A stretch of 64,000 nucleotides of DNA from Granulicella sp. (GCA_027339965.1 DAHWNL010000078.1:1-64000), one strand, 5' to 3'. Shown: positions 1-64,000, counted from the stretch's first letter. Notes: generated by a model from the letters alone, not told the origin. Numbers and translations are program-made.

Positions 1-1
1 G

Positions 2-1006
2 GCTATCGAACCCGGCCTGCGTTTTGACTGGGACGAGATTGTGCGCCGCCCGCTCTACTCTCCACGCTTCGCCGCGGTCTTCGCTCCGGGCAAAGTTCCT
101 TCCACCAAGATCTCCGCCGGCATCGGCGTCTACTACGAACACACCCAGCTCTCGTATCTGGAAGAGGCTCTTGACGGGCCACGCTACGATACCAACTACG
201 CCGCAGACGGAGTCACCCAGATCGGCCCCGTCTATACAACCACATTTACCGCGGACTACAGTCAGCTACGTGCGCCACGAGTCATCAACTGGAGCGTGGA
301 GCTGGAGCAGAAGCTGCCGTTCTCCACCTATGCCACGTTCAGCTACATGCAAAAAAGAGGAAAGGACTTTCTGGTCTTCGCTGATCAGAACCTCCCCTCT
401 TTTTTTGGCAACTATGTACTCACCAATCAGCGCACCTCGAACTACCACGCCGAGACCATCACCTTGCGCCACAACTTTCCGCACGGCTACGTGATTTATG
501 GCGCCTACACCCGATCCGAGGCCACGACGAACGCGGCCGTAACGTATTCACCCACGATTGGCGAACTCGGACCCCAGCAGCCCGGCCCCGAAGCATGGAA
601 CGTTCCCAACCGGCTTCTTGCCTGGGGATGGCTCCCCACATTCCTGAAGGAATGGGACTTTGTTTATGCCCTCGACTACCGAACCGGCCTGCCCTATACC
701 GCCATCAACGCGGACCAGGTTGTCGTCGGCAAGCCAAACTCGTACAGCTTCCCCGTTTACATGTCGCTCAGCCCTGGCGTTGAGTGGAAGTTTCACTTTG
801 GCGGCTATTACTTTGGCCTGCGCGGCTTTTTCGAGAACATCACGAACCGACAGAACCCCACGGTGATCCAAAACAACGTGGACTCTCCCGAGTTCGGCGT
901 CCCGACCGAACCTCTGGGCCGGGCCTTTACGGCACGCATCCGCCTGATCAGCACAGACCCCAACAAGGCTGCTCACAAGAGCTGGCTTAGCCGCTTCTTC
1001 AAATAA
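2..1006 (+). CDS. TonB-dependent receptor-like outer-membrane protein, C-terminal part (5' end lies outside the window)
   Basis: Frame is open from base 2 (AIEPGLRFDWDEIVRRPLYSPR). It has amphipathic beta-strand patterns and ends in the acidobacterial TBDR-like ...ENITNRQNP...GRAFTARIRL. Confidence 0.7.
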   Translation, partial: AIEPGLRFDWDEIVRRPLYSPRFAAVFAPGKVPSTKISAGIGVYYEHTQLSYLEEALDGPRYDTNYAADGVTQIGPVYTTTFTADYSQLRAPRVINWSVELEQKLPFSTYATFSYMQKRGKDFLVFADQNLPSFFGNYVLTNQRTSNYHAETITLRHNFPHGYVIYGAYTRSEATTNAAVTYSPTIGELGPQQPGPEAWNVPNRLLAWGWLPTFLKEWDFVYALDYRTGLPYTAINADQVVVGKPNSYSFPVYMSLSPGVEWKFHFGGYYFGLRGFFENITNRQNPTVIQNNVDSPEFGVPTEPLGRAFTARIRLISTDPNKAAHKSWLSRFFK

Positions 1007-1208
1007 AACCTGCCTTGTGGGGAGAGGTGCTCCTTCGCAGGCACAGTAGGCCGAGCGCTTGCCCGCAATCCCTCAAATCCCGAAGAGACAAGCCACCCGT
1101 ACGGACCAGAAACGTCAGCCCACATCGCTCATCTTCAGGGAGCCACAGAGTCTTGACGGAGTCAATGCGCCGCCCGGACTCTGCTCAATGCCATCGCAGG
1201 GGGAATCT

Positions 1209-1284
1209 TGGTGAGCGGGCTGGGGCTCGAACCCAGGACCAACGCCTTAAAAGGGCGATGCTCTACCAACTGAGCTACCCGCTC
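1209..1284 (-). tRNA. tRNA-Lys (anticodon TTT), CCA encoded
   Basis: Reverse complement reads GAGCGGGTAGCTCAGTTGGTAGAGCATCGCCCTTTTAAGGCGTTGGTCCTGGGTTCGAGCCCCAGCCCGCTCACCA (76 nt), with D-arm, TTT anticodon loop, GTTCGA T-loop and 3' CCA. Confidence 0.97.
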
Positions 1285-1339
1285 GCTCTTGATCTAAGGT
1301 AGCACGGATCCCGCTGCAAAAGCTCCGCCAGCGATGCCG

Positions 1340-2971
1340 TCACCTGTGCTCTGCGGCCACAAGCCTGCACACCTTGATCACGCCGTTGTTGTAAGGGCAT
1401 GGGTACTCTGTCGCGGCAGAGGCGTGCAGCACCATCCAGGTAACGCCAAGCGGAAGCAGGCGGGCATCGCGCTCGGCGTCGGTCTCCGTTGAGAGATTTC
1501 TCTGGGCTTCGGATCCCCGCCACCATTGCTCGGCCAGGCTTGGCGTGATTGCCGCTTCCCCGCCGTCCTTGGAGTAGTCCGGCACAGCGCTGCGCTGAGC
1601 GATCGGCCGGAACGTCTGCGCGTCCTCCCCATCCTCGTTGACGTACCTGGCATCCATGGCAAAAAGGGCATCCGGCGGCGTGTTCTTCCGGCACCACAGG
1701 AAAGCTTGCACCCAAGGGTTCGGGCTCTTTTGAACTCGCCATGGAAACTCGATGTGCTCGGATGCCGGGTAGGTCTGGCGCTGAGCGTAGAACATGATCG
1801 CAGCCAGGCAGCAGATAGCGGCAACAAGCGCACCGGAGAGAGCCTTACGCGTCAAACTCGTGCGCATAAGCCGGCGCGCCCCCAGCGCCAGCTCCATCAC
1901 CTTGGCCCCGAGCAGTAAGGCCATTACCGCATAGATCAGCAGGTAGACGCGCAGCGGCTGCATCCGCGCCACCAGGTGAGTCTGGCTTCCCTGCCGAGCG
2001 AAGATCGTTGCCACCAAGGCAGCAATGCACCCCAGGGAAATCCCCGCCCGAGAGAGTGCCTCTGCGGTTTGATTCCATCGGTCGGATCGTTCGCGGTAAC
2101 CACGAAGGAGCAGAGCAAGTATGGCCACAGGCCCCACAAGACCCAGCAACTCATACCAGTGCCAATGAAGGGCGAACCAGTAGTAACGGGACATCTCCGC
2201 AGCCACCAGCGCTGGCGTCTCCGCCGGAGCAAATACATGGAGTGCAGCAGCCAGCAACAGCGCAGAGGCAGCCAGGACGGTGTAGCCCAGGTAGGGCCGG
2301 CGCAACCTGCTGACGACCAGGACCACCAAAAAACCGAAGGCGTAGGCAGCCATCAAAGGATGAAAGGCTGCCGCCAACGCCAGGCACAGCCCGGACCACG
2401 CCAGAGAGCGAACCACCCTATCCTGCTGCGGATCGAAGTCGAGCGCAAACGCAAGCGCCAGCATCGACAGAGGCGTTGAAAAGCTGCGCGCCGTAACATA
2501 AGGATCCATCAACAGCAACGAAGTACCCGCAATGGGCAGAGACCAAAACGCCGACAGGAGAGCCAGCCCGGCAAGTCGTGCGGCCTCCTCAACAACCGTG
2601 CGTTGCAGAATGCGAAGCCCTGCATAGAGTGTCAGCCAGATACTGAACAGGTCCGCCAGCATCAGCACCCATGGGAGCGATAGGTGCGTGCGCCGCACCA
2701 CCCACGCCACTGCGGGAGCAAAGATGGAGTAGCGCAGGGGCTCATGGACAAAGACCCTGTAGTGCGGAAACAGCGAAGGCTTTAGCGTTAGTTGGACACC
2801 GGCGACATACAGGCCACCATCTTCCGACCATGGGTGGTAGCCGTTGATCAGCAGGGTAACCATTGTCAGCAAGGGCAGCCAAAGCAGCCAAAGCTGCCAT
2901 TTCGAACCCGGCCGCCATGGCATTCGTGCTGTGGAAAGGTGGGCCGCTCCGGCCGAATCCGCGAGTTGCAT
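1340..2971 (-). CDS. Polytopic membrane protein, possibly GT-C-like / cell-envelope modification
   Basis: More than 10 hydrophobic segments, an N-terminal GYHPWSEDGGLY loop and a soluble C-terminal domain. Start placed at ATG 2971, 7 nt after a TACACT -10-like hexamer. Confidence 0.6.
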   Translation of the reverse strand: MQLADSAGAAHLSTARMPWRPGSKWQLWLLWLPLLTMVTLLINGYHPWSEDGGLYVAGVQLTLKPSLFPHYRVFVHEPLRYSIFAPAVAWVVRRTHLSLPWVLMLADLFSIWLTLYAGLRILQRTVVEEAARLAGLALLSAFWSLPIAGTSLLLMDPYVTARSFSTPLSMLALAFALDFDPQQDRVVRSLAWSGLCLALAAAFHPLMAAYAFGFLVVLVVSRLRRPYLGYTVLAASALLLAAALHVFAPAETPALVAAEMSRYYWFALHWHWYELLGLVGPVAILALLLRGYRERSDRWNQTAEALSRAGISLGCIAALVATIFARQGSQTHLVARMQPLRVYLLIYAVMALLLGAKVMELALGARRLMRTSLTRKALSGALVAAICCLAAIMFYAQRQTYPASEHIEFPWRVQKSPNPWVQAFLWCRKNTPPDALFAMDARYVNEDGEDAQTFRPIAQRSAVPDYSKDGGEAAITPSLAEQWWRGSEAQRNLSTETDAERDARLLPLGVTWMVLHASAATEYPCPYNNGVIKVCRLVAAEHR

Positions 2972-3104
2972 GGGTTCCAGTGTAGACGCAGCAGGACGGT
3001 ACAATACAGAGTGGCTGACCGACAAAGATACCCACCGAAGAACCGGTTGCGGTTGTCTCCGTCCAAGCCTCATTTGAACCACTCCATCCGACCGAAGTTG
3101 GCCA

Positions 3105-4217
3105 ATGAGCAAAGATCAACTTGATGAACTCGACAGTGTTGGCCAACTTCCGGAGACGCAGGGCGCCCTGCTTGAGGCTCGGCCGGCGGCGCAGGAACAT
3201 CCAAAGCATCTGCTGAAAACCCTGCCCGGGCTTGCCATCAGCGCATTTTTTCTTTGGTGGACCTTCCGCGGATTCAAGCTGGCCACGCTGGAGAGCGTCC
3301 GGCTGGTTGCGCCCCTGTGGATCCTCGGGCTGCTGGCTGGAACCTGCATGAGTTACGGGCTCAGGTCCTATCGTTGGTGGCTGATGATGCGCAGTGCAGG
3401 ATCTCGCCTTTCTACCTGCTTCCGCGTGCTCATGACCTCGCTGGCCGCCAATAACATCCTGCCTCTGCGCATCGGCGATCTGATGCGCATCTTCACCTAT
3501 GCGCCGGACCTCAATGCCTCACCCTCCACCATTCTGAGCACAGTAATTCTAGAAAAGCTTCTGGATGTCTTCACTCTGGTGGTGCTGCTGGTGGCGACCG
3601 CACACACCGGCAGGGGGCTGCCCACCAAGACCAGAGTTCTGGTCAAGAGTTTGCTGTTGATCTCCGCCGCGGGGCTCCTGGTGATGATCATCGGCTCGCG
3701 AGCGTTGGTGCGGCCCGTGAAGGCGATCTTTGCCAAGCTCCCGCCGGGTCTGGCCAAGCTTCACAAGATCGAACATTGGCTACTGTTGGCGCTGGAAGTC
3801 ATCCGGAAGATCGGGACCGTAGGCATGATTTGGCTGTTTATCCAGAGCCTGGTGATCTGGCTCAGCGAGAGCCTGCTGTACTTTTCGGCCATGCAGATGA
3901 TCGGCATCCGGACCGAGCTTGGAACGCGCCTGGATTGGGGGGCCTCCCTGCAGACCGTATCTCTGGCCAACTTCGCCTTTCTCGTGCCCAGCGCTCCGGG
4001 AGGCATCGGTCCGTTCGAGTGGGCCTGCAAGGGTGCGCTGGTGATCCACCGCGTTGCGCCCTCTGCAGCTCTGCTGTTTGGTCTGCTGATTCATTTCTGG
4101 CTGCTGGTCTCGATTACCGGCGTCGGCGGAGCTTTGTTCCTTGTCCACCGGCTGCATCGCGCACGGCGTAAGCCCTTGCTGGAAGAGATTGATACTCTGC
4201 CTGCTGAGATGCCATAG
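3105..4217 (+). CDS. Lysylphosphatidylglycerol synthase TM-domain (UPF0104 flippase-like) protein
   Basis: Motifs RSYRW, NNILPLRIGDLMR, EKLLD and PSAPGGIGPFE; multiple TM helices. Confidence 0.85.
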   Translation: MSKDQLDELDSVGQLPETQGALLEARPAAQEHPKHLLKTLPGLAISAFFLWWTFRGFKLATLESVRLVAPLWILGLLAGTCMSYGLRSYRWWLMMRSAGSRLSTCFRVLMTSLAANNILPLRIGDLMRIFTYAPDLNASPSTILSTVILEKLLDVFTLVVLLVATAHTGRGLPTKTRVLVKSLLLISAAGLLVMIIGSRALVRPVKAIFAKLPPGLAKLHKIEHWLLLALEVIRKIGTVGMIWLFIQSLVIWLSESLLYFSAMQMIGIRTELGTRLDWGASLQTVSLANFAFLVPSAPGGIGPFEWACKGALVIHRVAPSAALLFGLLIHFWLLVSITGVGGALFLVHRLHRARRKPLLEEIDTLPAEMP

Positions 4218-4363
4218 GCGCCGGTGGAAGGGCGCGCTGAGGCAGCAGGCGACGCGCGGCAGCGAGGCTGCGCCATGGATTGGAGCACTCTCGGCTGAAA
4301 CTGTATCTTTCAGGCAAGAGGCCAGGTAAAAGCAGGTAATCAAAAGATCGGGAAAGAACAAGC

Positions 4364-6412
4364 ATGTATCGGATCTTGCAGTTAGAAGTGCAGACAAAAA
4401 TCGAGGATCTCCTGAAGGAGCGCTACGGGATCTCCCTGGCGAATCTTGCCATGGAGCTGCCTCCCAAGATCGAACTGGGTGAGATCGCCCTGCCGCTGGC
4501 TTTTGAGCTGGCCAAGCGGTTGAAGAAGGCTCCCCGCCTGATCGCACAGGAGATCCAGTCCGCAGTTGCAGAGATTCCGGGCATATCCAGCGTGGAGATT
4601 GCCGGCGCGGGCTATCTGAATCTCAAGCTGGACCGCCCATCCCTGGTGAAGCGCATGGCCGCAGACCAGCACACCGTCTTAGGCGGCAGCGGATTCCGGC
4701 TGGTGGAGCACACCAGCATCAATCCCAACAAAGCGGCGCATGTGGGGCACCTGCGCAACGCAATATTGGGAGACACTTTTGCGCGAATGCTCAAGCAAGA
4801 TGAGTACAAGCCGGGATGGGAGGTCGGCGTCCAGAACTATATCGACAACACGGGTGTGCAGGTTGCCGATATTGTGGTTGCCGTTACCCATCTGCTGGGC
4901 ATGTCCCTGGATGGCGTCCGCGCCTGGATGGAGGAACTGCGCAGCAAAGGCGTGCGCCTGGATTATGCCTGCTGGGATCTCTATGCGCAGGTCTCACAGT
5001 GGTACCAGGAAGATGCGCCACGCGTGGCCGAACGGCGCCAGCTTCGCCTGGACACGTTGCACGCCATTGAAGCAGGCGGAAATGAGCTGGCAGAGATTGC
5101 GGATCTGGTCGCCACCGGCGTGCTACGCAGGCACCTGGAGACCATGGAGCGGCTGGGCATCGAGTATGACTTCCTGCCTCGCGAGAGCGAGATCCTCCAC
5201 CTGCACTTCTGGGAGGCGGCTCGATCCTTGATGGTGGAGCGCGGGGTCCTCTATCTCGAAACGGAAGGCAAGAACAAGGGCTGCTGGGTGATGCTGCGCG
5301 CCATCTCCGCAGCCGCCGGCGTTGAGCTCTCTGCCGAAGGGCCGGATGAAGACGCCAAGATCATCGTTCGTTCCAATGGAACCGTCACCTATGTTGGCAA
5401 AGATATCGCCTATCATCTTTGGAAGTTCGGCCTTCTGGGCAAGGAGTTTGGTTACGCGAAGTTCCGCAGCTACCCTTCGCACGCCTGCTGGGTGTCAACC
5501 ACGCGCGGAGCCGGCGCAGGATCAGATCGTCAGCCGGCTTCAGACCCTCACCCGGTTCGCGGCTTTGGCCATGCCGACGCCATCTACAATGTCATCGACT
5601 CGCGCCAGGACGATCCGCAGACCCAAGTCAAAGAGTCCCTGCGCGGGTTGGGTTACGCCGAGGAGAGCAATGCCTACACCCATCTGAACTACGCCTTTGT
5701 CGGCCTTACGGCTCGCACCGCCCAGGAGCTTGGATACGTGCTCAGCGAGGAAGAAAAAGCCCGAAACTTCATCGAAGTAAGCGGCCGCAAAGGCTTCGGG
5801 GTCAAGGCAGATGACCTGATCGACCGTATGATCGAAGCAGCCCGCAAGGAAGTGGACACACGCCACCCGGAGCTGGAACAGCCCGAGCGCGCCGAGATTG
5901 CCCAGACCATTGGTGTGGGCGCTCTGCGCTACTTCCTTCTGCGTTTTACCCGTAATACCGTCATCGCCTTCGACTTTCAGGATGCATTGGCCTTTGATGG
6001 AGAAACGGGGCCCTATGCCCAGTACGCCGCCGTCCGGGCAGCCAATATCTTCCGCAAGGCCGGGGTTGAGGAGACCGAAGCTCTCAAGGCCATCGAGTTT
6101 CTTGATCCAAATCAGGATCTGGCTCCGCTGCTGGAGGGCGACGAGGGCGCCGGAATCTGGGAGGTCTGGCTCACCGCATCCCGCCTGTCACTGGTTCTGG
6201 AGCAAGCCATCGCCGCCGCCGAGCCCGCCATCTTGGCGCGGTATGCCTTTCTTCTGGCGCAGCAGTTCAATAACTTCTACCATCGCCATCACATCCTCAC
6301 CGAAACCCGTCAGACCCGAAAGACGCTGCTTCTGGCTACCGCCGCGGTGGCCCGCAGAGAACTGGTACGCGTTCTGCGCTGGCTTGGCATTGGCGTACCC
6401 TCCGCGATGTAG
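4364..6412 (+). CDS. argS: Arginyl-tRNA synthetase
   Basis: EHTSINPNKAAHVGHLRN (HIGH-type motif), VSGRKG (KMSKS equivalent), DALR anticodon-binding domain (FDGETGPYAQYA, FNNFYH). Confidence 0.96.
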   Translation: MYRILQLEVQTKIEDLLKERYGISLANLAMELPPKIELGEIALPLAFELAKRLKKAPRLIAQEIQSAVAEIPGISSVEIAGAGYLNLKLDRPSLVKRMAADQHTVLGGSGFRLVEHTSINPNKAAHVGHLRNAILGDTFARMLKQDEYKPGWEVGVQNYIDNTGVQVADIVVAVTHLLGMSLDGVRAWMEELRSKGVRLDYACWDLYAQVSQWYQEDAPRVAERRQLRLDTLHAIEAGGNELAEIADLVATGVLRRHLETMERLGIEYDFLPRESEILHLHFWEAARSLMVERGVLYLETEGKNKGCWVMLRAISAAAGVELSAEGPDEDAKIIVRSNGTVTYVGKDIAYHLWKFGLLGKEFGYAKFRSYPSHACWVSTTRGAGAGSDRQPASDPHPVRGFGHADAIYNVIDSRQDDPQTQVKESLRGLGYAEESNAYTHLNYAFVGLTARTAQELGYVLSEEEKARNFIEVSGRKGFGVKADDLIDRMIEAARKEVDTRHPELEQPERAEIAQTIGVGALRYFLLRFTRNTVIAFDFQDALAFDGETGPYAQYAAVRAANIFRKAGVEETEALKAIEFLDPNQDLAPLLEGDEGAGIWEVWLTASRLSLVLEQAIAAAEPAILARYAFLLAQQFNNFYHRHHILTETRQTRKTLLLATAAVARRELVRVLRWLGIGVPSAM

Positions 6413-6529
6413 CCTGCCCAGCTCGCAGGTGTCTCCCGGGGCGCTCAGAAGCTGGCCTCGACGCCGTCCTGCTCTCTGATTGGCGTCCCGTGAGCCGCCT
6501 CGACGGGAACCATCCTTTCCCGTCAACCG

Positions 6530-6882
6530 CGCGTAGCGGATCGACAGGCCATGACGGTGCATGAAGGTGCGATGGCGGATGGTGATGTTGCGGCTGAGCA
6601 AATCATTTCCGGTCGAGTCCGGCGCGCCTGACCTGATGGCGATATCACCATCCCCCACTTCGGCGCAGACGTGATCGATGACCAGAAGCGTAGCTCTCTT
6701 CTCGATGGGAGGTTCATGTGGCTCTGCAAAACGATCGGAGCACTCCGATAAGTTTCGAGAGGCGGCAGCACCATGCCACATCCTTTCTCTGCATAGGCAT
6801 CCACGGCGGCCTGAAGGGCGTTGGTATCCTTGGTCATCCCATCGCTGTTGGCTCCATAGCTCTGAAGGTTGCAGACCACCAT
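6530..6882 (-). pseudogene. Glycoside hydrolase family 28 (polygalacturonase) remnant
   Basis: N-terminal SYGANSDGMTKDTNALQAAVD...YRSAPIVLQSHMNL, then a frameshift near 6708 into IEKRATLL. This is joined directly to VIDHVCAEVGDGDIAIRSG...RNITIRHRTFMHRHGLSI, a degraded version of the GDD/HGLSIG GH28 motifs. Confidence 0.75.
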
Positions 6883-6925
6883 CCCCTGCGCAATCTCGGC
6901 GGGACGCGCCCCGAGCCGTGAATGT

Positions 6926-7693
6926 TTAATTCGATGGGGTCCCGCTGGATATCTTCCGGCATCTTGTCGGAGGGGGCGCGGATACCGGCGCAGCGGTTCT
7001 TTCCTTGTTCTGCGATGACTCCGCCAGATGCAGATGCCGCTCCATCAACCTGCGCGCCTCATTGGCTTTCCCGGCCCGAATGGCGCGATAGATGGCCCTG
7101 TGCATCTCGGCTGACTCTCGCAGGTCCAGGGAGTGCTCCACGGTCTTGCGCCGGTCTTCGTAGAGGGCAGAACTCACCGTCTCCATCAAGGCAGCCAGAA
7201 CCGGGTTGCCGGAGGCCTGGGAGATCATGCGGTGAAAGAGAACGTCGTGCACCAGATACTCCGAAGGGCAGTCGATGGCGGCAAACATCTCCACCACCTC
7301 CTCGGAGAGTGCGGTGTAGTGCTCCGGCCGGCTTCGCTCGGCCGCCAAACCGGCCAGGTGACTCTCGAGAATGAGGCGCGCCTCAAACATCTGCCAAGGC
7401 TGGAATCCGTGCAACGCACCCATAATGCTGAGACTGGCCTTATCGAACTCTGCTGGACCGTTGGCCACAAAAGTTCCCACTCCATGGCGAACCTTCAAAA
7501 CTCCCATGGCGGCGAGATAGTTTATCCCCGTTCGAAGACTCGCTCGGCTCACCTTCAGTGAGCGCGCAAACTCCCGCTCAGAAGGGATCTTCTCACCCGG
7601 CTGCAGCGCTCCACTCTCCAGCAGGGATCGTATATGGTTGACCACCTGCATCGTCCGGCAGGACCCCGGGTTCGCTTGCTTCCTCTCTGCCAT
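6926..7693 (-). CDS. FadR/GntR-family transcriptional regulator
   Basis: wHTH motif PGEKIPSEREFARSLKVSRASLR...GVGTFV followed by an FCD domain (FEARLILE, DVLFHRMI...SGN). Confidence 0.92.
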   Translation of the reverse strand: MAERKQANPGSCRTMQVVNHIRSLLESGALQPGEKIPSEREFARSLKVSRASLRTGINYLAAMGVLKVRHGVGTFVANGPAEFDKASLSIMGALHGFQPWQMFEARLILESHLAGLAAERSRPEHYTALSEEVVEMFAAIDCPSEYLVHDVLFHRMISQASGNPVLAALMETVSSALYEDRRKTVEHSLDLRESAEMHRAIYRAIRAGKANEARRLMERHLHLAESSQNKERTAAPVSAPPPTRCRKISSGTPSN

Positions 7694-7825
7694 CAAACCA
7701 CCTGTTTTTGCGAAATGAACCCGGAGATCGCCATTCATCAACACTTTAGCAGCGCAAGACGGCAGAGAGAAAGGGTCATCTCGCCGCCTTCTATGGCCTC
7801 GGTGCGGCCTACGATTGCGGAACAA

Positions 7826-9793
7826 TCACCTGCGGTTCAGGCCGGGTCGTCGATTCGAGGGCCGAATGGAAGCCACTCGGCGCAAGCCTCGAACCGAGCT
7901 ACACAACCAGATGTTGTCCGCAGCATAAAGGTTCTCAAGGGTGAGAACGCGCTCCTCGGCATGACCCAGGCTCTCCAGCAGGAGGCGACGCATCACTCCC
8001 GGCAAAACGCCGCATGTCACGGGAGGCGTGTACCAGCGGCCCTCGTTTTCGAGAAAAAGATTGCTGATGGCGCCCTCGGTCAGCTCCCCGAGCTCGTTGA
8101 GGAAAAGAATCTCATCGCAGCCCTGGGCGCGGGCCTTAGCCAGCTCCTGATCGTAGACGGAACGCAGGGTTGTCTTGTGGCGAAGGAAGGGATCACTGGA
8201 GTCGGTGCGGGTCTCAGAGATCATCACCCTCAGCCTGGCCTGCTCGCCCGTCGATGAAACTTCCAACGGCTGGCTGGTGATCCTAGGAACTCCATCCGGG
8301 CCAAGGAGGAGACGGACACGGTGCGCCACAGCAGGATCCAGCGAATCCCCAAACTCCTGTAACTGGGCCTCCACGGCGGAGCGGTCGAAGACGAACTGAA
8401 AGTGCAAGCAGGAAGCGGCCAGGCGGTCCAGATGGAGGCAGAGGCGCTGAAAGGAGCCAACCCAGAGCATGGTTTCAATCAGTTGAAAGGTCTTCTCAGG
8501 TCGGCAGAGGAAAGAGGCTTTCAGCAGGCACTCCCGGTACTCCTCTTCAGCCACGGAGTCGGCGACGATTCCACCGCCAACGCCCATTTGACCCCTCATC
8601 AAACCTTCTTCCTGACGCAGCACCAGCGTGCGAATGGCAACACTGAAGACAGCATCGCGATTGGGAGCCATGAAGCCAATCGCGCCGGAGTAGACACCGC
8701 GGGGACGCGACTCCAACTCGCCGATGATCTGCATCGTTCGCACCTTGGGCGCTCCGGTTATGGAGCCGCAGGGAAACAGGCTGCGAAAAATCTCGTAAAA
8801 CGAAATTCCGTTGCGCAAACTTGCCGAGATCGTTGATGTCATCTGCAAAAGGGTCTGGTAGCGCTCTACCGAGAAGAGCTCCTCCACCCGGACACTCCCC
8901 GGCTGGCTGATGCGGCCCAGATCGTTGCGCAGAAGATCAACGATCATCACGTGCTCACTGCGGTTCTTCTCATCCTGCTGCAGGCGCAAGGCCGCATCCC
9001 TGTCTCCGGCCTCATTCGGGCCTCGGGGCATCGTTCCCTTCATCGGACGGGTTGTGATCCGGCCAGCGTCAATACGAAAAAAGAGCTCTGGCGAAAAAGA
9101 AAGAATCCTGTGCCCCTGCAGGTTGAGAAGAGCCGCGTAGCTCACCGCTTGACGCCCGAGAAGGGAGCGGAACAACTCGGCCGCACGGAGCGTCGTGCAG
9201 AACTCGACGGAATCCGTGAAGTTCACCTGATAGGTATCGCCCGCGGCGATATACTCTTGGATCTTCCCGATTGAGGCCACATAGTCCGGAGCTGCAATAC
9301 GCAGCCTGGCCGGCTCTGCACTCTGCTCCAGGCACAAGGATGCTTCTTTCAGCCGACCGTCACCGCCAGGCAACCTTTGCTGCGCGGGCAGCTCCCCGAT
9401 TTTCCCCAGAAAACGGCCGAGTCCGTGATCAAAGATCCACGGCTGCGCGTAGATTCCCATCCAGGCAAGTGGCAGACCATCGGGGGCACGCGTGGAAACC
9501 GCGCTGGGCTCGAAGTGCCCTCCGCATTCATAGGATAGGTACCCGGCCACGTGAAGTCCGTCTGCCAGGGCAGCCTCGATCCGTGCAAAGAGTTGGGGAA
9601 GATCCTGGAGCGAAGTTGCCATTAGAATCTGGCTCGCATCGAGGAAGAGATAGCTATGACGATTGGTGGAATCAAAGCGGGCCGTCTCCAGCAGAATGGA
9701 GTTCGGTTGGCTTTCCGCCAGCAGACGCATCGCCGCCGGAGGCTCCGTCCACGGCTGCGCTGGCTGCTGGCTGGTTTGACTGGCGGGGCTCAT
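7826..9793 (-). CDS. pabB: Aminodeoxychorismate synthase component I fused to ADC lyase (PabB-PabC fusion)
   Basis: GDTYQVNF, RPMKGT, EKNRSEHVMIVDLLRNDL and FPCGSITGAPK motifs, followed by an aminotransferase class IV domain (HKTT, ELTEGAISN, LPGVMR). Start uncertain (9793 or 9865). Confidence 0.9.
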   Translation of the reverse strand: MSPASQTSQQPAQPWTEPPAAMRLLAESQPNSILLETARFDSTNRHSYLFLDASQILMATSLQDLPQLFARIEAALADGLHVAGYLSYECGGHFEPSAVSTRAPDGLPLAWMGIYAQPWIFDHGLGRFLGKIGELPAQQRLPGGDGRLKEASLCLEQSAEPARLRIAAPDYVASIGKIQEYIAAGDTYQVNFTDSVEFCTTLRAAELFRSLLGRQAVSYAALLNLQGHRILSFSPELFFRIDAGRITTRPMKGTMPRGPNEAGDRDAALRLQQDEKNRSEHVMIVDLLRNDLGRISQPGSVRVEELFSVERYQTLLQMTSTISASLRNGISFYEIFRSLFPCGSITGAPKVRTMQIIGELESRPRGVYSGAIGFMAPNRDAVFSVAIRTLVLRQEEGLMRGQMGVGGGIVADSVAEEEYRECLLKASFLCRPEKTFQLIETMLWVGSFQRLCLHLDRLAASCLHFQFVFDRSAVEAQLQEFGDSLDPAVAHRVRLLLGPDGVPRITSQPLEVSSTGEQARLRVMISETRTDSSDPFLRHKTTLRSVYDQELAKARAQGCDEILFLNELGELTEGAISNLFLENEGRWYTPPVTCGVLPGVMRRLLLESLGHAEERVLTLENLYAADNIWLCSSVRGLRRVASIRPSNRRPGLNRR

Positions 9794-9969
9794 CGTTCTG
9801 CGTAAATCATTGCAGAGTCGCCTGAGCCAGGCAACGAGGCCGGCTGCGCCGGCAGACGTGGCCATGACGGCTTATATACTCAGAGTAGGATCCGGAACAC
9901 GCGCACTGAGCCCAACTGCGCGGCGTCCCAGAACACCAGCATTCTGGAAACTCTCCCGGGGAGGAGTTG

Positions 9970-10545
9970 ATGGCGGCACTGATCGAAGCGATTCACGTCA
10001 AACGCAAGACCATGTTCGAGTTTGAAAACGCGCCGTACGTCTGTCTGGATTCAGATATCACCACGCCCACCGCGCGCGGCGGGCAGACGCTGGTACGCTT
10101 GAAGATGCGAAATCTGCTCACCAGCGCCGTCTTCGAGAAGTCCTTCAAGGCCGGCGACAAGTTCAAAGAGCCGGACATGATTTCGGTTCCAGCTACTTAT
10201 CTGTATAGCGACAGCGATGGATCCTACTTCCTGGACCAGGAGAGCTTTGAGACCTTGACCCTGCGCGGCGAGATGCTGGGAGATGCCCTGGATTACCTCA
10301 TCGACGGAACCACGGTTCAGATTCACAAATACAATGGAAGCCCAATCGGACTCCAGCTACCGATCTTTGTTGAGATGAACGTGTCCTACACCGAACCGGC
10401 GGTACGCGGGGACACATCCAGCGGCAGTAGCGCTAAGCTGGCGCGCCTGGAAACAGGACTGGAGATTCGCGTGCCTCTGTTTCTCAAGGAAGGGGAGAAG
10501 ATCAGGGTCTCCACCGAGTCGGGGGAGTTCGTCGGCCGGGCTTGA
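9970..10545 (+). CDS. Elongation factor P family protein with an EfpL/YeiP-type PTARG loop
   Basis: EF-P fold motifs (MRNLLT..EKSFKAGDKF, YLYSD, PAVRGDT, LETG.EI.VPLF). GGGAGGAG RBS precedes ATG 9970. Confidence 0.88.
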   Translation: MAALIEAIHVKRKTMFEFENAPYVCLDSDITTPTARGGQTLVRLKMRNLLTSAVFEKSFKAGDKFKEPDMISVPATYLYSDSDGSYFLDQESFETLTLRGEMLGDALDYLIDGTTVQIHKYNGSPIGLQLPIFVEMNVSYTEPAVRGDTSSGSSAKLARLETGLEIRVPLFLKEGEKIRVSTESGEFVGRA

Positions 10546-10554
10546 AACAAATCC

Positions 10555-11451
10555 CTACATGAGCTCCTCGATAAACGCGCGGGCAGTCTCGCTCGGAATA
10601 CGATAGCTCTGATGAACCAATGGGCCCTGTTCAAGTACGGGTTCCATCTCCTGGAGCGAGGCCTGATCCGTCCGTTCGAAAAACTTTCCGATGGGAATCT
10701 CTTCACCCCAGATCTGCGACTTGGCCAAAGCAGCTTCCAGATTGGAAGCATCATAGGTGAAATCGTCTTCCAGACGCTTGACCCGCGGCCGGAACCACTG
10801 AACCGTATTGTCGTGGTTGAAAGTCACACACGGGCTGAAAACATCAATAAATGAAAAGCCTTTGTGCGCAATGCCCTGTTTGATAAGCTCGGTCAGGTGT
10901 TTCTGATCGGCGCTGAAGCCGCGGGCCACAAACGTGGCTCCCGCGGCCAGGGCCAGAGCAACGGGGTTTACCGGATTCTCCACATTACCGTACGGCGTGC
11001 TCTTGGTTTTCATGGCCATGCGGCTAGTGGGCGAAGTCTGGCCTGTGGTAAGGCCGTAGATCTGATTGTCCATCACAATGTAGGTAAGATCCGCATTGCG
11101 GCGCATGGAATGAACGAAGTGGCCGCAACCAATGCCGAAGCCGTCGCCGTCCCCGCCGGTCACCAGCACGGTGAGAGCATGGTTTGCCAGCTTGACCCCG
11201 GTGGCCACCGGCAGTGCGCGGCCATGGAGGGTATGCATCCCGTAAGTCTCAATGAACCCGGGAAAGTTCGAGGAGCAACCGATGCCGCTGATGGTGCAGA
11301 CATCATGCGGTTGTATCTGCAGCTCGACAAGCGCCTTTTGAACCGCGGCAAGAACTCCATAATCTCCACAGCCGGGGCACCAATCCGGTTCTACACGACC
11401 CTTCAGGTCCGCCATGGTGATTGTGTTCGGGGTAACAACTTCAGTCGCCAT
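10555..11451 (-). CDS. 2-oxoacid:ferredoxin oxidoreductase beta subunit
   Basis: WCPGCGD, SGIGCSS, HGRALP, GGDGDG (TPP-binding) and YGLTTGQTSPT motifs. Confidence 0.95.
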   Translation of the reverse strand: MATEVVTPNTITMADLKGRVEPDWCPGCGDYGVLAAVQKALVELQIQPHDVCTISGIGCSSNFPGFIETYGMHTLHGRALPVATGVKLANHALTVLVTGGDGDGFGIGCGHFVHSMRRNADLTYIVMDNQIYGLTTGQTSPTSRMAMKTKSTPYGNVENPVNPVALALAAGATFVARGFSADQKHLTELIKQGIAHKGFSFIDVFSPCVTFNHDNTVQWFRPRVKRLEDDFTYDASNLEAALAKSQIWGEEIPIGKFFERTDQASLQEMEPVLEQGPLVHQSYRIPSETARAFIEELM

Positions 11452-11522
11452 CGTGATTCTCCTGATTCGCTTTCTTCCCCGGGAAGCCTCGGTGAAGCCT
11501 CCATGCGGGAGTGTTATGGCAC

Positions 11523-13301
11523 TTACACCATCACTTCATGAGCCGGCACGGAGAGCTTCGCCCGGCCCGCAAGCTGGTCCTTGACAGCCGTTACAATTTG
11601 CTCCGCGAAAAAGGGCTCGCCGTCATACTTGCGAATATAGCCATTGGCGACGAAGCTGGTCTCGCTGCGCAGATAGCGGGCAAATTGGCCGCTGAAGTTG
11701 TTCTCCACGATGATCGTGTGGCGCATCTTGCGGAGCAGGTCCAGAATCGTGTCTCCATGCAGTGGAACCAGCCAGCGGATAGGCAGGTGGTTGGCCCTGA
11801 TGCCCTGCTCGCCGAGGATTTCGCAGGCCTCCTGAATGACGCCGTACGTGGATCCCCAGCCAATGAGCGTTACCTCGGCATCCTGCGGCCCCAGTAACTG
11901 CGGCGGTGCCACCGCGGCGGCGATGCCGTCTACCTTGCGCATTCGCTTTTCCATCATGGCGCGGCGTTTGGCATGGTTGGTGTAGGCATCGCTGATCAGC
12001 ACTCCATCTTCGTCGTGCTCATCGCTGGAGACCACATGCGTGTGGCCCGCGACGCCTGGAATCACTCGCGGAGAGACGCCGCTGGGGGTGATCTTGTAAC
12101 GTTGGTAGGGCTCAATGTCGCCCTTGCCATTGCTGGTGATCAACGCGCCCCGATCCACATGCGGAGCAAAGTCCAGTACCGACGGCTCGACACTGAGACG
12201 GCCCTCGGAGAGCAGCAGGTCGCAGAGCACGATGCCGGGGCATTGAAAGCGGTCCGTGACGTTGAAGATCTCCGCCATCAGCGTGAAGCAGTCGGCGATA
12301 TCCAGCGGAGCGGCAATCACCCTGGGATAGTCGCCAAAGGCCGCACCCAGCATCTGCCAAAGATCGCCCTGCTCGGTCTTGGTGGGCACACCGGTGGATG
12401 GACCAGCTCGCTGGCAGTCGATGACGACCACCGGGATCTCCGCCTGTGCAGAGAGTCCCAGGCCTTCGCTCATCAGAGCGAATCCGCCTCCCGAGGTTGC
12501 GCACATGGAGCGAGCCCCGGCGTGTGCGGCGCCGATCGCCATGTTGATCACTCCAATCTCATCCTCCACCTGACGAACCATGATGCCGGCCTTGCGGCCA
12601 TGCTGAGCCATCCAGTGCAAAACGCCCGTGGCCGGGCTCATGGGGTAGGCGCAGTAGAATTTGACGCCGGCCGCGGCAGCTCCCATGGCCATGGCCGTGT
12701 TTCCACTCAGTGCCGCATATCTCTTCGCAGTTGCGGGAAGAGCATGAGGGAAGGGGGTGAAGTTTTGCGCAGCATACTCATAGCCGGCGCGGGCCAACGT
12801 GACATTCTCCTGGATGACGGCGCTGCCCTTGCTGCGGAACTGCGCCTCCAGGATGCTCTCCAGGGCATCGAACTCGATGCCCATCAAACTCAGGGCAGCG
12901 CCAATGGCCAGAGTGTTCTGCGCAATCTTGTTGCGGCTGATATCCGCCAGCTTCGAGGCCGGCAACGGACACAGCGCGACGCCATCGGGAGGCGCGCCGG
13001 GATGGATGGTGTCCGCGTTGTATAAACAGACGCCGCCCGATCGCAGCAGGCGTAGATGGCGGTCCACCGTATCCTGATTCAATGGAATCAGTAAATCCAG
13101 TTGACCATGAATGGCGCCGACCGGATCCACACTGACGCGAATGGTAAGAAAGGTGTGACCGCCGCGGATGATCGACTGATACGCGTTGTAGGCGTTCAGA
13201 TGGAGTCCGCGACGCGTAAAGATCTTGGCAAAGATATCGCCCGGAGAGGCCACGCCCTGACCCGCGGCGCCGCCGATACCGATACTGAAGGACTGCCTCA
13301 T
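11523..13301 (-). CDS. 2-oxoacid:ferredoxin oxidoreductase alpha subunit (gamma-alpha fusion)
   Basis: GGAAGQG, YPMSPA, QVEDE, TSGGGFALM and QRAGPSTGVPTK motifs. GGGGAG RBS upstream of ATG 13301. Confidence 0.95.
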   Translation of the reverse strand: MRQSFSIGIGGAAGQGVASPGDIFAKIFTRRGLHLNAYNAYQSIIRGGHTFLTIRVSVDPVGAIHGQLDLLIPLNQDTVDRHLRLLRSGGVCLYNADTIHPGAPPDGVALCPLPASKLADISRNKIAQNTLAIGAALSLMGIEFDALESILEAQFRSKGSAVIQENVTLARAGYEYAAQNFTPFPHALPATAKRYAALSGNTAMAMGAAAAGVKFYCAYPMSPATGVLHWMAQHGRKAGIMVRQVEDEIGVINMAIGAAHAGARSMCATSGGGFALMSEGLGLSAQAEIPVVVIDCQRAGPSTGVPTKTEQGDLWQMLGAAFGDYPRVIAAPLDIADCFTLMAEIFNVTDRFQCPGIVLCDLLLSEGRLSVEPSVLDFAPHVDRGALITSNGKGDIEPYQRYKITPSGVSPRVIPGVAGHTHVVSSDEHDEDGVLISDAYTNHAKRRAMMEKRMRKVDGIAAAVAPPQLLGPQDAEVTLIGWGSTYGVIQEACEILGEQGIRANHLPIRWLVPLHGDTILDLLRKMRHTIIVENNFSGQFARYLRSETSFVANGYIRKYDGEPFFAEQIVTAVKDQLAGRAKLSVPAHEVMV

Positions 13302-13571
13302 GAAAGACTCTCCCCTCCGGCGTTGCACATTAGAATTCACCCCCGCCGGCAAAAAACGAATCACATGGATCCTAATGGCAGCCTATGAAAGGTGGCAAGT
13401 CGGCAACTGCGCCTTCTGCCGATTCCGCGAAGGCTTGGAACCGGTCAGCGTCTTGCTGCTACATTGATTTCTTGGAGATGCTGCTCCCCCACCGGCCAGG
13501 AACTTCGTTCCAAAACAATGCCCGTGCATACGACCGGTGTTCCGCAACTTCAGTCCACCCTGAGAGGTTCC

Positions 13572-16500
13572 ATGCCCCTGTCCCGACGATCCTTTTTGAA
13601 GAGTTCTGTCCTGGCCGCCGGTGAGATGGCTCTGCCCGCGATGGCCGCTGCGGATCCTGCCTCCGCCATAGCCACGCACGCAGGCCTTGAAGCAACGGAG
13701 GCGAACGGAAGGTCCGTCACCGAGGCAGCCATCGCTCCGACGGCAGAGTTTACCCGCGGCGTCGGCATCTATCCGGGCTTTGCCGGCGAGGTCTCTTCCC
13801 CTGCGCTCCGACGGGACCCTACAACCTATCGCAACCTTGCGCTGCGGCGCGCCGCCCGGCACTCCAGCAGCTATGATTACAACCTGACCGCGCAACTGAT
13901 CACGGACGGAATCCGTGACACGACTCTACCCCGCTGGGTTGCTGTCTCTACCAGCAGCGAAGGAGAGCTCTCCAAACCCAACCGCGAGATCCTCCTGGAC
14001 CACTTCCCTCCCGTCGGGCTCTCGCTGGATGGCCGCAAGGTTTGGGTCCAGGTGCAGAGCATGGGGGGAGCAGCCCCTCCAGTGGTAGACCGGCTGCGAG
14101 TTTTCGCTACGCTTCCGGACTCTCTTCCGGCCAAGGATATCCGGATCTCCGTGGAAGTCTCCCAGGACGGACGCCGTTGGGATCTGGCCGGCGAGCTGAC
14201 GGCGCCGTCCTTGGCGGCGGCGGAGGACTACTCCTCCAATCTGGTTCAGGGAACAAATCGGTTCTACCCTTGGTTATCCTTACGCTACCCCAGCCGGAGC
14301 CGATTCTATCGCGTAACCTGCGAATTGCTGCACCCTGCAGCCTTGGAAACCATCCGATGGATGATCGGTCAGGTCGAGTTCTACTGCACAGGACAGCGAG
14401 TTCCGATCGGCGGGCCGAGCGAATTCACCAGCGCATGGATGAGCGCCGGCTCCGGAGAGGAGTGGGTCTCGGTGGACCTGGGAGCCGCAGGTAGCATCGA
14501 TCGCATCGCCCTGTATTGGATCGCACCAGCGGCGGAGGGAAAGATTCAGGTCTCGCAGGATGAACAGACCTGGACAGACCTCCATCCTTTGGGCGCACCT
14601 GCGGCTTCTGCTGCGTTGGCGACGGGCGGCGCGCGTGCTGAGAACAGCCCCAGAGTGGAAGAGATTCACCTTCCTCAAGCCGTCGAAGCGCGTTACGTGC
14701 GCGTCTGGATGAACCGACCTGCCACGCCCTATGGTTACATTCTGAGTGAGCTTGAGGTTTGGGGCCGAGGCGGCCTTGTGCCGTCCCCGGTTGAATCTGC
14801 GCTCGAGGGCTTTCGTACCCAAGCCGGCCCGATCAACATCACCAGCGGTGCATGGCGCGTCGAACGCAGCAGCGTGGTCAAGAGCGACGGACACGCTCTA
14901 TCACGCGCAGGCTTCCGCGATGACCCATGGCTTCCGGCCTCGCTTCCCGGCAGCGTGCTTACCTCTTTTTACAACGCGGGGGCAATCGCGGATCCCAACT
15001 TCGGGGAGAACCAGCTCTACATCTCCGACTCTTACTTCTGCTCCGACTTCTGGTATCGAACAGAATTTGACACCCCCTGGGCAGACGATGATGCTCGGCC
15101 GGAAGGGGTCACATGGCTGGACTTCGCCGGCATTAACTGGAAAGCGCAGATCTTTCTCAACGGCGAGGCGCTGGGAAAGATCCAGGGCGGATTTTTGCAC
15201 AAACGCTTCAACGTAACCGGCAAGCTGCAGTCAGGCAGAAAAAATGCGCTGGCGGTTTGGATCGAAAAGAATCAGACTCCGGGCAGCACCAAGCAGAAGA
15301 CCTTTGAGAACCCAAGCCGTAACGGAGGAGCCCTGGGCGCGGACAATCCTACCTTTCATGCCTCCATCGGCTGGGACTGGATTCCAACCATTCGCGGACG
15401 CAACACCGGTATCTGGGCTCCGATCACTCTCTATCGAACCGGAGCCGTCACGATCGAGGAACCCTTTGTCGACTCAACACTGCCCCTGCCGGACACCTCG
15501 CGAGCATCCATTCGAATCGAAGTGAAGCTGCGAAACCATGCGTCCAGGGCTGTACAAGCCACCCTGCGGGCGCGCTTCGGCTCCATCCAGGTTCAGCAGG
15601 AGATACACCTTCCGGCGCAGTCCGTCAGCGTAGCCAGTTTCTCGCCTTCGGGTTACCCTGAGATGCTGATCCTGCAACCCAGGCTGTGGTGGCCCACCGG
15701 CTATGGCGAGCCTTATCTCTATTCGGTAGAGCTGAACCTTGAAACAGTGGACGGCGCCTTGCTGGACAGCAGGAAATTCGAGTTCGGCATCCGCCAGATG
15801 AGTTACAGCGAAGACGGCGGCAGGCTGAAGATCTTCATCAACGGTCGCCGCTTCGTTTGCCGCGGTGGCAACTGGGGATTCAGCGAGTCGATGCTGCGCT
15901 ACCGGGCGCGCGAGTACGAAGCAGCCGTGCGCTATCACCGCGAGATGAACTTCACCATGATCCGCAACTGGGTGGGGCAGGTGGGCGAGGAGGCGTTCTA
16001 TGAGGCCTGCGACCGCAACGGCGTCATGGTGTGGCAGGACTTTTGGCTGGCCAATCCCTGGGATGGACCCGATCCAGACAACGACTCCATGTTCATGGCC
16101 AACGCCAGAGATCTTCTCTTACGCATCCGCAACCATGCTTCGATCGGACTATACTGCGGCCGCAATGAGGGCTACCCACCTCAACCGCTCGATGCGGCGC
16201 TGCGCCAGGCACTGGCAGAGTTGCATCCGGGTATCCATTACATTCCCAGCTCCGCAGACGACGTGGTCAGCGGGCACGGACCTTACCATGCCCTGCCACC
16301 GGCGAAGTACTACGAAATTGCCGATCCTCGGCTGCATAGCGAGATCGGCATGCCCAACATACCCCCGATCGAAAGCGTGCGCCGCATGATGCCTCAGGAC
16401 GCTCTGTGGCCCCAAGGACTGCAGTGGGGGCTGCATGACTTCTGCCTGCAAGGGGCGCAAGGCGCCGCATCCTTCCGCAGCATCATTGACGTCAGTTATG

Positions 16501-17297
16501 GCGGTGCCGAGAGCGTGGAGGAATGGGTCTCTCTGGCGCAGTTTGTCAACTTTGAAGGCTATCGGGCGATGTTTGAGTCACAGAGCCGATATCGCGCCGG
16601 GCTGCTGCTGTGGATGAGCCATCCCTGCTGGCCGTCGTTCGTCTGGCAGACCTACGACTACTTCTTCGAGCCCACCGCAGCGTACTTCGGCTGCAAGTTG
16701 GCCTCCGAGCCGCTGCATATTCAATGGAACCGTGATCAGGAGACCGTCGAGGTGGTCAACTACAGCGCCGGCGACCGGCGGCGGCTCAAGGCCAGCGTCG
16801 AGATTTTGAACCTGGACGGCTCACGCATGGCGATGAAGGGGATTGCGCTGAAGAGCATGGAAGACAGCACGGTGACCGCAATGGCTCTGGAATATCCGCA
16901 AGGGCTCTCTTCGGTCCACTTTCTCCGTCTCAAGCTCATGGATGGCGATAAGGTGCTTTCCTCCAACGACTATATGCGCGGTCTGGTCGAGGGCGACTAT
17001 CGCGCCATCCGCCAGCTGGCCAAAGCCCGGGTGACCGAGCAGACCACCACCGAGCGCCATGGGCAAAGGTGGCTGCTGACCACCGTCCTTCAGAACACTT
17101 CTTCCTGGCCGTCGCTGATGACGCGGCTGAAAGCGGTGCGCGCGCAGAGCGGCGACCGCATTCTGCCCGCAATTTACAGTGAAAATTACCTTATGCTGAT
17201 GCCCGGCGAGCGCCGAACCGTGACCACCGAACTGCAACATGCGGACACTCGGGGCGAAGCCCCGGCGATCGTGCTGGACGGATTCAACCTGGCTTGA
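13572..17297 (+). CDS. Tat-exported GH2 glycoside hydrolase (exo-beta-glucosaminidase/beta-mannosidase-like) with discoidin (F5/8C) domains
   Basis: SRRSFLK twin-arginine signal; EWVSVDLG discoidin motif; GWDWIP, LWWP.GYGEP.LY, GGNWG, IRNWVG, WQDFW and RNEG catalytic-region motifs. Confidence 0.88.
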   Translation: MPLSRRSFLKSSVLAAGEMALPAMAAADPASAIATHAGLEATEANGRSVTEAAIAPTAEFTRGVGIYPGFAGEVSSPALRRDPTTYRNLALRRAARHSSSYDYNLTAQLITDGIRDTTLPRWVAVSTSSEGELSKPNREILLDHFPPVGLSLDGRKVWVQVQSMGGAAPPVVDRLRVFATLPDSLPAKDIRISVEVSQDGRRWDLAGELTAPSLAAAEDYSSNLVQGTNRFYPWLSLRYPSRSRFYRVTCELLHPAALETIRWMIGQVEFYCTGQRVPIGGPSEFTSAWMSAGSGEEWVSVDLGAAGSIDRIALYWIAPAAEGKIQVSQDEQTWTDLHPLGAPAASAALATGGARAENSPRVEEIHLPQAVEARYVRVWMNRPATPYGYILSELEVWGRGGLVPSPVESALEGFRTQAGPINITSGAWRVERSSVVKSDGHALSRAGFRDDPWLPASLPGSVLTSFYNAGAIADPNFGENQLYISDSYFCSDFWYRTEFDTPWADDDARPEGVTWLDFAGINWKAQIFLNGEALGKIQGGFLHKRFNVTGKLQSGRKNALAVWIEKNQTPGSTKQKTFENPSRNGGALGADNPTFHASIGWDWIPTIRGRNTGIWAPITLYRTGAVTIEEPFVDSTLPLPDTSRASIRIEVKLRNHASRAVQATLRARFGSIQVQQEIHLPAQSVSVASFSPSGYPEMLILQPRLWWPTGYGEPYLYSVELNLETVDGALLDSRKFEFGIRQMSYSEDGGRLKIFINGRRFVCRGGNWGFSESMLRYRAREYEAAVRYHREMNFTMIRNWVGQVGEEAFYEACDRNGVMVWQDFWLANPWDGPDPDNDSMFMANARDLLLRIRNHASIGLYCGRNEGYPPQPLDAALRQALAELHPGIHYIPSSADDVVSGHGPYHALPPAKYYEIADPRLHSEIGMPNIPPIESVRRMMPQDALWPQGLQWGLHDFCLQGAQGAASFRSIIDVSYGGAESVEEWVSLAQFVNFEGYRAMFESQSRYRAGLLLWMSHPCWPSFVWQTYDYFFEPTAAYFGCKLASEPLHIQWNRDQETVEVVNYSAGDRRRLKASVEILNLDGSRMAMKGIALKSMEDSTVTAMALEYPQGLSSVHFLRLKLMDGDKVLSSNDYMRGLVEGDYRAIRQLAKARVTEQTTTERHGQRWLLTTVLQNTSSWPSLMTRLKAVRAQSGDRILPAIYSENYLMLMPGERRTVTTELQHADTRGEAPAIVLDGFNLA

Positions 17298-17741
17298 CGA
17301 AGCCGGCGCAGGCGCGCCTGCAACCAGTTCCAGAGGGGCTCGTCAACTGCGCAGCTACACCAACCGCATGGACATCGGCTCGCCAAGGCCGTACCTTCGT
17401 CAACATGGCCTGTCCTTCTTGGCGTGCCGATCCGAATCGCATTTGCGCAACCGACGGCGATTCACGAATCTCGAAACCCGAAACTCGGTCGCTCACTCTT
17501 GAACTCGCTCGCTGGTTCTCCGACAAGGGTCGGATTTGGCAGACGCTTTGACAAGACCCTTTGACGAGACTCGAAAAGAGGGCCACTTCGCCGTCACTCT
17601 TGACGTCAAAGGAAGAGTGGGCAAATGCGGCGCTGCCGTGACTGCCTCGCCGTAACGGCCTCACAGATTCGCCCGCGCAGGCTAATCCTGGATCGCGGGA
17701 AAGATTATCGATCTTCCTCCAACTAGATCATCGGGAGTCCT

Positions 17742-18242
17742 ATGACCATCGTCTTTCGTATCCTTCGACTGATTGCACTCTCACTCTGGACAGGCGGCCT
17801 GGTCTTCTTCATCTTCGTGGCCGCAGTGGCCTTTCGCACCTTACCCAACGCGGAGCTTGCGGGGCTCATGGTACGTGCATCCTTGATCTCGCTCCACCAC
17901 CTTGGCCTGGCGTGCGGTCTTGTCTATCTAATATTGACTCTTCTGCTGGTGGCAACCCAACGGGACACGCACCCGGTGCGGGGGATCGAACTATTGCTGG
18001 CGACCGTCATGCTTGTGATCACGGCGTACTCGCAATACTCGATCATGCCCCAGATGGAGGCATACCGAATCTCGGTGGGAGGCGACATCAGCCAAGCTCC
18101 GCCGGAAGCTCCAGCAAGAGTGAACTTTGAGCATCTGCATCAAGTCTCCGTGCGTATGGAGAGCGCGGTCTTGTTGCAGGGCCTGGTGCTTCTCGGGCTG
18201 GCCAGCTTCCAAAGGCGCAACGACTACAACCGACTTACGTAG
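17742..18242 (+). CDS. DUF4149-like four-TM membrane protein
   Basis: LW.GGL.FF..VA..AF motif and F..LH..SV..E C-terminus. GGGAG RBS. Confidence 0.75.
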   Translation: MTIVFRILRLIALSLWTGGLVFFIFVAAVAFRTLPNAELAGLMVRASLISLHHLGLACGLVYLILTLLLVATQRDTHPVRGIELLLATVMLVITAYSQYSIMPQMEAYRISVGGDISQAPPEAPARVNFEHLHQVSVRMESAVLLQGLVLLGLASFQRRNDYNRLT

Positions 18243-18485
18243 AGAGTGTTGCGCGAAGGTGGCCTGTGATGGAGCAACCCTCCAGAGGTTGGTTCAGAGA
18301 TTGCCCCGAAACAACGAGCGAGGTGCCGCAAAGGGTGGTGCGGCCCAGCCGGGCACGTGGAAGGTCTTGCCTCTGCCGTCGATGGCAGCCAAGGGGACGA
18401 TGGCCTGGTTGCAACGACCGACGACACTGCGCGCCGCTATCAAAACGCAAGAGTTATCCCAGGAATATTTGGAAGATATCAAACA

Positions 18486-18520
18486 CAAAGGGCCGCTGGG
18501 GGGTGCCAGCCGGCCCTTTG
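18486..18520. terminator. Hairpin, possibly a bidirectional intrinsic terminator
   Basis: CAAAGGGCCG...CGGCCCTTTG 10-bp stem plus inner CTGG/CCAG pairing, flanked by short T-runs on both strands. Confidence 0.45.
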
Positions 18521-18766
18521 CTTTCAAATCGCGCCTCCTATCAAGGGATGCAACCGGTGGGGGGTCGTCCCGACCAGAGGCGCTAATCGATTATGACACA
18601 AAATCGTGGTCTCTGGAGATACAATTTGTGCGCTCGGCTTCGGTACTAAAATAAAAAAAAGTCTGGATTTGATTTAGGGACCGTAAGGTCTTCCGACATG
18701 ACTTCATCTGGCGGAAATCCGGCTGAAGCCCTGTGTCGGTTCGTTACCGAGTTGAGGAGCACTTCC

Positions 18767-19774
18767 ATGGCGGAGATTCGAGGATTAGCTACCCATGCGG
18801 CGGGTGCCCAGCTCCTGCCCTACAAGTACACCGTCGGCGAATTGGGATCGCATGAGGTGGAGATCCGAATCTCCCACTGCGGCATCTGCCACTCCGATCT
18901 TCATCTCATCAACAACGATTGGGGATTCAGCAAGTATCCCTTTATTCCCGGTCACGAGATTGTGGGAACCGTCACTGCCGTGGGATCCGAAGTATCTACC
19001 CATAAGGTTGGGGCGCGCGTCGGCGTCGGCTGGCAGGCGGACTCTTGCGGTGTCTGCGAGTGGTGCCGGCAAGGGGACGATCACCTCTGCCCCAGGTCCC
19101 AACCCACCTGTGTGGGCCGCCATGGAGGCTACGCCGATTCCATCCGGGTAAACGCCCGGTTCGCCATACCGGTGCCGGAGGCCCTGGAGAGTGAAAATGT
19201 AGCTCCTCTGCTGTGTGCCGGAATCACTGTGTACAGTCCACTGCGAAATCTTCTGGCCCGACCCGCTTCGCGCGTCGGCGTGGTGGGGATTGGCGGCCTG
19301 GGGCATCTTGCCTTGCAGTTCGCGCGGGCCTTTGGCTGCGAGGTTACCGCCTTTTCCAGCAGCAAGGACAAGGAGACTGAGGCCCGTAAGCTGGGAGCGG
19401 AGCACTTTGTGAACACCCGTGAGAACGGCGAGATCAAGAAAGCGACGGGAAGTCTGGACCTTTTGCTCTCCACGGTCTCCGCCGACCAGGACTTTCAAAG
19501 TTTTCTGGCTCTGCTGCGGCCCAAAGGGACGCTGGTGGTCCTCGGAGCGTCGCCTTCTCCCCTGCAGATTCCGGCCTTCAGCCTGATTCTGGGGCAGAAG
19601 GCCGTCGCCGGCAGTCCAACCGGGAGTCCTCGGGACCTGCACGAGATGCTGGACGTAGCGGCGCGGCACCAGGTGCGGGCCATCACGGAGCGGTTTGCCA
19701 TGAAGGATGCCAACAAGGCAGCGGAGAAGGTCAAGAAGAACCAGGTTCGCTATCGTGCTGTACTGGCCAACTGA
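18767..19774 (+). CDS. Zn-dependent NAD(P)H aldehyde reductase / cinnamyl-alcohol dehydrogenase family
   Basis: CGICHSD, GHE, structural Zn CGVCEWC...C, PLLCAGITVY and GIGGLGH motifs. GAGGAG RBS. Confidence 0.93.
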   Translation: MAEIRGLATHAAGAQLLPYKYTVGELGSHEVEIRISHCGICHSDLHLINNDWGFSKYPFIPGHEIVGTVTAVGSEVSTHKVGARVGVGWQADSCGVCEWCRQGDDHLCPRSQPTCVGRHGGYADSIRVNARFAIPVPEALESENVAPLLCAGITVYSPLRNLLARPASRVGVVGIGGLGHLALQFARAFGCEVTAFSSSKDKETEARKLGAEHFVNTRENGEIKKATGSLDLLLSTVSADQDFQSFLALLRPKGTLVVLGASPSPLQIPAFSLILGQKAVAGSPTGSPRDLHEMLDVAARHQVRAITERFAMKDANKAAEKVKKNQVRYRAVLAN

Positions 19775-19818
19775 GCAGAATCCACTTCCACCGCCGCCCA
19801 GACAAGATCATCTCGCCG

Positions 19819-21081
19819 ATGCGCTTTGAACTTTTTGTCGCAGCCCGCTACCTCCGTGCCCGCCGGCGCCAAGCCGTAGCAGGGCTGGTGACTGTGATCT
19901 CCGTGGTCGGAGTGGCGGCCGGGGTGGGTGCCCTGATCATCGCGCTGTCTATCACCAACGGGATGCGGCGCGACATGCAACGGCAGTTGGTGGGCGTCAC
20001 GGCCCATGTACAGTTGATGAGCGCCGCCGGCGACGGAATCCATCATTGGCGAGCGCTGATGGCCAGTCTGGCTCGGGTTCCTCATGTGGTGGCTGTGGCC
20101 CCGGGGCTGTATGGGCAAGTGCTCATCTCGCGCGGAGCTCGCAGCGGCGGAGCGCTGATCAAGGGCATCTTGCCGCGAAACGAACGTCGAGTGGGAAACC
20201 TGCTCCAGATGATTCACGAAGGATCGGCGGCCGATCTGGCGCCGGCTCGCAACCCCGGCGCCACTCAGAGTCAACTGGCGCCGCCGATCGTCATCGGCGA
20301 TGAACTGGCTGAGACGTTGGGCGCCGGCTTGGGCGACACCGTGTTGGTCACCTCGCCGCAGGGCGAACTTACTCCGCTGGGGCTGGTTCCCCGCTACCAG
20401 AGGTTTCGCGTGGTGGGCATCTTCTCCTCCGGTTTCTACCAGTATGACTCCAGCTACGCCCTCATGCGCCTGGCGGATGCGCAGCGGCTGTTTTCCGAGC
20501 CTGACCTGATCAGCGTTCTGAGCTTCAAGATCGACGACCTCTATCAGGCTATCCCGGTGAGCAAGGCCATCGAAGAGAAGGCGCAAAAAGAGCGTGGCCC
20601 AGGCTTTCAAACCACGAACTGGATCGAGCAGAACCGCGAACTGTTCCGCGCCATGAAGCTGGAACAGGATGTAACCTTCATCGTGCTGGCCCTGATCGTT
20701 GTCGTCGCCGCTCTGAATATTCTGATCGCGCTGACGATGATGGTGATGGAGAAGACGCGGGACATCGCCGTGATGATGGGTTTTGGGGTTACGACGGAGC
20801 AGGTGCGGAAGATCTTTCTGCTGCAGGGCCTGCTGATCTCAGGGGTAGGCACTCTGCTGGGACTTGGCTTGGGTTATGGGATCAGCCTGCTGGGATCCCA
20901 CTACCGGTTCATTCATCTGGACGCAAGTGTATACTCAATCGACTATCTGCCCTTTGCCCCACGACTGGCGGATGGTCTTGTGGTTGCATCGGTGAGCATC
21001 GGCATGAGTCTGCTGGCGACGCTGTACCCCTCGAGTTCGGCAGCCGGCGTTCTGCCGGCTGAGGCGCTGCGATACGAGTAG
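19819..21081 (+). CDS. Lipoprotein-releasing ABC transporter permease (LolC/LolE family)
   Basis: FELFVAARYLRA, ISVVGVAAGV, VAALNI...VMEKTRDIAV and LATLYPS..A..V.PAEALRYE motifs. Confidence 0.92.
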   Translation: MRFELFVAARYLRARRRQAVAGLVTVISVVGVAAGVGALIIALSITNGMRRDMQRQLVGVTAHVQLMSAAGDGIHHWRALMASLARVPHVVAVAPGLYGQVLISRGARSGGALIKGILPRNERRVGNLLQMIHEGSAADLAPARNPGATQSQLAPPIVIGDELAETLGAGLGDTVLVTSPQGELTPLGLVPRYQRFRVVGIFSSGFYQYDSSYALMRLADAQRLFSEPDLISVLSFKIDDLYQAIPVSKAIEEKAQKERGPGFQTTNWIEQNRELFRAMKLEQDVTFIVLALIVVVAALNILIALTMMVMEKTRDIAVMMGFGVTTEQVRKIFLLQGLLISGVGTLLGLGLGYGISLLGSHYRFIHLDASVYSIDYLPFAPRLADGLVVASVSIGMSLLATLYPSSSAAGVLPAEALRYE

Positions 21082-21542
21082 AATTACGCCGGGTGACGAA
21101 CCACAATAGAGCGACAAGCAGAGCAACTTCAGGATGAAAGGAAGAGTTTGTCTCTGACAGAGAGCTTCATCCCGGATTGCCACTTCTCTTGCAACTAGCC
21201 GCGTAAGGTTGGTCGGCAGGGATGAGGAATTCCTTACGGCGCCGGGCTGCTGGTGAGTTGGGAGTTGGATGGGCAGTTCGGGTTCAACCAGCCCATTGAC
21301 GACAAATTGAAGGTTGAGCGCCACAGTAAGAATGCCCAATTTCCCTTGCTCATCTGTCGCATCCGTGGCTCTGCTTCCCCGTCGCAGGCTCCCTTTTCTC
21401 TTGGCACCAAGGTATCTTGGCCTTCCCATTCTGTCTGCGTAGGACTATACTTTCGACGGAATCGTGATTCCAAAAGGAGGTTCTCGCTAACAGGAGATCC
21501 CCGGAACTACAAGCAAGTCCATGCCGTGCGCTCTCGTGGATT

Positions 21543-21558
21543 TGTGACGGGCGTCGCA
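21543..21558. promoter_or_regulatory. CRP/FNR-family-like operator
   Basis: TGTGA-CGGGCG-TCGCA, a 9/10 match to TGTGA-N6-TCACA, in the 1 kb non-coding region upstream of the cyc2-like gene. Confidence 0.3.
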
Positions 21559-21899
21559 TCTTAGGTTTTCAGCCTTGGTCTATGATCACAACAAGTGAGT
21601 GGGCGATGCCTGTCCCTGAGATCAAGATCTTGGCTGCACTCATTGCCACTCTACCCAAGCATCCCCTGCGGACGCCGAAGATTCCGGGTACGGGAGGAGC
21701 TGATCTTGCGGGTATCCTTGAGCGCCAAGTGCAAAATAAAATGTGGCTCCGACAGGAGACGTCGAAAATTAACCGGCGGCTGTGGGTTGTACGAGTAAGA
21801 AACCTGGCAGTCCTGACCAGTGGAGAAGATTTACGGGAATGAATGCTGCCATCCGCGCCGCAGTCTGGGCGAATTTTTCCAGCGAGGTACAGGCCCGAG

Positions 21900-21933
21900 G
21901 AGGGTACCATGGGGACGAGGGTACCATGGGGAC
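21900..21933. repeat. Perfect 17-bp tandem duplication
   Basis: GAGGGTACCATGGGGAC x2. Confidence 0.9.
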
Positions 21934-22156
21934 TCGGATCTGATCGAGGGCAATCACAAACAACCTGGGCCGCGCACAGTGACGGCCTGATGCAACGTGG
22001 CGAATGCCGTCACAATCCCGCCGTTGGGATTCCCTGCGCCCTTCGCTGCAACGTTCCGGCGCTCAATCAAGCTCCCGGGACAGTTCCTAAGCATCGTCGG
22101 CAGTATCTTCCGGCGTTGGCTTTCGTGAAGACTTTACTCGATTGGAGAGGATGAAT

Positions 22157-23476
22157 ATGCGGAAAGTTCTGAGTCTTTTTGCCATTGCGTGCTTCCTGTT
22201 TGGCATTCCCTATGCCCACGCAGTCCCGAGTTTCGCGCGGCAGACAGGCCTTTCCTGCAATGTATGCCACACCCAACCACCGGAGCTGACGGCCTTTGGT
22301 CGGAACTTCAAGCTGAAAGGTTATGTGCTGACCGACATGACCGCGAAAGACAAGGTCGGTAACTCTAAGGATTTACTGCTGTCGAGGTTTATTCCGCTTG
22401 CCGCGATGGTGATCCTATCTGATACAGCCGACCAGGTAGCGCAGCCGGGGACCCAGAACAATACTGTGGAGTTTCCTCAGCAGTTGAGTATCTTTCTTGC
22501 AGGAGCGTACGCTGCGAATTTTGGGTCACTGATCTCGGCCTCCTATTCACATCAGAGTAACCATTTCAACTTGACCAATTCTGACTTACGCTACGCGAAT
22601 CAAGGTAAGCTGGACGGTAAGGACTGGTGGTACGGGATCACCTTGAACAATAGCCCGACCGTGGAAGATGTCTGGAATAGCACGCCTGTCTGGGGATATC
22701 CCTATATCAACAGCACCTCCGCACTCTCGCCGCTCGCAGCGCCGATAATCAACGGCGCTCTGGCCCAGGATGTTGCGGGGCTTGGCGGTTACAGCATGTG
22801 GGACAACCACTTTTACACCGCAGTCACCCTTTATCGGTCAGAACATGCCGGCGGCCCCGTGCCGATCACTGGAAAGACATTCGCGAACAACATCAGCGGC
22901 GTGGCACCTTACTGGCGAGCTGCATGGCAGCAGACTTTTGGCGACACCTATCTGGAAGTTGGCACCTATGGAATCGTCGTGGATGCCTTTCCCAATGCGA
23001 TCAGCGGACCGGAAAACCGGTACGTAGATCCTTCTATCGATTTCCAATTAGAGCATCCATTTGGTGCGAATCTGCTGGATGCGCACGGAAGATATACGCA
23101 CGAATCATCCAATCTCGCAGCGTCCTTTGCGACAGGCGCAGCAAGCCAGAAATCCAACTACTTGAACGCATGGGAACTGGACAGCACGTATCACTGGAGA
23201 TATAAGTACACCGCTACCGGATCCATTTTCTCCACGACGGGAAATACGGACCCGCTGCTGTATGCTCCGGCACCGGTGACGGGAAGCAATAATGGAAACC
23301 CGGACACATATGGATATGTGGCCCAATTCGGCTACTGGCCAGTACAGAATATTGAACTTACAGCAGAATATACGGGATATACAAAATTCAACGGCGCCAG
23401 TAGTAATTATGACGGCGCGAAGCGAAATGCCTCCGACAACAACAGTTTGTATCTGGGTATGTGGCTGAACTTCTAA
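22157..23476 (+). CDS. cyc2: Cyc2-like fused monoheme cytochrome c / outer-membrane porin
   Basis: Signal peptide ending AHA, then VPSFARQTGLSCNVCHTQPPELTAFGRNFKLKGY (the Cyc2 AxPxFARQ..CxxCH..P.L..FGR.FK..GY signature). The beta-barrel-like body ends in YLGMWLNF with the terminal Phe typical of OMPs. GGAGAGG RBS; alternative start 22151. Confidence 0.85.
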   Translation: MRKVLSLFAIACFLFGIPYAHAVPSFARQTGLSCNVCHTQPPELTAFGRNFKLKGYVLTDMTAKDKVGNSKDLLLSRFIPLAAMVILSDTADQVAQPGTQNNTVEFPQQLSIFLAGAYAANFGSLISASYSHQSNHFNLTNSDLRYANQGKLDGKDWWYGITLNNSPTVEDVWNSTPVWGYPYINSTSALSPLAAPIINGALAQDVAGLGGYSMWDNHFYTAVTLYRSEHAGGPVPITGKTFANNISGVAPYWRAAWQQTFGDTYLEVGTYGIVVDAFPNAISGPENRYVDPSIDFQLEHPFGANLLDAHGRYTHESSNLAASFATGAASQKSNYLNAWELDSTYHWRYKYTATGSIFSTTGNTDPLLYAPAPVTGSNNGNPDTYGYVAQFGYWPVQNIELTAEYTGYTKFNGASSNYDGAKRNASDNNSLYLGMWLNF

Positions 23477-23871
23477 AAGAGAGCGGCATTCAAAACTCCG
23501 AAGTGACGAGAGACAGATAAAACGGAAGTGTTTCGGAATACGACGAGGACGGGGTCGCAGAGCATCTGAATTCAGCTGAGGTTTTGTGGCGATTTATTGG
23601 GAGGCTCGATTTTTCGCATCTGCGATGAGCCGGCAGCTTGCGTTGCTGCTGGAGGCGACGGTCGGGAACGATCCACTCCATGCTCGATCGTGTCCATCGG
23701 GCGCGAATCCGGCTGGCGCGAGTCCGGCAGGATACCTGCCGCTCCGCTTCGCTCAACAACACCGGGCGCTTCCTCCGCACCATGGAAGAAGCTGAAACCT
23801 ACTATCTGCCTCACCCGTAAGTCCTTCGCTTGAGGCCGTACCTATTGATGCAACCAGTTCTAGGAGACGAC

Positions 23872-24429
23872 GTGGAACAGGAAAGACATACGGAGATCGT
23901 CGCTGGCAACAGAGATGTGATCGTCATCAACCGGCGTTCCTTTTTTGGCACGTTGGTAGCCATCGGTTCGGCAGGTATGGGGGCATTTCTCGCGATACCT
24001 GTCTTGCGCTATGTTCTTTACCCGCTTTACGCCAAAGCGGCGGGCACGCAGTGGTCGGACGTGGGCGACATGTCCGAGTTCACCGCAGACAAAGCTCCAG
24101 TACGCAAGACCATCACTTTTGCCCAGCGCGATGGCTGGCGGGAGGTGGTATCCGCTCAGTCGGTCTATGTGACACGGAACGCCGCGGGTCAGTTGGAGGT
24201 GCTGTCCTCCATTTGTCCCCACCTGGGCTGTAGCGTCTCCTGGCAAAAGGCGCAGAACGACTTTTTGTGTCCGTGTCACGGAAGCGTATTCGAGCCTGAC
24301 GGAAAATATGTTTCCGGGCCGGCCCCGCGCGGCATGGATCCACTGCCGATCCGGACAAAGAACGGCAAACTACAGGTTCGCTTTGAGTATTTCCGGTCAA
24401 ACGTTCCGAATCAAGAAAAGTTAAGCTAG
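23872..24429 (+). CDS. Rieske [2Fe-2S] subunit of a cytochrome bc-type complex
   Basis: NRRSFFG Tat motif plus TM helix; CPHLGC and CPCHGS boxes; GPAPRGM. AGGAG RBS before GTG 23872. Confidence 0.93.
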   Translation: MEQERHTEIVAGNRDVIVINRRSFFGTLVAIGSAGMGAFLAIPVLRYVLYPLYAKAAGTQWSDVGDMSEFTADKAPVRKTITFAQRDGWREVVSAQSVYVTRNAAGQLEVLSSICPHLGCSVSWQKAQNDFLCPCHGSVFEPDGKYVSGPAPRGMDPLPIRTKNGKLQVRFEYFRSNVPNQEKLS

Positions 24430-24448
24430 CTGCGATGAGGGTATAAGA

Positions 24449-27181
24449 GTGGACCATAGAGAGAAAGCAGAGACTGGTTCATCGGCGAGCGGGAGCCTTC
24501 CCCGGCGCATATTTCACTGGCTCGACCGGCGCGCGGGCGTAGACCAACTGATGAAGGTTTCGCTCGACGAGCCGATTCCGGGCGGCGCAAGGTTTGCCTA
24601 CGTCTTCGGCTCGGGGCTGCTGTTTATCTTTATTTCGCAGATCATTACCGGCATCTGCCTGGCGCTTTACTATGTGCCTTCGGCGGAGACAGCCCATACC
24701 AGCGTCGCTTACATTACCAAGCAGGTTGCGGCGGGTTCTTTCTTGCGCAGCCTGCATTACTACGGCGCCAGCGCGATGATTATCGTCCTGGGGCTGCACT
24801 TTCTGCAAACATTCCTTTACGGATCATTCAAGGGCCGCCGCGAATTGCTCTGGATCTCCGGGGCGACGCTTTCTCTCTTAGTGCTGGGTATGGGCTTTAC
24901 GGGTTATCTGCTTCCATGGGACCAGAGAGCCTATTTCGCCACCGCGGTGGGAACAAATATTGTTGGAGAGATTCCGTGGATCGGCGCATGGCTTACAAGG
25001 CTGATGCGGGGCGGCGATACCATCGGCACGCTTACCTTGTCGCGCTTTTATGTGGCGCATGTCTTTCTGATCCCGGCGACGATCTTTGCGTTCATCAGCA
25101 TTCACATCTTTCTCTTCCGCAAGGCTGGCGCAGCCGGCCCCATCGAACAGCAGCCCCTCGGACCCGAGTTGCCTCCCGAAAGCTTCTATCCACGCCAGGT
25201 CCTGATGGACATGGCTTTCGCCTTGCTGATCATGGTGGGCCTTGGATTTCTGGCTTATGGCCATCCGGTTCCTCTCGGCCCCATTGCGAATCCGGCCGAC
25301 ACCCATTTTCTGCCTCGGCCAGAGTGGTATTACCTTCCCATGTTCGAGTGGCTCAAGTTCTGGGAAGGTCCGAAGGTAGTATTTGCGGTGGTGATTACTC
25401 CGGCTGTGCTTGCGGCGTTGTTCTTCCTGTTGCCGTTTCTCGATCGCAGTCTGGAGCGGAGACCATGGCGCCGGCCCATTCCGGTGCTGGCCGTGGCCGT
25501 TGTCCTTCTGGGAACTGTCTTTTTGGGAGTAAAGAGCACCGTAGATGACCGTAAAGATCCAACGGTCGCCACGCAACTGGCTTTGCAGGCGCAGGAGGAA
25601 AAAGAATACACAGCCGCGCCCTTCCGTCCGTACATCGAGTCGCCCGGGAGCACCGGTCCGCTTGCCCTTCCGATTGGCCCGGTGAATCCGCTGGTGTCGC
25701 AAGGCAAAGGTGTCTTTCAGGCGCAAGGATGCTCGGGTTGCCACGGCGATGTTGGCCTGGGCACCACTGTTGCGCCAAGCCTGAAGGGGATTACGACCAA
25801 GTTCACTCCGGAGCAGTTAACTGATCTGGTGCACAACCCGAATGCCGCGATGCGGGCCGGCCACATGCCTGCTTTTGATCTCTCCTCAACCGACATGACA
25901 GCTCTGCTGGCGTACCTGGGAGTGATTGGGACCAGTGAGGCGAATGTGCAGGCCTCTTCCGGCGCCTCGCTGCAGCCGACCGTCGCAAGCGTGAGTACGG
26001 CAAGCGCGCCGGCTGCTGTAGCAGGCGCTCCGTCCGAAGCTGCGCCGGGGCCGGCCCCGGCGCCGTCCCAGCGAACCGCCGCCGCGATTGCGGGCCAACA
26101 ACTGTTCCAGCAGCACGCCTGTTTTGCCTGTCACGGACCCGCCGGACAAGGCGGACGAGCGCCCGCGCTGGCTCCTCTGATTGCGCATCTTTCCGATGCG
26201 CAACTGGCGCAACTGCTGCAAAACCCGAATAGCACCATGAGAGCGGGAGGGATGCCCCCGTTTACTGGCACAGCGCAGCAGCTCAGCATGCTGCTGGCTT
26301 ATTTGCGCACGCTGCATTCGCCGGCACCAGCGCAGCCGCCCAGCGTTGCCCAGCCGTCCAGCGTTGCCCAAACCGCAGCCCAGGGGGGCGGAATTCCGTA
26401 TCCGGAGATGGGTCCCCCGGAGGTGACGGCGGCGAAAGCAGCGCCGGCTACCGCCCAAGCGTCTGCCTCGGTCGCGGCCCCGGCAGCGGCCAGTTCGCCG
26501 GTCGCTACAGTTTCAGCCCCGGCAGCGCTGCCAAGTCCTGGGCGCTCTCTGTTTCTGTCTGAGGGATGCTCGGCGTGCCATGGACCTCTGGCGCAAGGAA
26601 CTGCGTTTGCTCCATCGCTGGTGGGAATTACGAAAAAGATTCCGCGGACCCAGATACCTGCACTCCTGCGCCACCCGAATGCACAGATGCGCGCCGGGGG
26701 TATGCCGACGTTCGACCTGACAGACACACAGATGCAACAGCTTGTGAGCTATCTGTCCAGCCTGAAGCCGGCGGCAGCTACGGCTCCTTCGGCAGCTACG
26801 GCGCCGCGCACGGCGGCGGGCGTGCCTCCTGTCTCCCAACAAGCAACGGCTTCGGGAGCCGCTGGCGCTGCGCGGGCAGAAGCCGCTTCTGCTCCCCCGC
26901 CCCCACCGCTGAGCCCGTTAGCAAAACAGGGAGAAAAGATATTCCAGCGTCTCAACTGCGAAACTTGCCACGGGGTTGGCGGATTGACTGGAACCGTCGC
27001 TGCTCCACCTTTGGCGGGAACCGCCTCGCTTCTACCCGCCAGCGTGCTGGAGAATCTGTTGCGGCACCACTCGACGCGGATGCAACAAGGCGGTATGCCG
27101 CTCACCAATCTGAACCCGCCAGACATGAAGGCTCTGGTGGCCTATATCCGATCCATGCCTTCGACGCCGGAGACACGATGA
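24449..27181 (+). CDS. Cytochrome b (b6 + subunit IV type) fused to four monoheme cytochrome c domains
   Basis: Heme b His pairs (SLHYYG..GLHF; AHVF..SIH), TGYLLPWDQ and PEWY motifs. These are followed by CSGCH, CFACH, CSACH and CETCH, each with a downstream G(G/H)MP distal ligand, separated by Ala/Pro-rich linkers. Confidence 0.92.
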   Translation: MDHREKAETGSSASGSLPRRIFHWLDRRAGVDQLMKVSLDEPIPGGARFAYVFGSGLLFIFISQIITGICLALYYVPSAETAHTSVAYITKQVAAGSFLRSLHYYGASAMIIVLGLHFLQTFLYGSFKGRRELLWISGATLSLLVLGMGFTGYLLPWDQRAYFATAVGTNIVGEIPWIGAWLTRLMRGGDTIGTLTLSRFYVAHVFLIPATIFAFISIHIFLFRKAGAAGPIEQQPLGPELPPESFYPRQVLMDMAFALLIMVGLGFLAYGHPVPLGPIANPADTHFLPRPEWYYLPMFEWLKFWEGPKVVFAVVITPAVLAALFFLLPFLDRSLERRPWRRPIPVLAVAVVLLGTVFLGVKSTVDDRKDPTVATQLALQAQEEKEYTAAPFRPYIESPGSTGPLALPIGPVNPLVSQGKGVFQAQGCSGCHGDVGLGTTVAPSLKGITTKFTPEQLTDLVHNPNAAMRAGHMPAFDLSSTDMTALLAYLGVIGTSEANVQASSGASLQPTVASVSTASAPAAVAGAPSEAAPGPAPAPSQRTAAAIAGQQLFQQHACFACHGPAGQGGRAPALAPLIAHLSDAQLAQLLQNPNSTMRAGGMPPFTGTAQQLSMLLAYLRTLHSPAPAQPPSVAQPSSVAQTAAQGGGIPYPEMGPPEVTAAKAAPATAQASASVAAPAAASSPVATVSAPAALPSPGRSLFLSEGCSACHGPLAQGTAFAPSLVGITKKIPRTQIPALLRHPNAQMRAGGMPTFDLTDTQMQQLVSYLSSLKPAAATAPSAATAPRTAAGVPPVSQQATASGAAGAARAEAASAPPPPPLSPLAKQGEKIFQRLNCETCHGVGGLTGTVAAPPLAGTASLLPASVLENLLRHHSTRMQQGGMPLTNLNPPDMKALVAYIRSMPSTPETR

Positions 27182-27330
27182 CCGGAGGATTGGAAGCCAA
27201 GTACGACAGCGACCTTCAGCCGGTCTGAGACTGGCTTCATCCATCATGGTTGCCCGGATGCCTTGATGCCACATGGACCGCCCGTTGCAACCATTTTGCA
27301 GAACCCCTGCTTTGACCATGATCGACTTAC

Positions 27331-27360
27331 GCGCCCGCAGCCAGCGGGCGCTTTTTCTTT
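27331..27360 (+). terminator. Rho-independent terminator after the cytochrome cluster
   Basis: GCGCCCGC-AGCCA-GCGGGCGC followed by TTTTTCTTT. Confidence 0.8.
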
Positions 27361-27731
27361 CTAACGATGCGGGAAGGCCGAATCGAAGCCGCATGGCGGC
27401 GGATGAACCGAAGAATTTCGGTTGAAGTTTCGATGCCGGCGATTGCCAGGTCTTTGAAGATGTTGGAGAGCAATGGGTTGAGGACGGGACAACCGTGGGA
27501 AGTGTTTTGACTGTTTGGACGCTTCTCTGGCGGGGATCGATGCAGCGGAGAGGTCTGGCAAGAGACGGAAGAAGGAGGGACCGGAGGCAGCCTTGAAGCT
27601 TCGCGCAGCGGATGGATGGAGAGAGAGGGGATAATATAGCAACATTCGGAGCTACCTCCAGGCAGGCCAGGAATTCCTGTTAACGGGCAAATCCGGAGAT
27701 ATGGAGATTTTGTTGGAGGAAGAAGACCAGG

Positions 27732-28286
27732 ATGAGACTGCGTTATCCCAAACTAGCGCCAGACGGGTATCAGGCTCTGCTAAGCCTGGGGAGATATCTC
27801 GCCCATCAGACGGCGCTGGAGCCGGTGCTGCTTGAGATGGTGTACCTGCGCTCGTCGCAACTCAATGGCTGCCAGTTCTGCATTGGGATGCACTCGGAGG
27901 AGCTGCGCAAACTAGGCGAGATGGAAGATCGGATCGACGCCCTGAACGATTGGCGTGGGTCCGATGAGTTTACGCCGCGGGAGCGCGCAGCGCTCTCCTG
28001 GGCTGAAGCGGTGACTGATGTGAATGCCTCCCATGTCTCCGACGAGGAATACGCCGCGGCCAAGGAGTTTTTTCCGGACAAGGACCTGGTCGACCTGACC
28101 TACGCCATTGCAGCCATCAACGCCTGGAACCGGCTCGGTATCGCCTTTCGGGCTGAATGGTTATCGGCGGGACAAGCGTCCGGCCGTACGATGGCACCCT
28201 TTCGCTCCTCTGAGCCCCAGCCCATGGAGAGCGAAGCCGGCCCTGCCGAGGCGAGGGAGACTGACGAGTGGACGGCGAGCGAATGA
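27732..28286 (+). CDS. Carboxymuconolactone decarboxylase / AhpD-like protein
   Basis: LRSSQLNGCQFCIGMH (CxxC), RERAAL.WAE..T and IN.WNR motifs. GGAGG RBS. Confidence 0.9.
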   Translation: MRLRYPKLAPDGYQALLSLGRYLAHQTALEPVLLEMVYLRSSQLNGCQFCIGMHSEELRKLGEMEDRIDALNDWRGSDEFTPRERAALSWAEAVTDVNASHVSDEEYAAAKEFFPDKDLVDLTYAIAAINAWNRLGIAFRAEWLSAGQASGRTMAPFRSSEPQPMESEAGPAEARETDEWTASE

Positions 28287-29131
28287 GACGTCCCCCTCTT
28301 CCACCGCGGCAGGACGTTTCCGGACCTGACACTGGCCGACGGGGAGAGGCTGGGCCGGAGCCTCCCAGCCGACCAGCAGGCACAGGGCAAGGCGCCGCTA
28401 TCCTGCGCGCGCTGGGGTTGGAGAAGACCTATCCGCCGCAGCGGTCTGGAACGAACGGTGTGCGGCTGTTCCAGAATCTGTCGCTTGAGGTCTACACCGG
28501 TGAGATGGTCGCCGTGGTGGGAGAGAGTGGCGCTGGGAAAAGTTCTCTCTTGCACCTGCTGGCTGCGCTGGACGCTCCCACCGCCGGCGAGGTCTGGTGC
28601 GGAGAGATTGACGTTACCGGGCTTAACCCACGGCAAGCCGCCGTCTATCGCAATCGGGAGATCGGCTACGTGTGGCAATTTCATTATCTTCTGCCCGAGT
28701 TTACGGCCTTGGAGAATGTGGCCATGCCGCTGCTGGCGCGAGGAGATTCCCCTGCCTCCGCACGACGCCGGGCGGAGCAATGGCTGGCGAAGGTAGGGCT
28801 GCCGGACCGCGCCGGACATCGATCCGGCGAATTGTCCGGCGGAGAGCAGCAGCGGTTATCGATCGCGCGCGCACTGATCACTTCGCCCCGCCTTCTACTG
28901 GCCGACGAGCCCACCGGCGATCTGGATGGAACCACCGCGGAAGCGGTCTTCACCCTGTTGCAGCAGTTATGCCGGCAGCGGCAAGGCGCGGATGCCATGG
29001 CCAGCTTGCTGGTAACCCACAATCTTGAGTTTGCCGCCCGCTGCGACCGGGTGTTGCGCTTGCGGGACGGATGGCTGGAGCCGTGGGAGTCCCGTGCTGC
29101 CAGCAAGAGTCAGGAAGCAGAGCCAGCCTGA
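28283..29131 (+). CDS. lolD: Lipoprotein-releasing ABC transporter ATP-binding protein
   Basis: GESGAGKS Walker A, QFHYLLPEFTALENV (LolD motif), LSGGEQQR and ADEPTG. ATGA overlap with the upstream stop codon. Confidence 0.88.
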   Translation: MRRPPLPPRQDVSGPDTGRRGEAGPEPPSRPAGTGQGAAILRALGLEKTYPPQRSGTNGVRLFQNLSLEVYTGEMVAVVGESGAGKSSLLHLLAALDAPTAGEVWCGEIDVTGLNPRQAAVYRNREIGYVWQFHYLLPEFTALENVAMPLLARGDSPASARRRAEQWLAKVGLPDRAGHRSGELSGGEQQRLSIARALITSPRLLLADEPTGDLDGTTAEAVFTLLQQLCRQRQGADAMASLLVTHNLEFAARCDRVLRLRDGWLEPWESRAASKSQEAEPA

Positions 29132-29428
29132 GCCCCGCGGAGACCCTTTTCGCGGGTGTGAAAACCGAATCTGCAAGCCGGGTTTGCGACCGATTTCCCA
29201 CAGATGCGTCCTATTTTTTAGAGAGGGAAAAGTACCTGAGGCAGGTTCTCTTTCTCGCCTCGGGCGGATACACTGGTAGAAACTCGGTTGGCTGCCAACC
29301 GGGTCGCCAGTCCTCTCCGCTGCAATGGACCGCAGCGGTGGCAACGCAATCGTCATTTGCAGACCGCGCTCCTCGTTGTTTCAATGTTCGTCGTTGCATA
29401 GCGCGGAGCGACGGTTCGAAGGGGGAGT

Positions 29429-31906
29429 ATGTTCGAACGCTATACAGAGAAGGCGCGGCGCGTGATCTTCTTCGCGCGCTACGAGGCGAGCCAGTTTGGT
29501 TCGCCGTACATTGAAACCGAACATCTCCTGCTGGGCCTGCTACGGGAAGATAAAGCGCTGACCAACCGATTTCTGCGCTCGCACGCCTCGGTAGAATCCA
29601 TTCGCAAACAGATTGAACAACGCACCATTGTGCGCGAGAAGGTCTCCACCTCCGTGGATCTTCCCCTGTCCAACGAGTGCAAACGGGTCCTGGCCTATGC
29701 CGCCGAAGAGGCTGAGCGGCTAAGCCACAAGCACATTGGAACCGAACACCTGCTGCTCGGCCTGCTGCGGGAGGAGAAGTGCTTTGCCGCCGAGATTCTC
29801 TCCGAGCGGGGATTGCGGCTGGCAGCCATTCGTGAGGAACTGCAACGCACCACCCAGGAAAAGCCCGTTGCGCCTGCGGCCGGCAAGCAGCGCGGCCCGG
29901 CGCAACAAGAGCAGTCCATGCTAGCCGAGTTTTCACGCGATCTGACCCAAGCCGCGACGGACCAGCAGTTGGATCCCCTGGTGGGGCGTGACTTTGAGGT
30001 TGAGCGCGTCATCCAGATCCTGTGCCGCCGAACCAAAAACAATCCGGTGCTCATCGGCGAGCCGGGGGTGGGCAAGACAGCTATCGTGGAAGGTCTGGCG
30101 CAGAAGATCGCCGACGGAGAGGTGCCGAGTTTTCTGGCTGAAAAGCGGGTGCTGAGCCTTGACTTGAGCCTGATCGTCGCCGGGACGAAATATCGCGGGC
30201 AGTTTGAAGAGCGGCTAAAGACCATCATGAAGGAGCTGATCGAGAACCAGAACTGCATCGTCTTTATCGATGAGCTACATACCCTGGTCGGCGCCGGCTC
30301 GGCAGAGGGTTCGCTGGATGCTGCCAATATTCTCAAGCCCGCCCTGAGCCGCGGGGAGATTCAGTGTATCGGAGCCACCACGCCGGCCGAGTATCGCAAA
30401 TCGATCGAGAAGGACCGCTCGCTGGAGCGGCGCTTCCAGGCCGTCAAGGTCCCGCCCCCCAGCGAGGAGGACGCGACCCGGATTCTGATGGGCATCCGCG
30501 AGAAGTATGAGAAGTTCCACGCGGTCAGCTATACCGACGACGCGATCAGCTTTTCCGTCTCCCACTCCAGCCGCTATATTCCCGATCGCTTTCTCCCCGA
30601 CAAGGCCATCGATCTCATCGATGAGGCTGGAGCCCGGGTCAAGCTGCGTCAAACCACCCTGCCCGAGGAGCTGACGGAGGTGCAGAAACGAATCAAGTTC
30701 ATCGTGCACCGGATGGAAAATGCCATAGCCAATCACGAGTTCGAGAAAGCGCGTTTCTACTCCGATGAGGAGCGCAAGGAACGGGAGAACCTGCGGGCGC
30801 TGCGTGACAAGTATCACCTGGATGAGTCCAGCTCGGGAATTGTGACTCGCGAGGACATCGAAGATGTCGTCTCACGCTGGACGGGGGTGCCCATCACTTC
30901 CATTAAGGAAGAGGAGACCCAGAAGCTGCTGCGCGTGGAGGAGGAGCTGCACAAGCGGGTGATCGCTCAGGGCAAGGCTATCTCAGCGCTGGCACGGGCC
31001 ATTCGCCGCTCCCGGGCCGGATTGAAGAACCCGTCGCGGCCGATAGGAAGCTTCCTCTTCCTGGGCCCCACTGGAGTGGGCAAGACGGAGATGGCGCGGA
31101 CCCTGGCCCAGTTCCTCTTCGGAAGCGAAAAATCGCTGATCCGCTTCGACATGTCCGAGTTCATGGAGAAGCACTCGGTAAGCAAGCTGATCGGCTCGCC
31201 TCCAGGCTATGTGGGCTACGAGGAGGGTGGCCAGCTCACTGAACGGGTCAAACGCTCCCCTTACTCCGTAGTGCTGCTCGATGAGGTGGAAAAGGCCCAT
31301 CCGGACGTCTTCAATCTGCTTCTGCAGGTCTTTGAAGATGGCCAGTTGACGGATGGTTTAGGTAATACGGTCGACTTCAAGAACACCATCATCATCATGA
31401 CCTCCAACATTGGAGCCAAGCACCTGATGAAGCGTGAGGGACTGGGTTTTCAGTCCAGCAAGGATGAGATCGTCATCGAGAAGATGCGAGAGCTGGTAAT
31501 GAGCGAGGTGAAGAGAACCTTCAACCCCGAGTTTCTCAACCGTCTGGATGAGGTCATCGTCTTCACCGCGCTCTCCGACGCCGACCTGATGCAGATCATG
31601 GATCTGCTGGTGCAGAATGTGAACAAGAACCTGGTGCACAAGGCCATAACGCTGACCGTGCGCGACGACGCCCAACGCTGGATCCTTGACAAGACGCTGG
31701 GCGACAGGAGCTACGGCGCCCGACCGCTACGGCGCGCACTACAAAGGTTCGTTGAAGATCCCCTCTCCGAGGCGCTGATCGCCGGTCAGATTCCCGACCG
31801 GCCGGCGTTCCTGGAAGTCTATCTGGAGAACAACCAGCTTCACTACCGGCCGGTTGCAGCAGAGGGAGAAGAAAAGGCGGCTGGACTGGCGCTGACCGCG
31901 GTCTGA
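29429..31906 (+). CDS. clpC: ATP-dependent Clp protease ATP-binding subunit ClpC
   Basis: Clp N-domains ([11 protein letters not shown]), two AAA+ modules ([16 protein letters not shown]) and a UVR-like middle domain. Confidence 0.95.
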
Positions 31907-32038
31907 TCTCGGTACGGCGGCTTCCAGCTTGAGCCATCATGGCAACAACGACCGTGCGTTGCTTCCTCCCGCCGTCGGAGGTTGACATGCACGGTTTTTT
32001 GCGTCTGTTCCTGGAGCCAACCTCGGCGATCTCGGCCG

Positions 32039-32075
32039 GCAACCGGTCCGACAGCAACCGGTCCGACAGCAACCG
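32039..32075. repeat. 15-bp tandem repeat, about 2.5 copies
   Basis: GCAACCGGTCCGACA x2 plus GCAACCG, between the convergent clpC and YtxH genes. Confidence 0.85.
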
Positions 32076-32129
32076 CTCCATCGAGGCGTGCGATCGCCGC
32101 TGGCGGCAGAAGTTCTTCTCCGAATGGCC

Positions 32130-32438
32130 TCAAACCAGCTTGGTGACTGAGCGCGCCGCCTTGTTCGCAGACTTCACCGCATCGGTAGCCACATCGATAG
32201 CGTTCTCGAAGCGGTCCTTACTGGCGTCAATGAGCCTTTGCGCCTCCTTGCCCAGGTGCTCGGCCTGATCTTTCAGGTAGTCGCCGGCCTCTTCGAGATT
32301 GTCACCCAGCTCTTCCAGGCCCCGTCTCAGGCGCCTGCGAGTGGCGGCGCCCGACTGCGGCGCATAGAGTAGCGCTACCGCGCCTCCAATCGCTGCTCCG
32401 ATTCCCAAAGCAATCCAGAACTCCTTTGAAGAACGCAT
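32130..32438 (-). CDS. YtxH domain-containing protein
   Basis: GAAIGGAVALLYAPQSG..TR motif followed by an amphipathic helix. AGGAGGAG RBS. Confidence 0.88.
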   Translation of the reverse strand: MRSSKEFWIALGIGAAIGGAVALLYAPQSGAATRRRLRRGLEELGDNLEEAGDYLKDQAEHLGKEAQRLIDASKDRFENAIDVATDAVKSANKAARSVTKLV

Positions 32439-32587
32439 AACTCCTCCTGTTCAAGCAAATCTACGTGCCAGATGAAGCTCGGAGCTGCTCCGTGAAGGGC
32501 TCCTCCCTGGCAAGAACTCCCACCGCTTTCCAGGCTGCACGGCTCACTGCCCGGAAGACCTCACAACATGCTTCCTAGAACTAGGAT

Positions 32588-33505
32588 TCAGCCCGCAGGG
32601 CTGGAGTTGCAATCAGTCCGTCGGCCAGACCTCGCCCGATTGTCTTTCTGTTTTCGCCTGCGGGCTTTGGCCTGCGCGCCGTCTCCATCGAGAGTCTCGA
32701 GAGCACGAATGAAGATTCGGGCGAACATGGGACGGTCAAGACGGCCAGTGTTGGTATTGCGCCGCGAGGGGTGGTAGCTGCCGATAAGTTTGATGCCGTG
32801 GGGAAGCAAGTACTCCACTCCGTGGCTGAAGACGAACTCCGCACGGCTCCGGATGATTCCCTGAGCCATTAGATGGAGCAGATAACCTTCCCAGGCGATC
32901 CTGCCCAGGCAGACAACCACTTGGACCTTCGGCAGCGCGGCCAGCTCCGCCGCCAGGTGGGATGAGCAGTTGCGAATCTCCTGCGGTGCCGGCTTGTCGC
33001 CCGGAGGTGCGCAGCGAACCACAGAGCTGATCCACAGCTTGCGCAGCCTCATGCCGTCGGAGCGGTCGATGGCCTCCGGTTTGCTGACCAGCCCCAGATC
33101 AAAAAGCACCGGATACATGAAGGCGCCGGAGTCATCGCCGGTGAAGGGGCGGCCGGTACGGTTCGCACCGTGGGCCCCGGGAGCCAGACCCAGAACAAGA
33201 ATGCGGGCTTGGGGGTCCCCGAAACCGGGGACGGGCCTGGCCCAGTATTGCTGATCACGATACTTCCTGCGTCGGGTCTGGCCAATCCGGCGGCAGTATT
33301 CGATCAGACGGGGGCAAAGAGTACAGCCGACGATCTGCTTGGCTACCTGGTCCAGCACGGGGAGCGATCGTGACGGCGGACGCGTGTCGAGACGCAAAAT
33401 GCTTCCTTTCCGGTTCGTGGCTTGGCGTAGCTGTTCAAAGTGTGAATCTCCACCAGCCTTCGATACCTTGGAGCCAGTCAGGCTGTGGAGATCGCCGCCC
33501 TGCAA
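32588..33505 (-). CDS. Uracil-DNA glycosylase, family 5 (UdgB-like); true start probably downstream of 33505
   Basis: Fe-S cysteines CTLCPRL, GLAPGAHGANRTGRPFTGD, VRCAPP.DKP and YHPS..NT.TG motifs. Confidence 0.88.
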   Translation of the reverse strand: MQGGDLHSLTGSKVSKAGGDSHFEQLRQATNRKGSILRLDTRPPSRSLPVLDQVAKQIVGCTLCPRLIEYCRRIGQTRRRKYRDQQYWARPVPGFGDPQARILVLGLAPGAHGANRTGRPFTGDDSGAFMYPVLFDLGLVSKPEAIDRSDGMRLRKLWISSVVRCAPPGDKPAPQEIRNCSSHLAAELAALPKVQVVVCLGRIAWEGYLLHLMAQGIIRSRAEFVFSHGVEYLLPHGIKLIGSYHPSRRNTNTGRLDRPMFARIFIRALETLDGDGAQAKARRRKQKDNRARSGRRTDCNSSPAG

Positions 33506-33586
33506 GCTTGTGGATAACTCTCTCCCCGGCCGCTGTTCATCCTTGCGACAGGTGATAACTTGGGTACTAATGAGGAAGTATAAGCA

Positions 33587-34870
33587 TTGAATGCAGGACG
33601 AAAATCAGAAAGTGGCGGGCCTTTTGCCGGAGGCCGGCACTATTCCACCCGTGGCTGGGTGACTCCCACTCTGGTTGCAGTGGTTTGCATGGTGTTGGTG
33701 GCGGCGGCCTACGAGCGGGGCCGTGGGAATCTCCACAGAATCAGAAGCCGCGTGGATCCCCAGCCCGCTCCAGAGGTACTTCCAACCGGTCCCGGGGGAC
33801 AGGAGCCCGTCCACCTCAGCCGCAGCACATCCTCCATCGGCCGCGATGTGGAGCTGGTATCTGCCACTTTTTTGCCGGGGCGCGGCATGAACGTCTTTCA
33901 GATCATAGCCTTGGTCCCCGGCCATGGAGAGGTCCCTCTGCTGCTTTCACCCCCTATCGCTTCGGCAACGGAGATCCTCAGCGGTCAGGACAGCGATGCC
34001 AACGGCTCGGCCAGCTCCTCGCTGGGAGGCGCAATTATGCTCCCCTGGGCTAGGAGGCTCGCGGGCAGCTCAACGGCTGCCGCAGGAATGCTGTCGACCG
34101 ACTGGAATGGCAGACGGTTAAGCTTTCCAGCCGAAGATGCTGGCAGCAACTTGTCGGTGGAGGGTTTGTTGCTGAACCGTGGTGCGGACAGTATCCAGAG
34201 CGATGTTTTGCCGGATGGGCAGTCGGTAGCAGCCACGTTTCATGCCGGAGATTTTTCAGGTAATTGGCCGTCAAATGTTGATGTGATCGTTGAAGCTCAG
34301 TTGACCGAGCACGACCTTGACTTGACGGTGACGGCGAAGAATACGGGTCAGCAGCCCACCCCCTTCGGTGTTGGCTGGAAGCCTTACTTTGCCATACCCA
34401 GCGGCAATCGGGCACAGACCTTGCTCAGAGTTCCGTCGCAGACGGTGATGGAGATGGATCGCCAGAAGAGATTGCCGACCGGAAGGATGATGGACGTGGG
34501 TGGTAAGGCGGAGGATCTCTCCCGTGCCGGCGGCGTCAGCCTGGGCACCACAGCGATCGATACAACCTACACTAATCTGATCTCCGGCAGCGATGGCAAG
34601 CCGGCTGCCGAGATCAGTTATCCCGCCTATAACCTCAGGATCAGCGTCATCCCTCTCACTCCCGACATCACCAGCATGCATGTGGTGGCGCCGGAGGATA
34701 AGCCCTGGATCTCGATCGAACCGAACACCAATCTGGATGATCCGTTTGGGCCGGAATGGAACAGTCCCGAGAACGCTGGAATCATTACCCTGGCGCCCGG
34801 AGCTACTTTGACTTGGAAGGTCCGGTTGGAGATCTCTGCGCTGAGCGCATCAGGCTCAGATTTGGATTAG
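33587..34870 (+). CDS. Membrane-anchored aldose 1-epimerase (galactose mutarotase)-fold protein, catalytic histidines apparently absent
   Basis: LPGRGMN, GGAIMLPWA, N.G..P.P.G.GW(K)PYF, LPTG and IEP motifs; N-terminal TM helix. Confidence 0.75.
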   Translation: MNAGRKSESGGPFAGGRHYSTRGWVTPTLVAVVCMVLVAAAYERGRGNLHRIRSRVDPQPAPEVLPTGPGGQEPVHLSRSTSSIGRDVELVSATFLPGRGMNVFQIIALVPGHGEVPLLLSPPIASATEILSGQDSDANGSASSSLGGAIMLPWARRLAGSSTAAAGMLSTDWNGRRLSFPAEDAGSNLSVEGLLLNRGADSIQSDVLPDGQSVAATFHAGDFSGNWPSNVDVIVEAQLTEHDLDLTVTAKNTGQQPTPFGVGWKPYFAIPSGNRAQTLLRVPSQTVMEMDRQKRLPTGRMMDVGGKAEDLSRAGGVSLGTTAIDTTYTNLISGSDGKPAAEISYPAYNLRISVIPLTPDITSMHVVAPEDKPWISIEPNTNLDDPFGPEWNSPENAGIITLAPGATLTWKVRLEISALSASGSDLD

Positions 34871-35022
34871 CTTCCTGAAGAGTTTGACCCCCACGCTTCG
34901 CCCCCGTATCCTTAGGGCTGGCGGACGATGTAGAGGGGTTGAAAACAGCTCCTGCGCTCTACCCCAGCATGGCTCCCGCTCAAAAATCAGGCATCCGCCA
35001 AAACCTTTCGGAAGGCATTGTT

Positions 35023-36471
35023 TTGACCCCCTCAGAGACGGCAACACCCACTGGCAGTTCCTTGGACATTCAGGATGAGACCCTCACGCCGAGCGCAACC
35101 CAAAGCTCGCTAGAGGGTCCCGGACAAGTTAACGAAGGTCACGAGGGCCACGATCACGCCCCCGCACCCACACTCCATCCGGAGCTGACCCGGACCATTG
35201 AGGTAGAGGCTTCGGTAGAGGAGGTTGACAAAGCCTTCCAGCAGGTGACCAAGCGCTTTGCACGGCTGGCCCGCATCCCCGGCTTCCGGGTGGGCAAGGT
35301 TCCACCCTCGATGATCAAGTCGCGCTTTGCCAAGGAGCTACGCCAGGAAGTTCTCGAGACACTGGTCGGCGAGCGCTTTCGCGCCGCGCTCTCCGAGCGG
35401 AAGATGCAGCCGATTTCGCAGCCGCAGATCAGCGAGATGTTGCTTGCCGAGGGATCGCCACTGAAGTTCACGGCTACCTTTGAGGTGCTGCCGGAGATCC
35501 ATTTGGACGGTTATGACTCCATCGCTGTCGAGCGGCCCAACGTGACGCTCGAAGAGGCCGAGTTTGAGGTGGAGCTGGAACAGATTCTCGATCAGCATGC
35601 AACCGTGGAGCCGGTAGAAGAGGATCGCGCCTTAGTGGATGGCGACTGGGCCGAGATCAGCTTTCAAGGCAAAGTGCAGGATCTGGCGCAGGTCGTCGGT
35701 GAAGAAGGCGCCGAGGGCAAAGAGCCGGCCCAGCCGATGAGCGGCGAGGGTGTCCTGATCGAGATTGGAGGCAAGAACACCGTCCGGGCATTCGACCAGG
35801 CGCTCCGCGGGGCCAAAGTAGGCCAGGAGGTCTCCTTCGAGCTCACCTATCCAGCGGACTTCGCCGATACCCGGCTGGCGAATCGGACTGTAAGCTATGA
35901 CGTGACGATCAAGGCGATCAAGAAGAAGATCTTCCCGGAACGCGATGAAGAGCTTGCCAAGCAGATGGGGCCTTATGCGAACTGGAGCGAGTTTGAGGCC
36001 AGGCTGCGCGAGCGTCTGCTGGAGCGAAAGAAGCAGTCCCTGGAGACCGAGGCTCGCGACCAGATGCTGGAAGCTTTGGTGGCGAGGTTCGATTTTCCGG
36101 TTCCGGAGACCTTTGTCCAGCAGCAGATCGATGTCCGGCTGGAGCGCGGCTTGCGCGCACTGGCCGCGCAGGGCATGGAAGCTGAGGCCATGCGCCAACT
36201 TGACTTTGAGCGGCTGCGCGCGGCTCAGCGCGACCAGGCCATCCATGAGGTGAGGATTTCGCTGATTCTGGACAACATCGCCCAGCGCGAGAACATAGAA
36301 GTCAGTGAAGAAGAGATGGAGCGGGAGTTGCTCATGCTCTCGCTTCGCTTGCGCGAACCCATGGAAGCCATGCGGAAGAGGCTGGCGGAGGACGGCTCCA
36401 TGGGGCGAATTCGCGAACAGCTGCTGCGCGAGAAGACGGGTACGGCGCTCTTTGAGAAACTGGCGCGATAA
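35023..36471 (+). CDS. tig: Trigger factor
   Basis: IPGFRVGKVP ribosome-binding signature and FKBP domain; lies upstream of clpP. TTG start after GGAAGG. Confidence 0.93.
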   Translation: MTPSETATPTGSSLDIQDETLTPSATQSSLEGPGQVNEGHEGHDHAPAPTLHPELTRTIEVEASVEEVDKAFQQVTKRFARLARIPGFRVGKVPPSMIKSRFAKELRQEVLETLVGERFRAALSERKMQPISQPQISEMLLAEGSPLKFTATFEVLPEIHLDGYDSIAVERPNVTLEEAEFEVELEQILDQHATVEPVEEDRALVDGDWAEISFQGKVQDLAQVVGEEGAEGKEPAQPMSGEGVLIEIGGKNTVRAFDQALRGAKVGQEVSFELTYPADFADTRLANRTVSYDVTIKAIKKKIFPERDEELAKQMGPYANWSEFEARLRERLLERKKQSLETEARDQMLEALVARFDFPVPETFVQQQIDVRLERGLRALAAQGMEAEAMRQLDFERLRAAQRDQAIHEVRISLILDNIAQRENIEVSEEEMERELLMLSLRLREPMEAMRKRLAEDGSMGRIREQLLREKTGTALFEKLAR

Positions 36472-36564
36472 GATCGACTCACCCAGGCCAGCCGGGGAGC
36501 GCAAGTCACGGGCGGCACAGGCCTTCAACCAGAGCACAGGTGTAGAAGCAAAGGAAAAACAGCT

Positions 36565-37158
36565 ATGGGACTCATACCGATGGTGCTGGAGCAGACGAGC
36601 CGGGGCGAGCGCTCCTACGACATCTACAGCCGTCTGCTGCGCGACAATATTATCTTTCTGGGCACGCCGATCGACGATAACATCGCCAATCTGATCATCG
36701 CCCAGCTACTGTTTCTCTCCGGAGAGGACCCGGAGAAGGATATACAGCTCTACATCAACTCGCCGGGCGGATCCATCTCAGCCGGGCTCGCAATCTATGA
36801 CACGATGCAGTACATCAAGAATGATGTGGTGACCTTTTGCATCGGTCAGGCTGCGTCCATGGGAGCCTTCCTGTTGATGGCGGGCAAGAAGGGCAAACGG
36901 TTTACCCTGCCCAACTCGCGGATCCTCATTCACCAGCCCTCTATGGGGGGCCTGGGGGGGCAGGCCACCGATATCGACATTCATGCGCGCGAGATACTGC
37001 GCATTCGGGAGCTGACCAACAAGCTGATGAGCCAGAATACCGGCCAGCCGCTGGAACGTATTGAGCGAGACGTGGAGCGCGACTTCATCATGACCGCCCA
37101 GCAGGCCAAGGAGTACGGAATCATCGACGACATCATCGACCGCCCCCGGAGCTCCTGA
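36565..37158 (+). CDS. clpP: ATP-dependent Clp protease proteolytic subunit
   Basis: [22 protein letters not shown] (catalytic Ser) and IHQP motifs. Confidence 0.98.
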
Positions 37159-37658
37159 AGACACTGAAAAGAAGAAGCTTTCTACTCAAAGAAGCCCCTT
37201 TTGCCGCCAACATTCCTCCCGCCTCCCACGGTTTTAGCTGTTTGCCTGGCACGCGGCATATGGCAACGGAAGATTCCGCTCGGAATCAGGCCTGGGGATC
37301 TCCGCCGTGATGTCTTTCCGGCCAGGATGGCTGCTGGGCAGCCTGTATCCGTCCGGCCAACCGGAGAGATTCCCCAGCAGGAGCCCGCTTCCGAACGCTG
37401 CCTTTGCAGCAGCATGCTTTAAGATCGCTTTCTGGCGCAGCCACTTGAAGCGGATTGGGCGAGGAGAGCTTCACCCTTGCGGAGCGGATCTTCCCTTGCG
37501 GGTGGATCTTCTTCAGAGACGCGACCCATTCTGGTACATAGGAATCCAGATGGATATCTGGAGGGAGTGGCGGCTGGCTGAGAGATTCCGCTCCGGTGTA
37601 GACTGGTGGTTGATTTGGCGCACCTCGGCGGCGTGGGCGCGAAGGAGCTGATCCCCCT

Positions 37659-38951
37659 ATGAAAACGTCTCGTGGCGCGGAAGAGTCGCTACGCTGTTCC
37701 TTTTGCCATAAATCCCAGGACGCAGTCGCGAAACTGATCTCTTCCCCATCCGACTATCCGCGCGCTTACATCTGTGACGAGTGTGTCGCGGTATGCAACT
37801 CGATCCTGGAAGACGACAAGGGGGAGGCGCAGTCGGGAGCAACTCCAACGCATCTGCCCAAACCGGCTGAGGTAAAGGCCTTTTTGGACGAGTATGTGAT
37901 CGGCCAGGAGCAGACCAAGAAGAAGCTTGCGGTTGCCGTCTACAACCACTACAAGCGCATCCAGATGAACAAGACCCGCGGCAACGATGTGGAGATGCAG
38001 AAGTCCAACATCCTGCTGGTGGGGCCCACCGGCTCCGGCAAGACTCTATTGGCGCAGACCCTGGCCAAGATGCTGGATGTGCCCTTCGCCATCGTCGATG
38101 CCACCACGCTCACGGAGGCCGGCTACGTTGGCGAGGACGTTGAGAACATCATTCTGAAGCTGCTGCAGGCGGCCGACGGAGATGTGGCGCGCGCGCAACA
38201 GGGCATCATCTATATCGATGAGATCGACAAAATCGGACGCAAGGACGAGAATCCTTCGATCACCCGCGACGTCTCTGGCGAGGGCGTACAGCAGGCTCTG
38301 CTGAAGCTACTGGAGGGGACCGTGGCCAATGTTCCTCCCCAGGGCGGCCGCAAGCATCCGCACCAGGAGTTCACCATCGTCGATACCACGAATATCCTGT
38401 TCATCTGTGGGGGCGCATTTGTGGGCCTGGAAAAGGTGATCGGACGGCGCGTGGGCAAAAAGGCACTGGGCTTCAAGGCGATCGGAGATGTCGTGGAGAT
38501 GGAAGAGACTGAGCTCGTCACCCCGATCCGCGCCCAACGGGACTCTGATCTGCTGCGCCAGGCCGAGCCGCAGGATCTGCTGAAGTATGGTCTGATTCCG
38601 GAGTTTGTGGGGCGCCTGCCGGTACTGGGCATCCTGGATGAACTGGATGAAGCGGCTTTGATCGACATCCTGACTCGTCCCCGCAATGCGATCCTGAAGC
38701 AGTACGCCAGGCTCTTTGACTACGAGGGAGTCAAGATCACCTGGACCGACGAAGCCACCCGCGAGATTGCTCGCGAAGCCCTGTATCGCAAGGTAGGGGC
38801 GCGCGGCCTGCGCATGATCCTGGAAGAGCTGATGCTGGACCTGATGTACCACGTCCCCGGCAACAAGAAGGTGAAGGAAGTTGTGATCACCGATGAGATG
38901 GTCCGCTCGCGCGAGATCATGATCTCCGTCGCTCTGGAGAAAGCCGGCTAA
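37659..38951 (+). CDS. clpX: ATP-dependent Clp protease ATP-binding subunit ClpX
   Basis: C4 zinc finger CSFC...[12 protein letters not shown] and [14 protein letters not shown] motifs. Confidence 0.98.
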
Positions 38952-39036
38952 ACATTTTCAATGGTTGGATGGATATGCCGGAGATGGAATGCCCGGGACA
39001 ATACCACCATTGGACGAGCAAACAGGAGACGCGTTC

Positions 39037-39151
39037 TGTAGCATTTTCAGTGTTGACGGGTGTCCCGAAGAGGGCTTACAGTGGCGTTTTCATTGGGGAA
39101 AACGCCCATAGAAGTCGAGGCATTGGGTACACCTACACTGAAACTGCTTTA
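39037..39151. mobile_element. MITE-like element, copy 1 (~115 bp)
   Basis: Ends (t)GTAGCATTTTCAGTGT ... ACACTGAAACTGCTTTA form imperfect inverted repeats. The central GGCGTTTTC-ATTGGG-GAAAACGCC hairpin is nearly identical to that in 60834-60949. Confidence 0.75.
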
Positions 39152-39397
39152 AGCCTGTCGCCAGTTCCCCGATGCAATGGGATCGCGGTGGTTATTATTT
39201 TGCGCTTGGATCTCTTCCACGTATAACTTCGTCGACCAGGCGGTAGGCACAGCCGGGGTGGGGGGCGAGACTGAGGTCGAGGGTGCAAGCGGCAATCGGA
39301 ACCGCTTGATGGTGGGCATCGCGCAACCTTTGGCCGGGGTGAAAGCGGGAGGAAACAGGCGCCTTAGCTATGGGCAGAACATACGAAATGAGGAATC

Positions 39398-40248
39398 GTG
39401 CGATCCGAGATCTCTATACCCCGGTTCAGGGAGCTGACGGTTCAGGGAGCTGACGGTTCAGGTTTCCGCCGCTTAAGCAATGCGCGGATGCCTTTGCGTC
39501 CACTCTCCGTCATGATCGGGGCCGCCGGCTCGGGTAAAACATCCGCCCTCAACGCACCTTCCCTGCGTGCAAAGTCCGCCCAGGGCAAGATGGCAGATGC
39601 AATCGCGGACTTGTCGGGCCTTACCAATGTTCTGAGTTCTGAGGTGCGATCGCGCGAACGAGCTGAGCCTCGGCATTTCGACGACTGTACCAGGTCACGA
39701 GCCTCTGGACTACAAAATTGGCCTTGGACCGCAGGGCATCGCCTACTTCATCACCGAGGATACGCTAAGCGAGCAACGGCAACCTCACCCGCGCCCATTT
39801 CTTCATATTGATTCCCACGGTTCTGACATCCGGAACTTCGAGACCGAGAAGAGCAAATTGGTTCGTCCGAATTGGAACCACCAGCTCCTTGAAACGTCTC
39901 TGGCGCAAATTCCCAAAATATTTCGCGTATCCCAAGTTCCACCCCCATGTTGCCCCATATGACTTCGAGGCCTGGTTCCTGCCATACTGGGGTGAGATTC
40001 AAAAGATCGCAGGTCATCGCCGGACGGCACCGCCGGGTCTTCCAGAGACGGTGAACTACCGCAAACCTCCCTCTTATCAGCTCAAGGAGATCTTTGAGAT
40101 CGGGTGCTGCCGGGACAGCTATACTAAGCTGAGAGATGCCAATCGAATCCTCAAAGGCAAGGATTTGTGCATAGCCGCCGCACAGTGCCCCGAACTGAAG
40201 GCATTCCTAAACACGATCCTCACGCTGAGCGACGGTCAGGGTCTTTGA
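39398..40248 (+). pseudogene. Decayed ABC/AAA-type ATPase joined by deletion to the C-terminus of a DUF4276-like gene
   Basis: RFRELTVQG..FRRL...LRPLSVMIGAAGSGKTS (Walker A), a frameshifted continuation ELSLGI...LETSLAQIPK, then FHPHVAPYDFEAWFLPYW...CPELKAFLNTIL. No Walker B region. Confidence 0.7.
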
Positions 40249-40429
40249 TCGCCCCTCGGATAGGGGCCTTCGGGAATCGAACGATTCCCATTACCATCCC
40301 TGCTTGCTGATTGGGCGGCCTCCAGGAGAGTCCGATTCCCGGGCCTCTGTGACCAGCCAACAAGCGTACAATTCCGATCAAGCCTGGCGAGCATCGTTTT
40401 CGCCGAAAGCCCGTCTAAACTGGAGGCCT

Positions 40430-42862
40430 ATGACCAACGACGAACGCGACCTTCTTACCGGCTCCCTGCGCAAGCTCCCGATGATGCCCATCCGCGAGAT
40501 GGTGATCTTCCCGCATATGATGACGCCTTTCGTGGTAGGCCGCGAGTCCAGCGTCCGCGCTCTGGAAGAGGCACTCAGCGGCGACCGCCGCATCTTCCTG
40601 GCCACGCAGCATGATGCCTCGGTAGACGATCCTGCCCCTGAGGACATCTACAACGTTGGCGTCATCGGCAACATCGTCCAATCCGTGCGCATGCCCGACG
40701 GAAACATCAAGGTGCTGGTGGAAGGTGTCGAGCGAGCTCGGGCAACCCAGATCAACGACAACGATGGATTCTTCGTCGCCACGGTAAAGACCTCCAACAC
40801 TGAACTGAAGTCAACGCCGGTCACCGAGCAACTGGTGTTTCGCGTCCACCAGCTCTTCGAGCAATACAGCAAGCTGCAGCAGTCTCTCAACCAGGAAGCA
40901 GCCTCTGCCTTGCGCATGGACGAGCCCGCCAAACTGGCTGACCTGATTGCGGCCAATCTTCCCCTGGCGATCGAGGAGAAGCAGCAACTGCTGGAAGTCT
41001 TCGATCCGGAGGTGCGGCTGACACGCATCGCCGACACGCTGGACATTGCCATCGAGAAGTTGAACATGGACCGCAGCATTCAGTCGCGCGTCAAGCGCCA
41101 GATGGAACGGGCTCAGAAAGAGTACTACCTCAACGAGAAGATCAAAGCCATCCAGAAGGAACTGGGGCGGGGGGAGAAGAGCGAGTTCGACGAGTTGAAG
41201 AAGCGGATTGAAGAAGCCGGCATGAGCAAGGAGGTTCAGGAGAAAGCCTTGCAGGAGTTGAAGAAGCTGGAAGCTATGCCTCCCATGTCCGCAGAATCCA
41301 CAGTCAGCCGTAACTATCTGGACTGGCTTCTGGCGGTGCCCTGGAAGAAGCGTTCCAAGGAGATTCGTTCCATTGAGAATGCCGAGAAAGTGCTCAACCA
41401 CGACCACTACGGTCTGGAGAAGATCAAGGAGCGCATCCTGGAATTTCTCGCCGTACGCCAGTTGGTCAAGAACCCCAAGGGTTCCATTCTCTGTTTTGTG
41501 GGACCTCCGGGGGTGGGCAAGACCTCGCTGGGCATGTCCATCGCCAAGGCTACGGGGCGAAAATTCGTGCGCTTGTCGCTGGGCGGAGTGCGTGATGAGG
41601 CGGAGATTCGCGGCCATCGCCGCACCTACATTGGAGCCTTGCCGGGGCAGATCATTCAATCCATGAAGAAGGCCGGCACAAAGAATCCGGTGATCATGCT
41701 GGACGAGATCGACAAGATGGCATCAGACTTCCGCGGCGACCCTGCCTCCGCTCTGCTCGAGGTGCTGGACCCGGAGCAAAACCACACCTTCCAGGACCAC
41801 TATCTGGACGTAGAATATGACCTCTCACAGGTGTTGTTCGTAGCCACGGCCAACGTCCTGCATACCATTCCCGGCCCGCTGCAGGACCGCATGGAGATCC
41901 TGCGGCTCACCGGCTACACGGAGATCGAGAAGATGGAGATCGCCCGCCAGTATCTGGTCAAGAAGCAGGTGGCGGCCACCGGGCTGACCGGTCGACAGAT
42001 CACCTTCAGCGACGATGCTCTGCGCGAGATCATCCGCTTCTACACGCGCGAGGCCGGCGTCCGCAACATGGAGCGGGAGATTGGCAACATCTGCCGCAAG
42101 GTAGCGCGCAAGGTGGTCAGCAGCCCGAAACACACGGAGCTGGTGACGCCGGAGTTGCTGGTCAATCTGCTGGGCCCGGCCAAGTACCGCGACTCTCTAC
42201 TGGAGGAAAGGTCCGAAGTAGGCCTGGTGACCGGACTTGCCTGGACCGAGATGGGCGGATCAATTCTGCAAACCGAAGTGCAGGTGATGGACGGCAAGGG
42301 CAAGATGACCGCCACCGGACAACTGGGAGATGTAATGCAGGAGTCCGCACAGGCGGCGCTCACTTACATCCGATCGAGATCGCACCAACTGGGACTGGCG
42401 CGCGACTTCTATCGCAATATCGACATTCATGTCCATGTGCCGGAGGGCGCAATTCCCAAGGACGGACCCTCGGCGGGCATTACCCTGGCGACCGCCCTGG
42501 CCAGCGCCCTTACCAAGATCGAAGTGCGGCGCGATCTTGCCATGACCGGCGAGATCACCCTTCGAGGTAAGGTGCTGCCCATTGGCGGGCTCAAGGAAAA
42601 GCTGCTAGCGGCTCACCGCGCCGGCATTCGCGAGGCGATTCTGCCCGCGGAAAACAAGAAGGATCTTGCCGATCTCCCTGATCTGATCAAGACCGAGATG
42701 AAGCTGCACTGGGTGGAGCAGATGGATGAGGTTCTGGAGATTGCGCTGGTGAGCAAGCCGGTGAAGGTCCCCGCCACACCTGCGGATGAAGCGGTGCTGA
42801 CTCCGGATGCGCCTCTTCCTCCACCCGCGCAGCATTCAACCGGAAGCGTCGCTCATCTATAG
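40430..42862 (+). CDS. lon: Lon protease
   Basis: Lon N-domain, GPPGVGKTS and PKDGPSAG (catalytic Ser). GGAGG RBS before ATG 40430. Confidence 0.98.
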
Positions 42863-42882
42863 CTCCGGCGCAAGGACCTCCC

Positions 42883-44136
42883 ATGCCCCCCGTCATCCCC
42901 TCTCCCGCCCTGCGTGAACCAGGCAACGGCCTTCCGCAGGGAGCTTTTGGCAAGCTACGCCTGAGTGACCTGGCTCCCAATCTCGTCCAGTCCGAGATAC
43001 GCGCCATGACCGTGGCCTGCGCCGAGGCCGGCGCCATCAATCTGGCTCAGGGCGTCTGCGACACCGACCCTCCCCACCCGGTCGTAGCTGCTGCCGTGGC
43101 GGCCATTCACTCCGGGCAGAACATTTACACGCGCTTGGATGGCATCGCTCCTCTGCGCGAGGCAATTGCGCACAAGCTCTCTCGCCCGGGCCACCCTCCT
43201 CTTGATCCACAATCGGAGGTGCTGGTGACCAGCGGCGCCACAGGCGCCTTGCACGCGGCCTTGCTGGCTCTGCTCAACGCCGGCGATGAGTGCGTGGTAC
43301 TCGAACCGTTCTATGGGTATCACGTCAGCACGCTGCGCGCCATGCGCGCCGTGCCGGTGATTGTGCCCCTGGCCAACTCTGCGCAGGGACCCTGGTTTGC
43401 CCTGGATGTCGACCGTCTGCGCCGTGCCCTTACGCCGCAAACCCGGGCGATTCTGCTCAACAGTCCCTCCAACCCCTCAGGCAAAGTCTTCTCATTATCA
43501 GAACTGGAGGCGATCGCAGCCATCGCTATCGAGCGTGACCTGTTCGTCTTTACCGATGAGATCTATGAGCACTTCGTCTACGATGGAACGCGCCACATCA
43601 GCATCCGCACTCTGTGTGGCATGGCCGAACGAACCATCACCATCTCAGGCTTCTCGAAGACCTTTTCTGTGACCGGCTGGCGCCTGGGATACCTGGTGGC
43701 CAGCCAACGTTGGTTGCCTGCGATCGGCTACTTTCATGATCTGATCTACGTCTGCGCCCCCTCGCCTCTGCAGCACGGAGCAGCGGCTGGGCTGCTCGAA
43801 CTGCCGGAGAGCTTTTACGCCCAGATCGCCCACGAGCATCAGGCCAAACGCGACCGGCTGTGCCAGTCGCTTGCTCATGCCGGGCTGGAGGCGTCCGTCC
43901 CTTCCGGGGCCTACTACGTGCTGGCCAACGCAGAGCGAATTGCCGGCGTCAACGCGCGGGCAAAGGCCCGACGGCTTCTGACCGATGCCGGCGTTGCTGC
44001 TGTGGCCGGTTCGGCCTTCTTCGCCGAAGATGCAAACGGCACAAACCCCGGGGAGAATCTGCTCCGCTTCTGCTTCGCCAAGAAGGATGAGGATCTCGCG
44101 GAGGCTTGCAAACGGCTGGAAGCTTATCACCCCTGA
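42883..44136 (+). CDS. PLP-dependent aminotransferase class I/II
   Basis: INLAQG, NSPSNPSGKV, DEIYEH, GFSKTFSVTGWRLG (PLP Lys) and LRFCFAK motifs. Confidence 0.92.
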   Translation: MPPVIPSPALREPGNGLPQGAFGKLRLSDLAPNLVQSEIRAMTVACAEAGAINLAQGVCDTDPPHPVVAAAVAAIHSGQNIYTRLDGIAPLREAIAHKLSRPGHPPLDPQSEVLVTSGATGALHAALLALLNAGDECVVLEPFYGYHVSTLRAMRAVPVIVPLANSAQGPWFALDVDRLRRALTPQTRAILLNSPSNPSGKVFSLSELEAIAAIAIERDLFVFTDEIYEHFVYDGTRHISIRTLCGMAERTITISGFSKTFSVTGWRLGYLVASQRWLPAIGYFHDLIYVCAPSPLQHGAAAGLLELPESFYAQIAHEHQAKRDRLCQSLAHAGLEASVPSGAYYVLANAERIAGVNARAKARRLLTDAGVAAVAGSAFFAEDANGTNPGENLLRFCFAKKDEDLAEACKRLEAYHP

Positions 44137-44281
44137 ATCCTCACTCGCTCCGCTCCTGCCCATCCTCAGGGCGAAGGTTCACGTTCACCAAACCTCATGG
44201 ATCCTCATCAGCGGTGCGAAGAAGGAGGCGGCTTCTCCGGTCATGGCGGTTCGCAATCCGCACCCTGCTTGCTCCATAGAC

Positions 44282-44317
44282 CCGAGTGTTGATCCGAGTG
44301 TTAATCCGAGTGTTGAA
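44282..44317. repeat. 12-bp direct repeat x3
   Basis: CCGAGTGTTGAT / CCGAGTGTTAAT / CCGAGTGTTGAA. Confidence 0.85.
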
Positions 44318-44744
44318 AGTGTGGCCACCTTCAGAACCGGCAAATGCAGAAGGAAGACCTCAAGGCCGGTGTGCGGAGCCCCCGCCGTGGCGCATCTTTA
44401 GATGACTGCGACGAGACCGCATCCCAGGGCGGTAAAGGCCAGGGCCGGAGTCTGGGCCAGGGCAGCCGAGACTCGGCGGCAAAGGCCCAACTGCAAACAC
44501 AACGTGCTCCGTCAAGCTCAGCAGAGGGAGACACTTGGCAACGCCTTGGCCAGAAATGCCCTCCGAACGGAGTCGTCAGCCCCGATTTCCAGCGCATAAC
44601 ATCTGAGCTTAAGTTTCACTCAGATGATGCGGCTCAATAGCGCTATCGTAATGAACAAGTTGTCATCGATCTCAAGGCTAGCGCTGCTTGCGATGAAGCG
44701 TCGAAACAAGTGAAAGCCACTTCCCCCTCCAAGAGAGGCGAATC

Positions 44745-45605
44745 ATGCATCCAGCAGCAAAACTTCGGCAAGCGCTTAGCACCAATCAACTCGTCATCGC
44801 TCCCGGCGCCATGGACTGTGTCTCAGCCGCAGCCGTTGAACAGAACGGCTTTTCCGCTATTTATATGACCGGCATGGGCACGGCAGCCTGTCGGCTCGGT
44901 CTGCCCGATTACGGCCTCGCCACCATGACCGAGATGGTCGCTAACGCTTCGGCGATGAGCAAGGCGGTGCGCATCCCCATCATTGCGGATGCGGACACGG
45001 GCTACGGCAACGAACTCAACATGACGCGCACGGTCATGGAGTACGAACACGTCGGAGTAGCAGGAATTCATGTGGAGGATCAGGTCTCACCAAAAAAGTG
45101 CGGCCACCTGGATCGGAAGATGGTGATTCCGCGCAACGAGTTTGTCAGCAAGATCTCCGCCGCCGTCGCCGCGCGTTGCAATCCCGACTTCCTGATCATT
45201 GCTCGCACGGACTCCAATGCCGTTCTCGGATTTGATGAGGCGGTTGAGCGCGCGAATGCAGCATTGGATGTCGGGGCCGACATGGCGCTCGTTGAAGCTC
45301 CGGAATCAGCCGATCAGTTATTGAAAGTTCCGCAACTGGTTCACGGGCCCTGCGTCCTGAACATTCTTGTCGGCGGCAAGAGTCCGCTGCTCTCCTTCGC
45401 AGAGATTGAGCAGGCCGGCTACCGTCTGGCATTCCTCTCTGACGCGCTTCTGGGCTCTGCCTTTGCAGCCTACGATCATGCGTTGCGAGGCGTTCGCGAA
45501 GCCGTGGGCAGCGGAGGCAATCTGCACTTACCGCAGATTGCGCCGGCGCGGGAGATCTTCCGTCGCCTTGGCGCCGAGCGCTGGGATGCCTTGCGGACTA
45601 GCTGA
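44745..45605 (+). CDS. Isocitrate lyase / PEP mutase family protein (PrpB / dimethylmalate lyase / oxaloacetate hydrolase-like)
   Basis: GLPDYG, IADADTGYG, EDQVSPKKCGH and IARTD motifs. Confidence 0.9.
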   Translation: MHPAAKLRQALSTNQLVIAPGAMDCVSAAAVEQNGFSAIYMTGMGTAACRLGLPDYGLATMTEMVANASAMSKAVRIPIIADADTGYGNELNMTRTVMEYEHVGVAGIHVEDQVSPKKCGHLDRKMVIPRNEFVSKISAAVAARCNPDFLIIARTDSNAVLGFDEAVERANAALDVGADMALVEAPESADQLLKVPQLVHGPCVLNILVGGKSPLLSFAEIEQAGYRLAFLSDALLGSAFAAYDHALRGVREAVGSGGNLHLPQIAPAREIFRRLGAERWDALRTS

Positions 45606-45941
45606 TCAACGGCGGATACCCGCATCAAAAATTATCGTGGAGTCGCACCGTCTTCAACGTCTGGTTTGCGTTCTGGACGCAGCCTGGAGCCTGTTAGACA
45701 GGCAAAATCTTTCCGAACCCGTGCGCTTCTCTTCCCTATCTCTTCAGAGCCTGAGCATTTTGCATGGTTCAACCTTGCGACGATCGTTGGGCTGCGCGGT
45801 CTCGGTCTGGCGGTGCCTGTTCTAACGCCCTGCTCGGCATCTCAGCGTAAACTGAAGATGCTCGAGCGCCGGAGGTTTGGGCCACGAAGCTTGAAATGCG
45901 TTCCGGATCGTCCGCAAGCGCGAGGCGAGGAGGCAGAATCG

Positions 45942-46625
45942 ATGCTCAGAGGCGGATGGAAGGCGGCTCTGCCGCTGGCGGGCTTGCTGGTGCTGGCCAA
46001 CTCAGCCTTGGCCCAGACGACTGTGGCAGCAGGCGTCTTTGGAGCATTCAGCCAGAGCACATCGTCGAGCAGCGATGGAATCACGCAAACTCCGGCGAAT
46101 GCTGCTGGGGTCATCGTCGAGTTACGACACCTATACAATCCGCTGCTTGGCTTTGATGCCGCCTACTCCTGGAATCGCGCCAACCAGACATTTACGCAGA
46201 CCACGCCGACGGTCTGCGGCCTGCAGTGTTCTGGATCTACCAGCTCTACGGAGCCGGTCCCCGCCAACGCGAACGAGATCTCCATAGCTTGGGTTGGGTC
46301 GTTCCGGTTGGCCGGCTTTACGCCTTTTGTGTTGGCTGGCGGCGGAGTTCTGTTCAACACCCCAACCACGAACGTCGCCACGGATACCATCTGCTCCAAT
46401 GTAGCCCCGCTTTGCGCAGTCAGCAGCAAGCCTACCAACAGTTCGACCACGGGAGTCTTTGTGTACGGGGCCGGCGTGGATTGGGAGATACTGCCGCACC
46501 TGGGACTGCGCGTGCAGTATCGGGGAAACGTGAATCGAGCTCCCGAGGTGGCACAGTCGTTCACAACGGCCCATGCGTTCCTGCAAACGACCGCGCCGAT
46601 GGTGGGCGCCTTTTTCCGATTCTGA
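45942..46625 (+). CDS. Small outer-membrane beta-barrel protein
   Basis: Signal peptide ending ALA; PFVLAGGG, YGAGVD and LRVQYRG motifs; terminal FRF. Confidence 0.8.
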   Translation: MLRGGWKAALPLAGLLVLANSALAQTTVAAGVFGAFSQSTSSSSDGITQTPANAAGVIVELRHLYNPLLGFDAAYSWNRANQTFTQTTPTVCGLQCSGSTSSTEPVPANANEISIAWVGSFRLAGFTPFVLAGGGVLFNTPTTNVATDTICSNVAPLCAVSSKPTNSSTTGVFVYGAGVDWEILPHLGLRVQYRGNVNRAPEVAQSFTTAHAFLQTTAPMVGAFFRF

Positions 46626-46763
46626 AGATGGCACACCGGCGTGGATTTTTCTGCCGGGCTGATCCCAAGCCTCGATGGATTCAGCTGTTTGCAAAGGTGG
46701 CTGGGAGACGGAGACCTTGGAGGAGTGAGCCAGGCGTCGCTGCTGCGTGATACTCTGCCAGAC

Positions 46764-48515
46764 ATGTCGCAACATAACCACCGCCACAACGGCGGCTTTC
46801 ACGGCCAAGGATACATGCCGAGATTCTCTTCTCGGCTCGAGAAGTCTCCAGAAGAGAGCCCGCTGCAAGAATCGCGCGGGGAACCGAGCCATCTGAATCA
46901 TCATGCCGGACATGATGCCGAAGGGTTCGATCTGACGCGGGCTGCGCTGGAGGAGATGCACGCCGCAGGTTTTCGGCCCGAGTTCGGAGACGGGGTGGAT
47001 GCGCAGATGGCCGAGATCGAGCGGCTTGCGGCGCAGGTTGGGGTGAGTCAGGGCGAATTGGGGAGCCGGGCTGGAGTTCTGGATCTGCGCGCGTTGGGGT
47101 GGTCCTCCATTGACAACGATCTTTCCATGGACCTGGATCAGATCGAGGTTGCCGAGCGCGTAGCGGGCGGAATCCGGTTGCGCGTAGCGATTGGAGATGT
47201 CGCCTCCATGGTGACATTGGACTCCCCCATCGACCAGCACGCTCGCGCTCAGACACAGACGATCTATACGGCGGTGAAGAACTTTCCTATGCTTCCGCTA
47301 GCGCTATCCACGGGTTTGACCAGCTTGAACGAAGCCGGCGACCGGCAGGCTATCGTCATGACGTTTACGGTAGGGCCGGATGGAGAGACGAGCGATGAGA
47401 GCGTGTCCGTGGCTCTGGTAAGAAACCGAGCGCAATTGGCCTACTCCCGGGTGGGACCATGGCTGGAGAGATCGGTTGCCGGGGTGCAAGACCACGATGT
47501 AATGAGCCTGCGGTCAGACAGCGCGAGGATGCACTCGGCCGATGCCAGCCTGAGCGGCCCCTCCAGCTCTTCTCAAGGGGCCGAGTTGGGCACCAACTGG
47601 CTCGTGGAACAGTTGCGCTTGCAGGATGAGGCGGCGCAGGCGCTGCACGCCGCGCGGGTGAAGCGAGGGGCACTCGAGTTCCATCGCGCCGAGGCGGATC
47701 CCGTGGTGATAGACGGCCGAGTGATCGCTGTCCATGAGGTGATTCAGAATCGCGCCATGAATCTGATTGAAGACCTGATGGTCGCGGCCAATGGGGTGAT
47801 GGCCAGAGCCCTGCGCAAAGGCGGCCGGAGCGGCTTGCAGCGCGTGGTGAAGGTCCCGGAGCGGTGGGACCGGATTGTGGCCCTGGTGGCCGAACATGGA
47901 ACGCGCCTGCCGGCGGCGCCGGATTCAGTCGCACTCAACAGTTTTCTGCAAGAGCAGCGCGAGACCGACTCCCTTCACTATCCGGATCTGGCGGTGGCGG
48001 TGATCAAGCTGATGGGGCCTGGAGAGTACATGCTGATGAGGGCGGATGATGACCCGACCGGACATTTTGGGCTCGCGGCGCGCGACTACACCCACTCCAC
48101 AGCGCCCAACCGCAGGTTTCCGGATCTTGTGACGCAGCGGATTCTGCACGCAATGATGCGCTCCGAACCTGCGCCCTACCGCGATGATGACCTGGCTGCG
48201 ATTGCCGCGCATTGCAATGTGGCTGACAGCACACTGCGCAAGATTGAGCGAAGGATGCAGAAGCGCGTAGCTGCTGTGGCAATGGCTGGACGGATTGGCG
48301 AGGTCTTCAACGGAGTGGTGACCGGCAAGAGCGATAAGGGTGTCTTTGTGCGCGTGATTCACCCTCCGTTCGAGGGCCGCGTGATTCAGGGCGAAGATGG
48401 ACTTGATGTGGGAGACAAGGTGACGGTGAAGTTGCTGCACACCGATCCGGCACGAGCCTTTATCGACCTTGCCAAGGTGGGTATGCGAAGCGTGAATCGG
48501 AGTCCAAGAGGCTGA
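46764..48515 (+). CDS. RNB-domain (RNase II family) exoribonuclease
   Basis: SIDNDLSMDLDQ, IEDLMVAAN and HFGLA..DYTHSTAPNRRFPD motifs; C-terminal S1-like domain. Confidence 0.9.
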   Translation: MSQHNHRHNGGFHGQGYMPRFSSRLEKSPEESPLQESRGEPSHLNHHAGHDAEGFDLTRAALEEMHAAGFRPEFGDGVDAQMAEIERLAAQVGVSQGELGSRAGVLDLRALGWSSIDNDLSMDLDQIEVAERVAGGIRLRVAIGDVASMVTLDSPIDQHARAQTQTIYTAVKNFPMLPLALSTGLTSLNEAGDRQAIVMTFTVGPDGETSDESVSVALVRNRAQLAYSRVGPWLERSVAGVQDHDVMSLRSDSARMHSADASLSGPSSSSQGAELGTNWLVEQLRLQDEAAQALHAARVKRGALEFHRAEADPVVIDGRVIAVHEVIQNRAMNLIEDLMVAANGVMARALRKGGRSGLQRVVKVPERWDRIVALVAEHGTRLPAAPDSVALNSFLQEQRETDSLHYPDLAVAVIKLMGPGEYMLMRADDDPTGHFGLAARDYTHSTAPNRRFPDLVTQRILHAMMRSEPAPYRDDDLAAIAAHCNVADSTLRKIERRMQKRVAAVAMAGRIGEVFNGVVTGKSDKGVFVRVIHPPFEGRVIQGEDGLDVGDKVTVKLLHTDPARAFIDLAKVGMRSVNRSPRG

Positions 48516-48768
48516 GGGTAGCATGATCGTGCGCTGAGCGAGGGATGATGAGGCCGATCGCCGGAAGCAGGCTTGGCGACCATGGGAACCCGATTTGGGC
48601 TCAGAGCTTCACTTCCGTGCAGCCTTCCTCGCGCGGCAGCGGATCCTGGCAGTCTTCAGCGGATCTGGAACCTAATTGCGGGCCGTCCCATCCCCTCCCA
48701 AGTGGATAGGCTGCGCCACTTGCTCTGCGGGATACCCAAGAGGTCGGGAGATGCTATAACCTTTCCCT

Positions 48769-50058
48769 ATGAGTTCAGCTTCCTTCGCAGCTTCCGCGCC
48801 GTTTACCCTGCTTCCCTTTGAAAAGAAATTGGATCGCCTCGCGGAGATAGCCGTCCGCGTCGGGGTGGGTCTGCAACCGGAGCAGGAGTTGGTGATCACT
48901 GCGCCGATAGAAGCCCAACCGCTGGTCCGCCGCATCACCGAGCAAGCCTATAAGGCCGGCGCGAAGCTGGTGACTACCTTCTATGCTGACGACGCCGCGA
49001 GCCTTGCCCGCTACCAATACGCACCTGACACCAGCTTTGATTACGCACCTGCCTGGTACTTTGACGCCCTGGCGACCGCCTACCGCTCCAACGCCGCCCG
49101 CATGGGCATCACCGGGGCTGACCCGGCTCTGCTGGCCGGGCAGGATCCGGCTCTGGTCTCTCGCGCCAACGCCGCCGCATCCCGGGCCTATAAGCCGGCC
49201 ATGGACCTGATCACGCGCTTTGCCATCAACTGGACCATCGTCGCCGCGGCAACTCCCGCCTGGGCCTCCCTGGTCTTCCCCAATGATTCTCCGGAGCGTG
49301 CCCTGGCCAACCTGTGGGAGGCGATCTTCCATACCTCGCGAATCACCGGTGAAGATCCCATTGAGGACTGGAGAAGACATAACGCCAACATCAGCCGGCG
49401 CGTCGGCCTGCTGAATAGCAAGCGCTACCGCGCGTTACGCTTCTTTACCTCGGCAGATGCTCCCCATGGCGGAACCGATCTTACCGTTGGGCTGGCCGAT
49501 GATCATCTGTGGTGTGGCGGGGGAGCCACAGCCGCCAATGGTGTCTACTGCAACCCCAACATTCCTACCGAAGAGTGTTTCACCACGCCTCACAAAGACC
49601 GTGTTAACGGCCATGTGGCCGCTTCCAAGCCGCTCTCCCACCAGGGCACGCTGATCGAGGGCATCCACTGCACCTTTGAGGACGGTCGTATTGTGGCCGC
49701 CGGCGCCAGCGCCGGAGAAGAAGCACTCAAGAAGCTGATTGCAACCGACGAAGGAGCATCCCGGCTGGGCGAGGTCGCCCTGGTTCCCCACAACTCCCCC
49801 ATCGCCCAATCGGGCATTCTGTTCTGGAACACTCTGTTTGACGAAAACGCCGCCAGCCATATCGCACTGGGGCAGGCTTACTCCACCTGCCTGATCGGGG
49901 GTGAGTCGATGGACAAGCAGCAGCTCTCGGCGCTTGGAGCCAACCAGAGCTTGATTCACGTCGACTGGATGATCGGAGGAGCTGCCATGAACGTGGATGG
50001 CCTGAGCGTCAATGGCGCCGCGGAGCCCCTGATGCGCAACGGCGACTGGGTCTCCTGA
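48769..50058 (+). CDS. Aminopeptidase, M29 family (AmpS/PepS/AmpT-like)
   Basis: NIPTEECFT, LGEVALV, LFDENAASHIALG and NQSLIHVDWMIG motifs. Confidence 0.93.
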   Translation: MSSASFAASAPFTLLPFEKKLDRLAEIAVRVGVGLQPEQELVITAPIEAQPLVRRITEQAYKAGAKLVTTFYADDAASLARYQYAPDTSFDYAPAWYFDALATAYRSNAARMGITGADPALLAGQDPALVSRANAAASRAYKPAMDLITRFAINWTIVAAATPAWASLVFPNDSPERALANLWEAIFHTSRITGEDPIEDWRRHNANISRRVGLLNSKRYRALRFFTSADAPHGGTDLTVGLADDHLWCGGGATAANGVYCNPNIPTEECFTTPHKDRVNGHVAASKPLSHQGTLIEGIHCTFEDGRIVAAGASAGEEALKKLIATDEGASRLGEVALVPHNSPIAQSGILFWNTLFDENAASHIALGQAYSTCLIGGESMDKQQLSALGANQSLIHVDWMIGGAAMNVDGLSVNGAAEPLMRNGDWVS

Positions 50059-50072
50059 GCGTTCGATGAGCG

Positions 50073-50777
50073 TTAGAGTCTGCCGAAGATCTCCTGAATG
50101 TCATGGACGCCGACGTGTGTGGCCAGCCACTCCGCGGCGCGGATAGCCCCTTCCGCAAAGGGACGGCGGGAGTTCGACTCGTGGGTCAGGATGATTCGAT
50201 CGACGGCTCCCGTGGCGATGAGCGAGTGGATGCCCTCGACATCTCCGGTGCGGTGCGAGGCGATGGGAACCAGATTGTTCGTACTCGCCGGAAGGCCGTC
50301 AACGGCGCGGAGAACAGCGTCGCGCAGCGTGATCGCGGTGCCGCTGGGCGCGTCTAGCTTGCTGACGTGGTGGGTTTCGGAGATGCTGAAGCTATAGCCG
50401 GAGTCCTTGAGCAGGGAGGCCATCTCCCGCCCGAGCTTGAGCATCATCTGCATGCCGATGGAGAAGTTGGTACCGAAGACCAGAGGCGTGCCATGCTTCT
50501 CCGCCAGAGAGCGCATCTCAGGCAGGTGGTCGTACCATCCGGTGGTGCCCACCACCATGCGCAGGCCATGGGAGAGGCAGGCGCGCATGTTGGCCGCCAC
50601 TGCGTCTGGGGTGGTGAAGTCGATGGCGGCGTCAAAGCTTCGCAGAAGATCAGGAGTAAGGGCTCTGGCGCCCGCGTTTTCCGCCGCCGCCAGGACTCGG
50701 ACCGTGTGGTTTCGCTCTGCGGCCAGCTCGGCAACGAGCCTTCCCGTCTTTCCAGCACCTAGAACAAGGATGCGCAT
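50073..50777 (-). CDS. dapB: 4-hydroxy-tetrahydrodipicolinate reductase
   Basis: G.GKTG, IDFT, VVGTTG, NFSIG and ETHH..KLDAPSGTA motifs. Confidence 0.93.
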   Translation of the reverse strand: MRILVLGAGKTGRLVAELAAERNHTVRVLAAAENAGARALTPDLLRSFDAAIDFTTPDAVAANMRACLSHGLRMVVGTTGWYDHLPEMRSLAEKHGTPLVFGTNFSIGMQMMLKLGREMASLLKDSGYSFSISETHHVSKLDAPSGTAITLRDAVLRAVDGLPASTNNLVPIASHRTGDVEGIHSLIATGAVDRIILTHESNSRRPFAEGAIRAAEWLATHVGVHDIQEIFGRL

Positions 50778-51311
50778 GGGGTTAGTGTAGACCGTCAGCG
50801 GATTGGACCGCTGACGTGGCCGGTGAGAATCAGGCTGCTGCGGGCGGATATCGCCAGTGGGGCACATTGCTATCAGGCGGCTTCCCGCCCGGGCGGGAAG
50901 GGACCGGCCCTCCTGCTAAGGCTTCGGTCGAAAAATAACGTAACCCCCGCCCTTGTCTGCTTCCCATCTGAGCCTGGCGGCTTTCAGCGAGCGCTCCGCG
51001 CTCCCTTGTTCTCGGAACTCCTCGGACTCTGTCCGCTCCCCGTTTGGAAAGTGCAAGTAGAACCAGTTCCCGTTTTCCCTTTGGCAAAGCGGCGAGGGTC
51101 AAGAAAAGTTACAAAAGGTGCTCATCAGACGAGGATAGATTGCTCTCGGCTTTTTCACCAAGTCCCGTCAGCACGGTATTCACGTCCCGACCTCCCTGCC
51201 CGACGGGCCGGGCTGTAGCCTCTCGTGTGGCTTCCCGAGAGGAGACCGGAGCTTTGGGGGTGTCTTTCGGATCGTCAAAAAACTGAGCCAGGCAAGCTGG
51301 GGTCGATGTCG

Positions 51312-52754
51312 CTAGGCGTTCGCAGACAGGGAGTGAGGTTCGACGTCGAAGATCATGGGATCGGGGTTGGAGAAAAACTTCCGGTGCAAGGAGCGGAGAG
51401 CTTCGTCCACATCTTCTTCATTGATCATGAAGCTCATATTGATCTCGCTGGCGCCCTGAGAAATCATGCGGACGTTGATGTGGGAGATCGAGGAGAAGAC
51501 TTGGCCGGAGATGCCCGCCTGACCGCGGATGTCTTCGCCTACCAGGCAGACCAGCGCCTTGTTGCCCTCATATTTGACGTCGGCGATCTTCCGCAACTCC
51601 GTGCAGATCGCCGGAAGAGCCTCGCGGGAGTCGACGGTGACGGAGACGGAGATCTCAGAGGTGGAGACCATGTCAATGGCGCACTGATGCTTGTCAAAAA
51701 CATCGAAGATAGATTTGAGGAAGCCATGGGCCAGGAGCATGCGGCTGGCCACGATGTCGATGATGGTGAGCTTCTTTTTGACCGCAATGGATTTGAAGGG
51801 GCTGCTGCAAGGGGGCGGCGTGGCCGTGATCCGGGTGCCCTCATTCTCGGCGTTGCGGCTGTTGAGAACGTGGACCGGAATGTTCTTCTGAACCGCAGGG
51901 AGAATGGTGGCCGGGTGCAGGACTTTGGCCCCGAAGTAGGCCAACTCGGCTGCCTCTTCAAAGCTGATGGTCTTCACGCGCAGGGCCTCGGGGACGATGC
52001 GCGGGTCGGCGGTCATGATGCCGTCGACATCGGTCCAGATCTCAATGGCGCCGGCGTGCAGTCCGCCGCCGACCAAGGCTCCGGTATAGTCTGAGCCGCC
52101 GCGGCCCAGCGTGGTGGTGATTCCATTGCAGGAGCCGATGAAGCCCCCCATGACGGGAACTTGCCGGCGTTCGACCAGGGGAAGGACGCGCTCAAGGAGC
52201 GCAACCCGGATCGCCTCCTCCTGCGGAGCCGCCTTACCGTGGTGGCTATCGGTGAAGATGACCGTCCGCGCATCAACGTGAACGCTGGGAAGCGACTGCT
52301 CTAAGAAGGCGGCCGAGACCAGTAGCGAGGAGATCCGTTCGCCAAAGCTGACCACGTTGTCCGAGGAGCGGGCCGTGAGCTCGCCAACCGCCGCGATGCC
52401 GCGGAGGAGGTCGTCCAGGGCATCAAACTCATGATGGATGTTGAGCTGCAGCAAATTGAGGCGGTCGCCATGGCCGCCGGAGTTGGTGAACAACTCCGCC
52501 GCGGTGTTGAGATGGCGCGTACGCAGACTGTCAGAGAGCTGCAGCGCCTCTTCCCGCGCGTTACGGCCGGAGGCGGCGGCGGCGGCCAGCAACGTGTCCG
52601 TAACCCTGGCCATGGCGGAGACGACCACGATCGGGCTCAGACCTTTGCGCCTGCGGCCGGCGACAATGGCGGTGGTGCGGCGGATGGCGTCCGCATCTTC
52701 CACTGAGGTGCCACCAAACTTCATGACGACGATTTGACGGCGCGGCGTGCTCAT
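51312..52754 (-). CDS. lysC: Aspartate kinase (lysine-sensitive AK-III type)
   Basis: KFGGTSV, VVSAM, TLGRGGSD, WTDVDG and FGAKVLHP motifs; two ACT domains. Confidence 0.96.
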   Translation of the reverse strand: MSTPRRQIVVMKFGGTSVEDADAIRRTTAIVAGRRRKGLSPIVVVSAMARVTDTLLAAAAASGRNAREEALQLSDSLRTRHLNTAAELFTNSGGHGDRLNLLQLNIHHEFDALDDLLRGIAAVGELTARSSDNVVSFGERISSLLVSAAFLEQSLPSVHVDARTVIFTDSHHGKAAPQEEAIRVALLERVLPLVERRQVPVMGGFIGSCNGITTTLGRGGSDYTGALVGGGLHAGAIEIWTDVDGIMTADPRIVPEALRVKTISFEEAAELAYFGAKVLHPATILPAVQKNIPVHVLNSRNAENEGTRITATPPPCSSPFKSIAVKKKLTIIDIVASRMLLAHGFLKSIFDVFDKHQCAIDMVSTSEISVSVTVDSREALPAICTELRKIADVKYEGNKALVCLVGEDIRGQAGISGQVFSSISHINVRMISQGASEINMSFMINEEDVDEALRSLHRKFFSNPDPMIFDVEPHSLSANA

Positions 52755-52884
52755 GAAATCCGTCCTCTCGCAACTCCTCCAGAACAGGCACGCCGGCCTC
52801 CCTCAACGGGAAGCAAGCTGAGCAGCAAGACGAAGGCACAGCTCGGCGTCGAGCAGCGGCGGTCTGCAGAAAAGGCGTCGAGGC

Positions 52885-54042
52885 TCATACGGATATCAGC
52901 TCCGCGGAGGCATTTCCAGATCCGACAGGGGGAAAATCGCGAAAATCGAACTTGCCCAGGACGGCCAGAATCTCGGCGTTGAGAACGGCGGCGCCGGCGG
53001 CGCCGCGTATGGTGTTGTGCGAGAACAGGGTGAACTTCCAATCAAACAGGTTGCAGGGGCGGAGACGGCCGACCGTAGCGGTCATACCGTTGCCTCGCAT
53101 CAGGTCCAGGCGCGGCTGCGGGCGGGCGTCTTCAGGGGCGTATTCGACCGGGAAGAGAGGAGCGGAAGGAAGATGAAGCCCATTGAATCCTTTGCCGCTG
53201 AGCGGCTGAAACTCCCGCCAGGCCTCTAGAATCTGCTCCCGGGTAGCAGGCTTCCGCAGCTTGATGCTGACGCACTCGGTGTGGCCCTCCAACACGGGGA
53301 CACGGTTGCAGTGCGCAGAGACCGTGATGGGCGCGGGTTGGAAGCCTGAGCTGGTTGCCGAACCGAGCAGCTTGGCCACCTCCTCCTGTAGCTTCTCCTC
53401 CTCATTCTTGATATACGGAATGACATTGGCGAGGATATCCAGCGAGGGCACGCCGGGGTAGCCCGCGCCGCTGACGGCTTGCATGGTGGAGACAAAAAGC
53501 TTTTCGATGCCGAAGTGAGCCTCCAAGGGAGCCAGGGGAAGCACCAGACCGATGGCGCTGCAGTTCGGATTGGTGACGATGTAGCCGCCCGAAGGCCCGC
53601 CGTTTGTTTGGTCCTTTGACCTCCGGCGAGTAGGTTGCTGCTCAAGAATGGCCAGGTGCCCCAGATTGACCTCGGGAACGACGAGCGGTACGTCGGAAGC
53701 CATGCGGAAGGCAGAGGAGTTGGAGATGACGGCGCAGCCGGCGGCGGCAAAGAGCGGCTCCAGTTCTCGCGCGACAGGGGCGTCTACCGAGGAGAAGAGA
53801 ATGCGAGGAAGACCAGGACCTGCGGTCGAAGGAGTGTTGGGCTGCAGGACCATGTTGGCGATTCGTTGCGGCAGCGGGGTATCCAGACGCCAGGCGCAGG
53901 CCTCGCCATAGGTCTTGCCGGCGCTGCGGTCGCTGGCTGCCAGCCATGCGATATGAAACCAGGGATGATTCTCCAGAAGCTGGATGAAGCGCTGCCCCAC
54001 CATGCCGGTAGCGCCAAGAATTCCGACGTCTCTTCGTTCCAT
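52885..54042 (-). CDS. asd: Aspartate-semialdehyde dehydrogenase
   Basis: GATGMVGQ, NPNCS (catalytic Cys), MQAVSGAG and HNTIRGAAG motifs. Confidence 0.96.
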   Translation of the reverse strand: MERRDVGILGATGMVGQRFIQLLENHPWFHIAWLAASDRSAGKTYGEACAWRLDTPLPQRIANMVLQPNTPSTAGPGLPRILFSSVDAPVARELEPLFAAAGCAVISNSSAFRMASDVPLVVPEVNLGHLAILEQQPTRRRSKDQTNGGPSGGYIVTNPNCSAIGLVLPLAPLEAHFGIEKLFVSTMQAVSGAGYPGVPSLDILANVIPYIKNEEEKLQEEVAKLLGSATSSGFQPAPITVSAHCNRVPVLEGHTECVSIKLRKPATREQILEAWREFQPLSGKGFNGLHLPSAPLFPVEYAPEDARPQPRLDLMRGNGMTATVGRLRPCNLFDWKFTLFSHNTIRGAAGAAVLNAEILAVLGKFDFRDFPPVGSGNASAELISV

Positions 54043-54249
54043 CTCTCAAGAATAACAAGACCGGGCAGTGGAAGATAACAGAACCGGAACAGTGCGAGGT
54101 CAAGGCTGGGATAGAAGGTACGGCTCGGCCGGGCGCGGGTTCTCCGGCTGGCTCGGGATGCGAGCCTTCCCTGCAGACAGAGGTCTAGCTGGCCGCGATG
54201 GAGCCAGGTCCGGGCAGGGCTACCGGGAGACACCCTGAGCGCCTGCATC

Positions 54250-54561
54250 TCACTCGGTGTAATTGACCCGGTGCCGGGTGTAAGCCTGGGAGCCGCCACC
54301 GCCCCAGGCGCAGACCAAAGCGACTGCGTGAATCAAGAACCAGAGGCTGATGCCTTGATCCGCATAGATCCAGAACAGGATGAGCAGACGCGGGACCAGT
54401 AGCATAACGATCACCGGGATGACGCCCACCACGGATGGAATGTAGCGCGCCATGTCATGTTGCATCCATGCAACGGCGATGCAGATGCGCGGTAGAAACA
54501 GAGACAGAATCAGAAACCAGAGAGGAATGGCGTGCGTCGCGAGGTTCAGATGGATGGTCAT
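54250..54561 (-). CDS. Small hypothetical membrane protein
   Basis: 103 aa with three hydrophobic segments and a repeated LPR/VPR motif; co-oriented with its neighbours. Confidence 0.65.
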   Translation of the reverse strand: MTIHLNLATHAIPLWFLILSLFLPRICIAVAWMQHDMARYIPSVVGVIPVIVMLLVPRLLILFWIYADQGISLWFLIHAVALVCAWGGGGSQAYTRHRVNYTE

Positions 54562-54689
54562 GGAAGAAATAGCTCCGGAGCGTCAGACGCAGGCTGTGCC
54601 GCGCAGACGAATTTTCGAACTGCAAGAACGAGACCCGAATTCTCTTCGACCGAAGCGAAGCGGCGCTTGATCGACTTATGGAGCTGGGC

Positions 54690-55457
54690 TTACCTGGCGG
54701 AGAAGTTAAAGTTGGCTGTGCTGACGGCTCCTCGCGTGACCGTAATCTGGACGTCCTGTTCCCCCAGCTTTTCCTGCACTGCCGCCAGAGTATACCTACC
54801 TTCGGGAAGGTCCGTGATGTGGAAGGCCCCGTCGGAGCCGGTGACGTCAAACCATGGGTTTGGGGCTACGTTGATGAAGGCGCTCATCCATGGGTGGTAG
54901 CTGCAGCGGACCGGGATCATGACCTCGGGCGTTTTGAAGGTCTCTGTGCGAGGCGCGGAGTTGGCTAGCTCGGAGAAATTTACGGAGGGGTTGCCCGCCT
55001 GGGTGGGAACGGTGGTAATGTTGTGGACCGTGGCGTCAGAGTTGACAAACTCGACCGAGCCGCCCTGCTGTACTGCCACCACATGAGGAATGTAAGAGCA
55101 GCCTCTCTGATCAAGCACCACCGGTGGGGCGCCGGCGGATAAAACACGGTTCGGCACTCCGGATTTAACGTAAACGTAGACGTTGGCCAGACGATGGTGG
55201 TTGACGACCACCTGCTCGGTGTAAATGGGCAGGTTCGCCTGATAGCACCCTGGATCGGCAGATACGTTCAGGCCAATGCGCGGCGGTGCCTTGCCCGTAA
55301 AGGATATGACACCGGAGACTCCACCGGCCTCCGAGGCGGGTGTCAAGGGCGCCGGATGATGATCTCTGGCCGGCGCAGAGAGCGAGGAGCTTTGCCTGCA
55401 GCCGCCCAGCGCCAGAGCGAGCGGCCAGAAGAGAAGAAAAGTAGCGCGAAAAGTCAC
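54690..55457 (-). CDS. Lipoprotein with cupredoxin-like and carboxypeptidase-regulatory-like domains
   Basis: LALGGC lipobox; LDQRGC.Y.PHV, NSD..VHN and CSYHPWM motifs. Start overlaps the nrdR stop codon. Confidence 0.75.
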   Translation of the reverse strand: MTFRATFLLFWPLALALGGCRQSSSLSAPARDHHPAPLTPASEAGGVSGVISFTGKAPPRIGLNVSADPGCYQANLPIYTEQVVVNHHRLANVYVYVKSGVPNRVLSAGAPPVVLDQRGCSYIPHVVAVQQGGSVEFVNSDATVHNITTVPTQAGNPSVNFSELANSAPRTETFKTPEVMIPVRCSYHPWMSAFINVAPNPWFDVTGSDGAFHITDLPEGRYTLAAVQEKLGEQDVQITVTRGAVSTANFNFSAR

Positions 55458-55981
55458 GATGTTGATTTGGATGCTGCCGAGGAGTGGAGGGTGGTAGGAG
55501 CGCTTGAGGGAAACCTTTGGCGATGGCTTTTATTGCGAAGCAGATCCTCCAGTTCCATTTTGAACTCGTTGACGTCCTTGAAGTCCCGATAGACGCTGGC
55601 GAAGCGGATGTAAGCCACCGTGTCAATCTCCTTCAGGCGGGCCATGATTAGCTCGCCAATGGAAGCTGTGGAACGCTCTCGTTCGTTGGACTCGGCGACG
55701 AAGGCTTCGACAGCATCAACGATCTCCTGCATCTGCGAAACCGAGACCTTGCGCTTCTGGCAGGAGTGGAGCAAGCCGGTAAGAACCTTTTGGCGGTCAA
55801 AGTTTTCGCGGCGGCCATCTTTTTTCACCACCATATAGGGGATCTCGTCGAGGCGTTCGTAGGTCGTGAAGCGCTTGTGGCAACTTACACACTCACGGCG
55901 GCGGCGGATGGAGTCGGCATCCTTGCTCTCCCGGCTATCAATCACTCTATCTTCGATGAAGCCGCAGTAGGGGCATCTCAT
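55454..55981 (-). CDS. nrdR: Transcriptional repressor NrdR
   Basis: MRCPYC...VIDSR...RRRREC..C..RFTTYE, ATP-cone and AYIRFASVY motifs. Confidence 0.97.
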   Translation of the reverse strand: MRCPYCGFIEDRVIDSRESKDADSIRRRRECVSCHKRFTTYERLDEIPYMVVKKDGRRENFDRQKVLTGLLHSCQKRKVSVSQMQEIVDAVEAFVAESNERERSTASIGELIMARLKEIDTVAYIRFASVYRDFKDVNEFKMELEDLLRNKSHRQRFPSSAPTTLHSSAASKSTS

Positions 55982-56171
55982 GGCTGCCTTGATTCTAGTG
56001 CACCTTTCCCATGAATGGGCTCACGGAAACCGGCGCGGAGCGGCGTTCGGCCGGAAGACGCTGCGCGATCTGGGAGGTCTGGGGTGGGCCGGGAACCGAA
56101 ATGCCGTGTGCCGGGGAGGAGGTTCCCAAGGTAGAGGAATGGACAGCAGGAGTCGCGTCCGGCTGGCAGCG

Positions 56172-57269
56172 TCACTCCGCTCCGGGTGTCACGCCTTCCC
56201 GTCTCGCTTCCTTCAGGGAGATGCCTTGCATCTGGGCGGCCAGCAGGCCCGCGGGGATCACGGCAAGATTGCCAACCACCAGGATGACCGCGCCGCAGGC
56301 CGTTGCCGTCTCCAGCGGGACATTGAAAAAGCCGCGCAGGGCGGCGGCCAGAAGGGCGATCTGGGTAAACCAGCCCAGAATGGGAAGCTGCAGAAGTGAT
56401 CCTCCCAGACTGGTGGCCAGCAGCAGCATGGTGGCCGCAAAGCTCAGGTCGGCCAACTCCGGAGTGGCGCGGAACGCGTGGGCGGCGGATAGATACATCA
56501 CAGCAATGATGAGCCACATGAAAAGGGAGATTGCCAGGGCGGCGAAGAACTCGCTCAGGGTAGAAACAATGCGCAGGCCATGGCTGAACTCCAGAATTCG
56601 CTCTGAGCTCGTGTGGGCCAGGCTCCCCGAGATGGGGCGCAGCGCTCGCCGGGCCATGGAGGCTACATGACGGCCGGCCAGACGCAGGGAGGTCGCAAAG
56701 ACAGCCAGAAAAAGGGTGGCTGCAAGCGAGACGGCTCCGGCGCGGGCAAAGGCCTCATGGTGCGGCATGTTGCGGGGAGCCAGCGCCAGCGTGATGGAAA
56801 AGATCATCGCGGCTGAGGCCAGATCGAAGGCGCGCTCGATGGAGTAGACCGCAAGTTGCATAGCCACCGGGGTGTGAAGGCGGCGAGCGATCAGATACGG
56901 GCGTCCCAGGTCGGCAAAGCGGCCGAAGAGACCGACGATGGTAAAACCGATGAGCTGGGGCGCGAACATCTCTTGGGTCGATGTCTGGTGCAGCGGGGAG
57001 AGCAAAACTCTCCATCTCCAGGCGCGCAACCAATAGCCAAGGTAGGTGCAAGCGAAGGCCAGAAGGATCAACGGTAGAGAAACGAAGCGAAGCTGATGGA
57101 CCAGGGATCGCCAGCTAAAGTTGATGTGTCCGCGCGCCATCCAGACACAGAGTGCCAGCAGCGCCAGCAGCGCAGAAAGCAAGGTGCGTGGAGGAAATCC
57201 GCGTCTTCCGGATGTCGCCGGTTCAGAGTCAGGCTTGGCGATGTTGGGCGGCCTCCTGAGTGATTCCAT
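56172..57269 (-). CDS. Lysylphosphatidylglycerol synthase TM-domain (UPF0104) protein
   Basis: LRAWRW, IGF..GRFADLGRP and ERAFD motifs; multiple TM helices. Confidence 0.82.
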   Translation of the reverse strand: MESLRRPPNIAKPDSEPATSGRRGFPPRTLLSALLALLALCVWMARGHINFSWRSLVHQLRFVSLPLILLAFACTYLGYWLRAWRWRVLLSPLHQTSTQEMFAPQLIGFTIVGLFGRFADLGRPYLIARRLHTPVAMQLAVYSIERAFDLASAAMIFSITLALAPRNMPHHEAFARAGAVSLAATLFLAVFATSLRLAGRHVASMARRALRPISGSLAHTSSERILEFSHGLRIVSTLSEFFAALAISLFMWLIIAVMYLSAAHAFRATPELADLSFAATMLLLATSLGGSLLQLPILGWFTQIALLAAALRGFFNVPLETATACGAVILVVGNLAVIPAGLLAAQMQGISLKEARREGVTPGAE

Positions 57270-58219
57270 CAGGGCGCGCCATTTGCGGCAAAGGTGTTGG
57301 CCGATGGATCAGGGGCAGCGGCAGCCGCTTGGCCAGGCAAGACATCCCCGCCCGCATTCGGCAGAGCGGCAAATGAACCGGTTGTCGCGCCCTCCGCAGA
57401 GTTGTGGACCTGGCCTTCGCTGGGGCCGATTACGGGTGAAGCGGACAGCGCGCGTTGCAGAGCCAGCTTGCGTCGCATGAACTCTCTTAGGACGCGGTTG
57501 ACGTAAGCCCGGGTCTCAGGATACGGGGGCACGGCATGGTAACGGTCAACCGCGGCTGGTCCGGCGTTGTAGGCAGCTAAAGCAAGGGCGAGGCCATGTG
57601 CGTCGTTATGGGAATCGTAACGGTCCAGAAGCTGATCCAGATAGGCTGCGCCACCAGTGATGTTCTGATCGGGGCGAAAGGGGTCCTGGACGCCGAACTG
57701 TTTCGCGGTTCCAGGCATAAGCTGCATCAGACCCTCAGCCCCGGCTCGCGAGACCGCGTCGGCGCGGCCGTCGCTCTCCGCCTGGACGATGCTGGCCAGC
57801 AGCGCTGCATCGATGCGATGCTGCCTGCCGGCGGTTGAGAGGAGTTCAGGAATGTCGGCTGGAATCTGCCTGGCGTCGGTTGCAGATACTGCGCTGCGGG
57901 GCTGCGCCGATCTGGAGGGAGTTGCACCCGGCCGTGGAGGATCGGGCAGGGTTTGAATTCTGACGATCAAGCGGCTGGAGATATCGATGAAGTCGCCGGA
58001 GTGCGGAGCGAGAAAAAACAGACGAGTGCGGTTGCCATCCACCGACTCATATCTTGCGCAGTCATAGGAAAAACCATTGCTCAGCGTAATCCGCTGGAAG
58101 GCGTGCGCAGGGGTGCAGAGCTGCGCTCCCAACAGGGCAAGGAGAGCCGCGATCAGAGGGGAGGAATCTAAGCGGATACGGCTTGGTCGATGACGACGCA
58201 CTGAACTTGAGACTATCAT
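57269..58219 (-). CDS. Lytic transglycosylase (SLT domain)
   Basis: AES (catalytic Glu), GAEGLMQLMP.TA, ALAAYNAG and PPYPET..YV motifs. Confidence 0.9.
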   Translation of the reverse strand: MIVSSSVRRHRPSRIRLDSSPLIAALLALLGAQLCTPAHAFQRITLSNGFSYDCARYESVDGNRTRLFFLAPHSGDFIDISSRLIVRIQTLPDPPRPGATPSRSAQPRSAVSATDARQIPADIPELLSTAGRQHRIDAALLASIVQAESDGRADAVSRAGAEGLMQLMPGTAKQFGVQDPFRPDQNITGGAAYLDQLLDRYDSHNDAHGLALALAAYNAGPAAVDRYHAVPPYPETRAYVNRVLREFMRRKLALQRALSASPVIGPSEGQVHNSAEGATTGSFAALPNAGGDVLPGQAAAAAPDPSANTFAANGAP

Positions 58220-58320
58220 TCAGAGTTTAAAGGCAGCAATGGGCCCAGGAATGGCAGCATCCGCAAGGGAACTAGTTTAGGAATCTAGTTCAGCCCGGCG
58301 GTCATCTTGTGTCAGGGAGC

Positions 58321-58506
58321 ATGGCAATGCGTTGTCCAACTTGCACAAAAGGCAGAATGTACCGGTCGAGACAGACGATGATTGACCGACTCCTTTTCAG
58401 CCGTTTCGGAATCTTTCCCTGGCGCTGCCATCGCTGCCGCGCAAGGGTGCGGCTGCGAGTTCGAGAGGAGTACCACAGCCGCCCCCAGCAGATCTGGATG
58501 GGCTGA
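58321..58506 (+). CDS. Small zinc-ribbon-like protein (61 aa)
   Basis: CPTC...PWRCHRC; AGGGAG RBS; fills the gap between the SLT and HAD genes. Confidence 0.6.
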   Translation: MAMRCPTCTKGRMYRSRQTMIDRLLFSRFGIFPWRCHRCRARVRLRVREEYHSRPQQIWMG

Positions 58507-58597
58507 TGGAGCCGTCTTTCGCCGCGCCTTGAGACCGAGTGAGAAGACCCGTCCTGATCTCCCCGCGCGCGGGAGGAAGATCCCATTCAAATCACTT

Positions 58598-59542
58598 TCA
58601 CGCAGGAGAGCCCGCGAAAGCTGCTTCAATGGCGGTGGCCACGCCGTCATCATCGTTGCTGGGAAGAAGGGTCCATCCGTTGGCGATCGCAAGAGATCGC
58701 AGGTCTTCGGGAGCGTTGCACATCAGGGCAGGTTCACCGGCAAGACGCAGCATCGCCAGGTCGTTCCAGTTGTCGCCGATTGCCATAATCTCTGCACAAC
58801 CAATGCCGCGAAGGTTGGCTAGGCGCTCAAGAGCGGAGGCCTTGGAGCATCCCGCGGGCAGGATGTCCAGAAGCGTCAGATCCGTCTCCGGGTAGGTGGT
58901 GCGGTGCAGCGCGGCTTCAGCGTCCTCGTGACCGGCGTGAGAAGCCTCCGAAGATAGCTCCTGGTCGCCAACCGCGATGACCCGGGGGTGGTGAACCAAA
59001 TGTGCCTCAGCCCGCTGCATAGGTTCGATAGGACCGCACAGCATCATCTGGATCGGCAACTCCCTGCCCGGTTGCAGCGCCGCTTCTATGGGATTTGCTT
59101 GCAGGATGTACTGTCGGTTGGCTCGCATCCAGCGACCGATGCTGGAGTGGATCTGGTCGATATTCTGGACGATGAGGGCGCCGCGGGAGTCGTTCCCATC
59201 TGGACCCGTCAGGTCAAAGGTGAGAACCAGACCGTTGCGGTAGTCGTTCAGGTAATCGCAGAGCCAAAGCGCCGTGGAGAGCTGCAGGTGCGAGCGGTGA
59301 ATGAGATCCGAGCTCAACGCTCGGATCACGGCGCCGTTGGAGCTGATAACAGCCGAGCCGGGCTTGAGTCCGAGATCGCGCAGCGCTTGCATTGCGAAGC
59401 TATGACGGCGGCCCGTGGAGATGACGATCTCCGCGCCCGAATTCTGGGCAAGCTCCAGCGCCGAGCGGTTGCGAGAGCTCACCTGGCCGGAAGAGTTCAG
59501 GAGCGTTCCATCGAGATCGAGGGCGATGAGGCGGGGCAGCAT
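58598..59542 (-). CDS. Cof-type HAD hydrolase
   Basis: DLDGTLL, STGR, SSNGA, SKA.AL and GDNWNDL motifs. Confidence 0.92.
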   Translation of the reverse strand: MLPRLIALDLDGTLLNSSGQVSSRNRSALELAQNSGAEIVISTGRRHSFAMQALRDLGLKPGSAVISSNGAVIRALSSDLIHRSHLQLSTALWLCDYLNDYRNGLVLTFDLTGPDGNDSRGALIVQNIDQIHSSIGRWMRANRQYILQANPIEAALQPGRELPIQMMLCGPIEPMQRAEAHLVHHPRVIAVGDQELSSEASHAGHEDAEAALHRTTYPETDLTLLDILPAGCSKASALERLANLRGIGCAEIMAIGDNWNDLAMLRLAGEPALMCNAPEDLRSLAIANGWTLLPSNDDDGVATAIEAAFAGSPA

Positions 59543-59645
59543 CCACGTCTAGGGTAGCCCATAACCGGAGTTGAGAGCCTGGGGCTCGGGGAACGGGAGC
59601 ACTCTTGATGGGCGCCGGGCGCTGAAGTTGAGTAGGATGATGCGT

Positions 59646-60836
59646 ATGCCTTTGATGGCTCATCTGGAATGCATTCGCTGTCGGCATCAGGTCTCCATGC
59701 AGATGCCACCGGCGGTGGCAATTCCCCCGTCCGTCTGCCCTGTGGATGGCGGCACGCTGCTGGTCCGCTATGACATGCAGGCGTTGCGCATCTGGGCGCG
59801 TCGGGAGAAGTCCGCGGAGTTGGCTGCGCGGCCGGGTCACAGCCTGGGTATGTGGCGCTACGCTGAGGTGCTGCCGGAGGTGACGCCAATCTCCTTGGGC
59901 GAGGGTTGGACTCCCTTGCTGCAGAGTCGGCGCCATGCCCGATTGTTGATCAAGGATGAGGGCTTCAATCCCACAGGAACAGCCGAAGCCAGGGGAGTGG
60001 CCATGGCCGTCTCCCTGGCAGTGGGCTCTGCCGGCGGGCCGCAAGAGCGTCGGCCTCTGGCGGCTCTGTCCGTGGCGACGGCCGCCTACGCGGCCGCCGC
60101 GGGAAGGAAGGCCCATCTGTTTCTGCCCCGGGATCTGTCGCCCGAAAACGAACTGCACGCGGTGTTGTACGGCGCCCAGGCACACCTTGTGGATGGTCCA
60201 AGGGAGCAGTGCCAACGGCAGCTGGAGCAAGAGATGAACGTGCGGCGAACGGCGCGGGATGGGATGAAAGAGCTCTGGATTGACCTCTCCGCGCCACTCC
60301 ATCCGTTTCGAGTGGAGGGCGACAAGACCTTGGGCTATGAACTGGTGGAGCAGATGGGCTGGACGTACCCCGACGCGCTGCTCTGGCCCGCAGGCGATGC
60401 AATAAGCTTGATTGGCGTCTGGAAGGCATTTGAAGAGATGGAGGCGTTGGGATGGGTGGTTGGAAGACGTCCCCGCGTGTATGTGGGAGAGATCGCGGCG
60501 GGAAGGTTCGCGGCAGAGCTGGACAGTGGCTCCCTGGAGATCGTCGTGGCATCGGGCGGAAAAGTGGTGAAGCAGGACGAGCGGAAGATGCTGGCAGCGC
60601 TTTCGGATTTTGCCCGGCGGGATGGCGTTTTTCTTTCGCCGCAGGGAGCGGCGACTGCAGCCGCGTTTGAGTTGCTTGCCGGCAACCGCGAAATTCGATC
60701 GGACGAGCGCAGCGTGTTGGTGAATCCCTCCGCAGCCTGGAGGGATGACGATGCGTTACGCGCAGCAAGTCCTCTGCTCAGGCTGGGAAGACTCCCTACC
60801 TCTCTGCCGGTAGGTGGAATCATCACACCGGTTTAG
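59646..60836 (+). CDS. Threonine synthase-like protein lacking the PLP lysine
   Basis: Zn-ribbon N-terminus, MWRYAEVLP, SLGEGWTPL, KDEGFNPTGTAEARG, EGDKTLGYE and GGIITP motifs. Confidence 0.8.
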   Translation: MPLMAHLECIRCRHQVSMQMPPAVAIPPSVCPVDGGTLLVRYDMQALRIWARREKSAELAARPGHSLGMWRYAEVLPEVTPISLGEGWTPLLQSRRHARLLIKDEGFNPTGTAEARGVAMAVSLAVGSAGGPQERRPLAALSVATAAYAAAAGRKAHLFLPRDLSPENELHAVLYGAQAHLVDGPREQCQRQLEQEMNVRRTARDGMKELWIDLSAPLHPFRVEGDKTLGYELVEQMGWTYPDALLWPAGDAISLIGVWKAFEEMEALGWVVGRRPRVYVGEIAAGRFAAELDSGSLEIVVASGGKVVKQDERKMLAALSDFARRDGVFLSPQGAATAAAFELLAGNREIRSDERSVLVNPSAAWRDDDALRAASPLLRLGRLPTSLPVGGIITPV

Positions 60837-60949
60837 AGCGTTTTCAGTGTTGATGGGTACACCGGAGAGGGCGTGCAGTGCCGTTTTCATTGGGGAAAAC
60901 GCCCAGGGAAGTGGAAGTGTTTGCTTACACTTACACTGAAAATGCTCTA
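60834..60949. mobile_element. MITE-like element, copy 2 (116 bp)
   Basis: Terminal inverted repeats TAGAGCGTTTTCAGTGT / ACACTGAAAATGCTCTA match at 16 of 17 positions. TA at both ends; the left TAG is the stop codon of the thrC-like gene. Confidence 0.8.
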
Positions 60950-61143
60950 GCGGAGGCAGTACGTCGCAGCGGAGGATGACGATGGGTTCGCAAGCTGCTC
61001 CGGGATCAGCCGCAGCCGGGCACGGCGGCGGGCGCTGAAACTCGTTTCGAGAGCCTCCGACGAAACTGGGTGATTGAGGGCATGGGACTGTCCAGATTCG
61101 CGGAGAGCTTGGAGTCCAGGGTTCGCCGAGCGTGACCGTCGCG

Positions 61144-61458
61144 TTACTTATTGAAGCAACTCCTTCCGCGAGGACCGTGATCTCCAGCAGCCTTGGCCTC
61201 CACCTCGGTCATGTACTTTCCATTCCTCGTCCGGCCGTAGTAGCGGTCACCGGGACAGTGGTAGACATGGGTGGACAGGTTCACCCAAACCTTGTCCGGC
61301 GCTGCTCCAGGAGCCTGTTTTGCGGCCGGCTGAAATGGAGAGTGCTTTGTGCTTGAAGGATGGGCGTCGGCGCCGGCTGTTTGAGCGGAAAGCGTGAGTG
61401 AGCAAGCCACCAGGAAGGCGGACGAGAACAGCGCAGAGAACAGGAAACGAGGCTGCAT
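61144..61458 (-). CDS. Small secreted protein with VWVN..T.VYHC...YYG.T..G.YM.E.EA motif (Ada-like metal-binding family)
   Basis: Signal peptide and conserved-looking C-terminal motif. GGAGA RBS. Confidence 0.7.
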   Translation of the reverse strand: MQPRFLFSALFSSAFLVACSLTLSAQTAGADAHPSSTKHSPFQPAAKQAPGAAPDKVWVNLSTHVYHCPGDRYYGRTRNGKYMTEVEAKAAGDHGPRGRSCFNK

Positions 61459-61674
61459 GGATTCTCCTGGGAAAATGAAGTCTGGGGTGAATCCCCCGAA
61501 CATGCTGGTAAAAGCTGAGATGCCGGAGAACGCAACCGGATGTACCACGATATTGACCCGCTGCACTCCACGGTAACGGGAAGCCGGGATCTTTGCCGAG
61601 CACGCGCCGGCCTTCATTGGTGGACTCGCCTGAGACCGGATGCGGCCGCAAAGAGATGAAATAAACTTGTCTTG

Positions 61675-62721
61675 ATGCTGATCGACGGAATTCATATCCC
61701 TTTGACGGCGCCGTTTACCCGGGACGGCGGCTGCTATCTGCACAAGCTGGAGTATAACGTTCGGCGCTACTGCTTGACCCCAGCCTCGGGGCTGGTTGCT
61801 TTGAGCTCGGAGATGGAGGGAGCCGCGCTGAGCGATGCGGAGACCGCCGAGGCGCTGCGGGTGATCGGAGCGGTAGCCGATCCAGCCAAAGTGCTCGTGG
61901 CTGCGGTGGCCAAAGATAGCGTGCGCAGCGCGCTCTCTGTTGCAGAGATGGCGGCCCGGGAGGGGTTTGATCTGCTGCTGCTCGCCGCCCCGCCTCAGTG
62001 GGAGTGCCTGAGCGAGCAGGAAGTGATGCTCCATTTCCAGGCGATTGCGGACAGGTCGCCGCTTCCCATTGCTCTCGGCAGCGGGGCCCGGCGGCAAGGA
62101 TATCGGCTGAGCGTGGATGAGATTGCCGATCTGGCGCGGCACAACAATGTGCTGGGCCTCTACGACCATGGATTGACGGTGGAGCGCTTTCGCGCCATCG
62201 CAGCGGCCACAGGCGGGGTGCGAAGAGATGTGGTGGTGACGAACGTCTTTGCCCCTGTGACCCGGCGAATGGTGTGCAAAGGCGAGACGGAGGAGGCCGG
62301 GTTTGTAGCTGCGGCTTCGATCGGAAGCGCAGGCGCGGGGATGACTGCGCCCAAGCGTGTACTGAAAACGCGCACCAAGCCGGTTGGCTTCCAGGTGATG
62401 GCCACGGGCAGAACGGCCGGTTTTGCGGATCTGTTGACGTCGGGTTTGGCTGGTGCAATGCTCTCTCTGGCAGCCTGCTCCCCGCAGGCCTGCTATGAGG
62501 TTTATGCTGCGTTCAAGGATGGCGATCCGGCGCTTGCGGAGGAAAAGGTACGCCGACTGGCAGAGGCTGATGCAAGGCTTGATCGCCTGGGAGTCGGCGG
62601 GGTCAAGTACGGGTGCGATTACAACGGCTACTACGGTGGGGAGCCGCGTTTGCCGCGTCTGCCCCTGAATGCGGAGGAGCGAGCGAGCCTGGAGCGGGCG
62701 CTGTCAGGGATCCGGAATTAG
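61675..62721 (+). CDS. Dihydrodipicolinate synthase (DapA/NAL)-fold protein lacking catalytic residues
   Basis: GIHIPLTAPF, KLEYNV.RY, F.AIADRSPLP and GVKY..D.NGYYGG.PRLPRLPL motifs. Confidence 0.8.
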   Translation: MLIDGIHIPLTAPFTRDGGCYLHKLEYNVRRYCLTPASGLVALSSEMEGAALSDAETAEALRVIGAVADPAKVLVAAVAKDSVRSALSVAEMAAREGFDLLLLAAPPQWECLSEQEVMLHFQAIADRSPLPIALGSGARRQGYRLSVDEIADLARHNNVLGLYDHGLTVERFRAIAAATGGVRRDVVVTNVFAPVTRRMVCKGETEEAGFVAAASIGSAGAGMTAPKRVLKTRTKPVGFQVMATGRTAGFADLLTSGLAGAMLSLAACSPQACYEVYAAFKDGDPALAEEKVRRLAEADARLDRLGVGGVKYGCDYNGYYGGEPRLPRLPLNAEERASLERALSGIRN

Positions 62722-62940
62722 AACGACCGCGTGCTCGCAATGCGCGAACTCCAACCCAACTCGGCAACCACCTTGGCTGCCGAAATCCCGGGAACTCCGC
62801 GCAACCGGTGCGGGCCGTGGATCACCACCTGCATCGCCGGCTCCGCTCGGCTTGTGGCTCCGGACTCTGCTTCGCTCCTTCGGCTCACAGGGTCACCCAC
62901 GACCACCGCAGCGCAGCGGGGCCGATCACTCCATTTCGCA

Positions 62941-63333
62941 TTAGGGCGCGGCGAGCCATGCCGCTAACGCGGCCACTGCCTGTCCCAGGACGGCGATCCA
63001 GGCGATAAACCAGGTTCCGAGTAGAGGAGCCGCCAAAGGATACGCCCAAGCCAGAAAGGCGATCGGAGAGGCGATCCTATGGGCTCTGCGAACGGCTCCT
63101 GCCGGCGCTCGTTGCGCAAAATAAACGAAGGTCGCAAGCAGAAATAGCGCGATGGCGCCCACCGCGATCCAAGGGGAGAGTGCGGCGGGCGGCCTGGCGG
63201 CCACCAGGCTGTTGATCGTGATCGTGTACATGGCCACAATCTCGGCGGGGATGTACTTGGCCAGCCTTGTTCCAAAACCATCACCCCTCCCCTCGGAAGG
63301 ATCGGAATCTTTGGGAATGACGTAACGGCTCAT
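62941..63333 (-). CDS. Hypothetical four-TM membrane protein
   Basis: RLAKYIPAEIVA motif and hydrophobic helices. GGGAG RBS. Confidence 0.6.
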   Translation of the reverse strand: MSRYVIPKDSDPSEGRGDGFGTRLAKYIPAEIVAMYTITINSLVAARPPAALSPWIAVGAIALFLLATFVYFAQRAPAGAVRRAHRIASPIAFLAWAYPLAAPLLGTWFIAWIAVLGQAVAALAAWLAAP

Positions 63334-63459
63334 CGCTGTGCTCCCTGGAAAGGATAGATGCGAAGATAGATGCTTCAAAGGCCGCTTGCACCATCTTCTT
63401 GATTGTTTTTTTGAGAGCAGAAAAAACGGAGTGAGATTCTGACCTTGCCTATTTCCGCC

Positions 63460-64000
63460 TCAGCGCCGGGAGTGAAAGCCTTTGACCACGATGTCGTTAG
63501 CGTGGCCGCCCGAGGGCAGCATGGTAAACAGCGTCGGGCCGTTCTTCCCTTGCAGGCGAATCACCGCAACATCGGACGAACCCGTGTCGGCGATCAGCAG
63601 CAGTTGCTGGTCGGCAGAGAAGGCCAGAGTGTCCGGGTGCTCTCCCGTGCGGACACTACCCTCCACGCGGCCATCGTCGATGCTGTACAGGGCGGCTGAG
63701 TCCGCGCCGAAGTTGCTGACCCAGAGGCTGGAGTTGTCACTGCCGATGACCGCTCCGGAAGGCTTCGATCCGATGGGATAAGTTCCCAGTACCTCGTTGG
63801 TCCAGGTAGAGATCTCCGAGATGGTGTCCGAGCCGAAGTTGGTGCTGAAGACCTCATTGCCATTGGGCATGGCGGCGATTGTGGTCGGCGTGTCGCCAAC
63901 GTCTAGGAAGCAGAGCAGATGATCCTGCCGCAGGAAAGCATCCTGCTTGCCGCGCCAAGATCGGGGCGAGGCGGAAAGCCACACGACCATCACCCGATGA
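63460..64000 (-). CDS. YncE/YVTN-type beta-propeller protein, C-terminal part (5' end lies outside the window)
   Basis: Repeated V.NFGSD/TISEI, G..P...A and ADTGSSDVAVI blade motifs. Confidence 0.75.
   Translation of the reverse strand, partial: HRVMVVWLSASPRSWRGKQDAFLRQDHLLCFLDVGDTPTTIAAMPNGNEVFSTNFGSDTISEISTWTNEVLGTYPIGSKPSGAVIGSDNSSLWVSNFGADSAALYSIDDGRVEGSVRTGEHPDTLAFSADQQLLLIADTGSSDVAVIRLQGKNGPTLFTMLPSGGHANDIVVKGFHSRR

Follow-up and report, generated by a model that had tools for sequence, protein, structure and literature searches.

A Cyc2-type heme-porin encoded with a Rieske/cytochrome b complex bearing four fused cytochrome c domains in Acidobacteria, and the possible direction of its electron flow

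Outer-membrane cytochrome-porins of the Cyc2/Cyt572 type, known from the Acidithiobacillus ferrooxidans rus operon, from Leptospirillum (Cyt572), and from Mariprofundus (Cyc2PV-1), have in common an AXPXFARQT motif, a CxxCH heme site, a PxL motif, and a C-terminal barrel. All Cyc2 homologues that have been tested biochemically are Fe(II) oxidases, and the two measured potentials are 208 and 560 mV (10.1101/228056). The bc1 genes of Acidithiobacillus form a separate pet operon and the Leptospirillum parts are unclustered, according to the available portion of PMC10654088. The PEWY-cyt c clade of bc complexes (Kao and Hunte 2014, PMC4122944) combines an unsplit cytochrome b, a PEWY motif, and one C-terminal class I c domain, and occurs in an Acidobacterium as one among several bc copies; the accessible sections of that paper describe the fusion, call the reason for the multiple copies unclear, and make no mention of Cyc2. 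In the MtrAB/MtoAB-MtoD-CymA systems, an outer-membrane conduit with ten hemes, a periplasmic carrier, and a quinone-linked protein are encoded together. No description of cyc2 in one operon with Rieske and cytochrome b genes was found in a search of the openly accessible paper texts.

The window, a stretch of 64,000 nucleotides of Granulicella sp. DNA, contains three + strand open reading frames that a sequence-only reading had assigned to a Cyc2-type heme-porin, a Tat-exported Rieske protein, and a cytochrome b with four c domains, and all three were found in place. The terminator it proposed behind them was also recovered, as a hairpin of eight G-C pairs with a T run. The features of the locus are the following.

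21543-21558, no strand assigned: Crp-type palindrome TGTGA-N6-TCGCA, a candidate Crp/Fnr-family site, 614 bp before cyc2
22157-23476, + strand: Cyc2-family monoheme cytochrome-porin, 439 aa, assigned from motifs, barrel model, and porin matches
23477-23857, no strand assigned: lineage-specific noncoding insertion, with the 5-bp repeat TTCTA on both flanks
23872-24429, + strand: Tat-exported Rieske [2Fe-2S] subunit, 185 aa (PF00355, CPHLGC and CPCHGSVF, S-F signature)
24449-25555, + strand: unsplit cytochrome b with seven membrane helices (PF00033, PF00032)
25685-25933, + strand: c domain D1, nearest the membrane, corresponding to the one fused domain found in relatives
26075-26317, + strand: c domain D2
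26528-26770, + strand: c domain D3
26912-27160, + strand: c domain D4, distal and most conserved, a candidate Cyc2-docking domain
27331-27360, + strand: intrinsic-terminator-like hairpin with T run, top-ranked among 18 terminator-like sites (shuffles, 6.7)

The Cyc2 protein begins with a signal-like N-terminus followed by AVPSFARQT, has a single CxxCH (C34-H38) and then a PxL motif (P42-E-L44, PEL), and ends in Phe; it matches the published definition AXPXFAR[Q/K][T/Y], CxxCH, and PxL (10.1101/228056). No Pfam or NCBIfam family matched it, and a Cyc2 profile gave no sequence match among solved structures. AlphaFold predicts a beta-barrel for it (mean pLDDT 67.7), to which porins were the best Foldseek matches (best E 1.2e-9, TM about 0.5). 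Judged from the AGGAGA ahead of it, GTG 23872 is likely the start of the Rieske gene, rather than ATG 23848; the product carries the twin-arginine motif NRRSFF. The cytochrome b-c fusion occupies a single reading frame (24449-27181, 910 aa) in which the heme ligands His103, His117, His204, and His219 and the Qo motif PEWY are all present, and the solved structures nearest to its cytochrome b part were cytochromes b6 and b. The fusion has the PEWY motif and C-terminal class I c domain of the PEWY-cyt c clade and departs from the b6f/Firmicute type, its cytochrome b being unsplit and YVFGS/YIFGS standing where the CxGG heme ci motif would be.

Four PF00034 stretches were identified in the fusion, with CxxCH at residues 428, 558, 707, and 837. 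In a 64-sequence alignment, D4 had 44 of its 83 columns conserved at 90% or above versus 20-38 for D1-D3, and its mean within-class identity was 67% versus 54-61% for the other c domains. Comparison of the sequences indicates that D2-D4 arose through duplication of the fused c domain; an origin from a captured small c gene was rejected on identity (24-27%, versus 39-45% to the fused domain). The linkers between the domains are 30% Ala and 17% Pro, and in the predicted structure they have pLDDT values of about 30 versus 85-95 for the domains (pTM 0.30). The chain had been pictured as a wire; the model instead predicts a flexible relay, with the domains as beads on disordered Ala/Pro linkers.

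The unit differs from the rus operon in having no cyc1, rusticyanin, or oxidase gene and in including a bc complex, and from rus/pet Fe(II) oxidation also in having neither the reverse-type Qo motif nor an evidently autotrophic host, no carbon fixation marker having been found. In place of the one c domain of the PEWY-cyt c clade, as the available text of PMC4122944 describes it, there are four on long linkers, together with an outer-membrane conduit. Unlike the MtrAB/MtoAB-MtoD-CymA systems, it has one outer-membrane heme, a Q-cycle quinone module, and a covalently tethered carrier.

The sequence-only reading had staked itself on the cyc2-Rieske-cytb(c)n adjacency being kept in other genomes, and the three-gene unit indeed recurs in 39 other loci. 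Among protein representatives, 632 matched the profile at E ≤ 1e-30, and a Cyc2 homologue was present in 51 of 251 sampled family genomes (about one in five), most of the examined homologues adjoining a bc-type complex. Counts of multi-c and single-c loci come from 250 family genomes drawn evenly. Six duplicate loci and L063, whose cytochrome b is truncated at 158 aa, were left out of the analysis, and the unpublished G042 entered one tally only, the gene-order claims resting on other loci. In this draw, all 17 multi-c cytochromes b lay directly behind cyc2-Rieske. Of the 24 single-c loci, 22 had a separate small cytochrome c gene ahead of the Rieske gene, versus none of the 17 multi-c loci. 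Exceptions to the fused-chain/no-shuttle pattern include L046 (cyc2-Rieske-cytb(c1), no small c) and L181 (a diheme gene before cyc2). The proposal that the tether replaces soluble shuttles is supported as regards the missing shuttle gene, but further small c-type cytochromes remain encoded in the genome, so that soluble carriers may still be needed. The fused-chain/no-shuttle pattern is also phylogenetically clumped (about two independent events), and an independent-pairs test yielded two pairs (sign test p = 1), too few for power.

All 39 of the Cyc2 proteins associated with multi-c complexes fell in one tree group (support 99), the sole other member of which, L123, has Cyc2 followed by a NapC/NrfH-like tetraheme anchor fused to three homologous c domains. 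This Cyc2 group and the chain also occur together in L189 despite a changed gene order, and L090, a nested member that has lost the chain, has a different Cyc2 and a separate diheme c. Quick cytochrome b trees were compatible with a single clade of the multi-c sequences plus L090 (p-AU 0.75). A decaheme cytochrome with a separate, large porin-like gene, absent from the unit in the window, replaces cyc2 in the same slot in 4 of the draw's 24 single-c loci, as well as in L040 and L041 (both DmsE family above cut-off). The link to MtrAB/MtoAB-like systems thus runs through bc-clade relatives behind DmsE-family decaheme and porin-like genes and through a NapC-like anchor that can bear the chain. 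Conduits were lacking nearby in 8 of the 24 single-c loci, so the bc clade can stand alone.

Two directions of flow had been offered for the unit, outward flow and uphill flow during Fe(II) oxidation, and the first is the more likely. From sequence evidence, we give roughly even chances to a reading in which the Cyc2-type heme-porin and an accessory Rieske/cytochrome b complex export electrons, with menaquinol as the donor and ferric iron or a comparable acceptor outside the cell. Menaquinol would be oxidized at the PEWY site in a forward, proton-moving Q-cycle, and the Rieske cluster would reduce D1; D2 and D3 would relay electrons through transient contacts along the tether, D4 would dock on the periplasmic face of Cyc2, and the Cyc2 heme would reduce Fe(III), or humic or metal acceptors, when oxygen is short. 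The futalosine pathway genes for menaquinone are present in the genome, and chorismate lyase was not found there. PEWY occurred in 35 of 36 sequences, and the Rieske signatures of 39 sequences, of the low- or mid-potential kind, were G-F in 24, S-F in 15, and S-Y in none. The Rieske protein in the window has the mid signature S-F rather than G-F, which counts against outward flow, as do the record of Fe(II) oxidation by the tested Cyc2 homologues and an ATP-citrate lyase search that ran without a positive control. Since the Rieske potentials of the PEWY-cyt c clade cover the whole range and its acid-adapted members show PAWY (PMC4122944, in the part available), these motifs bear on direction only indirectly. 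Export could also be served, in place of this unit, by other systems of the genome, namely two DmsE-type conduits and a second cyc2-bc operon. Outward flow is favored by the lack of any carbon fixation marker found, by the DmsE-type conduits in the same slot of relatives, and by the absence of a same-strand oxidase gene from 38 multi-c loci together with the separate bc and oxidase operon of the genome. Of the 11 runs with half or more of the words, labeled mine drainage, mine tailings, sediment, or simply metagenome, 9 may themselves be the source of the DNA; runs X12-X20 (under half of the words) were left out of the habitat evidence. Fe(III) reduction by heterotrophic Acidobacteria occurs when oxygen is limiting (PMC8790237, in the section consulted), and the literature found, part of it in excerpt, assigns no machinery to this activity in the acidophilic members.

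The strongest competitor, in our judgment a rather unlikely one, is mixotrophic Fe(II) oxidation with the chain as a hub: the c domains would receive electrons from Fe(II) through Cyc2 and from menaquinol through the bc complex, and would pass them to a terminal oxidase whose genes lie elsewhere. The characterized Cyc2 proteins are in its favor, acidobacterial homologues cluster near Leptospirillum Cyt572 (a lead only, from the available portion of PMC10654088), one review names Acidobacteria among Fe(II) oxidizers without detail, and the genome encodes two heme-copper oxidases; L038 has its housekeeping oxidase operon at a distance of 5-6 kb, on the opposite strand. Mine drainage is rich in Fe(II). 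Against the hub, no same-strand oxidase gene was found in 38 multi-c loci, in contrast to the rus operon; the housekeeping oxidase is encoded separately, with a bc complex and diheme c of its own; and Fe(III) reduction is reported for Acidobacterium and Acidicapsa in the excerpts available.

A role as redox valve or sink is improbable for the unit; in it, surplus electrons would be stored in the four hemes or dumped on outside oxidants (humics, Mn, Cu, or electrodes) during oxygen swings, in either direction, rather than supporting growth. It would suit the range of carriers, some of whose record titles name palsa or other sources than mines, the patchy spread of the unit (17 of 250 family genomes), and the upstream palindrome. 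The Crp-type palindrome has one mismatch in the window and is perfect in G009 and, through 21556 G>A, in sister strains from runs X10/X11. Sites with at most one mismatch occurred in 14 of 34 upstream regions versus a shuffled mean of 0.7 (maximum, 3); such one-mismatch sites are at chance level genome-wide, so the support for the box is its positional conservation. Perfect palindromes also precede pyruvate:ferredoxin oxidoreductase and both decaheme conduits, and a one-mismatch copy precedes a hybrid-cluster protein. The box does not prove low-oxygen control, because it precedes citrate synthase and 2-oxoglutarate dehydrogenase as well, and the Fnr-type box (consensus TTGAT-N4-ATCAA) was not enriched in the upstream regions (1 of 34 versus 0.6). 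A complete Q-cycle enzyme with intact motifs speaks instead for energy conservation, and the excess of synonymous over replacement changes in all parts of the unit (compared with G009) likewise argues against a valve.

In uphill flow as in Acidithiobacillus, proton motive force is spent to drive Fe(II) electrons through Cyc2 and the bc complex into the quinone pool. This is the role accepted for bc1 complexes beside Cyc2 in iron oxidizers, and direct tethering would suit it. We regard it as improbable here, because no carbon fixation marker was found that would use the reducing power and because the Qo and Rieske signatures fit forward menaquinol oxidation. RuBisCO and CO dehydrogenase/acetyl-CoA synthase were not found in the 98.9% complete genome by searches with working controls, and the PF00016 matches in 4 of 23 multi-c genomes comprised three RuBisCO-like genes beside a sugar-acid kinase-like gene and one fragment. 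Menaquinone (Em7 -80 mV, PMC4122944) lies 290-640 mV below the measured Cyc2 potentials, and PEWY stands in place of the APWY, PPWY, and PAWY listed, in the part of that paper seen, for reverse-type, A. ferrooxidans, and Leptospirillum complexes; the S-Y Rieske signature was also absent (0 of 39). Finally, it is very improbable that cyc2 and the bc genes merely share a promoter while the c chain serves another periplasmic partner, a view favored by the eight conduit-free single-c loci and by Cyc2-D4 docking being only a candidate, since the Cyc2 group and chain stay together through the anchor swap of L123 and the rearrangement of L189 and the chainless L090 has a different Cyc2 and a separate diheme c.

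Outward flow, if true, would be the reverse of the known role of Cyc2-type pores. A wider form of the outward reading, in which a Cyc2-family protein is the outward end of a proton-moving Q-cycle complex joined by a covalent cytochrome string, so that three proteins would make up a machine for Fe(III) respiration in acid-loving Acidobacteria, with a whole Cyc2 branch marking export, we put forward tentatively, as somewhat short of an even chance. cyc2 is widely counted as an iron-oxidation marker, including in acidobacterial genomes of mine tailings (PMC13594681); with outward flow such counts would be misread, and the accessory bc clade would gain a function. Because a deposited type strain, Acidipila rosea DSM 103428 (locus L114), carries this small unit, its direction is directly testable; no statement on iron use by this species was found in the literature searched.

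The 395-bp gap between cyc2 and the Rieske gene (23477-23871) is genuine, being spanned by contigs of two other studies, and atypical, being absent from 20 of the 22 multi-c loci compared, where the cyc2 stop abuts the Rieske ribosome site. The insertion within it is common only to G007 (97%) and G009 (75%). Searches for a second copy in the genome and for protein homology found neither, which speaks against a repeated element or the remnant of a small cytochrome c gene, and a terminator scan found no + strand terminator-like site within it. The ancestral stop/RBS junction TTCTAGGAGA is kept at the 3' end of the insertion.

The sequence-only reading had described three genes, four haem motifs and a terminator-like hairpin, all of which were borne out by the ORFs, domain hits and motifs in the sequence of this genome (3.8 Mb, 98.9% complete). 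Named relatives were Acidobacteriota, for the most part Acidobacteriaceae. The first protein carries all of the Cyc2 sequence marks defined in the available text of 10.1101/228056, and its predicted fold (AlphaFold model, Foldseek matches) is a porin-like barrel. The Rieske start is most likely GTG 23872. Because seven membrane helices are predicted in cytochrome b, its C-terminal c chain would sit in the periplasm, as judged from the known fold. Synonymous codon changes outnumbered replacement changes in every part of the unit when the window was compared with a second genome, G009.

Codon changes between the window and G009 (synonymous:replacement)
cyc2, 101:28
Rieske gene, 45:22
cytochrome b core, 96:22
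c chain, 132:68

The unit is flanked by a LolC/E-like permease gene (window 19819-21081) and an ABC ATPase gene (window 28268-29131), which suggests insertion of the unit into a cluster for lipoprotein transport; the G+C content of cyc2 is 52.5%, versus 59% for the contig.

Among 250 family genomes drawn evenly, the Cyc2 query matched 50 and the cytochrome b core query matched 41 (42 places, E ≤ 1e-90); 41 of these places were compared, with that in genome G042 left out. Seventeen encode a cytochrome b with a chain of several c domains (multi-c), 15 being complete with 3-5 haem motifs and two being cut by contig ends and assigned to this class by the tree, and all 17 have the order cyc2-Rieske-cytb without an intervening gene. 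The other 24, one of them cut, have a single fused c domain (single-c).

Gene arrangement at the 24 single-c places (small c, separate small cytochrome c gene)
11 of 24, cyc2-small c-Rieske-cytb
4 of 24, decahaem-porin-like-small c-Rieske-cytb
7 of 24, small c only
1 of 24 (L090), distant Cyc2, with a dihaem c downstream
1 of 24, neither

In a wider set (the draw, relatives, and named loci as the best 80 of 576 confirmed), at least 38 non-redundant multi-c loci were found besides the window, 37 in its gene order and one, L189, as Rieske-cytb-cyc2; L206, from another family, is additional to these. CxxCH motifs numbered four in 117 of the 120 protein homologues listed, three in two, and five in one, and the four-domain unit is present in Acidipila rosea DSM 103428 (L114). 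Of 401 phylum genomes queried with D4, the distal c domain, six gave a match at E ≤ 1e-12 and four of these six are multi-c, and thus the multi-c form is mainly of this order. At two loci from Bacteroidota and Ignavibacteriota (L177 and L178), cyc2, a monohaem c, a Rieske gene and a two-c cytochrome b lie near one another; this cytochrome b carries PEWN and, at the C-terminus, an additional hydrophobic segment, and its c domains scored poorly on the acidobacterial profiles. Each part of the unit is already known, and no description of the joined unit and tethered chain was found in the literature searched. We conclude that the unit is real, conserved, and a new variant of the porin-cytochrome electron conduits.

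Only the window, G009 and a third genome, G007, have the 395-bp stretch that separates cyc2 from the Rieske start. The distance from the cyc2 stop to the twin-arginine codons 3' of it is 61-93 nt in 20 of the 22 multi-c loci compared, and the stop often falls within TAGGAGA. This usual junction is still present at the 3' end of the window's gap and TTCTA flanks both sides, so we take the gap to be an insertion that came late. It is spanned by contigs from two other studies, no terminator-like site was found within it on the + strand, and we infer co-transcription of cyc2 with the Rieske and cytochrome b genes. A Crp-type box (TGTGA-N6-TCACA, at most one mismatch) occurred within 750 bp upstream of cyc2 at 14 of 34 loci, 12 of them perfect, versus 0.7 in shuffles. 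Across the genome, 11 perfect sites were counted versus 1-6 expected; the genes that follow them include those for pyruvate:ferredoxin oxidoreductase, citrate synthase and 2-oxoglutarate dehydrogenase as well as both decahaem genes of the DmsE family. Sites with one mismatch, whose total number is as expected by chance, stand upstream of the genes for hybrid-cluster protein and HemY and of the second cyc2 operon. Judging from the positions of these candidate sites, the unit would belong to a respiratory regulon.

The membrane-proximal c domain, D1, shares a mean identity of 45% with the single fused domain of relatives. For D2-D4 this value is 39-42%, versus 24-27% to small c genes, so they arose by duplication. 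A methionine motif stands at the axial place of D1, D3 and D4 in 33 of 33 proteins each and of D2 in 29. Linker sequence, 123-168 residues in total per protein across the 33, is unconserved and has a high content of Ala, Pro, Ser and Thr, and AlphaFold predicted four confident domains joined by disordered linkers in no fixed arrangement. By a coil formula, each linker spans ∼5-6 nm in the relaxed state and 17-25 nm when stretched, far exceeding direct haem-to-haem tunnelling, so electrons would need to pass between domains by transient contacts; the chain could reach across a periplasm. The number of middle domains varies and end domains are kept in most variants, the exceptions among three-motif homologues being one without the D4 motif and one without the D1 motif. 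As the most conserved domain, D4 is a candidate for docking. An orphan D4 fragment near a transposase-like gene on another contig (L048:1241-1393; 59% identity) is probably the remnant of a second copy.

The multi-c occurrences without small c are not very independent: multi-c cytochromes b need three changes on a quick tree, and only two independent pairs are available, at which number the sign test is empty. Swaps are stronger evidence than this pattern. All 39 multi-c-associated Cyc2 proteins fall in one 99-supported group, whose sole further member is from a Bryobacterales locus (L123). Directly behind its cyc2, at L123:11575-13377, a NapC/NrfH-like membrane-anchored tetrahaem domain (weak NrfH match, E 1.7e-6, below cut-off) is fused to three tethered c domains, whose scores are 78-91 bits with D1, D3 or D4 profiles versus 18-30 with the small-c profile. 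This is the same c relay carried on a different quinone module, so the chain and the Cyc2 branch remain associated when that module changes. In L090, whose cytochrome b is nested among those of the multi-c class, the chain has been lost and the distant Cyc2 and separate dihaem c have been gained.

Outward electron flow, from menaquinol through Cyc2, has in our judgment about an even chance. The Qo motif is PEWY, as in the PEWY-cyt c clade defined in PMC4122944, and the Rieske signature is G-F or S-F, never S-Y among the multi-c units; the available text of that paper gives ∼150 mV for G-F, mid potential for S-F and high for S-Y, and that of PMC3509893 gives 200-230 mV for S-F. Menaquinone genes are present, and transfer from menaquinol (−80 mV; PMC4122944) is downhill to Cyc2 at either measured potential (208 and 560 mV; 10.1101/228056). 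Elsewhere in the genome lies a separate housekeeping bc and oxidase operon, so the unit's bc complex is additional to it and has a partner of its own. According to the accessible parts of PMC8790237, Acidobacterium capsulatum and Acidicapsa reduce Fe(III) under micro-aerobic conditions, and Cyc2 is proposed as terminal reductase in anaerobic A. ferrooxidans; Cyc2 occurs in many non-oxidisers (PMC5566968, in part). Counting against outward flow, Fe(II) oxidation is the activity of every Cyc2 protein tested, and potentials deduced from motifs are rough. A tenable, clearly less probable alternative is that Cyc2, taking electrons from Fe(II), and the bc complex both load the c chain and an oxidase drains it. 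That the unit stores or dumps surplus electrons outside growth-supporting respiration is doubtful. Slightly less probable still is uphill flow of Fe(II) electrons via Cyc2 and the bc complex into the quinone pool: the available text of PMC4122944 ties reverse operation to APWY and lists PPWY in A. ferrooxidans and PAWY in Leptospirillum, no carbon fixation marker was found in the 98.9% complete genome, and 23 multi-c genomes gave no recognisable form I/II RuBisCO, where RuBisCO-like assignments are a reading of sequence and neighbours and one match is an untyped fragment. It is very improbable that the cyc2 and bc genes are simply co-regulated, with the c chain serving another partner.

Other electron-transfer loci were also observed. 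At the Qo motif, the housekeeping cytochrome b (L002:7891-15255) carries PDFA, a pattern that differs from the six major ones in the available text of PMC4122944. The second cyc2 (L001:5128-16384, ∼120-131 kb on the window's contig) is last in an operon of a cupredoxin-like protein, FAD/Fe-S oxidoreductase, Rieske, split cytochrome b, and octahaem and monohaem c, a type found beside 47 of the 126 Cyc2 rows of the tree; a third copy behind it has an internal stop. Two near-duplicate pairs on separate contigs of this genome (L211 and L212) each comprise a DmsE-family decahaem and a 901-aa porin-like gene, with a perfect Crp-type box ∼100-120 bp upstream. At L094:9116-14135, one run holds a decahaem, a porin-like gene, two small c, a NapC/NirT-family trihaem and Rieske/cytochrome b, placing both quinone modules side by side.
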